DNA of 64,000 bases from Kudoa neothunni (taxonomy: Eukaryota; Animalia; Cnidaria), in NCBI GenBank assembly GCA_964304625.1, contig OZ199840.1:3733631-3797630 (forward strand), in the 5' to 3' direction. The notes beneath the pieces were generated by a model. That model worked only from the letters and a program-made list of their open reading frames with translations, ran no database searches and was not told where the DNA came from. Positions 1 through 64,000 of the stretch are shown here, in pieces. How positions within the stretch are numbered: position 1 is the first letter of the stretch; each line of letters opens with the position of its first letter. A program made the position numbers and the translations under genes.

Positions 1-454
1 TGAATTAAAACTTTTATTAAAATGTTAACCATATTTTTTATTTATTTGATTAAACTTTTGACTTTTTTAATAATTAGTTCTATAACATCAGATTAACCAT
101 TGTGGGCAATACGTCCACATGATTTTTATTCTCACAATTTTATAGTTATTATTTTGAGCTGAATTTTTGTTCGCCCTATTCCTTTATTGTATTATTAAGA
201 ATAATGAAAAAAGAAATGCGAGAAACATGCATAAGAGGACGTTTTTTAGGTGCCACATACTTTACCATTACCTGATGTTTTATTGACATGCCTAATGAAT
301 ATTGCAAACCTAATTTTTTTGTACTATTCAATGTTGAAGTGCGTAAAGATTTATAAAAATGTAAGAATAATTTTAAAGATATCTTGACACATTATTCTTC
401 ATTATATACTGGTTTTAAAAGACGAAATTTTATTGGTATTGGGGAAACCCTATT

Positions 455-1278
455 TATTACTAGTTTCATTAGGAAATACAATTAAAAATAATGTTCTTAT
501 ATTACTAAAATGATAGATATCGAAAGAATAAAACATTCATTAAAGCTTTAAACATGATTCATAATTCCAACTCACCAAGCGAATTGTGGAAATACGGAAA
601 TACGTTCCATAAACTAAATAATAAAAATTAAAAGAAATTTACTTCAAACTTGTTTCTATCTTTGGAACAACTTATTGCTCTGAGTTTATTTATTTAACGA
701 CGAAATTTCTAAAATCGGAGCATCGCAGACCTTTCACAAACAAACACCTGACGGAACGAATCCGTACAGCGTTAGTAGCGGACGGACCAGATTACCGTCA
801 GCTCACTGATAATATGGAAACATAAAAACTTGTATCATCAGCAGCAATTTCGAAAAAATTTTGTTCGAAAACTTTAAATTCTTGTGTCATTACTTTATTC
901 ATGAAGATTTAATTTTATTTATTGTCAGACTACCATAAATGATTAAATATGAAAAAAATTTTAATATTTGTTCGAACTTTATTTTAAAGGAAAAGTTCCA
1001 TGGATCATTAGCAACTAATTTACTTTGTTTGAAAAACCGTCATAAAGTATACCTGTAAAAATTATATGTAAGTTTCCTAGCGAGTAACCGAATAAGAAAA
1101 GATAAAAAACCTTTATTTCTATTCTACAACATTTTATTTGAACGTTCATCAAAAATTTGCCAAAAATGTATGTTTAAATAAGAAATAGACACATAAATGA
1201 TTTTAATGCCTTGTGGCTCGTAAAAATTTGGGCAACCTTAAAGTTGGCTCCCGATCTGGGCAAGTCTGGTCATCCCTG
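455..1278 (-). mobile_element. hAT-type non-autonomous element, copy 1 (probably continues leftwards)
   Basis: Reverse complement of 7611-8442 at high identity; terminus CAGGGATGACCAGACTTG (minus strand, from 1278) resembles hAT/Charlie TIRs. Confidence 0.75.
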
Positions 1279-2465
1279 TAATATAATAATAATAATTAGA
1301 ATTAGAATTAGTAATTAAAAGTTTTATGAATGAATATATTTTACATATTAATAATAATCCAGTAAACTTAAATATAAGAACTTTACAGGTTGATTTCAAA
1401 ATTATATTTACATAAACTAAAACTTTTACGGTTCTAATAAAAATACTCATTCTATAAATCAAATAAATTTACATTATTATTCAAAAAATATAAAAATAAA
1501 ACATTCCCATATATATTTTCCCATCAGTCATCCTTGGGCATCAAAATAGATATCATTCAAGAATAGACTCTATTTATTATAACTAAGCATAATATATGAA
1601 GTAATTAATAAAGAGAATGAGGTTTGATTATAATTTATTATTACAATTATTTTAAGGTTTAAATTTTTATGGGATTATCTTATATTAATTTTGTGATGTA
1701 TTTTAAAGTAATAAATAAATCGACGTAACCATGTCTAGGACCCCAAGATTTTAAGTCTTACTGATAATCGTTTAACTCCTAAGCGAATTTTAGAATACAT
1801 TAAAATTAAGGAATAAAACAATTTATAAATATTTCTCATTCATCTACAATTTAACCCCACTTTAACAATGACAATTTTTCACAGATGAGACTTTAGGCGA
1901 TCATTATTAAGTTATTGTTATGCCAGTAGTAACATTATGATACTAAGAAATGAATAAAAAGAATTTTTTGACTTTTTTATATAGATTTATAAAATAAATA
2001 ATATAGGTTTTGAATGTGTCAAATAAAAATATTGGATATAGATTAAGAGTCAATTTCTTCAACAATTTTATGTTTATTTGTTGGGCTGGTTCATCAGTCA
2101 CGTGATAAAAATAATTGTTTATGTATCGATGAAAGCCTTAACTGAAAGTAAGTTTCGAGCACATGTTATTAATTACATTTCAGAGAGTATCTTGATGCTT
2201 AATAAGCATAGATTAGCAGATTTCGGAGCTGCAGCAATGTGTGTTTTTTCAAAAACTTATACTGTTCAATTCTGTACCGATTAAGGATCATATTTGATAT
2301 CCAACCCAATTAAACCTATAACATTATCGAGATTAGCGGTCTAGCTAATCATTTGTTTACCACCGGTAATACTTAATACTAACATCGCATCATGAGGATT
2401 ACCGAACCACAAACATGATATATAAAGATTAAGTCACTATTGACAAACAAACTACACAGCAATGA

Positions 2466-3394
2466 TTGGCACCAACAAAGGCATTCAATAGAATTTTTAG
2501 TGGAGAAAAAAATTCCATTAATTATCTTAATGAATGTGGCGTTATTGAGGGGTCAACTAATTGCATTAAATGTGGTGGAATCAGATTTTCGATCCACAGA
2601 AAAAATTGGCGATGTTATGCAAAGTCTTGCAGGCAAGAATTCTCCATTTTGTCCATACAATTTTCAAAAATATGAAACTTAAAGTAAACGATTTCATGGA
2701 GTTTGCTTATTACTGGTTAGTGGGTATAAAAACCCTTAACTTGATCATTTTAACTTGTCACTCTTCTCAAACTATCACATATTACTCGCACTACCTTAGA
2801 TAGATGATGGCCGACAGTTTAGCATTCGAGGACATCATAATTGGAGGAGGAAACACAATCGGAGAAATTGATGAGTCGAGGTTTGGTCAAATAAAACACA
2901 ACTAAGGCCATGGTGTTAATGGAGCATGGGTTCTTGGAGGTGTCGAAAGGACACCCGGAAGAAGAATGTTTCTAGTGGAGGTCCCTGATGGAACTGCTGA
3001 AACTCTAATAAAAAAAAGAAAAACCTATGTTAAACCAGGCTCCATTATCATCACTGACGGTTTTAAAAGCTACGCCACACTTCTTAACTTCTACACTTAT
3101 CTCACTGTTAACCACAGTATAGAATATGTAGATAATGTTTGGGGAACTCACATTAATATTAATGAAGGCACTTGGGGTGCCATAAACTACCGAATATCTC
3201 CAAGAAATCGAACCTCATCAGTTAATGAGGATGGGACTGTTCGTATGGATGATATTAATGAATTTGTTGGTGAATTTCACTGGAGACGAAAAAATAAACA
3301 TGACTTATGGATTGGTTTTATACAATCTCTAAAAATGAATCTACAATTCTTATTTGCCTTTTCGCTGCGTTTTGTATTAAATTTGTTTTTATAA
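2466..3394 (+). pseudogene. Merlin / ISXO2-like (IS1595-related) DDE transposase, disrupted
   Basis: Joined frames give an N-terminal Zn ribbon (CIKCG...WRCYAKSC), then IGGGNTIGEIDES, WVLGGVER, PGSIIITDGFKSY, TVNHS, THININEGTW, EFHWRR. Frameshift near 2650 and in-frame stops near 2801 and 2903. No matching pair of TIRs found. Confidence 0.85.
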
Positions 3395-3934
3395 TAAATA
3401 TAAGCATTATTTTATTGAGGATTAGGGGGCTTAGACCAAATTTCAGCCCCGATTAATAGGTCATCAGATAATTCAAAATTTACATTTAAAAATATAACTG
3501 TTAAGACTTTATAGTGCGCGTGTAGATATAGAAAACATTGTAATTGATGTGGTGTCTTTATTTGCGTACTTGGCGTGAACATTCACAATTACAAAAATAT
3601 TCCATTATTAATTCTTTAAGTAAATTTGTCATTTTAAGTTCTTCGATTAAAATGCACACATCAGGAATTTAAAAGATTGAATAAAAATCTGAATTCTTCC
3701 TAATTGAAAAGGCTATTCTCCACAGTAGTTTACCAATAAGTTCAGAATAATTTTTTCGGCTCGTAGGGAAGAAAAAATTATTCCTGCAGAATTATACAAA
3801 AATATTCAACCTTACTTTCTATCCCCATTTTTAAATTACAAGCTCGAATTGTTTCTATTACTAAACATGAAAAAGAACATATTTCAAAATAAAAAATTCA
3901 AATATACGATATTCTTACTCGAAACTCTTTAAGT

Positions 3935-4537
3935 CAGGGGTTCTCACCCGGGGATAAATTGACATCAAAATTTGATAGGAGTAATTTTTGCATAATGCAG
4001 TTTGTGACATACATCATGATGTCTAAGGAATTATATTATCCAGGACAATTAAACTTAATAAGATATTGGTAGAAATGCTTAGAATATTTTTAGGAATAAG
4101 TATTTTACAGCTATTTATAAAACCATTATCATTTTATCTTGTATGCATCGTTTATCTTTTGATGGTGTAGCCTAATAATAATTATACTTCACGTGGTTAC
4201 TTGCATGATAAATAATATTTAGGTGTCATTATTTTTAATACTTTCTGGTTCCTAAGAGTGAAAGATTATGATAGAAATAAATTAATTTAACAAAATCTAA
4301 AAATTAAACCTGTAGACAGGTTGTGAATACGAATTAATGGGATTACAAATTGTCTTTACATCGGTGTACACGCCTTTTAAGATTATAACTTACCCTGAAA
4401 ATAGTCCCTGCCACAACTAAACCATTATATAACTTTAAAGTAAATATGAATTTGACTTTCAACCTACCTAAGCGGATAAATTTGGATTCTTCGCCAAGCG
4501 GAGGGGGTTAATTTTAAAAAATGGTTGACAACACCTG
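3935..4537 (+). mobile_element. hAT MITE with perfect 8-bp TSD
   Basis: TIRs CAGGGGTTCTCACC / GGTTGACAACACCTG; CTTTAAGT at both 3927-3934 and 4538-4545. Related fragments near 27790, 37030-37116, 39880 and 45570-45780. Confidence 0.85.
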
Positions 4538-5140
4538 CTTTAAGTCGTTTAAAAATGGTAGAATAGGATTTTTAAAGTGTATTTTTAAAAGGATAAATCT
4601 TCCTACTTTGATTTATTCCATATAAAAACACATTTAAAACAGTTTAATTTAAAATAAAATAAATATACGTAAAATTTTATATTATTTATTTGCGTAAAAT
4701 AAATTATACTGCTTTTCCAGCTGTTGGCATAATTTAGTTAAATTCGGAACATTTATTATTTGACCACTTGTAATGTAAATAAAACCAAGAAAATATTTTA
4801 ATTTTTCCACCTATTTAACTTAAAAATTAACAATGTATAAATTAAATTTTGGTGAAATATTCGAAAAAAATTACTGTAAATTCATTTATTGGATAATTTA
4901 ATAATTTTTATCATAAATTTTTTATATTATGTTTATCTTCGTAAAATTCACATACGATTAATTTTGGAAGCTTAAATAACGTTAAAGATCAAATGAACCC
5001 ATTTTTAGCCAATATTTGATTATTTACAGAAAATAGAACTAATATAGAACCAATAAACATATAAATTATTGAAATAAAAACAGACGCAACAAACTTTCTA
5101 TCGCGCAGGCTCTGATTACATTGCGGAATTAGACAGCGGA

Positions 5141-6904
5141 ATGGCAAAATTCCCTTCTAAAAACCACGTAAATGGTTTATATCTAATCAAAAACATAATA
5201 AATAATCTAGGGCGTGGGTAAGAAACGCTCAAAGGCAGCAATAAGAAACATTGAACTAAATTCCAAGTGTGTGGAAATGGATCTAACGGAAGATAATGAT
5301 CCAGAGAGATTGTTTGAGACTGGCAAGAAATCTCATAACAATTTTCAAACTAAAATAGAGCATTTGATCAACGATAACAACTTACTAAGTGATGATAGCG
5401 ACGAATTTTTGTTCGAAGATGATGCCAACGACGCGGTTGATGATAATTTTCAAGTAGTTCAATAATGTAGGATTACAATAATATAAAAATGTATTTTTGT
5501 AGTTGAACGAGGAAGAAGAAACTGCGTTCAATAGATTCATAAAACCAAATTCATCGTCCAATACTGGCGAGTTAATGAATGAGTTCACCAGCAATTATAC
5601 CCATCAAAAAGCTAACATCAATGAATATATACAGGGTAGGTTTGGGTTAGATGAATACAAAAATAAATTCATAAGTTTATTATTGCAACACAATTTTAAT
5701 AATGATGATTAGAGATAAAGTCACACGAACTACCACCATTAGTTGTTGAGACGTATCGAAAGTAATCACTCACTCAGCCAGCCACAATATATTCATAGAT
5801 GTAATGATGACACTGGAATAGTGTAGGATTGATTATGCGAAGATATCGATCTGGGATAATTCCAAAAGCCTTTAAAATAGTTCCAATATTGGATAGATGG
5901 ATGGAAATATTTGCACTCATGGAGCCAGAAAAATGGACGGCTGCAGCTGTTTTTCAGGCAACACGTTATTTTGTATCAAGCGGGAAACCTAGTGTTTGTG
6001 AGAAGTAATATAACAATAACAACACGCAGAGATCGATTAAAATAATCCTTGTTAGATTTATCAATTGTTTGATATTGCCTCGTGTGCGTGATGATATATG
6101 CGAATACAAAAAGTTAAATTATCACATTCAAAATGTACCTAATCTCTAAGTCAATATTTTAATTGGTGATTAATTTTTTAACAATATAGGCATTGAAAAT
6201 GTCAACAAGAAAACCTGGCGCATTTTTTAAAGGGTTTCTTATCCCATTGTGTCAAGTAATTGCCGTGGTTGTTTGTGATTAAGTGCTTTTATATGGATTG
6301 GATTACGGTTACAGGAAGGAAATTGTACCTTGCGTGAAGCGGTTCTTATCGGAGGTGTACTACGTCAATGTAGAATTCCTGTTCTTCACTCTTCGGTTGC
6401 TATGCTGAAAATTTCATCCATGGATTATTCCGGTAGTGTATAGATTTTCTCCATCGTAGTCAATTAAGCTACTCTAGGAGCCAACTCATTGTTTCTTCAA
6501 ATATTTCTTAAGAAAAATTACGCACTACCCTACAAAGTGCTGGACTCCTTAGTGGATCATTTTTTGAGGTAAACGGCTTATGACCTTCTTTTTCATTTTT
6601 CAGTATGTTTTCAATTATTTTCTGCATAGATTTCTTAACGAAGAATGCACTTTGCCAGTGCTTTGGCATCAAAGTCTGTTGACGTTTGTTCAAGGGTAGT
6701 TTGGGTGATTTTGTTTTTTTACCAAATTGTTTGTGTAGATATGGACGATTCCTAGCTGATGAACAAAAGGAACTGCTTGCTGATCTCTGCAAGGTTCAAA
6801 GGCATACTCAGGTACCTTGATTATTATTTTTGACTGATTAAACAAATTCGTTTTAGATTACGCCTGAAGTGAGAAAAGCTCTTCTAGCTTCCTCAACACA
6901 ATAA
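5141..6904 (+). CDS. BYSL: Bystin / Enp1 (40S ribosome biogenesis factor), multi-exon
   Basis: Spliced peptides [110 protein letters not shown] at 5141 with a 43-bp first intron (5168-5210); TAA at 6902-6904. Confidence 0.93.
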
Positions 6905-7610
6905 ATATTAGTTCACTGTATAAATAGGTTTAGATTAAAATGTGTGTTTAGTTCGATCGAATATGCTAACTTAATTAGATAAAATGTGTTCTCAAAAATC
7001 AGATTATTATATTGCCGATTAATCTTAGTCTAATTTAATTTTTATATGTTTACATTTATACTGGGACCGTTCTGAATTTTTAATTTAATCTCACCTTCGT
7101 TGTTTGCGTCTGCGCAATAACCTCTCTCGATTTTTCGGTGTCATGTGTCAGTAATTCTTTTCATCTGTGATAGTTCATTAATTCTAATTTGTCACTACGC
7201 TCTCATGCTATCTATTAATTATTATCTAAATGAAACCTGCGTCTATTTGAATATTGCTACCTAAGAATCGTTTTTTCGTTTTATCTTGGAACGATGCAGT
7301 TTTTGCGCAATTCTATAATACTCTATTGATACACTAATGTGTACTGACATAGTGCGGATTAACTTATTTGAATTATCGATTTAGGTCGGCTAATTCGAGT
7401 CTTCATTTTGTGCACACTGAGTTACTAAATTAATAAATTAGAAAACGGGTAGATGGACAATATTTTTCTTAAAATTAATTATTTTTGTATAAACTTTTAG
7501 CATAAATAGAAATATTTAATGAAAAGAATAAGCTGGAAGTCCCAAAATCCTTATGATCCTTCCTAAAAATTCCAATTATTTATCTATTGTTTTATACATT
7601 GAGTTATATA

Positions 7611-8673
7611 TAGGGGATGGCCAGACTTGCCTGGGTCAGGAGCCAACTTTATGGTTTCCCAAATTTTTACGAGCCACAAGGCATTAAAATCATTTATGTA
7701 TCTATTTCTTATTTAAACATACATTCTTGGAAAATTTTTGATAAACGTTCAAATAAAATGTTGTAGAATAGAAATAAAGGTCTTCCATTTTTTCTTATTC
7801 GGTTAATCGCTGGGAAACTTACATATAATTATAATTATTACAGGTATAATTTATGATGGTTTTTCAAAAAAAGTAAATTAGTTGTTAATGATCCATGGAA
7901 CTTTTCCACTATGATAAAGTTCGAAAAAATATTAAAATTTTTAGCATATTTAATCATTTATGGTAGTCTGACAATAAATAAAGTTAAATCTTCATGAATA
8001 AAGTAATAACACAAGAATTTAATGCTTTCGAACAAAATTTTTTCGAAATTGCTACTGATGATACAAGTTTTTATGTTTCCATATTATCAGTGAGCTGACG
8101 GTAATCTGGCCCGTACGCTGTTAACGCTGTACGGATTCGTTCCGTCAAGTGTTTGTTTGTGAAAGATTTGCGATATTTCGATTTTAGAAATTTCGTCGCT
8201 AAATAAATAAACCCAGAGCAAAAAGTTGTTCCAAAGACAGAAACAAGTTTGAAGTAAATTTCTTTTAATTTTGAATATTTAGTTTATGGAACATATTTCC
8301 GTATTTCCAAAATTCGCCTGGTGAGTTGGAATTATGAATCATGTTTAAAGCTTTAATGAATGTTTTATTCCTTCGATATCTATCATTTTAGTAATCTAAG
8401 AACATTAGTTTTAATTGTATTTCCTAATGAAACTAGTAATAATTCTGATTTCCATCAAATATTAAAACCGTATGGTAATTTGTAACTACGTTTTCTAACC
8501 AAAAATATTATCTATTTGACGATTAAAGATTTAATTTCTTCGTTGGATTAGATAGATTAAACCTTGTACTTTTCTGAATTAACGTGCTGGTTGGATTAAA
8601 AAAAATTTAACCACAAAAATTTTTTTCTAGTGCCACACATAACGTTCAAAGATGCACGATTTGGACACCCCTG
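7611..8673 (+). mobile_element. hAT-type non-autonomous element, copy 2 (about 1.06 kb, likely deletion derivative)
   Basis: Left TAGGGGATGGCCAGACTT, right TTTGGACACCCCTG; the first ~830 bp are shared in inverted orientation with 455-1278. TSD not clear. Confidence 0.75.
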
Positions 8674-8915
8674 ATATATGAGGATAATATATTTTTATTT
8701 TATCGATTGAATTTACAGATCATTTTAATGTTAGCAGACGTAGACTCTTAACCAAATCGAAGATAATTAGTCAAACACGTTTGGGATCAATCCTCGTTAA
8801 TCTCCTATTTAAATGGAAAAAATACGTAAACAGTGTCTCGTATTCAAAACTAAATTAAATTAATAAATATTAATAAAAATAATTATTATAAAATTAGTCT
8901 ATCACTTTACATTTA

Positions 8916-10228
8916 GGTAGTGCCAATTGGCCCGGCCCGGCGGATAAGTTATATGGTCGTTTTGTCTTTTTTTGCATCATAAAAAGGAAAATAAGATTGG
9001 TTACTTTATGATTATCATATTACAACGTTTAAAAACATACATTTGATACGGTAGTCGTTCAAGTTGGGAAGTCAGCGATATAGCTTGTTTACGCTATTCG
9101 GATTTTATTGTTTTATTTAGCATTATATTGTTTTATTATTCGAGTAAATTTATGAAAAATCGATTAATTAGCCATAGTATCAACATAATGTTGGAACGTT
9201 GTATTTTATGGAACTTATATACAGGATAGCGTTATTATACATACAAGATGAACGGTGTCGATGGTGGATTAGAAGATAATGATGTTAACACTAAAAAGAA
9301 TAGTTTTGTAACGTCAGTAATACATTTTTTCGCTTTTCAGAGTTAAAGATGAGAATCTAACAATTCGAATATCAGGACAAAAACAATATTTCCGTATTAA
9401 ATTGCAAAATCATTGAGGCCGCACAAATACGATATGTTCGAATATTGTGTCACATGAAAACATTTCTGTAATATAATTCAATGATTTAAATAATAGAGTA
9501 AATACTCTTTCCTCTGTAAACAGAACTAGTTATTATTATAAAATTATTATAAAAGGGGTTTGTTCGGAAGTATCGTTTTTAAATTAACTTCGAAAATTTT
9601 AACAAGTTTCTACAATTTTGTTGTCTTACATGTGACCAACATTATATTAGCTCAGTGTTTAAGAATATTCTACCATAATTAATATAATTTGTTTGAAAAT
9701 TTAATGAAAACGTATAATTACTTTATTGGACATTAAAAAATGTTCATTTTACTTAAATAGTTAATATAATTTTTATAAATTTTTAGATATAAATATGTTA
9801 AACTACTTTGCTGCTTGACCAAATGAATTAATTGTATGTTAAGCATCATATGAACTAGCTCATTAGTATCACTTTATTGAATATAAATATTGATAAATTA
9901 TCAGCCTAACATAAATAATATTCTCTTATTTTTTAAAATAAAGTAAAATACATTTGATCATCATTATTCATTATTTGTAGGTGCACTTTAAGGGTGGGTA
10001 AAACACAAACTTAAATCGTTAGAATATATAAATATGAAGTTTAGCCGTAAAAATCTTGATGCTATTCGTTTCGAAATAAGGTCTTCCCACATATTCTTCA
10101 ATGAAACATAACTGCTAGATATATTTATCATGGAAATGTTATTTATAATGTCAAATTTAATGGTATTCCAACCTAAAGCAAATTTATAAAACACGTGATG
10201 CTAATCTGCCGGGCCAACATTCACTGCC
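8916..10228 (+). mobile_element. Decayed / non-autonomous Mutator (MULE) element
   Basis: TIRs GGTAGTGCCAATTGGCCCGGC / GCCGGGCCAACATTCACTGCC; 9-bp TSD TTACATTTA vs TTAAATTTA (1 mismatch). A frameshifted relic near 10000-10040 (NTNLNR / LEYIN) resembles TNNRLEAIN of the intact MULE in this window. Confidence 0.7.
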
Positions 10229-10875
10229 TTAAATTTAACAAAAATAATATTCAATTCTAGGCGTCTTTTTACTTTTTATAAAAAGTTCTAATTTTTATTC
10301 AAACTCCACATCAGAATTCTTAGTACATTTGATAGGAGAAAATAATTTACTTCCAAAGTATCATGAAATATATTGAAACTGATGTCCATTCGCATCCTAT
10401 TTCGAACAGAGAATATTAAAGGTTTCTAAGAATAAACTAATAATACTTTAAAGTAAATTCACATTAACGAATTTGACTTATCTACAATTTAATATTGTAG
10501 AAAATAAGATACTTACTCTCAATGTCTGGTGATACCTTTTGGATTAGAGAAACAAAGTTATTTTAAATAGTTTAATAGATCAAATTGGATACCACGAATA
10601 TTTGCATAAAAATTTTCCAAACAATTATTTTTATATCAAAAGATATAATAAAATTCATGAAAGAATACAATAAATTTCCTTCAGGTTAGTAAAATACATT
10701 TATTCCGTAACACCACACCAACTCTAACACTTCACTCCATCTTAAACGAACAATTTTAAATGTATTTATTTTATTGAAAACATGTTTAATTCATTTTCAG
10801 CTTTTCTGAATATTTATCACCAAATAATTTGCAAACAAATTTCCGACCAATTTGCCCTCGGTATAAATCGTTAAA

Positions 10876-13800
10876 ATGTCGATTCCTTTGTTTGAAATCT
10901 ATCAAACCAACACTACCATCTATTTGCGAGACGTGGTGAGATGTATTCGTGAATGTAAATCGACAGCTGAAGAAAGGGAATTTGTCGCCAAGGAAACAGC
11001 TATTATAAGGAAGGTATTTCGTGAGGAGAACAATGAATTTCGAGCGATAGCTGTGGTCAAACTATTGTATTTCTATATACTGGGTTATCCAGCTCATATT
11101 GGGCAGGTAATTATTCCACAATGATAATTTGTTTTTTTGTTGATAACAAATGGAATTGATAATTATAATGCTGAAGGTGGAATGTTTGAAGTTGATAGCG
11201 TCGGAAAGGTTTTCTGATAAACGAATAGGATATTTGGGATGTATGATGCTGTTGGATGAGTTGGCTGAGATTCACGTCCTGCTCACCAATTGTATGAAAA
11301 ATGACATAGAAAATCCAAACAAATACGTTAAAAGTTTGGCGCTTTGCACATTTGCGAGGTAACCGATCACTCATATATGATACATAATTGATTGATGGTG
11401 GTTAAAAGTATATGCTCGCAAGAGATGTCGGAATCTTTGGGACCGTACATTGAGAAATTATTTGATTATCCAGATCGTTATGTGAGAAAAAAGGCGATTT
11501 TGTGTGTGGCCAGAATTGTCAGCAAATGTCCAGATTACGAACCTTCTTATGCACATTTCTCGGAGAGTATGCTAAAAGAAACATCCCAAAGTATGCATTT
11601 TTGCATCAATTTTTTTATCCGGAAGAAATCATGTCCAATGCTAGTTTTTTATTGACTGTGACGTTGTAGTTATGCAAATGTGCTGGCTTACGTTGGCGAT
11701 AGAATTGTGTGAGAGAAGTGGAAAAGCTGTTCAATTTTTCAAAACGGTAATTTCCTATTAAGTATTAAGTTGGTTAAACCAGCTAGAAAATGTTAAATGG
11801 TCTCTGCATTGAATATTAGTTGGACGGATTGGTGGGGTTTGTGAAAAAAATACTTGTGGTGTTGATAACTCATGGCACCACGTCAGACAATTGTGTGCAT
11901 GGGGTGGCAAATCCATTTCTGCAAATCAAGTGCATACGTCTTTTCAAGTATTTGGCTTTGAATGACAGCTCGATTTCGGCTGAAATAACTGACATATTGG
12001 CTCAGGTGATTATACAAATTTTTTAGTTAAAAGTTTTCTAGTTGTGATTTCTTTTTCAAATTTTTTTAGGTGATTACTAGCACAACCAGCAAAATGGTGG
12101 TTGGATTCTCTGTGATTTATGAAGCTATTGCGTGTATAATGGCTATCGAATCGAAAAAAGAATTGAAAGTGCTGGCCATAAATTCAGTGGGACCGTTTTT
12201 AAGCTCTAATGTTAAAAATGTCCGCTTTATTGGACTTACCACTCTTCAACGTGTGGCAATTACCAATTCTGACCACGATCTTATTGTACGACATAAAGAT
12301 CTCATCAGTCAATGTGTTGTGGACAGTGATGATACCATTAAAAAGTTTTTATTCTCTTTCATTAACTCACTCATTCAATTCTCTCGCAATTTTAGACGTT
12401 CCATTGAACTTCTGTTCTCAATATTGGATAGTAAAGATGTGGTGGACGCGGTGGAAAATCTTATGGAAAATATCAACAATTTCAGCGATGAAATGAAACG
12501 TTTCACCACCAGTTTCATTGTTTCTGCTATAGAGAGACATTCGCCAAATCAAGAATGGATGATTGACAAGTTTCTAAAGCTTATGCAATATGTATGTGTT
12601 CTTGTTGAATTAATTGTGGTTAAAATTCGATTTATTAAATCTTATACTCTCCGGCGGATGAATGATGAATTGGGATTTTTGAGTTTTACAACTAACGTTA
12701 TTTCTATCAACATTTTCGCTAATGTGTTTAGATTTCATCTGAGTCTAAAATAGAGTCAATTTTTTTGAATTTTCTATTAATTTAATAAGTTTACTTGTTT
12801 TTTAAATTTCGATTCAATTATTATATTACTTATATATCTTTAATATCCTAAATTTGAATTTTTTTGTTCTTCAATTCAGTTTATTTTGTAATATTAAAAT
12901 AAAAATTTAATACTATTGTTGTAATGGAAGTAATATCATTAAAAATCTTTGGGTTCCATTCAATGTACGGAAAAACAATTTATTGGAAACTAAAGTAACC
13001 ATGTTTAGAAATCATTTAAGGGGCATTAATTGATAGAACAGCGCGGTCCCGTCGATATATTATATTTGATTCTATTTATAATTGTCAAGAATTTAAAGAA
13101 GTTGAGTGTTCTAATCTGTAATGATTCCTATGGGTACCGTGTTAGATTCGACATGGAAGCTGATTTTTTTAAGTTGAACTTATTTTTAAAGCCACGAAAC
13201 TATTCATAGTTAACATTTTTGAAATCATTTTCGGAAGAATCGATCTCATTTCTTTTATTAATTATTTCGATGGACGATAATTCGATAGTTTTCGACCTCA
13301 TACACACGTTGATCAGCGTCTCAATCGTTTCGTTTCCACATTGATCTTCGTATAGCTGGAAGCAATTGACAATTGACTTTAAAATATCTATTTAATTTGA
13401 GGTTTTTCCTAAAATGCCTTTTAAAGTTGAAATATAACCTATATTGAAGTGTTTAATAGTTTCCGTCTTTCTTTTTAAGGGCAGTAAACCATCATAATAT
13501 TTAATTATATCATATTTCCCTTGAAGCATCATGAATTTGTGAATTCTTTTTTGCAGGTATTTAGAAATAATTACGAATTTTTGGTTATTACGATTACGCA
13601 GTTATAAAACATTTTGTTTCACAAAACAAAAAATTACTCTCATATTTAATTAAGAACTACTCATAATAAATGTTATTTGATAAGTTCAGCCGGATGGATA
13701 ATGTTTTAAGGAAAGTTACGAATTTACGGTCACCTACTGTATTATGTTGGAGAACATACTTTTTATTCTAATGATTTTTATTTAAATAAATTGCTATAAC

Positions 13801-16153
13801 AATAAACAAATAAAGTATCATCATTTAAAGAAAAATTAAATAAATTATTTTTATCTGTTATAATTTAAAAAATTAATTTTTTCTCACTTTTTGGCCGAAT
13901 GTTGAAATGATATACATAATTAATTAATATGAATAATTACGTTACAACCTATTTATTAAAAATATTACTTTTAATCGAAAATATATTGAAGTTTTGCTTT
14001 TATTCAATGTAAATTCTTTGACTAAAAATCGTCATCATTTTCTTCAAACAGTTGACTTTTCAAGAGTTTTTAAGTTTGATTTCACAATTAGGTTTTTCCT
14101 GATATCTCCCCGATACTTTATATTTGAGATTTTTTACAACACATGAAGAAGATTAAAATTCTTCAAATAATCTACTAAATAATTAGAGTGTCGTTATTCG
14201 ATGGTGGAATAAGAGTTCATTCTCAATTTAGTGATTTTTATTTTATAAATAATCTTAGGAATTAATATAAAATTAAAATTTTAAAAATTACATGTTAAAC
14301 TTTATCTCTAATCTATCAGAATTCTGCCTCTTTCGATGAAACACTTAATTCCTATTTTATTAAAACATTCAATGACTTCAAGTCAAATTTTTATTTCGAA
14401 CATGTGACGAGTTATAATGATACATTTTAGGTGAGTGGATATGTTCGCGATGACACATTGGTAAAATTCGTTGGTATTATATCCAACTGCAATCTTCAAC
14501 AACAAGTTTCGATCACACATCGTTTCTACTCACTTTTATGTACATTCCCCAAGCAGGTATTTAACTTTCTCATTCAACTATTTCAACTCAAGCAAAATCC
14601 TTAATTTTTTGAATCCCCTAATAGGACGCCCTTATTCAACTTGCCAGCTGGTGTATTGGCGAATATGGATATCTACTTGTTAAACCTCCTTATAATGTAG
14701 GTTTTTGTCGTTCGTATTGTCATTATTCTTTTTCGTAGATTTCTATGAATGAAATTGTTGAAATTCTTAAGAGAAATTTCACTCATCCCGACCTCAAAAC
14801 TAACACATATCATTTTATTGCTAATGCTTTAATAAAATTTTCCACAAAAATTCCTAGTGCAGTAGAGTATGTTGTTTTTTATGACCATCTCATTTTAATA
14901 TCGATTAAATTTTCTCTTAGATATTCCAAACATATTTTCAACGTTTGGAAACAATCTCTTGATACCGAATTACAACAAAGAGCCATAGAATATGATGCCA
15001 TTCTTTCTGGGCATCAAGAATTATTGTAACATTTCATTTATAATTATTGTCAGTGGATAACAGAGGTTACTGGCAACCTAAATTTTTATAAAACTTGCGC
15101 ATATTCTAGCAAGTTTTTAATTAAGAACTTTCCGTTTTACACGACAGGGAAAGTTTCTTGCTTATTTTTTATAACCACTAATTTTTGAATTATATGCGGA
15201 ACTGGGGTATTAACTTAATTTATTCCAAATATTTCATTTCCCCTCCACTAACCAATAGCCAGTAGCCACTGTGTTTACCACTATTTTGGGTGCGCATAAA
15301 TATTCTTATCGATTTTAAGAGATGTGGTTTTTTCGCCAATGCCACCACTTGAAATGGACAATCTTTCAGATATTCCAAAAGATGGCGAGGATGAGACTAT
15401 ACCTCAAAACCACAAAATCAGTTTCAAACAATGTTTAAATTTTAATCCAACGTTTTCATCCGAGCCTGTTGAGATGAAAGGTATACAATGTTTACTGTTG
15501 GTCTTTCGATGATTGTTATTAGTAGTGGATACTTCAAAGTCCAATCAGGAAACTATAGTTCATGTAATTTGTCCTTCATGAGTTTTGTTCGATTTTACCG
15601 ATTAATGATAGGATCTTTTGGATTTGTTAGGAGAATCACCGTCTAATTCTATTAACTGTAGTCATTCTATAAACAGTGTAACAGAAAATTCAAAAAATAC
15701 TGGTATATGCTTTGTTTTGATTTGATGTGTCTTCTGATTGTTTATAATAATATTAATTGATAATTAGATACAGTGACAGTTATCAAAAACCACAGTGATG
15801 GAATTGTTCTCAATTTGTTGTACAACTATCCACAATCCAATCCCCAATCTAGAAATCTATGGTTTACCGCGTTTAACTCATCCATGGACGATATCACTGA
15901 TTTTCGTATACAAGTGGCTGCAACTAAAAATATTCAACTGTCGTTGCACTCAGCGAGTGGTAACACCACTTTGAGTTCGTTTTCGCTCAATCAAATCCAA
16001 CAACAATTAACCCTTAGCGTTACCGAACCCAATAGCTTCAAAAATGTAGTCCCTAAATTGAGAATCCGCGTCACCTACAATAAACTCGGGCACAAATCTG
16101 AAATCATTGAAAATGTTCTAAATTTTCCCGCCACCTTCTCAGAGTGTTGTTGA
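10876..16153 (+). CDS. AP1G1: AP-1 complex gamma subunit (gamma-adaptin), multi-exon
   Basis: [113 protein letters not shown], and a C-terminal ear domain. Long introns at 12592-14430 and about 15026-15320. Confidence 0.93.
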
Positions 16154-16649
16154 ATAGAAATTTTTACCGTACGTCAATAGCCGTTTTATATACTATAAAC
16201 TATAACAGTTTTTTCTACTATCACAATCAACTTCTGATGATAAGAATTAATTTTTTATTTCTATGCGTTATTTTAATTAATTCGAAAAAGTGAGTGATTC
16301 CATATATATATATATATACATACACATATATATTCGAATTCTTTATCATTTAAGTCGATCGATTTTTTAATTTATTATTGAGCTTGATGGAACATTGTAT
16401 AACAAAAAGTTGCATTGCAATTTTTCGCGTATGTGCTAACTTGTTTAGTAATATTTAGCTTCCTAATTATGTTGTAGTTTTTATCATATTTGTTAATAAT
16501 TATTCCTGTTAATGATATCTATACAGTCCAACAGGGCTTGTACGTAATGGGTTGGGGAATGGAGCCTCATTACGTAGAATCTCTGCATTACTTACGAGCC
16601 AGGGCGTCCAAACCTTGGATTTCTTCCCAAGATCTTGGGATTTTCTGAC

Positions 16650-17040
16650 TAACCCTCCGTCGATGGACCGTGTGTCGAAAACTTCAGTATGTGCCCGTGG
16701 GGGTCGGTTTTGACCCATCATTGTTTTCTTATTTTAATGTGCAATTGACCCCAAAAGTTATTCTTGTAATTATTACTCACCACATAGCTATATTAACCGA
16801 ATAGAAGTTTGCTTTAGAGGGAATAAAGTTGAGAAAAATGTAATTAATTCTTCGATTAAATATAATAAACATCTGCATTAAAACATTAAAACTCTTGTTA
16901 TTCTAGGTTTCAAATATCAGCCATAGATTTCCTTACTTTCTACAATATGTACTCATAGGAATTTTATTATATTTATTTTTGAAATATTTTTAATGAAAAA
17001 ACATGGGGTAAAATTTACTCCAAAACCATTAGAGGATTAT
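16650..17040 (+). mobile_element. Possible piggyBac-type MITE
   Basis: Begins (C)TAA-CCCTCC with subterminal GGGGTCGGTTTTGACCC; ends GGGGTAAAATTTACTCC...CCATTAGAGG. Termini are degenerate. Confidence 0.35.
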
Positions 17041-18298
17041 ATTAAATACAAATTTCTTTTAAAAAAAATCTTTTTAAATCTAGTATAGTATAGTAATTAA
17101 TAATGTTCGATTGATATCAATTTTACTTTGTAAAATATTTACTCATCAAATCATATTGGATAAATAAATGAGATTCTAAGGGATCAAAACACTAAGGGAT
17201 TTATTTCTTATCTTCCTAGATATCATTTTTATAATCAATTTATAATTTCAAAAATTTGAATGACTACCATATATAATTACTTGATTTAATTTTAATAAGT
17301 TTCATTAGATTTTGCATTAATCTTTATTTCTGATATAGGATTCTATATAAAATTGAATTTTGATAAGAAAAATGAATTTTTATTCATTTTTGGTATTGAT
17401 TATAACTAAATAAAATTTCCAACTGATATTGATTCAAATAATTAATTAAAGAGGTTCCAGGTTTACTTATTTTTATAACACTTTTAAAAAATAATCTTCA
17501 AAATATTAAGTGCTTACAAAATATATCTTTATTTTTTTAGATTAAATATCTAAAAAACGATGTTTAAATTCAGAGTTCATATAAAATATATTTCTGTTTA
17601 CTTAAATATTGCCACCTATTTTATTAATTTTTAAACAAAATATTTAAGATAGTAAATTAATTTCAGATATCATCTTATGCGCGGTTGGAGAATCTCATTA
17701 ATCAACTTAATATCAAGAATGAATAATAGAAAAGAACAATATTTATATTGTCTTAAATAATAATTTGGATATACTAATTATTTTAATAAATAAAATATCG
17801 ATTCACTGTTAGTTTATTATAACTTTTAATAAAAAAATAAACAGGATTTCCAAGATTTAATGATCGCTGCTCGGAAGCTACTAGATGAAACTTTTATCAG
17901 TATGTTATCATTCAATACAAAAAAGTAGGATATAAGATTGTTTTTGATAGTTATCGTTAGTTAGGAAATTTGGTGAGTTCGAGACTTTATTTAAACAGAT
18001 AAATCAATCATTTCAGTCAAATAAAATATTATAAAAAGTAATCTGTTATATATATTACATTACTAAAGTTGTAATTTTAAAAAAATCAATAATTCAAAAA
18101 AAATTATTAAAATAATAATAATAATAAAGTCGATTGGTAGAATCATCTTTTTGTTATTTTTAGGATAACGTCAATTAAAATTCGACCACGTAAACAGTAC
18201 GACCGACTGTATTAAATACTGAATATTAATCAATAAGGTCACTTTATTTTAATAAGAATCTAAATTTAAACATTATAAATTCTGTAGGAGGAGACGGA

Positions 18299-20998
18299 AT
18301 GAGACTTGAAATGCCAATTATAAACCTGTCTATAATCATGATAAATTGTAAGTAGAAAGTTGAGATTGGTTCTTTAAAGAAACGTTTTAGGTTTCATGGA
18401 AACGCTCAATTCACAATCCTATCTCATATTTTATGTGTCGAACCAAATTGTAACATCAACTGGTGTGTTTCCATTGGAGGCTTACAATATGAATATTCTA
18501 TGGAAAAACAAGCCTAATGATGTAGAAAATACATACAGCACCAACATTTCAATAGACTATCAACAAAAACTAGACAGAGCACCAAACCAATGTTCCTATT
18601 GCCACCCCTTTTTCAATACCACTATGATTGAATTTAATCCAGTAACGTAGATATCAAATAAAAGTTACTTTACAATTATTTAGAGTATAGAGTTGTCAAT
18701 TATGCCCATCGTGAATGGAAATATTTTGGAGAAAATTAAAAAAACATTAACCTACGACCAAACTAAAAACTCTCTATCCATCATCAACACTGATATGCTT
18801 ATAATGCATCAACTTTGCTCGAGTGATCAAATCGATGCTTACAAAACTTATTTTATGGAAAAAACGTTACAAAAAAGAGTTGCACGATGCCATCTGTTGG
18901 ACATAGTTGTTGTAAATATATTACGATTAGAATGTGCAATTGTTGGTTTAATTTTCTAGGCGTTAAGAAAATTGCCTTTTATAATGTATACGCCTTGGCC
19001 TTCTTACACTCATAATATTCGCGGTTTATTGTATCAAATGCATGAAAATTTTGATATATACGAGTATCATGAAAATTATCGTTCAAAACATACCAAATCA
19101 CCTGGGATAATTCTTAATGTTGAAGTAAAATCTGTTCTTTAAGATTTGACGGGACATAGATTCAACTTATAGGAAACAAGATTGATTTATGTAACTTTCG
19201 ATACATCCGACCCATACAGAGTTTCAGGTTCAATTTTCGGAGGATTCATTCAACAAGGATCAGGTCATCATTGCCCAGGATTTTCCTTGTATATAAACAG
19301 TATGTGTTCAAAAGTGAGATCATATAACCAAAATCCAATATTGTTGATATTACGTTGAAATAATTTACATTTTTAGGCAATTACTGTTCCAAAGAATTAT
19401 AATTATGTGAAGTTTTGGTATTACGTGGTTATTAATGATGCCAACCAATACACTTTCAAATACTGTTTGATTTGTTTGAGCACTTTGTATGCAAATGGTT
19501 GCTCAGAATATGCAGGTAAATCGAAGATAGCATCCAAAAATCAACTTATTAACGAAATAATATATTTTCCTAATTACATTATGAATCACAACGTATATAA
19601 ATTTCGACTTGTGATTTTTACCATTTCCAATATCATCATATAGTATATCAACATCATTATTGATGTGAGATTATTTAATGTGGTTGAATCTAATATTTAT
19701 GAGTTGATTCATATTTTACAATCAACCAATAAAACAACTATTGATCAAAAATCAAACAACATGATTCTTTCGAATGGGAATGTGACTGTTGTTATGCATA
19801 GTCGATGGTATGATCGCCAAAAGGATTCATTTTCGCCTAATTATGACAAAGTTGTTTAGTGTTATGATTGACCGTAAATAATCTAAACTATCTAGCCACA
19901 AGACACTTTAAATATCTCAATGACATTAATTAAGCCATTTTTTAAATTTAAATATATTAAAGTTTGTATTATTTCAGAAACTGATAACAAACCTTGTGAA
20001 TTTTATGAAAAATCATTCACTCAGATAGAATTCGACAATAAGGGGATAATTCACATGCTAATTAAGATAGTCCCCAAAAATATCAATGTATTTGCAGGTT
20101 TTAAAACTATTTTAACTTTCTTTTAGAGTTTTGATGTGTTATTTGCAGTTGACACTACTAACGTGATTGTTAGTGTTGTGAAATGGCCGATCTGCACCAT
20201 AGCTATGATAAACACCCCCAATGGCAATCCCCATATTCTAGCATATTTTCTAGTTAATCATTCAGCGATAAAATCAACATTATGTTCCAACCATCAATTT
20301 GCTTGTAATAACGTAATAAATTTTTTCTATCATTGACATCTAACAACAATACAGATAACTAATAGTTTTCTTATTGCACCAAAAATTATTAGAGAGGAGA
20401 CCATTGGGAGAATAAGTTTGAAAAAAAACAATCAGCATTATTTTCTTCAATCAAAACAAATGTTGGATTATTTTCGTTTCTTTTAAGTTCCAAAAATTCT
20501 AATTTTAAATGATGAAAAATCTAAAAATAAAATAGATCAAGATATTACCATAAATATAGAAAAAACAATACTTTGTTGCAAAATCCAATAAACATATAAA
20601 AAAAATAAGGAACACATTAACAAAAATATATACAATATATTTTATATTAGAAGTTATGATATACATGTGATGAAGTTTGCAGACAAATTATATACAGGTA
20701 GTACAGAGGAATAATTTTTAAAACTAACGTTTGAAAAATTAAAGGCAAGTCAAAATCAAGACCCTTCGTCAACAAAATCAAAAATAATTTCAGTTACTAC
20801 GATTTCTATGGCGATTTTTATCATACTTGTGGTATTGCATGCTGTAATTCAAATATGTTGGAATTTTTATTTATTAATTTAATAGATTTTTATTGGAGGA
20901 GACAACGCAAGGCAAAGGAATTTAGATTGAGAGCCGCAATTGAAAGCTATACTTGGAATAATAAAGACACCCCAACCAATTTCATGGACCATATCTAA
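18299..20998 (+). CDS. Unknown Cys-containing type-I membrane protein family, paralog A (frame lesions in a late exon)
   Basis: Short hydrophobic first exon, exon-by-exon homology to paralogs B and C (NSQSYLIFYV..TSTGVFP, QCxxCxPFFN, HQLCSS, RCxLLD, FWYY, WPxC), a TM exon, and tail YWRRQR..ESYTW. Frameshifts and a stop at about 20440-20595. Confidence 0.75.
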
Positions 20999-22288
20999 TG
21001 CCTTTATTTTACTTCAGTTCAGTGAAAATAAATATTTTCTAGTATATTATTAACTATTTCGTAGATTATTAGATACATATTTAAATGTTTAATATTTAAT
21101 AACATTTTTAAACTAACAATATATTTTATATTCAATGTAAACTATAAATCAAAAATAAATTTCCCGTTTTGTTATTATTGATTAGGAAATAACTTATTTC
21201 TGCTTTTCTAATATAAATATACTAAAAGTAAAAAAACTTAGTAATCATCCTCAATTATCATAGTAATTTTGTTATAAAACCAGATTTTATCGATATTTTT
21301 CTGTTAACTTTGATTTTTTAATATTTCGAAATTATTGTTTTTAGCCTAATATAATTGTATGGGGATTAATCAATGTCGCATTAAATTATGCATGTGTATT
21401 TGACGAAATGGGCTTTTCTTTGCGTAAATTACATTGGGTGACAGGGTTGAAAATAAGAGAATTAACGCCCAATGAGTCCATTTTGGATCAATTCGACTAA
21501 GCAAGCAGTTACCCCCATTATTTTATATTTTAAAGGGACTGACTGACAAACTCATGTCTTTCTAATTGTTTGGCAACACCCAAGCCACTGAGACAATTCA
21601 TCGTTCCCAACGACAATTTTAAAGAGACATTGGAGGACATAAATAATAACGAAGACTTAAGTCATAAAAAATACAAAACTGAGAATATGTCGAAATAATT
21701 TTATCGGTGTCTAAGTAATACAAGATGAGTCGGTAAAAAAATACTGCAACCGGATGATTAAAATCACAATAGTGATTAGATAAACGCAGCTCGAGGCGAT
21801 GTTCTTTAATTCAAACAAAAACCCATATAATTTGCTCTATTTAATGATCAATTTAAATCAGTTGTATGAAATGCCAAAATATTGAATTGATTATCATTTG
21901 TATTTATTTTATTCACATTTGTTTTCCTCGTTAAGGAAGACTAGTTTTTAAGTGTAATTTTAGTATAAATATTTTCCCCGCCTAAAAAAATCTCCTTTTA
22001 ATAATTTCTTTTATGCTAAGAGATGCGGAAACTAAAACAAATCGGGAAACGCTGCTTTAGGTGCTTCTAAAAAACTTTCGAAGAGTCAAAAACGTTAGGA
22101 AGATTTTCGTATCAAGGATATTTAAAATAACGTTTTTTATTAACTTGTTAATTCTGTAATATTATTATTTCTTTTGGGGTCAAAAATGACCCCAAAATCA
22201 TTTAAAGTTATATTTCAATCAAAAAGTGGATTAAAATGCAATGGGTTTAAAATAAATAACAATGCTTTAGCATCAAAAATAACATATA

Positions 22289-23208
22289 CAGTAACTTATG
22301 TGTCGTAGCTCAATTATGGCTTGTGTGCCAACAGGCGGTAGAAAAGTTCTAACTCTATCCCAAAAGTTAAATTATGAAATATTATCAAAAAGCGGCGAGT
22401 AAATCTACCGCTAAATTTGAAACAATGAAGATGTTTAAATGAAAAAGCAAGATCTTCGGTGAATACTATTATAAACATACAGATTAGTATTTTTAACGTT
22501 ATAATGATTTTACTATTCCAAATTAAGAATCAATCGCGAAGGGAGAAAACATGGAAATTGATCTACCATTGAAAGAGTGGATTGAACTGATGAGAACAAA
22601 CAACCAGAGGATTCTCTCAATAAGTTTCTATCATTTAAACCCATGAATTCCTTGATATATCGCAATCAATACCTGCATCTATTGATTGGTTTGTGGCCTT
22701 ATTAAAGGATTTTTCATTTCGCACTGTAACATGTGGATTGTAAGGGTTGTAATCCAATCAACCATAGGTGCACGATTGAGAGCAGTGCGGTATGGCACCA
22801 CCGCCTTTTAATGCAAAGAACCCAGGTTCGAATCCCCTGTTCGGACCATGTGTTGCACGCATAATACACTTTTTAATCTTCAAATTATAAATTGCATTTC
22901 ATTCAAATTAATCAAATATTAAATTATATAAGTGTTAGGACATACTTTATATTATAAGTAATGACGCGTACATGTATTGTATATTGTTAGATTATACGGA
23001 TAGATGGTTGTTGACCTCTAGTATAATATCGTTATTATGTGAGTTATTGCAGGTGCTAACAATATATATATGCTAATTTGTCAAAATATAACGTAATTTT
23101 TTAAATTTTTGTTTATTTTCACATGTGAAAATTTAGGTGTACGTAATTATGGCTCGTGAGTTATGACTTTGATTTCCCTTTTGATTACACACGACCCATA
23201 AGTCATTC
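22289..23208 (+). mobile_element. pogo/Tigger-type (Tc1-mariner) non-autonomous element, copy 1
   Basis: TA-flanked TIRs CAGTAACTTATGTGTCGT / ACGACCCATAAGTCATTC; CENP-B-like HTH relic (GENMEIDLPLKEWIELMR; ASIDWF); homologous to 44696-45492. Confidence 0.75.
22725..22857 (+). mobile_element. 133-bp solo-LTR-like insertion containing a tRNA-Lys(UUU)-like sequence
   Basis: Ends TGTAACA...TGTTGCA; flanks CGCAC / CGCAT; absent from the paralogous MITE (single CGCAT near 45296). Internal CTTTTAA loop and B-box GGTTCGAATCCC followed by CTGTTCGG. Confidence 0.7.
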
Positions 23209-24686
23209 TACCATCTATATACGATAAGGCGTAACCCGCTCAAAATCTAAGGAAATTGATTCTTACCTATAATATAGAATTAGATCTAGGAATAAAAAAT
23301 CTAAATTCATTGTATCGTTCCAATGTAATTTTGATATTATAAAATTTGTCGATAAAAAACTATTAAGTTTCTATTTTTTATTTATAATGTATTAATAATC
23401 AGGCTTATCCATAGGTTTAATTAAAGAATTCAAATGTGCCTCTCATTCATATTTTTGAAATTAAAGGCATTTGGTAAAATACATCTGCGTTATATAAAAG
23501 AAAAAGATAAAAACTCATAAAGCTGTGAAAAATAATGATGTATTCATTAATTTATTAAGATTTACGTGTTTAAAATGGATAATTTTCTTAATAAAATTTC
23601 CCAACATTTATTTCCAATCTCGCAAACCAAAACCCTTAGTTCACACCTACAGGAAAAGGAAGGAAACGCCTGAGCTAGCTTATAAAATTTTAATTGAGAG
23701 GTTATATTTTCCTGTATCTCGATATAGATGTTTATTGTAAGGGTATTATTTAAAAAAGTTTTAACAAAATTAAACCTAGTAACATCTTTGTGATTAAAAG
23801 AAAATATATCTACAATACTTAATTTTAAGTATGTTGTGGTGCTTTCTTTTACAGAAAAATTTTACCTGTACTTTATAATTAAGATGTAAAATAATTAATT
23901 TAAAATAAGAAAAATAATTTTGGAATAAATTATTCGGTTTTTTGATATGCAAGCATTTTTTCATTAATAATTTATTATTAATGATAATTTAGTGACTAAA
24001 GTTATTTGTTGTTTATCTAATCACACTGCCAATGATTATGTAATTTTTTAAAAAATAAAATTATTCTGATTACGGATGTAATTGTTGTCATTTACTGTTA
24101 AGCAGTTAAAAAAAAAATTAAGTCTACATCATTGATAAATATTAGATAATAGAAATCATTCCCCCATTTTGAAATTTAAAGTTACATACCATATTTTAGC
24201 ATTCATAATGTGGAATCGATGTGAGTAAACAATGAGCAATGTTAGAATTTAAATGATAATCGTAAATGTAAAAATTAATGTATTTTTAATGATAGATATA
24301 ATCAAAAACCTATCAAAGTGTTATCACTGAATACAAATAAGAAAACAGACTTGTTGGTACCTTGTAATATTTATTTAATCTTCTCATAGAGCGAATCAAA
24401 TGTTACCAACAAATCACACAACATTTTTTGAAAAATAGTAGAAATGATATGTATTACGTAAATAAATTATTGCAACAACTATAAAAATAATTATAATGGA
24501 AAATATGTCATAAAAAATGATTATCAATTTTTTAATACTTTATTGTTCACAAAATAAATTATCTTTGAATTTATCATGTAAATAAAATCTTCAACTATAT
24601 AATATAACAATTAATAATTAATAAATAGTTTAAATATAAACTAATATCGAATTCGGTATATCATTGCTCAAAAGTAAAAGGAAATA

Positions 24687-27389
24687 ATGAAAATTAGAAT
24701 TACATTTATGATCATCATTAGATTTGGTAATAATCGGCTTCTAGGAGGTTAAACTAATAAAGATATTGTAGTTATTGTGAGAAATCTCAACTCACAAACC
24801 AATTACCTTGTATTTTACGTGATTGACCAGTTAAAAACTTCCACCGGTGTATTACCTATAGAAGCGTATCAATTGGAATTGACTAGGACCCCATATTCAA
24901 GCAAAAACTCTTACAATATCACAACGATTGATATAGACCCTCAGCGAATTAAGCTCGAAGCCCTACAATGTACGCCTTGTCGGGCTCTATTCAATATAAC
25001 GATGGTTGAATTTTACCAAGTTATTTGAGGTTAATTCATTTAATATTTATTATTTGTCTAGAATACGAGTTTGTCATTTACACCTATAGTTAATAGGAAA
25101 CCGTTGGTCAAATATAATTATACGTTAACATATAACCAAACTAGATCTATTCTTACTATCATCAACTCTAACATAGCTATACTGCATCAGCTATGTTCAA
25201 GCGATCAAATATATAATTATCAACAATATTTTTCTAATCAAGAAACAAAAAACAATTTCGACAGATGTCTTTTATTGGATTTAATTTTGGTATCAAATAT
25301 TGCAAGGACGTATTTTAATGATATTATTTTTATGAACAAAAGGAATATGAAAGATTACCATATTTACTTCACTCTCCAACTGAAAAAATTTCTTCACGAT
25401 CGTTTCCAATAAACTACGTACTATATGATAATTTTAAGTTGGTGAAATACGTTCAAAATACTGAATTACAACATTTTGGATTTTCAACTGTGACCCTGGA
25501 TGCAAGTGTATGTGTATATTGTAGAAAAATTGCAATGATAACAAATAAAATTAAAGGAAATCGCTTTGTATCGAATTGATTTGTTCAATAAGGATCCATA
25601 CGCAAGTATAATTCTACGTAGAAAAACAATGATATACCGTTCGATATTAAGTAATCTTTTATGCCCGTCTCCATCCATTAAGGATAATTTAATATGCCAG
25701 CCGGGTGTGAGTGTTTTTCGTTTGTAAAAATTATTATTCAAATTAAGATAATTATTATCTATAGCCGCCATCTGCTTCTTTATATCCTAAATTTGTTGTA
25801 TTTCGATATTACGTTCATATAACTCATGATATCCAATATAATTTCAAATACTGTTATATTTGCTTGTGTATGCACTCCTACAATGGCTGTGAACAGTATT
25901 CAGCAAAATCTTTTATCAATTCAAAAGTCGCACTCATCAGCGGAATTACAAACTTCCTTTCTTATAGGAATTATCCTAATGTAAATAGATGGTACATTTT
26001 ATGAACAATTAACCGAGTTATTTCGTGTAGTATACGAAACTTTTATTCGACCTTAGACTGTTTACTTTAAATGGTTCCATTATTCAAGAATCTATTCACA
26101 TTTTGCAAATGAAGAAAAAGACGGCAGTAGATCAACCCTCGAAAAACATTATTCTATCCCATAACCAAGTGACCATTGTTATGCGTAGCAAATTGTCTTA
26201 CCAACCAACCGATAGCTCCTCATCGGTGGATTCCAAGGTCTCTTTTCCCATGCATTGCTTCCTTACTAATCAAAATTGTGTAGTTGGCACCCCTTTTAAA
26301 TATCTCAATAGTAATGTTGAAACCGTTGTTCAAATTTGAGAAAATAAAAATCTACATTATCATGAATCCAGATAATAACCCATCTGAAATTTTTCAGCAA
26401 CTCTTAACATCTGAAGACTTCAATAAAGGGCTTATTCACCGTACAGTTGATAAATACGATAGAACAAACATGATTGTATGCTTATTTCGCAAAACAATTG
26501 TTAAATTTAAAATTTGTAGAGTTTCGATGCTATCATAATGATAGATAATGAAACAATTGTTTTAAGTGTTACACAGTGGCCAAGTTGTCGAATTATTACT
26601 ATCAAAACTCTCAATCATACTCCTCAGATTTTAGCATTCTTGTTGGTAGGTGAAACGTCAAGTATTGGCGTCAATCCGTGCTTACAATATCAAATAGTTT
26701 GTAATGATGTAAAATAATACCATATATGACGCATATTTTTTCATATTTCAATGTAGAAAACCAATACTTTCCTTATTTTTCCAAATAAATTAAGTTATTC
26801 TGCTATGGAGAACGTGAGCCTTATGCAATACAATAAACACTATTCTTTCAACCAAGACAAGTGCTGGAAACTATTGATCCATCTTGCACACTCGCAGAAT
26901 CGTAAATCTTACCTCGACCAACATAGAAATAAAATCGATGATAATATTACTCTATACATAAAAAACAAATATGTTGTTCTTTACTCCCTTCCTAACAACC
27001 CTGATGATCAACTCGAAACGAATTTTACTAGAAATACTAACTACAATCAATTCTATATTAGAATCCATAATATAATAGTACTGAAGTTTAGAGAAAACTT
27101 TGATTGGTGTAATCATTCCCAGAAATCATTCTTATCTATTTTATATATTTTAGACAGAACCATTAAAGACATACTAATAAATCCCGTATTGATTACCATT
27201 TTAGTCGTCCTTGCAGTTGTTTCCATCACAATCATAATTTTATGTTTTAGTTTAAGGTATGATTATATACTTGTAATAATTGAAATATACCGAACATGTA
27301 GGCGGTCACTTAATACAGAAACATATACATTTAAAGAAAATCGTCCAAACATCGCCATGGAGCAATCAAAAACTCCACAAAATCATTGA
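24687..27389 (+). CDS. Unknown type-I membrane protein family, paralog B
   Basis: Largely the same exon structure and motifs as A and C; all exons checked are open; TM segment PVLITILVVLAVVSITIIILCFSL; tail ETYTF. Confidence 0.8.
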
Positions 27390-28172
27390 GTACAAATTTT
27401 TTTGCTATTATCATTTCTCCATTGGGCATATTTTCTATCGTCCTATCAAATAATGTATAGAGTTCTTAAGTCGCATTTTTTGTTTTTACGTGGACTAATA
27501 TTTGGATATCGACATATTAAATATAATTAAGTATTTCTTTCTAACAAAGTTTACCTTATGAATCTCAAACTAATTTGGGAAACAAAACAATGATGTTTGG
27601 ATGCGTAGCATCTGTCTATCAACCAAGTATACATTTTCTGTAAGAACTTATTTCAAATATTTTTTAAAATATTAGTTTTAAATTTATATTGTAATAATTA
27701 TATAGAATAAAATATGATATAGTCTTCCAGAAATTCATTGCCTGAGATATATCCAATTCCTTCAATTACTTCCAGTCCAAAAATAATTAAATATAGCAGA
27801 TTCTAAAAAATCAAATCTATACACAGCTTATGAATAAAAGTTGCCGTATTAAAAATTGTAATCGCACAATTTAACTCTTAATTTATTTGTTATGAATTTC
27901 AACATTATAAAAACCTATTCTCATAAACAACACCAAATAATAATAAATGGCGTTTAAAATGAATCATCCAATTTTTTCCGAATTCGCCATTTAATAATAA
28001 AATATTGTTATAAAAATCAACTGTCGATTTATGATGAAATTTCGCCTCTAGGATTTTATCCAATTGTAGCTTAATTAATTCTAACCGACATTTTTCATTA
28101 ATTTGTTACATGTTAACAATGTAAGTGGTACTGATTAACCGAAACTTTTTTCTTGGCACCGAAAATCAGATA

Positions 28173-28540
28173 GCCGAGGACACATAGCCCAGTGGTGTGA
28201 GGACTGGACTCAAAACCAGGAGTTACTGGGTACGCTTCCCGTCGCTGATTAATCTGTTGTTACCGTATGCATATGTCTCTTTAGTGTAATGGGAGCTATT
28301 GTTAGAATACAATTGCACTCCAAGTCTAAATTCAACTGCACCTATAGTTCGACCAATCCGAGAAGGTTGAATTAGACGTGTGAATTTTCGGGGATGCACC
28401 AACAGGCTTGAAAACTTTGTAGAGCCTAAATAGATAATGGATAATAGGGTTTTGGGGTGGTGGTTTCCTCAGAAACGATGATCGTTTGTTGATTAAACAA
28501 CCACAGAAAGATAAGAGCAGGGGATAGATGTTACAGTGGT
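28173..28540 (+). mobile_element. tRNA-derived SINE-like element
   Basis: A-box TAGCCCAGTGG (28185-28195), anticodon-like arm CTGG-ACTCAAAA-CCAG, degenerate B-box GGGTACGCTTCCC (28228-28240), then a ~300-bp GC-richer body. 3' end approximate; no TSD found. Confidence 0.55.
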
Positions 28541-30667
28541 TAACCGATTTTCCGCACTTGAGGAAATCTTACAATAAACGTTTTAGAATGATAATAATTT
28601 TCAAAGAATCATTATGACTTCTATTTTTTATAATATTTGTGAAATATTAAATCAGTAAAAATTTTTTGTGTCTGTTCTTTCGAAGAAAAGAGGATTAACC
28701 GATTTTTCGAACATTTTTCCGCCCTTTATCCTATTTTTTCTCTGATGAACATGCGATAAAATATAATTTTCCTTTAGTTGGATGACAAAATTGTATAATG
28801 TATGTATATTTTCCATCTCATTCTCCTTAAACTGTTTTTTAATAATCAAATTTTATTATCCTTGATAAACGTACATATTACTTTACGATAATTCGAACTT
28901 CCATATGGATACAATCCCATTTACAAATATTTACTGACCATTTTATCATGTTATTTCATGTATTCGCCGAAGGTATTCTACTCCAAGAGAAATACGAGAA
29001 TTATAATAATTCTAATTTTAATAGATGTACTAATAGTAATAATAATTAGTGTATACGTATTGACAAGAATTTTTTTTCTTAGAGTACATGTCGCACATCC
29101 TATAATTTGGAGTGATTCATAAGGGACCATAATTATACTGTAAACTGAATGTAATATACTACTTAATAATATAATTTAAATAAAATTAGGATAGAATAAT
29201 ATCGTTGTATAAATTTGTAGGTCCAAACTAAATTTTCCCCTGTGGCGTGCGTGCATAGAAAATGCGAAAAATAGGTTATCTACTGTAATCGTTCCGCGGT
29301 GCCTACAACTTTAATGATGTTGGCCTAACCAGCCATAATTCCATAATATAATAAATAGCACCAAGGGTATTACCTTATAAACAAAAAAACTTAATAATTT
29401 ACGATACATGCTATGTTATTTTGTATTACTAAGTTTTTTAATTACTAAATTAATCCACTGTCTATAAGAAATAATTTTATTGATTGGTAGAGTAAGATTG
29501 ATAGCTTTACATCCGGAATGTTTTATTCTGGCCCAAAATTTCAAAATAGCCTATTATTCAATTACAACAAATGAATCTCAGAAAAATTATTAATTTTGTG
29601 CATTCCAACCAACAGTCACTTAATTTTCAGAGATCTTAAGCTTCTCTGAATAATACTTAACCAACTTTAGCCTGATTGAATAGGTACGGAATGGCACAAA
29701 TAACTTACTTTTTTTTCCACATCATTTCAAGGAAAAAAATAAAACAGCCTAATAAATGTGGCCGATTCTTATCTTTTTGACGAAATTACTTCAAAATTTG
29801 TGTAACATTCGTTGGATCCACATAATGTTTCATTAGATCTAGTAAATCCTCTAATTCGGTTAGATTCCTGAAAAAAATGCATCACACGGTATTATTGAAG
29901 CTTAGATACTATGTTAGGATAATATAAACTCACCTCAAATGCGATCAAATGTATTATGTTGGATTCTCATCACTATAAAACAATAAAAAATTAATTGGAG
30001 AGATTTTTTATAAAATGACCACTACAAAATTATCAAGTCAGTTATAGTCATCTACCCGAAAATAGTGGTACCAGATTGTGAACAAAAACCAAAAAATTAC
30101 CACTAAGCTTTATATTACGGGTGTTGATTTATTAACAAGGCGATGTTAATAATTTAAATCGAAAATTTTTAAAGCCGCTTACTACACAAATAAAAGATAT
30201 TTCCTTGATGTGTTGAGCGATATTTTATTTTTTCATCTATTTTCAAGTTTATTTAGAACACGGTATGAACGTTGAGAAGTGTAAAATTGAGTTATTACAC
30301 TTTAATTGAACAATACACGAATTGTTATTCTTAACAATTTAGTATCTTGAGATATATTTTTCACTTAAAGTATCTTCGTAATATATGCTATGCATGGTAG
30401 TAATTTTATTCATATATTATTTATAAAATAGAATTTCATCAATCTTGATTTGTATTAAAAGCAATTTAATTGTTGTATACCCTACAAAGTATAGTTTTTT
30501 GAGATAAACCTTTAATGGCGTAAATAGTTTAGTAAAAATTTCTAATTTCAAGAATGATTTACAAGTATATATTCCTTATACTTGCGTTGATGAGGTCTAG
30601 TCTAAAGGTGTGATATTATTTGATCTTTTGGCAGAAAAATAATCCCCAACTTTTAATAAAAAGGTGC

Positions 30668-33600
30668 ATGAAAGCTAAATTATCATTGCAGATTGTGATT
30701 ATATTTACGAGTGCTTGGGTTTTCATAAGACATTTATATAATTTAAATGTTGTAGTTGTAGCAACGACCGTCAACTCTCAATCCTATCTCATATTTTATG
30801 TGATAGACCAAGTTGAAACATCAACAGGAGTGTTTCCTATGAAAGAATATCAAATGAAAATATTGTGCAACAACAACAATGATATCCAATGCAAAACTTA
30901 CAGCATTAAAATTAAAGTAGATAGTCAACAAAATCTCAGCGGGAAATTAAATCAATGTCCATACTGTCATCCGTTTTTCAACTTAACTATGATTAAATTT
31001 GATAAAGTTTCATACGGTTTTGATAATTGATATTTTAAACGGATTTAGAATATAACATTGTCTATAAAACCTATAGTGTATGGAAATACATGGTATGAAA
31101 CTGAAACAACAATAAACTACAGTCAAACTACTACCAATATTACCATTACGAATTCAAGCGTAACTATAATGCACCAACTGTGCTCGTCGAAACAAATTCA
31201 AGGTTATGAAGCTTATGTGGCACATAATGCTCTGAAACCTCAATTTGATCGATGCCAATTATTGGATTTCATATTGGTAAGCAGAATTTTTAGTTTATTA
31301 ATGATGGTTAATTAAAGTCATATCAAAATCTCCCCTATACAATATTCACACCCCCAAATAAATTAGAAAACTCAAAAAATAACCTTTGGGTACTCTATTC
31401 AAAATACCGCAATATTTTGTTGAAAGAATACCATCCAGACATTAACACCGAGCATACCTCACTACAACCTAGTGTGATAATGGACTCAAAAGTATGTCGA
31501 TTTAATTAACGAAAATTTTTTATTAATTAAAGTACTAACTTTAATAGGCAGCAAAACCATATATGTTAATTTTTCGCAATGAAACCTCAAACACAGTTTC
31601 ATCCTTAAAGCCTGAGAATGGATCTAAATTGCCTAAATGTCATTGTTCAGCTTTTAGCACCAAAAATAAATGCACTTGTGCAAAAGTGAGCTTCATCGCA
31701 TACACAAAGTTAAAATGTGACAATATAATTTTTAGATAAAGCTTTTAGTTGCTCCAGACGGTTATAAATATGTCGAATTTTGGTATTATATTCTCATAAA
31801 TGATAGCGTGGAATATACTTTCAAAAACGAGTTTGTATGTTTGAGCACAAACGATGAAGATTCTTGCTATGTATACGCAGGAAAATCAGGGATCAAATTA
31901 AAACAACAAATTTCCAACGATAGACTAACTTTCCTTGCATTCGAAGATGAGTCGACGGTAGATAATTTGATTTCACCCTAGAGAAGCTTCTATTTACCTT
32001 ATCTAACTAGTATTTCAATATTATTCTCGATTTGAGGCTGTTCGCAGTGGTTGGAAATAAAATATATGAATCTGTTTATATTTTGCGATCAACCAACGAA
32101 GTAAACATAAATCACAATTACACCAATTACATTCTATCAAATAAAATGGTCACTGCTGTTATTCATAGTCGAATATGCAACTATCCAACAGAAACCATCC
32201 CATCTTGTGATTTACAGGTTGATCATTTTTCGTCATATTAGTATGGAGATAATAATTGTAATTAATAGTTATCACATCAACCAGATGTAATGATGATACT
32301 TATGAAACCAACGTTCAAATTTAACAAAATAAAAGTTGCAATTATCCCTAACACAAATGACCCATATGAATATTTTGAAAAATCCTTGACACCAACTGAT
32401 TTCGATTATGGAATAATTCATTTTAAGCTTGATGGAAATATAAAAACAAATATTAAAGTACTTTTACTTTAATGTTGGACATATTTGTTGGAAGTGGCTA
32501 TTTATACGAGACCGTATAATCTATAATCCCTTCTTGGAACAGTCTGTTCTTACGACAATGAATATCTTTTTCCTTATTTTAAATATTTCAAATCTAAATT
32601 TAAAAATGTGTAATTACATTTTTCCCTATAAAATTTTTAATTTTTATAAATTAATGTTTTAGTTATCTTAGCTCGTATGTTTTGGCATTATTCCTCCCTT
32701 TCAACTATTTATTACGACTAAAAACCAATTATTTTCCTATTTTTGACAGTTTAAGCATATTCAAATCAACAATTTTTGCTAATTGTGATAACGTAACTTT
32801 ATTTACATTCGAACTCATTGGTCCACGTGTCAATGCTACGGCTTCACCTGATTGTTGAGAGCCTAACTAAGTCCAATTTTAAGTGTATGTGTATCTACAA
32901 TATTATTTATAGAGTTGATTGTTTCTTAAATTAATTGTATAAATTTAAAAAAACTTCTACTTTTCTTAGAAATTAATCCTTCCCGTATGGAATGCGAAAA
33001 AATGACGCGTGTAGTGGCGGGTTCTAATTTGGACCAAAGATGAAATCAATTATAAATGCAGTCAATTATTAAGAAAATAACGCGATATTATTTAAAGTCA
33101 ATTATAAATATAAATTAACTAAATCTATCCCTCTACTGTAACTTTGAATGCAGATATAAGACCATGATAAACTGATCGAGTTGGACAAGTGTGGTAATCA
33201 CAGCACAAACATCAACACCAACTTTTCGATTAAAATCCGATCTATTGAAGCTTCGAGTTAATTTTATTATAAATGCAATTCGTATATAAAAATGTTAATT
33301 TTAGTAAAATAAATTAAATTAAGTTGATGAATATACCGAAGAAAAAAGGTAAACCAACATAATATTAAATGATAATAATGTATTTAGCTAAGTAATTGTA
33401 AAGAATTGTATAAATCAAACAACAACCCATAATAAATATAAAAGTAACTACGTTTGAGTCACTTATAATAATTTTTATAAAGATATACCCATTCAATTAT
33501 AACTCAAATCTGTGGAAGGACCAAAGGGTAGCAGATTAACTACTGTTGGGCTTCCGAGTAAAGATAAAAAATAATATTTTATTAAATTTTTGATAAAAAA

Positions 33601-35029
33601 TTAACAAATATAGGCCCCTGATTATGTATTACGTATTATGATTTATGATTTATATTTTAATGTTAAATAACATTCATTACCAAGTGAGGTATAGATTATT
33701 TTCGACTAGGTCTATTTTATTTAAAATTTGTAAACAAATCATTAATATTTGCTAAATTATGGTGTAAATATCTCATAAAATTGATACCATTTCATACGAT
33801 TAATTCGTACCAGACCGTAGCATTGACACGTTAGCTAATGGATTCAGATGAAAGAGAGTGAAGTTAGATTATCATAATTGGCATAAACTAGTGACTTTAA
33901 TATACATAAATTGTTATAAATAGAAAAATAATGGATTTTTAGTCGTAATAAATAGTTGAAAGGGAGGAATAATGCCAAAACATACGAGCTAAGATAACTA
34001 AAACATAAATTTGTAAAAATGAAAAATTTCGTGGGAAAAAACTGTAGTCACATGTTTTTAAATTCAGATTTGAAATATCTAAAATGGCAAAAAAAAGATA
34101 TTCATTGTCATAAGAATAGATGGTCCCAAAAAAGGGTTATACGGTCTCGTAAGAATGGTCAGTGCCATATTTGTTATTATTTAATTTTATGTAGAGTTTA
34201 GATGTTGCATTTATTGTTGATGAAACCAATATAATTTCTAGCGTTGGAGAGTGGCCCAACTGTGATATTATTACAGTCAAAACCCAAAATCCTTCAATCA
34301 ATATTTTAGCGTTACTAATTGTAGGTCGAACAAGCAATAATTTAACAGCATGTCCAAACCGCCAGATCCTTTGCAATAACGTAAAATAAATTTTAATATT
34401 ATAGTTTTCATTAAATAAGAAAATGTAGGTTACAAATACCTTTCTAATCGCATCAAAATTAAACCACAGTATTTCAGCTGTCGAAACGAGCCTAGAAAAC
34501 AACATGACGTATAAAATTGATCAAAATGAATGCTTGGATCTTTTGTTACAAAATGTTAAAAAATACTCAGGAAAATCTGATGAAAAAAGAGACTGGACTG
34601 TCAAACTAATTATACGGAATAATTCTTATGATCTGTTTCCTCCTACCATACACAAATACATTAAAAATAACTATCATTACATATACATTGATGATTATAG
34701 TGTGCATGTGATCAAGTTCTACGGAGAACTAAGTGAAAATTAATAGTTGAATAATTATTGAACTATATTTGATAAATTCTAGGAGAATTGAGTCGAAAAA
34801 TATACCTTGCGATAATTATTATTGTTGTATTGGTTATTATTCTACTTTTAATTCTAAGCAGCTGTAATTCAATAATTCAATATACATGAAAATTTTACAA
34901 CATATTTTAATAGTTATCTATTGGAAAAGACAACGTGAAATTAAACTTGCTAGAATGAAAAGTATGGTCGATAGCTATGCTTGGACTAAAGCAGACATTC
35001 CACATAATTTGATGGATCCCATCTCATAA
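30668..35029 (+). CDS. Unknown type-I membrane protein family, paralog C
   Basis: Same exons and motifs as A and B; exons checked are open; intron 32458-34194 is enlarged by a MULE; TM IYLAIIIIVVLVIILLLILS; tail YWKRQR..DSYAW; TAA at 35027-35029. Confidence 0.8.
32490..34166. mobile_element. Non-autonomous MULE with long imperfect TIRs, intronic
   Basis: Imperfect inverted repeats of roughly 250-350 bp starting GGAAGTGGCTATTTATACGAGACCGTATAA; perfect 9-bp TSD ATATTTGTT (32481-32489 and 34167-34175). Confidence 0.88.
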
Positions 35030-35477
35030 TATTCTATGCAATTATAATAGCTAATAATAGTTTAATGTGCATATTATGCACAAATGTCGGTATATTCAAA
35101 GGTAGAAGTGATATTCTTAGACACAAAATAAATTTCTGTTTTTTGAAACGCACTGGCATAAAATATACCGCAAGTGAGCGATTTTACGCATTTTTTAGAA
35201 ACTATAAAATCGAGTTGGCTGAATATACAATAGATATATAATAAGTTTATAAATATGTTAAATCATAAATTTTACATCTAAATATTAATCACTTTGGCAT
35301 TTGATGCAGTTTTTCTTGGCACATTTTAGTTGGGAAAACGATTACTTAAGTTTAATTATTACAAAATTAAATACAATAATAGAACGATCGAAGAAAGATT
35401 AAATAATATTCTCAATTAATATTTTCAAAATAGAGCCAAATTTAAAAAAATAAACACTTTAGCATATCCACTCTTAA

Positions 35478-36187
35478 CCTTCTAACGAACTTGGGATATA
35501 TTACACCCTAAGTCTACTTTAATCTAAAGAAAAAATCTGGTTTTTTTTTAATTCATGAACTTTTCTCTATGATTTTAAATAAATTATATATATATCAATA
35601 CGAAAAGTTTTGAATGAAAATAATCATGGATTAGCCTAGGAAAAAATTTTCTTACAACGACAACGACCTTTTAAGGTGGAAATAGTTCCAGATGTTTATA
35701 ATCGTTGTTTTAAAAAACTTATTGGAAATGAATATGAAAATAAAAATAAATTCTATCGATGGATTTTGGAGATAAATGAGAATTATTACAATAATTAATC
35801 CTTAATAATCCGATTTATCGAGCTCACGGTATAATTCGTCCAATTTCGTTTAAAAAATTTTTTACTGCCGTCACAAATGTTGAAAATAAACATCATTTTA
35901 TTTAGTTTTCGATAAAAATTTTATTTTTTGTGTTCTTACATACAGACATGTGAAATTTAATTTAACGCCGAAATTATGCTAGGTATTTAATAATCACGCC
36001 AACTCGGGGTAGTAGGATTAAATTATGCAATGGTTTAGTTTTTCTCAAATTTCATTCGATAAAAAACTTTTTATATTATGAAAATCATTTCTCAATAATT
36101 TTATTAATGTATTAATTAGGGAAAACTTCAGGTTATTTTCAACCCAAAATTCGTCGGTGGGTAGTCGTTTTCGAATAATTTTGAGAG
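35478..36187. mobile_element. Possible piggyBac-type MITE
   Basis: TTAA-CCTTCTAACG... and ...GAGAG-TTAA ends with subterminal GGG..CCC-type palindromes; degenerate. Confidence 0.3.
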
Positions 36188-37611
36188 TTAATGACTCGTT
36201 ACGAAACTAAAATTATTGAAATGTTTGAGAAATTACAAATTAGTTTAAATACATATTTAATATATACAAAAAAAACGAAAAATATTGAACAATTTCCACA
36301 ATAAAGTCATTCGATAATGCGAATACGGTGCATTGGAGAGGCATTAATTTTAAAATATTTCAATGAATTTTATTCAGAATTAAATAACTGCATAGTTTAA
36401 TTTTGATTAAAAATAAAGATTATTTTTTGGATCAATTTTTATATGTAAAATATATTGTTATTTATTTTAAATACGCACGCCGGTATTGTTTTAAAATCGT
36501 ACCTGACCAATTTTACGCACCTTACTAAGACATCTTGGGAATAGGGTAACACTAATCACTCACATCAGTATAGGAAGTGGCTATTAGATCGTAAATTTTA
36601 GTCTCGAACGTTACGTACGAGAGTTCAATTTTTTATCTATCGAAACACCTATTTAAAATACATCATATCGTTTGTCTCTTTAAAACTGCTGTAGTTCCTC
36701 ATATTTGGTATCTAACGCACGACAAAAGTGTTAATACATTTAAATAAAATATGAACTGAGCGAAATGGACTATAATAATAGATGTTTATTCCTAAATTTA
36801 TAATAAAATTAGCTATTGGAAACGTAAATAATATTAAAATGTCATTAGTTTCGATTGCATATAGTTATCTTTGACACTTTAAAAGCAACGCGCTGAGTCA
36901 GAAATAATTAGATATAACAATTCTTAAAAAATAAACTCTGTATATAGCTCGGGAATAACAGTCGGCTGGATTAAATTATTATACGCGCATGCGCGTTTGC
37001 ATTTTGAAATTAAAATAACTTCTACTTTAGTTAGACCAGTATAAAATCTTAAAATATGTATGCATTTAGCTTCTACCTTAAGGCAGTAATTTTAAAAAAG
37101 CAGTTGAGAACCCCTGGTCTATGTCTGCATCAACTGGTTGATTGGATTATTCCTGAAAACTGCCATAAAATAGTGAGACATTCGAATTTGAGAGGCGTCT
37201 ATAAAATAATCGCATCATTAGTTTTAAAAGTTGTTTCAAAGTTTATTAAACTAATACGATAAACCTCTTTGGTCTAAATTTATTGAAAAATACAAAATGG
37301 CGCGACAATCACCTAATATAAATATCAATCAATCAATTTTATTTTGATTTTAAATATAATAATAATATTTTATGAGAAGTGGGAAAACGCATAATTTAAA
37401 TTTTATGCAATGCATAAGGAAAAACACACACTTAAAGTTAGCATGAGTAGCCAAGGTATTTAAGCTCATGCTTGCATATCCAGGAAAACACATGCAACGA
37501 TAATCACGTAGTAACCAATAAAATAAACGTTTCAATTAGGTCAGATAACACTTTACAGCTACTAAACAACTGCTAAAAGAGAATTTTGTGGTGCTAGTTG
37601 TGTTTATTCGG

Positions 37612-40600
37612 TCACCAGTATTCGTCATCATTCTGTTTTTCATCGCAGTTGGAAGCAGCATTGTGAGACTCTTGCCATGCAGGGCCTTTACTGTTTGAAT
37701 ATTGTTTTGTGGAGTTGTTAGTGTAGGGATTGGAATCCATAGCATTAAACTTTTGATGATAAAGTTTATCGTTGGATTGTTCACCGTATCTAACGTCACG
37801 TTGGCGATGTACATAATTTCCTTGCGACGCACCAGGATTGCCAAGACTAGCTCCAGCAAGTAGGGTCAACCATTCGGGGACAGTTTGGTTGGCCTATACA
37901 GTCGTTAATTGAGTGGTCAAAGTTAATAATATTATTGTTGTTGTTAAAATTGAGAAAGTAGGCACGCAAAGGAGATTACATTATTGAGAATTTTCAAAAG
38001 ATCGCCCGCCAATGGTTCATCTCGATTTTCTTGGAAGAAACTAATAGCAAGACCGCGATTTCCAATACGTCCAGTTCTACCAATGCGGTGGACATATTCA
38101 TCGACTTCGTGAGGCATATCGTAATTGATGACCAAATCGACAGAGGGTATATCAAGGCCACGAGCAGCGACTGAAGTTGCAACCAGGATAGGGGCGGCGC
38201 CATCAATAAATGAAGCCAAAGCTTGTTCTCGCTGTTGCTGAAGGCGATCTCCATGAATGGAAATAGCGTTGAAACCACTTTCACACAAGTAAATAGTGAG
38301 ATAGTCAGCTTGTCGTTTGGTTTCAACAAAAACCAAAGCTTTGGTCCCAGACGACAGCTCGCCCAATATCTCAACGAGTCGTTCACGTTTCTTTGTGATG
38401 GGTAGCATTTCGAGACTTTGTGAGATGCTGTCAGCAGCACCGCCTACCATACCAACAGTAATAAAGTAGAAATTGGGGTTGAGTATTTCGGCGGCCAATT
38501 TCTGCACATCTGGTGGGAAGGTGGCACTGAACATGTAGCATCGACGCGAATTTTTACCCACTAATCCATAGTCATTGACAATACGTTTAATGTCTCCAAT
38601 GAAACCCATATCCAGCATGCGATCAGCTTCATCCAAAATGAGATATTTGACCCTCTCCAATGACACTTCACCATTTTTGAGGAATGCCAACAATCGACCA
38701 GGTGTGGCTGACAACACATGGCAGTTGTTGTTTAAACCTTTCAGAAGGAAAGATCTCGAAACTCCACCATACACACGGGCGCAATTGATGCTAGTACCCC
38801 AGGAGAATTTTTGCATTTCCATAAACAATTGATTGACCAATTCACGAGTTGGTCCAATAAGCAGAACGGTGGGTGAAGGAACATAGTTGCTTGTTTGCGT
38901 GTGATCATTGTCTGCCAGCATCTTTGAGAAGATTGGAAGTAGGAAAGCTGCTGTTTTGCCCGAACCAGTCTGTGCACATGCCATTATATCGTGTTGAGTC
39001 TTGGTGATGATAGGCATGACACTCTTTTGAATGGGCGTAGGATGGATGTAGTTACAACGTTTCACGTTGGTGTGTATTTGTGGGTGGAGATTACACTGAT
39101 CAAAGGTAGATATTATATCCAACGTCGAACCATCCCCACCAGTCATTTCAACATCAATTTTATCGTAATCACTAAAATTGATTCCACCGCTATTGGTTTT
39201 TTTCTCGAACAAATGTTCCTCATCGTAGTTCAAATAGGCTGGTTCATATGTGATGGGTTGGCGTTGTGGGAAATTCTCATCATCTCCATTGTTCTGGAAA
39301 TCGTCAAAGTTGTTTCTAGGTCTTCCGCTATCAAAATTAGAATCTGCTCTCCTTGTGTATTCACCGTTGTCTCTTTTAGATGAATAGCCGTTAGTATCCC
39401 TATTGGATGTGCTCCATTGATCATTTTCTTTCTTATCTAATTTATCTATTAGGGAGAAAATATTTAAATAGAAGAAAAACTAGAAATAATGATCAATTAT
39501 GACCAATAACTACCACGAAAAACTTAGATTTCGATAATTACATTAACGAATAATTATAAGAGACTCAATATTAAATTATATAAAGCAACAAATTTTTAAA
39601 GTCAAAACTGCGCGATCTGGATGTTTACAAAATTGATGATATTTTTAATAAAAAATATAGTTATAGAAAATAATTAGGATAATGTAAAAATTTAATAAAT
39701 CGTCTTAACTCTCTATTATGGTTGTTATGATAGAACAAATAAATTTTAAATTAAAATTGAATAAATATTCTCCATAGTATCGAATATTTATTAATAAAGC
39801 TGTTGTGATGCGTCTAAAAATATTTAATCGCCATAACCGTTGTTTATGAACGTAAATATTTGCATGGTAAACCACGAAATATAGCAGATTCTAAAAAATT
39901 AAATCTGCGCATAGTTTGAGAGTAAGAGATGTTGGGATTAAAAATTATCGTGAAAATAGCCCCTTAGTCCCAAAATTCATAGGTTACATACACATTTATA
40001 TACATTATTTTGCCTATCTCCTAAGAATAAACGATCAGAATTAAATATAAAAAATATTGAATTATGTTGGTACAATAAACACCTTCGCGATTAAATGATT
40101 AAAACGACTACAATGACTTGTGCTTTGCATAATCAAAATCATTTCACAAAATCCATAAGTCATTTCATTATTTTGTTCAAACTGGGGGTTGTACAAAATT
40201 GTTGTGACGCGACTTCTTAGAAACGCACATGGAAACAATGATCATCAAGACGGAAGTTAATAAATTGCAAGTGGCATAATTAATAAATACAGAATGATAC
40301 TAATTGGCGTTTATGTTGAGTCACATTATATGTTCAGCATCGTTGACCTCAATCATAATCATGAGTATTAATTTTCCATATGGGAGAAAACGAAGCGATG
40401 ATTTATTCTATTAGGCATATTACTGCAATAAAAATACTTAATGAATATCCACAGAATGTGAGAATTTGGAAAAAGAGCAGATTCAAGTATAAATCGCGTA
40501 ATCACGTGGTTATCCAAATGAAGCAGTTTGTACAATAGAAAGAGTGTTCAGCAGGTGGCGTGAGATTCGTAATTTGTGAAAACGTTACAAAATTAGCTTA

Positions 40601-43600
40601 GACATAATGTTGATAATTTATTTATCAAATTATTTAAAAACATTTATTTGGCCATTAAATATATATATATATACATAATTTATAAATAAATTAATTTAAA
40701 TAATTAGTTTTTATAGATTATTTTGTAGTGACGTGTGGTGATTCGTTAGTTCTCAGACGCGTTGAGATTTTTGTTTTCGATTGGTGGCGAAATGGAGACG
40801 GAATTAAAAACTGATTTATGGCATTAAAAGAGAAATATATAATAATAAAGTTTCTCAAAAATTACTATCAAGGCATGGAGCGGAAACAATATTGAAAATG
40901 ACGCCAATATTAATGATTTTATAAGTGATGGTAACTGTCACAGAGATCGGAGATCAGAGATGGCAAGTTTCATAAATTCGATGATAGAGAGCGAAAAATT
41001 ATTCCATTCAAAATTTTCTGTCTTATTCGTCTGATTGAAGACATACATTACTCGAAATATCACGATTTAAATAGTTATAACATCAAAAGGATATTGAACG
41101 AGAAGTACACAATAAAATTGTCAGAATACTTATAATATTCCTATAACTAAGTAATTTCGATCCAAATAATTTACCATTATAGTTGATTTATATCATTTTT
41201 TCTTTCATGGTATCGCGCGCGCAAACATAGAAATTACGAACCACATGTCACTCACTGTATTCACCGTATTACTATTACAGCAATTATGCGCAAGAGCTAA
41301 ACTAAATTTTACTCTATCATTCAACAAGTTGTTCGTCAATTTCAATATAGGGACAAAAACACATTATTTTGATGAATGTAAACCATTATAGATTAAACAC
41401 GGCTTATTTTATTTTAATTCAATAGAATAGTTTGTTTATTTTAGTTACAAACATCCACTCAAGGAAACTTAAAATACTATTTCGCATGCGCGATATCATT
41501 ATTAATCACAAAGGCCCCTCCTTTTGATATGTGATATAGTAGTGATATGTGCCGTTAATTATTTTAAAATATGCCATATTTAATTGTTCATTAATTATCT
41601 CTACGTTAGTGGTTGCCAGAAATAATTGAATACATTCAAAACTGGATCTATTTCAATATTACGGTGAAAAGAATAGCCGTTTTCATTTGGTATTTTTATT
41701 CGTTAAGAATCTGGAAATATTACAATTGGACACTTAAGCGCTTTCATTTCAAGTAGCAGAATACTCTCCGCTTCACTTATTTTTCACAATCACCTCTTAA
41801 TGATTTAATAGAATTTAGATAATTTTTTACCTCAAAGCGCATTCACATAACAACAATTAGTTGCGTAGTTCTCAATATATATTAAATTCTGGTACAACAA
41901 TAGTTAAGGATTTATAAATCAACCAACTAATCAAGGAATAAAATATAATTTAACTTAAATATTTTTTAAAATACTCAAAAGTAATTCGAAAAATGATAAT
42001 GAATTTTAATCTTATCAAGTACATTCGAATATTATGGACATGACTTAACGAGTTTACGTATAAATCACATGCGCCAACAGAACCCATGAAAAATCACTTA
42101 TTATAAATCCCGTAATATAATCAGATAATGTAATTTCTTCTTTGATCAGTTACCAGTTTATTGACCAACTGACTAGCGCGTAGCTCAACCGATTAATTAT
42201 TATAATTTTACAACGAATTACCGATTAAAAATCAAGCTCCGTAAAATGTCAAGTAATGGCCATTAAGGATTGAATTATAATTTAAAAATAAATCGTCTAG
42301 AACAAAAAAGCTAAATGTTAAAATATTTCAAATCCACCATTTTTGAGTTAATCTTCACAACAATTAAAATTTAAATAACTACATGAATAAAATATTCATA
42401 AGCTTCATTTATTTTTAATTTGTTAAGAATCAAACTTATTCTTTTCACACACACAAAATAAATAAACGGATTATCGTGGACAATTAACTAATTCGTCACA
42501 CTTTGTTTGTAATCCTTAGGGGCTGCTCTAGCGTGCACATCCTATTGTAATATTAACTAATTGCTCAATAATTACCATATGCGTGGTTGTCTTGGTGATT
42601 GTTATAGCCATCTTGTCCATCGTAATTGCCTAAATAATTGTTTATTGTGTCGAATATTCGTTGCACAATAAATCGGATTAATACCATTGGTGGGAGTTGT
42701 TCGTTGATTGTCACCCAAATCTTCCCAGTCTATCAACAGAAAATTAAATCAATGATGAGCATTGTGATCGATAATTGTTTACCGTCACCATTGTTGTTGT
42801 TATTGTTATTGTTGGCTAATATACAATAAGCTATAACGATTAAACATCAAATAAAATACCTGACCGAGTATACTGTGTGTTCTGTGCACCACCAATATTT
42901 TGACCTACCATGCACATAAATATAACACCACCTACTTTTTCCATAATATCCTACCATATGTTTCAACATTTGATGCAGCTACAAAAACAAATATCAGTAT
43001 ATCATATAAAAATTAATAGAGCGATTACATGAAGTAGTCGTGGCAGTTTTCGATGTATCTCGGCCATCCCATTCTATTTTAAGTATGTAAATCCCCGCCA
43101 AAAATACCCATGGCAACAACAAAACACCTACCTCCCCAACCAGAATCTCCCTGGCTTTGTTGTTGTTGTTGTTGTTGTTGTTGCTGCTGCTGTTCGATAT
43201 TGCCTCTTTCTAATAAACCAAAATCAATTAATGACACAACAATCACAATCACTTGAATCGGTATGATACGCATGCGTTTCACGTCCCCAATCTGATACAC
43301 ATTATCATTTGATGCGTCGAAAAATTAATAAATACCATCGTTTTGAGTGGTGGGATTTTTGTAGCCTAAATTAGAACATCAATAATGCGAGTGAATTTAT
43401 AATCAACAAGTTGAACCTCCATTCGAATAACTTTCAGTTGATACAGTGAATCCTTAATAAGACAATTGTTGGAAAAAAATTCATAGCACATTAAAATCCA
43501 GTACCATTATTGGTGAAAGTATCACTTGTAGTGGTAGTGGCGGTTTTAGAGTCTACTCCCCAATCTACATTTAAAGTGTATGCGTACAGCTGACTGTGGG

Positions 43601-43827
43601 ACGAAATAAAAATTACCTCCCCAACCACCAGAAGTTTTCTGTTGATCGGCATACGCGGTAGTAGCTTAAATTAATGTTAAATCAAAATTAAATAAAAATC
43701 TAAGCTCAAATAGCACTATTCAAAGAAGGATTTGACTTAAATTTGAGCTGTTCATTCAACCGCCAAATATAGTACTTTTATGTGAAGTAGATTGCTGGTC
43801 TCCAAAATCGTCCCAACCTTCTTCCAT
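37612..43827 (-). CDS. vasa: Vasa / DDX4 germline DEAD-box RNA helicase
   Basis: Core exon 37980-39445 contains GINFSDYDKI, PTPIQ, MACAQTGSGKTAAF, PTRELV, ATPGRL, DEAD, SAT, IHGDRLQQQRE, ARGLD and YVHRIGRTGR. Last exon 37612-37893 ends in acidic residues plus Trp (NDDEYW*), a Vasa hallmark. The core has no in-frame ATG ahead of its phase-1 acceptor; the N-terminus MEEGWDD.. starts at 43827 and is supplied by phase-1 micro-exons (linkage across the ~3-kb intron is inferred). Confidence 0.9.
40150..40600 (+). pseudogene. Possible PIF/Harbinger transposase relic in the vasa intron
   Basis: Fragments ILIGVYVESHYMFSIVD and CTIERVFSRWR loosely match Harbinger nuclease motifs; heavily decayed. Confidence 0.3.
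43157..43192 (-). repeat. (CAG)3(CAA)9 coding microsatellite, 12 Gln, in a vasa micro-exon
   Basis: Direct reading of the TTG/CTG run on the plus strand. Confidence 0.85.
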
Positions 43828-44695
43828 ATTTGCAGAGCGAGCTTCTACTCGGATTACGTTAGTCGCCGAAGCATTACCATGCCTTAAGTGTGCCATTAAC
43901 AAATTACGATGTTTGTTATCGGTAGTATATCCCATTAATTGTTGTATTGATTTTTTATTTGGAAAAAACATTTTGGGCCCACCACATAACTAACGCAATA
44001 GTTTGCGGTATTGAAACGATTATATTTTAATCGTGTTAAATACCACATTTTAATTTTCTTAATCTAGGATTAGGTTTATTTCCTATTTAAACTGATTTTA
44101 ACCGGTAAGAAGATAGTGAATAGATACGGATCAATACCGGAACGTTTTTCATAATACCTTTTCAGTTTTAATCCCACATTATGAGTTTAGTTCGATTTTT
44201 ACTTGATGAACTACTTAGTTGACGCCATTATTCGAGATATTAGCCCAATTATGTTTTAACATTTCTTTTTTAAATAATGTATTTAGTTAAACTTTCGAAT
44301 GAATAATAATTTTATTCCATTTTTAATTAACAGCAAATATATATTTTTTATCCTGTAATCCCCAACTTACCATGCTAACAAAAAGGTATCATCCTAAAAA
44401 TCAACTAACTAAGGTCTTACTGTCGTGATCTACTCTCCACCTAAAATTAAATAATCTATAACTTTGTCGGTGACATGGTGCGTTCATATATGTGTCAACA
44501 TATAGCTGTTAATTGCTAATTATCTTAATATAAACTGTTTTTTTAAAAGTGGTCCGTGTTATCTATACTATTGATTTTGTAATGTTTCCCCGAATTTATC
44601 ACATCAAATTTGAATTTTTCCATACGTGTAAAATAATGGAATTGTTAAAATTATAAGGCGTTTTAGATAGGAAATAGTTATTTGCCGGGTAAATA

Positions 44696-45492
44696 CAGTG
44701 ACTTATGCGTCGTGCGAAATATCGCAATAAAACGTAAAATAACAAATATATAGAAGAGTTAGTCTGTACTCTATAAACTTTATAACAAAAGTAACATACT
44801 TCCTCGATTTAAAATTAGAAAAATTAAAATATCAATAGTTTTTATGCATTTTGCGTCGTGCGTAATGATTTTTTTCATAACTACGAAGATTAAGGCTTGT
44901 GCGTCAATATAAGATAATAAAATTTCAAATCTATCCAAAAGTTGAAATTATAAGATATTATCAAAAAGTAGCGAATAAATCAAACGCTAAATCTGTAAAA
45001 ATGATCTTTGATGTAAATTAAGGTCTACCTTGAATATTATTATAACTATTTAAACTGGCTGTTTTAATATTATAACGTTTGTTCTATTCAAAAATAATAA
45101 AAACTCTCAAAGGGAGAGAATATGGATTTTGACAAACAAATGGAAGGGTGGATTGAACTGATTAGAGCAAAATAGATTGAAGATCCTCAGTATATTTTTA
45201 TTAATAAAGTTAATGAATTCCTTATGATGTCTCAAAATCAACATCTGTATCTATTGGTTGGTTGGTTTAAGTTTTAATAAAAAGATATAACATTTCGCAT
45301 AATACATTTTTAATGAATCTTCAAATTCATATCGTGTTCCATTACAAATTAATTCAACTATTAAACTAAATAAGTACGCTGGTTGGTCAAAATATAACTT
45401 AATTTTTTGTACAATTTCGCATGCGCCAAGTTACCTGTCGTGCGTAATGGTTTTGATTTTCCTTTTGATTGCACACCACCCATAAGTCACTG
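44696..45492 (+). mobile_element. pogo/Tigger-type non-autonomous element, copy 2
   Basis: TA TSD; TIRs CAGTGACTTATGCGTCGTGC / GCACACCACCCATAAGTCACTG; relic GENMDFDKQMEGWIELIR and SIGWL..RYNIS. Confidence 0.82.
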
Positions 45493-46238
45493 TAATATTC
45501 AGGTGCCACTAATTCTGACTATATTTACTTATTTCTAACTTCTAAAAGCTAAGTGGGGTCAGACATAACTAAAGATAGCAGATTCCAAAAAAGTTAAATC
45601 TGGGTAGACTTGTGAGTAAAAGTTGATGGGATTAGAAATTTCAATTGCGCAATCGTACATGCCTTTTAGGATTAGAATTTCCCCTGCAAGTAGCCTCTAC
45701 TGGAGCTAAACCAGTATAAAACCTTAGAGTACGTATGAATTTGACCTCCATGTTAGGAGGGTAAATTCGAAAAACAATTTAAAGCGGTGGTTCTCAGCTG
45801 TTCTCGCTTGCGGGCCACAGTTTGGTTTTATGCATAATTCGAACGTACATACAAATATTTCAACCAAAATTGTTCAACTAATATCTCATAAATATTTATT
45901 ATATAAATTAATTATAAGTATTTTGTTTTAAAATATACATTGACAATTTTTTAATCACCAAGAAACCAATTATGTTGAGTATTAAAAAAATTAACAGCGC
46001 TGAAGTCCCTCCAAGTAATTTTTTAAAATTACTAAAACTCCAACAAAATATAGAAAATGGCATATAATATACTAAAATTAAATATTTAATAAAATTAATC
46101 GAATTAATATGGAAATACATATACACTTTTAAAAAGAAAAACCATTAAAAAAACTTTTTTAGTGAATATGTTCTTATAAAAATTGAAATATTTTTGTTAT
46201 ATAAAATCTCTATTTTCGATAAGTACTGTATTTATTAA

Positions 46239-48651
46239 CCCTCGGAAGCCGGAACACAAAAAACTAACACGTGTGCCAAAGGGGGTGCATAAGGCACCCC
46301 AGAGATTCTCAATTTTCCTGCGCTTATTTGATAGGATTTATTATTTAAAATGGTTAATAATCACTTAAACTTGAATAAAACCATATTTGGAGTAAAAATA
46401 ATTAAACCATTTAGAAGAAAAATACAAGTGATTAATAATGAGTATTTCCATAATAAAGGCACGGTAAAACATTATACTTACCAGAAATATAGATTATGTA
46501 ATAAAAAGGCTATTTGTAAATTTAGAGAAAACTTAATTCTAATTTTAATGAGTTTCTATCATTTTTATGAAACAGTCGGCAGCAGCATCGTGATAGGATT
46601 ACCCCACAATATTCGTTAATCTTTAATTATGCCGAGGGATTAAACTAGCCGGGGAGCAATTTGAGGCAATGAATGTTGATAAATTAACTTCAATTTTGAA
46701 ATATCCCGATATTAGCAAGTTTTAACATAAAAAATCAATTTGGGCATAAAACTACAACCAGTTCTTAGCGCTAAGAACATTAAATGAGAAATATAATTAT
46801 TAAGTGATACGAATTTATTTTTATCTCTAAACCTCAGGAATCAATCTTATTTTCCAATTTTCATCAGTTTTAATATCAAAAATATATTTTTTTAATAAAA
46901 TTAATCTAAACTGATTATAAATTTACAGGTTTTTTGCATACACTGCATAAAATTCTAGTCTTCCGGTCAATAGTTCTAGGGCAGTGGACACATCTTGAAT
47001 GCAATCCTGTTGAAATTTCGTTGTTCAAAGTGGATAATTCATTATTTCCTACGTGGTTATTAAATATATCGGATCCAGATTTGAGACGTGCATGATAAAC
47101 ATTGTTTAACGTTTGTCGAAACAAAACATTAGGTTTGATGAGTTCCATCACCAATTCACGAAGAAAATACTGCCTGCGACCTAGATCAGTTGATCGCCAA
47201 ACTGGATTGTTTAACATCCAAATTATGTAAGCACTCAACGCTGGCATGTCAGTTAGGTCCATAAACATTTTTAAGGCCATCTTCTTGTTGTTCGCGAACA
47301 GGTATAGAGTTGGGTTATCCGGTCACCGTTATCAGCATCTCCCTTCATCTTATTGTAATGAACAATAATTTCAGGTCGTCTTCTTTCTGATTATTCAACC
47401 GAGTTATCGTGAAATTCCGTAGATAACAGAAAAACATTACGATTCTTCTTTGGAACATACAACACAGTTGTCAAGTTGTCACAGAAACAAAAAGTTGAGG
47501 AGAGTTCATCACGATTAGCGTCCCAGTCAAAGTTATATTTCTCTCCAACAAAAATAACGCCAAAGGAACGGAGTTGAAAATGTTTTCGGTGGTCAATCCT
47601 CGTCCACTACCATAAAACGGACTCATGAGATCCTTGACAACCCTTTCACCTTGCTTACTTTCTTTGACGTCTCCGATTTTTCCGGTGTATGGCTGAACTT
47701 TCAGCAAATATGACGTATTAACATCAACGACAACCCACAATTTCATGCAAAACTGGACAGGCTTACTTTTTATATACACTCGAAAGGGACATCTGCCACG
47801 GAAGCCTACCATTCGCTCATCAATCGTTATATATGTACCAGGCGAACAGTTTTTTTAATGCTTCGTTAATTTGTTCAAAAATCTCAATGATTGGTTCAAA
47901 TTTATCTCGAGAAGCGTAAAACCTTGGTGCTCCTGTTGACCTGTCATCGAAACGAATGGTGGTTCGGTAAATAAGACTGAATCTATCTCTCGAAATAGCG
48001 GCTGAGAAGAATGCTTGCTTAAATAACCGATTCATTCCCCAAATATTTCTCAGTGATACTCTAGATCCATTACCACGTCCAGTTACAATCAAAACACCCA
48101 GAAAAGCCATCAATTCCTCCATTGTTATTGTATTCATGCTGTTATAGCGATCAATGGATTTCCGAAACTTATTCGTATAGAATAATATTTTTTCTATGGA
48201 AATATTAATTTGTTGCAAAATTGTTCATAAATCAGCATACACTTACAAACCCGAATGATTAAAACGTGATTCGCGCGACTTTCTGGGTAATCTCATATTA
48301 ATACGATAATCCGTCGGGGACAATTAAGGACTAACTGTTATTGGACTCATTCGACTTTTATTTATATTATAAAATCTTTTCGGATATTTTTTTTTATTTT
48401 TTGATAATAAAAATATTATCTAAAAGCATTAGCAAGTATCATTAGCGCAAAAATAAATAACTCCAAATTTAAAGATGCCTCATCTATGTTTAATTTAAAG
48501 GGTATAAAAAACATTTTCTAACATATACGAGGCATTAATTATGTTGGAAGATTACGCAAAGCCAAATAAGGTGCTTTAATATTTAAAGAGGAAAATTTTA
48601 ACAAATACATACATTGGGGCGCACGAACTATCCCACTTCGTCCCGGAGGGG
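46239..48651 (-). mobile_element. piggyBac transposon with frameshifted transposase (46915-48218)
   Basis: TTAA at both ends (46235-46238, 48652-48655), CCCT../..AGGG termini; motifs ELMAFLGVLI, ISRDRF, IDERMVGFRGRCPFRVYIKSKP, YNKMKG, and a C-terminal Cys-rich CVHC..CSVC domain; three broken frames. Confidence 0.9.
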
Positions 48652-50019
48652 TTAACGAAACATATTTTTAAATTTAAAATTTGTTTACGAGACATATGCA
48701 GCCATTCAAAGAGCCACATCTGGCTCGCGAGTCATAGGTTCACGACCCTTGGTATAGACGAATATAAATTCTACAAGAGACAAAAAATTCAAGTGATACT
48801 AAGTTTCAATTTTCTGGAAAAAAACAATAATGCGGTTCGTGTCATATATAAATCAATTTCAAATTCTAACAATGATCGGAAACGATCTAAACTTTTTTAA
48901 ATTAGGTATAAAATTTAGTTATTTTTTAGAGGAGGTCATTTAGGATTGCTATATTTGATATGTTGAAATGTCTCACAGCAACTATCTTAACGTTTATTCA
49001 TGGAAGATTTTAGAAATATTTTATTACTTTGCATTTTCTTTCTAATGTTGTTGTATTTTTATCTTCGCTTAGCGCCAAATTTCTAATTTTTCAGGGAATA
49101 ATGCTACACTGATCAACAGAGCGCCCCGAGGAAAGTGCGCAAAATCGAGTGGTCACGTGATTTTTGTTACGCATTTTACTTCACTTACTATCTATTATTT
49201 GGACCAAAATTACCCTTATGTTGAAAATATTTGTTTATATAAACATTGGAAACATTTAGAATTATCATTAAATAAATTCAAAAAAGTGTGCAAAATAGAT
49301 TACCGACTGTATAAGTATAAGCAGGAATGAATGATAGCTCCAATCATTAAGTGTTAAGTCATGAGGAGTGAAAAGATAATGTTCATCCTTTCTCAATTAT
49401 ACATAGCAAATTGAGTTAATCAAAATATTTCGGTTTTAATTTATTCTCGAGGTAATTGGGATAATTTTAATTTAAGACATTTTTCAATGATATTATTTTC
49501 GCATTTAAACAAAAAGTATAATTGATTCCTGACATTCGCATGGAGGAAGGAGTGCGAACTGAACGCGAAAATTAGGATGGGGATACGGTGTAAAATTTGT
49601 AGGAAAACACTGTTCTAATGTTTCCTTAATATACGAATCATACGTAAAAATCGGCTTGATATAAATATTAGGTAAGTTTTTTATCAATAACAAGTGTGGA
49701 CTGATATGTGTGTTGAAGCCGGAATTAAACAAGGAAACTCGTTAGACTTTAGAGTGTCATGCGCGTAGTAAAAATTTGACGATTTGATCATTAACGACAA
49801 GGAAACAATTTCATAATGTCAGAATGAATTAACAATTTTTATAATTATTACCGATGTAAGCACCAGGAGTAATATAAAATAAAATCATGAATAGAAACGA
49901 ACACTTAGGTTGAATATTTTTTAACGAACAAAACCGATTGTATTGTACACGAGTGTTGTATTCGCGTTTGTCCGCTATCATTTCGGAGTGAAACGCTTGC
50001 TACGTGAAACCGGCCGACC

Positions 50020-50713
50020 ATGAGACACAACCGAATTATACAAAGCAACCATCTTCGAAAACACTGGAGGGAAAGAGTTAAAACTCATTTCGACCAACCA
50101 GGAAAGAAAGTTCGAAGAAGAAAGCTAAGAGCGAAGAAGGCAGCTGAAATTTCACCAAGACCTGTCGAAGGTTTGTTGAGACCTATTGTGCAATGCCCAA
50201 CCTTCAAATACAACATGAAATCGAGAAAGGGTAGAGGTTTTTCACTCAAAGAACTTGAGGTGGGTTTATTTCATTGCATGGAGTTGTGTGATGTGTTTGT
50301 GTGTAGTTGGCTGGAATTAGCAGAATGGTTGCCCCCACCATTGGTATTTCCGTCGACCACAGACGTGTGAATAAGTCAAGAGAGCATCTTGAAAGAAATG
50401 TTGAACGTCTTAAGGCGTACATGAGCAAGTTGATTCTTTTCCCCAAAAAGGCCGGCAAGATTAAAGCTGGTGATGCATCTGTATTTTGATTTTGTTATTT
50501 TCTCTCTGTTGACTTAATTATCAATAATAGGCAGAAAAGGTTAAGAGCGCTAAACAACACAAAACTGTCATTCTACCATTCCCGTCGCGTAGTGGTGTTA
50601 CAATAGAGAAGATTTCGGGCTACAAAAGTTCTGAGGGAGCTTTCGAAAAACTAAGAGAGCTTCAGAAACTAATGCGCGCGAAACCCGCTACTGAAGTAGC
50701 TGAGGACATATAA
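50020..50713 (+). CDS. RPL13: 60S ribosomal protein L13 (eL13), 3 exons
   Basis: [77 protein letters not shown]. Introns at 50260-50306 and 50481-50530. Confidence 0.96.
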
Positions 50714-50963
50714 CCATAGTTTCGTTGTTAGTTTTGGATTTTCCTTCATGGTGTTAGTGGTTTTTCTTTGCAGTCGTGCGTTAATGTTTCTCAAATTCAT
50801 CAAATTTAAGATGATGCTTTGTTGGAATAGTCGAATCTGTTCGTATGTTTATAGTTTATTTTTTGAATCCCAGTTGGACTTTAATACAGTGAAACATCGT
50901 TTATCCGGAACCACTATTTAGTTATTATTCCTGATGGAGTTAAACCTATGACCATAAAATTTA

Positions 50964-53900
50964 GGTAGTGGCTATTACCACGGATCCGTGTAATCCCCAC
51001 CTTCGGCACATGCTATTACCACGGGAATCAATCTCTCTGCAATTGTTATCTCTATTAAATAACTAATTTCACATTACTATTATTTATATTTTTCTCTACT
51101 AAATTATAGAATTAGGTAACAATTGAGAATATCTTTTTTTACATATTTATATTGTTTATTTTATTGATCGCTTTCCATAATTAAATGAAAGATTTATTAA
51201 TCTTAATTTAGTACATGATCAAAATTGTATTATATCATGTTCTGTCAATAATAAGATTAAAGTTAAAGAATTTTGTGTGATTTTGTAGGTCTGACATTAC
51301 TCTTGAAGCGCGCGCCTTTACATGATATATTCAACCTCGTGTTATTTAATTTATTTCCAATCTTTACAATGTTTAAATTATATGATTTATTGTATTCTAT
51401 TCATAAATTATGAACTTCAAGATAAAATATGCTCATTATATTTCACAGAAATGATGTGAATTTTCCGCGTTAGTTTTCAATATAGACAAGAAATTTGAGA
51501 AAACTAATCATAATTAGGTTATTTTTCAGAAATTAGATGAATATAACACGATGAACAATGGCTATCCTAGTCAAATAAATAATGAGAGATCTAAGAAAAT
51601 TTAGTTTTTTTTTTTGTATCCAATAGTGGTTAAAGCGTATCCCTTTGGTCTCCCAACAGACTTCACTCGAGAGGGAATTTTTAAGGCTAAAATAATTTAA
51701 AAAAAGAAAGGAAATGAAAGTACCGTCAAGCTCGATCATATTTAAAGTAGGTGCTAATTGATCTTTAGATAAAACAGTTTGGAGCTCGGGAGCATTTTCA
51801 TTTGAAATATTATTAACAATAATATTCTCGATAATCTCCTCACCTTGCGGAACAATATTATTACCAACACCCTCAACAATTATTTGAGAATTAAAAATAT
51901 TCTCAATAACATCTATTTTTTGTAAGTTAGATACGAGTAAAATATTCAAGTTAAGCGTCGTATACCTCTTCCTTCAGAGATATCTTCATCTTCAGCTATA
52001 GCCTCAGAGTATTCAATGGTGCGATTTCCTAAAAATAAATCAAGAAAAATTAAGTTTTCTTAAAATACCTAATTGATTTATTTGTTTTATTAATTTGACG
52101 TCATGGTTCTTGATTATTTTTTCTATTGTGTTGAATAGTGATAGGCAACTATCATAAAACTCCCCACAATATTCAGCGGACAAAGCTGCTAGCTTATTTG
52201 TGTAAATCACAGAATTTTTTAAACGTTTTCCATAAGAATTAAAAATTCCTTTTGGTTTTATTGTAATACTCTCTTTTGGTGTTATATTTATAGTTTCCAT
52301 TTCCAAGAATCGGCTCATGTAATCTTTTGACCACCTAGGGTGGCATAAATTTGAATCGAACATTGGAAGCAGGTTAAACGCTCTCTTTTTAAAAATATGA
52401 CTACATGGAAGGAGATACGATCTGTAAATATAACAATTACATTTTATAGATGTAGTTAAACTATCTGTATTAGTGTTTTCGTCAAAATTTTGAATTTGTT
52501 TATGGATTATATTGAAGGCAAATGGATTTAAATGATTAAAATACGCGTTTAGAACCTCATTTGAGGTATCAAAATTAACTGGGTTCAGTAATATTTTGGT
52601 TATATTGTATTTCCTTTCTATTCTCATTGATTTGAGAGCGTCAAAGAAATAACGGAAAAAATCATTAAGATTTGAAAATTTCTTTATTGTTTGTTTTAAT
52701 TGACCATTAATGGCTTCTAATCTATTATTGGTCAAGTTCTCATAGAAATGATGTGTTTCACTTAATCCTATGACCCATTCATCAGCGATTGGTTCCCAAT
52801 TGGATTTAAAATAGTTAATAAACTTATCGTTGCTTTGTTGAAAAAGGTTATTGCATAATTTATCGAATTCATGTTTATTTTTCGAATAGATAATTTTATT
52901 AAGAGTTTCAAGCAATTGGTCCCTTTTCTCTCGTGTGATACCGTATTTCGACATAGTTATTTCACGTCTGAAACTTTGAGAAACATGAAATATACAGATC
53001 ATTAGATTAGAGTTAGGAAATAGTTCTTTCAAACATTTCCTTAGAGTGTGGTGCTTGTCAGTAATGATCGTTCGGACATTTTGAGTCATGTTCGGCATCA
53101 TTTTTATTAGTTGAGAAATATACCATTTAATTGACTCCGCCGTTTCATCATACAAGATGCAACCGCTGGTTATGTGGGTTTCACCAACCGAGTCTTCTGC
53201 AACAGACAGATACAATGGCGCACTAATGAACTAATAAAACAACGAAATAGAGAAAACCTCCTAAGATTACCGTGAGTCTAGCAGTTTATAGGTTGCATCA
53301 AGCATGAGTAACTCTGGAAAGAAATTAATTGTGTTGAGCATCTGTTTATCCATAAAAAAGATTCCACAAACATTTTTATTATCATCTGATAAAACGCTCA
53401 CCATGCAATTGTATTGATTCTTTAAAATTTCTAAAATTAAAGTAACGTTATCAGTTCCAACTTTAGAGGATTTTTTAATGTTGTGGATAGCTTTCAAAGG
53501 TATATTCTTGCCTGTCTCGTCATTTATTTTGGCTTGTATGAGCTTTTTATTTGCTCCGAGAGAAAGAAGCTCTGACAAATAGCCGTCACATCGATTTAAT
53601 TTCCTCTGACTGGGTAAGTTTTCATAGATCCATGGATCATTTGGATGGTTATGGGCAGTGTTAGAAGATCTAATCTCCAGGAAATTTCCATCTACACTTA
53701 CTCTTAATGTAACTTTAAATGGGCAATCTCTCTTAAGGGAATTTTTCTTGCGTTCGCCTTTACCTCTATTTCGGTAATGGGCTCCAAAGTAACATACGTA
53801 AGTTATTTCGTAATACACTAGCGTGTCTTTAATATTTCGATTAACCCGGTTTTGCACTGAGTCAATTCTTCTTGAATCTCGAATCTTTAAATTCACAAAA

Positions 53901-54335
53901 TGACTTTTCTCATACTCTTGAATATAAAATTTTAAACTTTCAAAAGTTTCAAATTTCATTCCAACATGAAAATTGTCTGAATTCGAATCACTCATTGTAG
54001 TTCAACCAAACTCGTGAAACACGTGGAGTTATGTTTACACTGCATGGCTCAAAGCAATAATTTAGAAATGATTAATATTTATAATTAATTCAACGTTAAT
54101 ATTATTTTAGTCTATTAAATTCGCTAACATTTATGTTTCTGGTCGTCTATTTTACATAAATTTACAACCATCTCAAATTTCTCTATTTTTCATAATTTAG
54201 TAGAGAAAAATATAAATAATAGTAATGTGAAATTAGTTATTTAATAGAGATAACAATTGCAGAGAGATTGATTCCCGTGGTAATAGCATGTGCCGAAGGT
54301 GGGGATTACACGGATCCGTGGTAATAGCCACTGCC
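50964..54335 (-). mobile_element. Autonomous-looking Mutator (MULE) transposon, 3372 bp
   Basis: About 140-bp near-identical TIRs (GG[T/C]AGTGGCTATTACCACGGATCCGTG...); perfect 9-bp TSD TAAAATTTA (50955-50963 and 54336-54344). Confidence 0.95.
51601..53995 (-). CDS. MULE transposase (FAR1-like Zn domain, DDE, SWIM), 5 exons, open frame
   Basis: CPFKVTLR..HNH; LMLDATYK; IITDK; ICIFHV; TNNRLE; CNC..LLPCSH; terminal exon VGRPKG..KKKN*. Four short GT-AG introns restore a continuous ORF. Confidence 0.88.
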
Positions 54336-54482
54336 TAAAATTTATACAGTGTATCATAAATAATGGTGATGCATTTAAACTTGCCTGTGTAGGTTATTTT
54401 TAATAAATTTGAGGTTAGAAATATATTTAATCATTAAACATTAGTTTTGTCGTATCCAACCGTTTATTTGTAAATATTGGAT

Positions 54483-54827
54483 CAGGGGTCGACGACCTAC
54501 GACCCTCCAGTTATTTTTATCCGACCCCCCACGCATTAACTTGCATAAAGATTTGTTCTTTGGTGTCTAAAATGCGTAAATTGTGTTTCCACTAGTTAAG
54601 TAAGAGTTGTTTACACCGCAAATGAAAATTATTAGTACATAATAATTTTTGGAGTAATTTTATAGTTAAAATGACTTTTATAAATTCTAATTTATATATT
54701 TGTATTCAATATTTGGATTAAGAATAATTTAACACTTTTGTAAATTAATTTTAATACGACTCACATTAAAGTTAGGGCATACTTGTTTGACCTGACACTC
54801 AAAAAGATTGCCGGTCCCTGGTCCCTG
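54483..54827 (+). mobile_element. hAT MITE
   Basis: CAGGGGTCGACGACCT / AGATTGCCGGTCCCTG(GTCCCTG); 8-bp TSD TATTGGAT vs TATTAGAT. Confidence 0.7.
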
Positions 54828-56333
54828 TATTAGATAAAGGGTGGGGTAACTCCGGTTCGCGGACGCAAGCGGCCCATGAGCCTTTTCGTTAAGAATCTCG
54901 GCAAAAGCTTTTTTACTCAATATCCATTATGTATATTATTCTTAATGCGTAAAATACATTATCTCAAGTTATGTCATTTATTTTATATGTAATGAATTAA
55001 TATAAAATAAAAATTTTCCCACCTCGAAATTAGGTTATATACCATTGGAAAATTATCTTGGAAATTAGTCGATGGAATTTTGTAATATTTCATAAATCAA
55101 TTATTTATAATTTTTCAAGTTAATACAGATACTTAAATTAGAGGAGTTTTCACCCCAAGTTAGTTAAAGGACGGATTTTTTTGCATGACTTGAAGTTATA
55201 GTTTACAAATATTTTTGACAGGTGGCGCATTTAATAACTATAAGAGGATAGCGTAAATTTAAATTTGTTATGAAAATTGTGTAAAATTTTAAGTCCAAAT
55301 TTACCCCCTCTGCTTGGGAAAAATCTAAATTTACTTTTAGATTTTGCTAAATTTAATTATTTCTATCCCAATTATTTGATCTTAGAGGCTAGACATAATT
55401 AAAAATAGTCAAAACTAATAACACCTAAATATTATTTACCCTGCAAATAGCCACTTTAAGTATTATTATTAGGCTGCGCCACTAAAAAATAAAGGAGCCT
55501 TATGAGAAAGAGACCGATTCCAATTATCCATGATATTTTAGAATTTTATTATTTCGTGAATAATAATTCCATCTACCGATAATCTTAAGATAAAAGGCCC
55601 CTTCGGTTTTTACAACCACAAATCTACTTTTTCACCTAGAAGATTACATGTGTTTGTCATTCACATATAATAAAATATCCATTAAAAACTTCCATTTGGC
55701 TGATTCTGTGGTTAGAATCCTTTTTATTATTATTTTACATTAAATGAAAATTATTTTGGAGAAAAATAAATGCTAAAGAAGTCTCTAATTCTTTAGGATT
55801 AATTATACGGGTAATGAGAATTTTGTTTAACATACCAACTAACGAGGATCATATGATATTTCTTGTTAATTAAAAACAAGACCTTAGATATTACATTAAT
55901 AAAGTTGACGATAAATATAGATTTTAACAGTTATTTATATTGAATTAAGAATTTTGTATGTAGGGAATACCTATTTAAATAATAATAATAAGCTGGTAAA
56001 TTCAACAAGGAAAAATTTGATGATTAAAACTCTAATCAACAATTTGTGAGAAATTTATTTTGAATGAATGACGGATCAACATAGTTAACCTAGCGACCAG
56101 ATATTTGTCGGATTATAGTTGTAAAAAACAGCTTAAGAAAAAAAGATAAATAACTTTTTTATATATAAGTTGACTTAAAGACAATTGAATAAATTTAAAA
56201 TACTAATTTAATTACTAAAGAAACGATTCAAAAAACATAATCCCTGATAATATGTACTCGCTTCGGTACATAAAAAAACCCAAAAATTTATTGACAAACA
56301 AGCTATAATCTACTAAGAACCAACTCCAAAACA

Positions 56334-57455
56334 ATGTTTGTAACTACTATAATGTCGGGAGTAATTGTATTTTTGAAACAGTTACACTGTTTATTCAAAT
56401 TAAATGTATGCATGTTTAGAATCAAAGAAGTTTCATGATTATCGGATATGGCATGATGTTGTTGGGAACAGTTTTGTTCATATTAGCTATGACATCACAA
56501 ACATTTCTAAAAGCGACAACCCAACATGTGATTTTTAACTTTTTCGAGTTGAACATGGGCATTCTTGCAGGATGCTATAAAACCACCCTCTCTTCATCAA
56601 TATGTTTACAGGAATTGGGATATTTGGTTCGAAGTTATTAACTTATTAATCATCTCTCTAATTACATTTGTTTCCACTATTTAATATAGGTACTTTTATT
56701 CAACCGCCACCAAAAGGAATGCCTGGTAGTCCTTGTTATTTGGGTTTTAGTAATGGCAATACATAGACAATGTGATTGCAATTGATGGTCCTGGATACAT
56801 GACCAATATGTTCAGTACAAAATCATTTATTTATCAATATAATGTATTTTATAGATTCAACTAATGTCGATATTTGTATGTGAGACAATTTTAGATGCTA
56901 ATATCATATTTTTTAGTATCTGAAACAGCTTCGTTGATATTTGTTAACATACCCTCTAATATATGTATGCTTTATTACTACACCATCAAGAACGAAAATA
57001 ATGAGAACCTATGCTAAAGGAAATTTTATTATTAATAATGCTTTTTTAGTTAAAGTTGCATCCCCTGAAAGCAGAAAAATTAAAGCGTTTAGTATAATTT
57101 CAGTGTGTACAACAATATTTTCATCGATACTTTTATTCTACTACCTTCGAAGAAGCGATATATATGGATACATATTATCAGGGACCTGTTTTCTTTCAAG
57201 TAATCATCAATTTTTCGTATTAAAATTAACTCATTTTGATAATAAAATACAGCCATCATATTATTCTCAATTGCATACGAATTGACAAGCTTTTTGAAAG
57301 GTGAATTTAGTGTAACCAGTCGTTACATTTTGGAGATGGGTCCATCCAATTCTTTTATGTGGTCCGGAGTTATGCTGCATTTCCTCGGAAACGTCCTTTG
57401 TCTCATTCCTACAACGATCTATTCGATCAAATTATTGCGACATAATAAATTTTAA
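56334..57455 (+). CDS. Claudin/PMP22-superfamily-like four-TM protein with a micro-exon-built first loop
   Basis: TM1 (IIGYGMMLLGTVLFILAM), loop motif MGILAGCY......IC resembling claudin GLWxxC..C, three further hydrophobic segments, and GPSNSFMWSGVMLHFLG before and within TM4. Eight exons splice in frame to TAA at 57453-57455. Confidence 0.65.
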
Positions 57456-59559
57456 TTATTGAACTTGGAGTTGTTTCTATCCGTTATTATACTAGAATTT
57501 ACTCATATTTCAACTATTTGCATTTTTAATTTTTTATGAAAACATTAGAATTTTAAATATCTGAATCTTTACAACAATATTCCTCAAACTACGCCGATAA
57601 AAAGATAAAAGAATACCCAATTCTTACTGGTATTCTACGAGGGCATATTACAAAATATCCATTCTGTTTATACACCATAATTTTCTCCATTTATCAAGTT
57701 TATGTGTCTATTATATTTTTTCCTTTGTCGTAGAACAACAGGAAAATTACGCATGTCTATACAATGAAACCTTGATGATCCAGAAAATTTGAGTCCAGTC
57801 ATTTTTTCGGGGAAGTGATAGTCCGATTAATCGAACATTTATAAACCGTTCATCTCAATAAAATCAAAATACAATTTAGAAAGACTTTTGAATAGCGCGA
57901 TTTCCGAATAATTTGGAGTTCACTGTAGTTAATGTAACTGCGCATGCCTCATTTACCAGAATATTGTCTTCGTGTAAATTATATTTTTTTTCTATTTCTA
58001 ATACTCGGTCAACTTTGTTTCTTGATACAAAAATTATTTTTTTAGTTTATAATTTTTTTTATAAATTTTGGTTTTGAAACAAAAATTTTAATTCACTATT
58101 TTCCTATTAATTGTCATGACGTTTTGATCATTTTTAATAAATGTGTTTTATTAAAATGATAATTGTGTTTAAAATATATTTAGAAAAATTGTGCACAAAC
58201 CAGTGAATACATATAATTATTTATTGCAAATATATTAGTAAATCCCCAATGATACGTGTGTTTCAATACTCTGTCTATTTTTGTTTCATAATATGAGCTA
58301 TATATAATTAAAGCAACAAATAAAATTTACAGCACATACAACAATTTTTTACGAAATGGCTATTGAGCATTTCAGTTTTCTTATTTTACTTCTTTTGTTT
58401 CATAAAAATGAGTTAATTATCCAACAAAATTTTATTTTTAGAATAATTAAATATGAATAGTGCGTTCAATGTCCAGATTACAGTTATCAATTCGTTGAGC
58501 GAACCTAAGTATTGACAATATGTTCAAGTTGTCATAACTAATTTTAATGCACAATATACTTTCTAAATAAAATTTTTCTAGGTAATTGTTTTATGATTAT
58601 TTTAATTTATGTATTAAATAATGAAAAATAGAAATATTTATGGTCTCAAGTCGTTATATATCGTGAAATTAAACAGTCTCAAGAAATAGACAAATAGTTT
58701 CTTTTCAATTTTTAGTCTAAAATTGAATACCAAGAAAACATAAGTCAGATATGAATCAGATTAAAGAAAGGTTTTTTCAGGCGCACACGTGCACAAACGA
58801 ACGCAAGAACGAGCATTTCCTGATTAAACACGTGTTGATCGTTTCCATGTCGTATCGCACGGCGAGATATTTTTTTTACTAAAACCCATTTTGGAATATA
58901 TCGTTATTCATAAAACAACAATACGTAATTTTAGACAAAATAAACTTAAACTAGATCAGTATATCTCGAGTCTCAGAGTTCAGTAAAAATTATATATACC
59001 GGGAGTAAACTACACGACACGAGCACCCATTTTCTGTTCCGCCAAAAGCTACTCCAAAAATTGTTCATGCCCACATGGGGTCATATGATCTAAGATTGTT
59101 AAATACTGCTCCAAGATTTGCCTTTGGTCCAATAACTAATCATCCCAATGACCTCTATGACAAAAAACTCTAGATTCATCAGTTTTAGTGATAATGGAGT
59201 GGTCCAAACCACACTAAACATGGGTCGGCAACCGATATGGCCGAAAGAGCCAATTATTGATGGCAGAAAAACATACATTTCAGAAACATCTAGGGAAAAT
59301 TATCGAATTTATCTATCTATGCGCTTTTCTATAATTAATTAACCCACTGTTTTAATTATTAGTCTTTTTAATGCTGAAGGGAATAATAAAAAAAATATAC
59401 ACTTGAATTTTACTGATTATTTCAAGTAATATTGTAATTTTGTTTTCAATAATTTCCATTATGAAACTTATAAATTCTACCATTTACCTCTATACAACAA
59501 GTATACGATAAAAAACCTATCTTCATGAATGTTATCGTAAAAAAAAAGTTTCCAACCGC

Positions 59560-60710
59560 ATAATTTAAATCCAGACCCATTAGTCGAGGTCGTTTCAGAT
59601 GGGCTACGGTTGTGGAAGTTCTATAAAAAAATCTTTCATGTATACCCCAAGTTTGCCTGGCTCATGGAGTCCATTTGACAATAGCATACTGGAAACTATT
59701 ATTGACGGTAATTTTTCTTATGAATTATTTTTCAAGTTTAAAACAAGGGAATTATTCTGGAGCTGTAGCGGAAATGAAAAATATCATTAACATTTTTAAG
59801 TACTTGGCAGTCCTACAAGAAAAATTAAATATGTGTAGAAAAAGTGAGAGTAAAAAACCAATGAGTCTCATAACCCATATTGAAACAAGGTGGAATAGCC
59901 TTCACAATACAGTGGATGGACTCCTTGAATTATACCCAAATGTAGCTAAAGTTCTGTCTGATGAAAATTCCCAAAGAAATTTCGTAATTTATGCACAGTT
60001 TATTAACGTTTTTTGATGTTTAAAAGAAACAACTCATTTCTTATCCATCTTCTTCAGATATCGTTCTTCTGGAGGATATCAAAGTGTCATTGGCACCGAT
60101 TGTTCTTTTGATAAATTGATTGTCGAAAGAAACAATCAACTACAAAGACGAAGACACAATTTTTGAGGATGTATTAAGAAAACTGTATGAAAATGCAGAA
60201 TCCTACCTCTCTCAGCTATTATATTATTCATTGTAGTAGAGAATTCAAGAACGTCGAAACATTGTTTTGGCAACAAGCATATGTTATTTAAATAGTGCGT
60301 ACAAATTTGGAGACAACACAAGACTTCCACATTGCAATAAAGAAGAGTGATACGACTTCTTTGAAAGGAAATACATTCGACTCTTAACAAAGTGGGTAAT
60401 TTAGAAGTTGAGGATATTTTCTTAGTCCTGTTACTGGGGAACACCAAGACATCCAATCATAGTTCAAAATTTTTTCTGAGCTCAAGACAAAGCTGAAAAG
60501 TTCCCAAAACTCCTATTTAAATGCCCTCAATATCTTTGAATACAAGGGTGTTTTGAACGAAAAACTGCGTCAAATTAAAAATGCGCTTGAAAGCATACAA
60601 CCCTCAAAGCGTTGTGTGAACGATCATTCTCTATATCTGGAAACTTCATAAGAAAAGAAGAAACAGACTTGGAGATGAAGTGATAGCCTCCCATATGATA
60701 TTATCATAAT
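59560..60710 (+). pseudogene. hAT transposase remnant
   Basis: THIETRWNSLH motif and a C-terminal dimerisation-domain relic (ALESIQPS..ERSFSISG..RLGDEVI); many stops and frameshifts. Boundaries approximate. Confidence 0.8.
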
Positions 60711-61779
60711 TTAAAATGTAGAATAGTGACCGTAATCTAAATCGGCGATAACGAAAGAGTTCGATAATGCTGAATACGTTATTTTGTTGTTTTTTAGTAT
60801 TTGATGCAACACGACCTCAGATTGAATATTCTATTTGTAATACATGTTAGTTGCTGTAATCTATTTTATATCTCATAGGCCCTCGCATTCGTTTTTACAG
60901 GCCATAACACTCAATCGCGTAAAACACCCTTTACGTATTCTAAAAGTTAGGTGTTACTGATGATTTGGACGCGTTATCATAATTTCAGGAATCTATAAAA
61001 ATAGGAACTGCATAATTTATAGACCATTAGGTGTTCAAATGTAGCAAAGGTTTAACGTTAAAACAACCCAAAAAATTATGGATTGAAACACAGACGTTCC
61101 TACCAGAAATTGTTTACGTACGTGTCACACGATTCTAATTTATAATTTTGGGATTAATGATCAGTCTATGATCTTTAGTTGTTAGATGCGGCCAGTATTC
61201 TGCAATTTTACCAAGCCCATAAAAATAATTAACTTTTTTTGCTGTAAAATAGGGTTTTTAGGCGTATCACGTTCACGCTTATTAAAAACTCTATTCCCAA
61301 CCAATTTTTCATCATTTACCACCCCCGGTTAGAAACCCCTGAACTAAATGATGGAACTAGAAAATTCTGTATTCCTTAATTAGAGTCGGTGATTGATAAT
61401 TATAAAATTATGAAGAAAGAAATGTATTTACTGATTAAAAAATGTTAGAGCATTATTAGAAGCTAAATGTATACATTTTTTGGTTTCATACCGATGGATT
61501 CTGCTCGACTATGAGAATTATCCAGAGATTACCTTTCAGAAGAGTCTTCAGCTTTAAAATATATTTAATTTTTATTAAATACAAATAATAAGTATTCCGT
61601 AACTATCAATTTAAATCAAATTCTAACTGTAATTATAGTTATTTTTTTAATATTTCCATTAATCTGAAAATTATCTTAACAGTAAGAATAGTCTCTGTCA
61701 ATTTATTAGTCAAAGTTGAGATCCGCAACATCATAGAAACGGGAAAACATTGCAAACAGCAGGCGGGAAAAAATAATAA

Positions 61780-63713
<1,934 letters not shown>

Positions 63714-64000
63714 CTAACAAGAAGTTGACGTTAACAGCAATAAAAATTTCGTTATATCATAAGCTAATGAAACTAGACTACTACAATTCGGACCATGAAA
63801 ATGATCACATTTATTAAGATTTGCATGTGTCAATGCTTTGAGTAACATATGGGATCCAATAATCCCTACATAATGTTGATTTAGTGGCGAATTCTATTCA
63901 ATACTGATTACTGACTAGAATATTAACTATAATGTACTTGAGGAAAAATTGAACAACTTTTAACAAATCTAACGCAATTAAGTGTTAAAGATAACTACTT

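Follow-up and report, generated by a model that had tools for sequence, protein, structure and literature searches.

We found that a 64-kb stretch of Kudoa neothunni DNA (hereafter the window, meaning the whole stretch analysed) carries on its minus strand a gene, assigned here to the Vasa/DDX4 type, whose low-complexity N-terminal tail is predicted to be spread over a long run of symmetric micro-exons. The gene would consist of a 52-nt exon 1, 12 (perhaps 13) micro-exons, an intron of ~3 kb, a 1466-nt exon holding the helicase core, an 86-nt intron and a last exon (Table 1). We consider it likely that this is the single Vasa/DDX4 gene of a myxozoan, in which the micro-exon array grew by duplication, and that its default product includes all of the micro-exons.

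Layout of the gene

The 12 firm internal micro-exons, read on the minus strand, are each preceded by AG and followed by GT, measure a multiple of 3 between 24 and 78 nt, are of phase 1-1 and are open at offset 2. The introns between them span 43-58 nt. A preliminary description of this DNA had proposed these exons, and every coordinate, AG/GT boundary, length and 1-1 phase that it gave matches the minus-strand sequence, as do its phase-1 acceptor at 39445 and its single 1466-nt exon for the helicase core. The thirteenth micro-exon that it offered as possible, 42502-42522, held up in part: the AG/GT boundaries, length and phase are formally valid, but the exon has a GTG donor, no AT-rich acceptor tract and a low coding score (+2.4 to +3.9 bits). 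We found no convincing further micro-exons in the ~3-kb intron, where no exon combined an ATG with coding signal. An intron of this size stands out, as introns in this genome typically measure ~50 nt. At the 5' end, the exact start codon is uncertain because other in-frame ATGs lie upstream of 43827 (ORF 43756-43971).

The complete coding sequence would comprise 778-785 codons, with the internal micro-exons contributing 537-558 of the 2334-2355 coding nt (~23-24%). As also pointed out earlier, the ORF track is largely blind to the array, over which it shows two fragments only. The locus was found in none of the RNA contigs.

Table 1. Predicted features of the K. neothunni Vasa-type gene, in window positions.
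Feature	Position	Strand	Description
Exon 1 (coding start)	43776..43827	-	52 nt from ATG at 43827, phase-1 end, encodes MEEGWDDFGD (acidic-Trp-acidic)
Micro-exon 2	43617..43664	-	48 nt, phase 1-1, SGGWG at end
Micro-exon 3	43505..43564	-	60 nt, phase 1-1, (D)WG start, contains KTATTTT
Micro-exon 4	43417..43452	-	36 nt, phase 1-1
Micro-exon 5	43336..43365	-	30 nt, phase 1-1
Micro-exon 6	43253..43291	-	39 nt, phase 1-1, (D)WG start
Micro-exon 7	43132..43209	-	78 nt, phase 1-1, poly-Q run, SGWG at end
Micro-exon 8	43029..43073	-	45 nt, phase 1-1, (E)WD start, contains KTATTTS
Micro-exon 9	42955..42978	-	24 nt, phase 1-1, smallest among firm exons
Micro-exon 10	42860..42904	-	45 nt, phase 1-1
Micro-exon 11	42783..42815	-	33 nt, phase 1-1, poly-N; alternative in-frame donor 6 nt upstream gives 42789-42815
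Micro-exon 12	42685..42729	-	45 nt, phase 1-1, (D)WEDLGDNQ start
Micro-exon 13	42576..42629	-	54 nt, phase 1-1, final firm exon of array
Possible extra micro-exon	42502..42522	-	21 nt, or 24 nt via acceptor 3 nt upstream; weak
Long phase-1 intron	39446..42501	-	~3.06 kb (3.13 kb without 42502-42522), AT-rich, GC 0.28
Helicase exon	37980..39445	-	1466 nt, phase 1 in, phase 0 out
Short intron	37894..37979	-	86 nt, phase 0, just ahead of A.Q.VP.WL motif
Last coding exon	37612..37893	-	93 codons and stop, tail DDEYW

Identity of the helicase

Judged by the ranking of its database scores, the gene is a Vasa/DDX4-type helicase and not PL10. The helicase exon encodes a low-complexity lead-in of ~85 aa followed by the entire DEAD/Helicase_C core, uninterrupted by introns (PF00270, 1.7e-43; PF00271, 2.7e-33). 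We searched it as two pieces, 38640-39443 for the N-terminal half and 37980-38600 for the C-terminal half. Among PDB entries, the C-terminal half scored higher with fly Vasa (205.5 bits) and silkworm Vasa (197.3 bits) than with DDX3X (180.7), and the N-terminal half scored higher with planarian VLGB (150 bits) and silkworm Vasa (146 bits) than with DDX3X (~129). The PL10 paralogue on contig C1 gave the reverse order (DDX3X 196.8, Vasa 167.9), and its tail is RGG-rich and ends in DRDRW.

The closest sequences found were the myxozoan proteins Henneguya salminicola HZS_4593 and Myxobolus squamalis MXB_1870, which matched the N-terminal half of the core at 49% identity, and nearly all of the best named non-myxozoan matches of the Henneguya protein are DDX4/vasa. 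The protein search with this half of the core, in which Henneguya gave the best identity, returned no same-genus protein, gene model or transcript of the locus, and a metagenome scan for relatives returned none. Our literature search found no description of a myxozoan Vasa gene, nor of vasa gene structure in Myxozoa.

Both ends of the predicted protein carry features of the family. Conserved W, D and E residues beside the start codon are described as typical of Ddx4 (PMC9735842); the start encoded by exon 1 has them, with Gly rather than an acidic residue ahead of the Trp. A stricter pattern (M, 0-6 residues, then [DE]W[DE]) is found at the start of 81 of 107 full-length DDX4 matches. Vasa proteins are also marked by an acidic C-terminal motif with Trp in the last or second-last position (PMC4400588), which the Kudoa C-terminus shows as well, and 105 of the 107 DDX4 matches have W within the final 3 residues.

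The exon chain compared with chance

In order to judge how readily such a chain arises, we scanned the whole 64-kb window for phase-1 chains with introns of 40-65 nt and GT[AGT] donors. The longest chain, of 13 exons, was found at the array only, and the runner-up in the window had 6. Simulations (30 x 64 kb per composition) gave chain maxima of 3-7 with the composition of the window and 5-9 with that of the array region, and the 13-exon chain exceeds all 60 simulated maxima. A looser scan (introns of 40-120 nt, any GT) was non-discriminating, with chains of 10-17 exons elsewhere in the window; therefore, AG/GT boundaries and an open frame are by themselves weak evidence.

The loose-scan chains lend something to the view that the array is a set of meaningless open AG...GT segments in an AT-rich, T-poor stretch. 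So does the fact that these exons are nearly open in a second frame as well, where an internal acceptor could avoid the one stop; the openness of the exons is therefore partly compositional. The strict scan also yielded chains of 8-10 exons within long ORFs elsewhere in the genome. However, exon and intron GC in those chains lie within ~0.07 of each other, without the sharp alternation seen at the array, where GC is ~0.42-0.43 in the micro-exons and ~0.29-0.30 in the introns (Mann-Whitney p = 6e-5). The helicase exon has a GC of 0.43, like the micro-exons, and the long intron resembles the array introns, in a window with ~30% GC overall. Besides the strict scan and its simulations, which single out this chain, the intron lengths are tightly clustered, and both the codon score and the pattern of duplicated exons point to a real coding chain. 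Codon log-odds came to +86 bits for the claimed frame, against +36 and -31 for the other two; the introns scored -61 to -101. Four signals fix the frame: the ATG at the start, the acceptor of the helicase exon, the codon score, and differences between duplicated exons that fall at third codon positions.

The splice signals agree with what has been published for the genus: 11 of the 13 donors read GTA, and published work on Kudoa gives 49 bp as the intron length in K. neothunni and describes a 5' site that is reduced to GTa (PMC12239612, PMC13644364). According to the published annotation of the K. neothunni genome, its RNA reads were too few for use (PMC12239612). At the level of sequence, the micro-exon layout was confirmed as real, and the chance reading already looks untenable.

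Predicted connection of the array to the helicase exon

Several features support the splicing of the array exons to the single large helicase exon. The frame of the helicase exon is closed 12 codons upstream of its acceptor, and no ATG precedes the conserved GINF..Y region. The helicase acceptor and the array donors are both phase 1, exon 1 supplies a Vasa-type start, and the last exon supplies a Vasa-type acidic-Trp end.

The array could alternatively lie outside the Vasa mRNA, either as a small gene in its own right or as a remnant in decay, with the first exon of Vasa undetected in the 3-kb interval. The 3.06-kb gap is ~60 times the length of a typical intron of this genome (PMC12239612), and the Vasa N-terminus of Myxobolus is far shorter, both of which would suit such an arrangement. 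We regard it as very unlikely, since the donor and acceptor phases agree, the Vasa start motif sits in exon 1, the array has positive coding potential with substitutions of the synonymous type, and the interval lacks an exon with both start and coding signal. Moreover, the Myxobolus phase-1 intron at the same place is also long, at 424 nt, where the family median is 22-27 nt (PMC13644364).

The encoded tail and its counterparts in other Vasa genes

The array would encode a tail of ~197 aa that is predicted to be disordered. It is acidic (net charge -18) and rich in T, Q, N, G, D and S, with 5 Arg, 3 Phe, no Cys and seven Trp, each flanked by Gly, Asp or Glu. The N-terminal type otherwise known from DDX4 is RG/FG-rich, whereas the Kudoa tail is acidic and not of that type. 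RGG repeats and CCHC zinc knuckles, which are common but variable in Vasa proteins, are absent from the tail, as they are from Myxobolus.

From gene structures, we conclude that the layout is not new, and that Kudoa represents an extreme case of an architecture common to sponge, sea-anemone and sturgeon Vasa. Symmetric phase-1 N-terminal exons, together with a phase-1 acceptor into the core exon, were found in all four. In its annotated form, Vasa of the sponge Oscarella lobularis has a short first exon encoding M-acidic-W, four consecutive 1-1 exons (69-105 nt) and the phase-1 acceptor; that of the sea anemone Actinia tenebrosa has the same kind of first exon and acceptor around one 291-nt 1-1 exon. 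The 1-1 exons of these two species (69-291 nt) encode CCHC zinc knuckles and their genes have four more core introns, whereas Kudoa has 12 (perhaps 13) internal 1-1 exons measuring 24-78 nt and lacks both zinc knuckles and introns in the core. A phase-0 intron before A.Q.VP.(W/F)L occurs at the same place and in the same phase in Kudoa, Myxobolus, sponge, sea anemone and sturgeon. The distance from the phase-1 acceptor to the Y-x-P motif is 66 aa in Kudoa and 4-17 aa elsewhere; homology of this acceptor across phyla is not provable because it lies in unalignable low-complexity sequence.

Among fishes, the vasa/ddx4 genes of tongue sole, zebrafish and flounder have small N-terminal exons, for example of 48 and 54 bp, with RG/RGG motifs on exons 4-12, and isoforms produced by skipping exons of this kind have been published for several fishes, Japanese flounder having as many as ten (PMC3966880). 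At the sturgeon locus, every junction that could be solved is of phase 1, and isoform records omit 1-1 exons without loss of frame, one of these exons being 48 nt long. We rejected the idea that the DDX4 in the sturgeon assembly was a parasite contaminant; it is the fish's own DDX4 and was kept as a vertebrate comparison only. Like Kudoa, the fish genes place a low-complexity N-terminus on a run of small exons between an acidic-Trp start and end. Unlike Kudoa, they have RG/RGG exons, long introns, a core split into many exons and isoforms shown by cDNA, whereas the Kudoa gene has acidic-Trp and T/Q/N-rich modules, ~50-nt introns and a one-exon core. The remark in the preliminary description that small 5' exons are not unique to this gene was correct but understated, as phase-1 symmetric N-terminal exons are common to Vasa from sponge to fish.

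The two other myxozoans share the core arrangement: one large exon contains the core, a phase-1 intron precedes it, a phase-0 intron lies before A.Q.(D/T)(I/V)P..L, and the protein has an acidic-Trp tail. The proposed comparison of exon number and phase with relatives agreed for the phase-1 intron ahead of the core in Henneguya and Myxobolus, but not for the array: the Myxobolus N-terminus (~150 aa in 3-4 exons) has one Trp, is rich in R, N, D and F, and has no micro-exon array. The comparison with Henneguya covers the core, as its contig stops 143 nt upstream of the core exon.

A parallel with schistosome micro-exon genes had also been drawn, and it does not fit. Products of those genes are secreted or surface proteins, almost wholly micro-exonic and varied by exon skipping. 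Both have runs of very short multiple-of-3 exons whose skipping keeps the frame, but the Kudoa gene encodes a cytoplasmic helicase with no apparent signal peptide and has only about a quarter (~25%) of its coding sequence in micro-exons. By composition, its N-terminus gives no sign of a signal peptide: it is acidic and hydrophilic, and hydrophobic residues make up a fraction of 0.10. A micro-exon gene has been described in the myxozoan Tetracapsuloides bryosalmonae (PMC8481699), and a literature search on Myxozoa and micro-exons returned only one surface antigen of that species.

Splicing of the array

The preliminary description held that any subset of the micro-exons could be skipped in frame. 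As arithmetic this is correct: all 105 forward junctions that the exons could form stay in frame and introduce no stop codon. Combinatorial splicing, for which this arithmetic is the argument, is nevertheless the less likely reading. Regulated skipping of micro-exon subsets, for example by life stage, would tune the length or valency of the Vasa tail, and besides the open junctions it could draw on the tandem in-frame donors at 42783/42789 and the choice of acceptor at 42522/42525. The fish vasa isoforms with differing sets of small N-terminal exons (PMC3966880) and the sturgeon isoform records are precedents in its favour. However, growth by duplication of 1-1 units gives frame symmetry automatically, and symmetry is therefore not evidence of regulated skipping. 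Minimal introns are recognised by intron definition, a mode in which retention is favoured over exon skipping. With introns of 43-58 nt, skipping is therefore not the expected default. Myxozoans are reported to be prone to intron retention (PMC12239612), and any retained intron of the array would break the frame. We judge regulated skipping unlikely on these grounds.

A more elaborate form of this idea would have as many as seven copies of the acidic-Trp start motif take the place of the usual RGG and zinc-knuckle modules. Every copy would occupy a frame-neutral exon of its own, and exon skipping would vary the copy number between the proliferative and the spore-forming stages. On a broader view, the modular phase-1 N-terminus would be an ancestral metazoan device for swapping tail modules. 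This set of ideas appears to us speculative and distinctly unlikely. In the account that we prefer, each short intron would be removed by intron definition and the default product would keep all micro-exons. The Trp modules of the tail would repeat the acidic-Trp motif found at the start of Vasa proteins, and the repeats may act as a multivalent interaction or condensation tail.

Duplicated exons and proposed origin of the array

Duplicate exons listed in the preliminary description proved to be real, with alignments showing mostly third-position differences. The 3' end and donor region of micro-exon 2 are duplicated at 43132-43209, and micro-exon 3 is a duplicate of 43029-43073, from which it differs mainly at third codon positions. 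The start of micro-exon 12 is an internal copy of the exon 1 motif. Two exon-intron-exon units can be aligned; their exons differ mostly by synonymous third positions, and the intervening intron is more diverged.

These alignments suggest that tandem duplication of exon-intron-exon units enlarged the array, each duplication keeping the frame because the units are phase 1-1. The phase-1 modular N-terminus with its phase-1 acceptor looks like an old Vasa feature. In this lineage, all core introns and the zinc-knuckle and RGG modules would have been lost, while small acidic-Trp modules multiplied. The presence of phase-1 N-terminal modules in sponge, sea-anemone, fish and myxozoan Vasa makes the idea of an ancestral layout testable; if true, it would explain the strong divergence of Vasa tails between phyla.

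The gene neatly illustrates how low-complexity regions can be built by tandem duplication of phase 1-1 units, and it holds a contrast within itself, with no introns left in the core and 12-13 in the disordered tail. It calls for no new mechanism, as vasa was already known to have small N-terminal exons that can be used alternatively. For annotation the consequence is practical: models built from protein hints or ORFs would shorten this Vasa by ~200 aa.

The array is single-copy in the genome (assembly of 40,260,978 bases, 4 contigs). We considered an introner-like origin and rejected it, as the array introns do not form a repeat family and the region occurs only once in the genome. Elsewhere in the assembly, a single (TAAACC)n array lies at the extreme end of contig C2.

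Structure of the predicted gene

We checked the coordinates of 12 minus-strand segments between 43664 and 42576 and found each one bounded by AG upstream and GT downstream, 24-78 nt long, a multiple of 3 in length, open at offset 2 and flanked by phase 1 on both sides. The exon positions, lengths, phases and splice bounds of the preliminary description were confirmed at every coordinate, as were the phase-1 acceptor and the single exon holding the helicase core, which contains the complete DEAD and Helicase_C region. The ORF list shows just two fragments of the array, bearing out the remark that the ORF track misses it almost wholly. The coding sequence amounts to 778 codons, or 785 with a doubtful extra micro-exon. 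The exon-1 frame is open upstream to 43971 (43828-43971), with more in-frame ATGs; the predicted start codon and transcription start are provisional.

Predicted exons and introns of the K. neothunni Vasa gene, with the phase-0 intron in three other species
Feature	Position	Strand	Length	Remarks
First coding exon	43827-43776	minus	52 nt	ATG at 43827; phase-1 end
Micro-exon array	43664-42576	minus	48, 60, 36, 30, 39, 78, 45, 24, 45, 33, 45, 54 nt	lengths in order
Doubtful extra micro-exon	42502-42522	minus	21 nt	
Helicase exon	39445-37980	minus	1466 nt	phase-1 acceptor at 39445
Phase-0 intron	37894-37979	minus	86 nt	3' of helicase exon
Last exon		minus	93 codons	3' of 86-nt intron
Phase-0 intron, Myxobolus squamalis MXB_1870 (L004)	2253-2292			
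Phase-0 intron, Oscarella lobularis (L013)	4400-4454			
Phase-0 intron, Actinia tenebrosa (L012)	10907-11566			

Identity of the gene and its probable link to the array

In PDB searches with either half of the core, DDX3X ranked below planarian VLGB, silkworm Vasa and fly Vasa. The closest proteins were those of Henneguya salminicola and Myxobolus squamalis. No relative of the same genus was found by a protein search with the N-terminal half of the core or by a metagenome scan. By sequence, the gene is Vasa. Its sole close paralogue in the genome (C1:1758444-1763985, loci L011 and L002), where DDX3X scores above Vasa, carries an RGG-rich C-terminus with a final Trp and a core split into several exons over ~5 kb, and is the PL10/DDX3 gene. 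The array is single-copy.

The helicase-exon frame is closed 12 codons 5' of the acceptor, and its first in-frame Met falls within the conserved GINF..Y..I.V region; therefore, upstream coding exons are required. The array is the sole coding-like sequence upstream on the same strand. No convincing exon was found in the 3-kb interval between array and helicase exon, and the DNA upstream of 43830 is non-coding in appearance. Array donors and helicase acceptor have matching phases. Moreover, the predicted protein carries a Vasa hallmark at each end: an acidic-Trp start, present in 81 of 107 full-length database DDX4 proteins and a recognized Vasa/Ddx4 hallmark (PMC9735842), and an acidic tail with a final Trp (105/107), which is Vasa-specific and absent from DDX3/Belle (PMC4400588).

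The assembly totals 40,260,978 bases. Three of its four contigs measure 17.15, 12.04 and 11.05 Mb; the fourth, by subtraction ~18.2 kb, is probably the mitochondrial genome. The published genome is 40.2 Mb in size, with 30.4% GC, and consists of three chromosomes and a mitochondrial contig (PMC12239612). GC content of the window is ~30%. A single (TAAACC)n array of ~530 nt lies at C2:12039536-12040069, at the contig end (12,040,071), in agreement with the one telomeric end reported (PMC12239612), and a genome-wide search for five exact TAAACC copies returned no second site.

Chance, reading frame and splicing

A loose scan of the window (any AG/GT, introns of 40-120 nt) produced chains of 14-17 exons at other places, and a bare open AG/GT pattern is therefore weak evidence. 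Under strict conditions (introns of 40-65 nt, GT[AGT] donors), a 13-exon chain at the array was the sole long chain in the window, with a runner-up of 6, and the longest chains in simulated 64-kb sequences (n=30) reached 3-7 at window composition and 5-9 at array-region composition. When applied to a 200-kb sample of the three chromosomes, the same scan gave chains of up to 10, whose "exon" and "intron" GC differed by at most ~0.07, often in reverse; these look like long ORFs cut arbitrarily. Mean GC at the array is 0.42 in exons (helicase exon, 0.43) versus 0.29 in introns (long intron, 0.28; p = 6e-5). Offset 0 is nearly open too, with a single stop avoidable via an internal acceptor, so the openness of the exons is partly compositional. 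A codon log-odds score, for which long ORFs of the window and non-coding DNA served as the two training sets, reached +86 bits in the claimed frame versus +36 and -31 in the remaining two; the introns, concatenated, scored -61 to -101. Entering the helicase acceptor in phase 0 meets an immediate stop. Together, the ATG, this acceptor, the codon score and the duplicates fix the frame. As the preliminary description had proposed, some exons are duplicates: an exon pair with its 52-nt intron (43664-43505) can be aligned with a second pair around a 58-nt intron (43209-43029), the intron being more diverged than the flanking exons, and the exon-1 motif WDDFGDQQ recurs as an internal copy, WEDLGDNQ, in exon 42685-42729. 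Of the four differences in the KTATTT stretch, three fall at third codon positions and are synonymous when read in the claimed frame, whereas every one would alter an amino acid in the other open frame. Tandem duplication of exon-intron units therefore accounts for at least part of the growth of the array.

The suggestion that any subset could be skipped in frame holds arithmetically, since the frame survives at all 105 forward exon-exon junctions and no stop arises at any of them; skipping is thus permitted. Duplication of phase 1-1 units keeps the frame automatically, and frame symmetry is therefore no evidence of regulated skipping. Splice tunability is unproven. Retention of any one array intron would cause a frameshift or introduce a stop. 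Introns as short as ~50 nt suggest splicing by intron definition, and myxozoans are reported to be prone to intron retention (PMC12239612); taken together, these points make constitutive inclusion the more likely default. We consider it very likely that the micro-exon structure is real, a judgement that combines constitutive inclusion, itself likely, with skipping, which is improbable. Published K. neothunni intron and exon lengths are 49 and 112 bp (PMC12239612).

Micro-exon 42783-42815 has a second in-frame donor 6 nt upstream, at 42789, that would add or remove Gly-Asp, and the doubtful exon 42502-42525 has two in-frame acceptors 3 nt apart (42522 and 42525). Elsewhere in the window, the strict scan recovered a 5-exon chain at 56571-56964 (+) with strong GC contrast (0.35 vs 0.24).

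Comparison with other Vasa genes

Annotated Vasa proteins were placed on the genomic loci that encode them. The sponge Oscarella has a 39-nt first exon with M..WEED, a 0-to-1 exon and four consecutive 1-1 exons (93, 87, 105 and 69 nt) with one CCHC knuckle each, then a phase-1 acceptor 8 aa ahead of the PPIYVPP motif; its core holds four introns plus a phase-0 intron ahead of A.Q.VP.FL. The sea anemone Actinia follows this plan, core introns included, with one 291-nt 1-1 exon and a phase-1 acceptor into the core. Sturgeon has a 48-nt 1-1 exon, phase-1 junctions used differently in two isoform records, phase-1 core entry and many core introns. In fish vasa, small exons encode the RG/RGG region and isoforms differ by them, up to 10 in flounder (PMC3966880), which upholds the earlier point that small exons alone are not unique. 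These comparisons identify the array as a new, extreme case of the known Vasa layout, from which it differs by more and smaller modules, another kind of module and an intron-stripped core.

Among myxozoans, Henneguya has a phase-1 intron at core entry and no core introns. Myxobolus, with an N-terminus of ~150 aa in 3-4 exons, likewise lacks core introns and retains the phase-0 intron ahead of A.Q..P..L; its phase-1 core-entry intron of 424 nt stands out because the myxobolid median is 22-27 nt (PMC13644364). The phase-0 intron ahead of A.Q.VP.(W/F)L is shared in position by Kudoa, Myxobolus, sponge, sea anemone and sturgeon, and the remaining core introns have all been lost from myxozoan Vasa. 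In the annotated MXB_1870 protein, a 24-nt GT...AG segment (L004:144-167) is translated as the odd hydrophobic insert GIVHIFIQ; the segment is probably an ultra-short intron of myxobolid type (PMC13644364) that the annotation missed.

The encoded tail

The array product is a 197-aa tail in which T, Q, G, N, D or S make up 69% and hydrophobic residues just 10%, with a net charge of -18, 5 Arg, 3 Phe, no Cys and seven Trp, each flanked by G, D or E. Four exons start with (D/E)W and two finish with GWG; thus, the tail is a string of copies of the N-terminal acidic-Trp motif with T/N/Q-rich spacers between them. It is unlike the DDX4 tail known for phase separation, which is RG/FG-rich, and differs from the zinc-knuckle Vasa tails of other cnidarians. 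Near the start of sponge Vasa (P0211) are three W-x-acidic motifs, and many fish DDX4 proteins (P0154-P0198) open with an acidic-Trp motif that leads straight into a Thr-rich run. The K. neothunni modules, (D/E)W and then T-rich, show the same two-part pattern as these fish Vasa starts.
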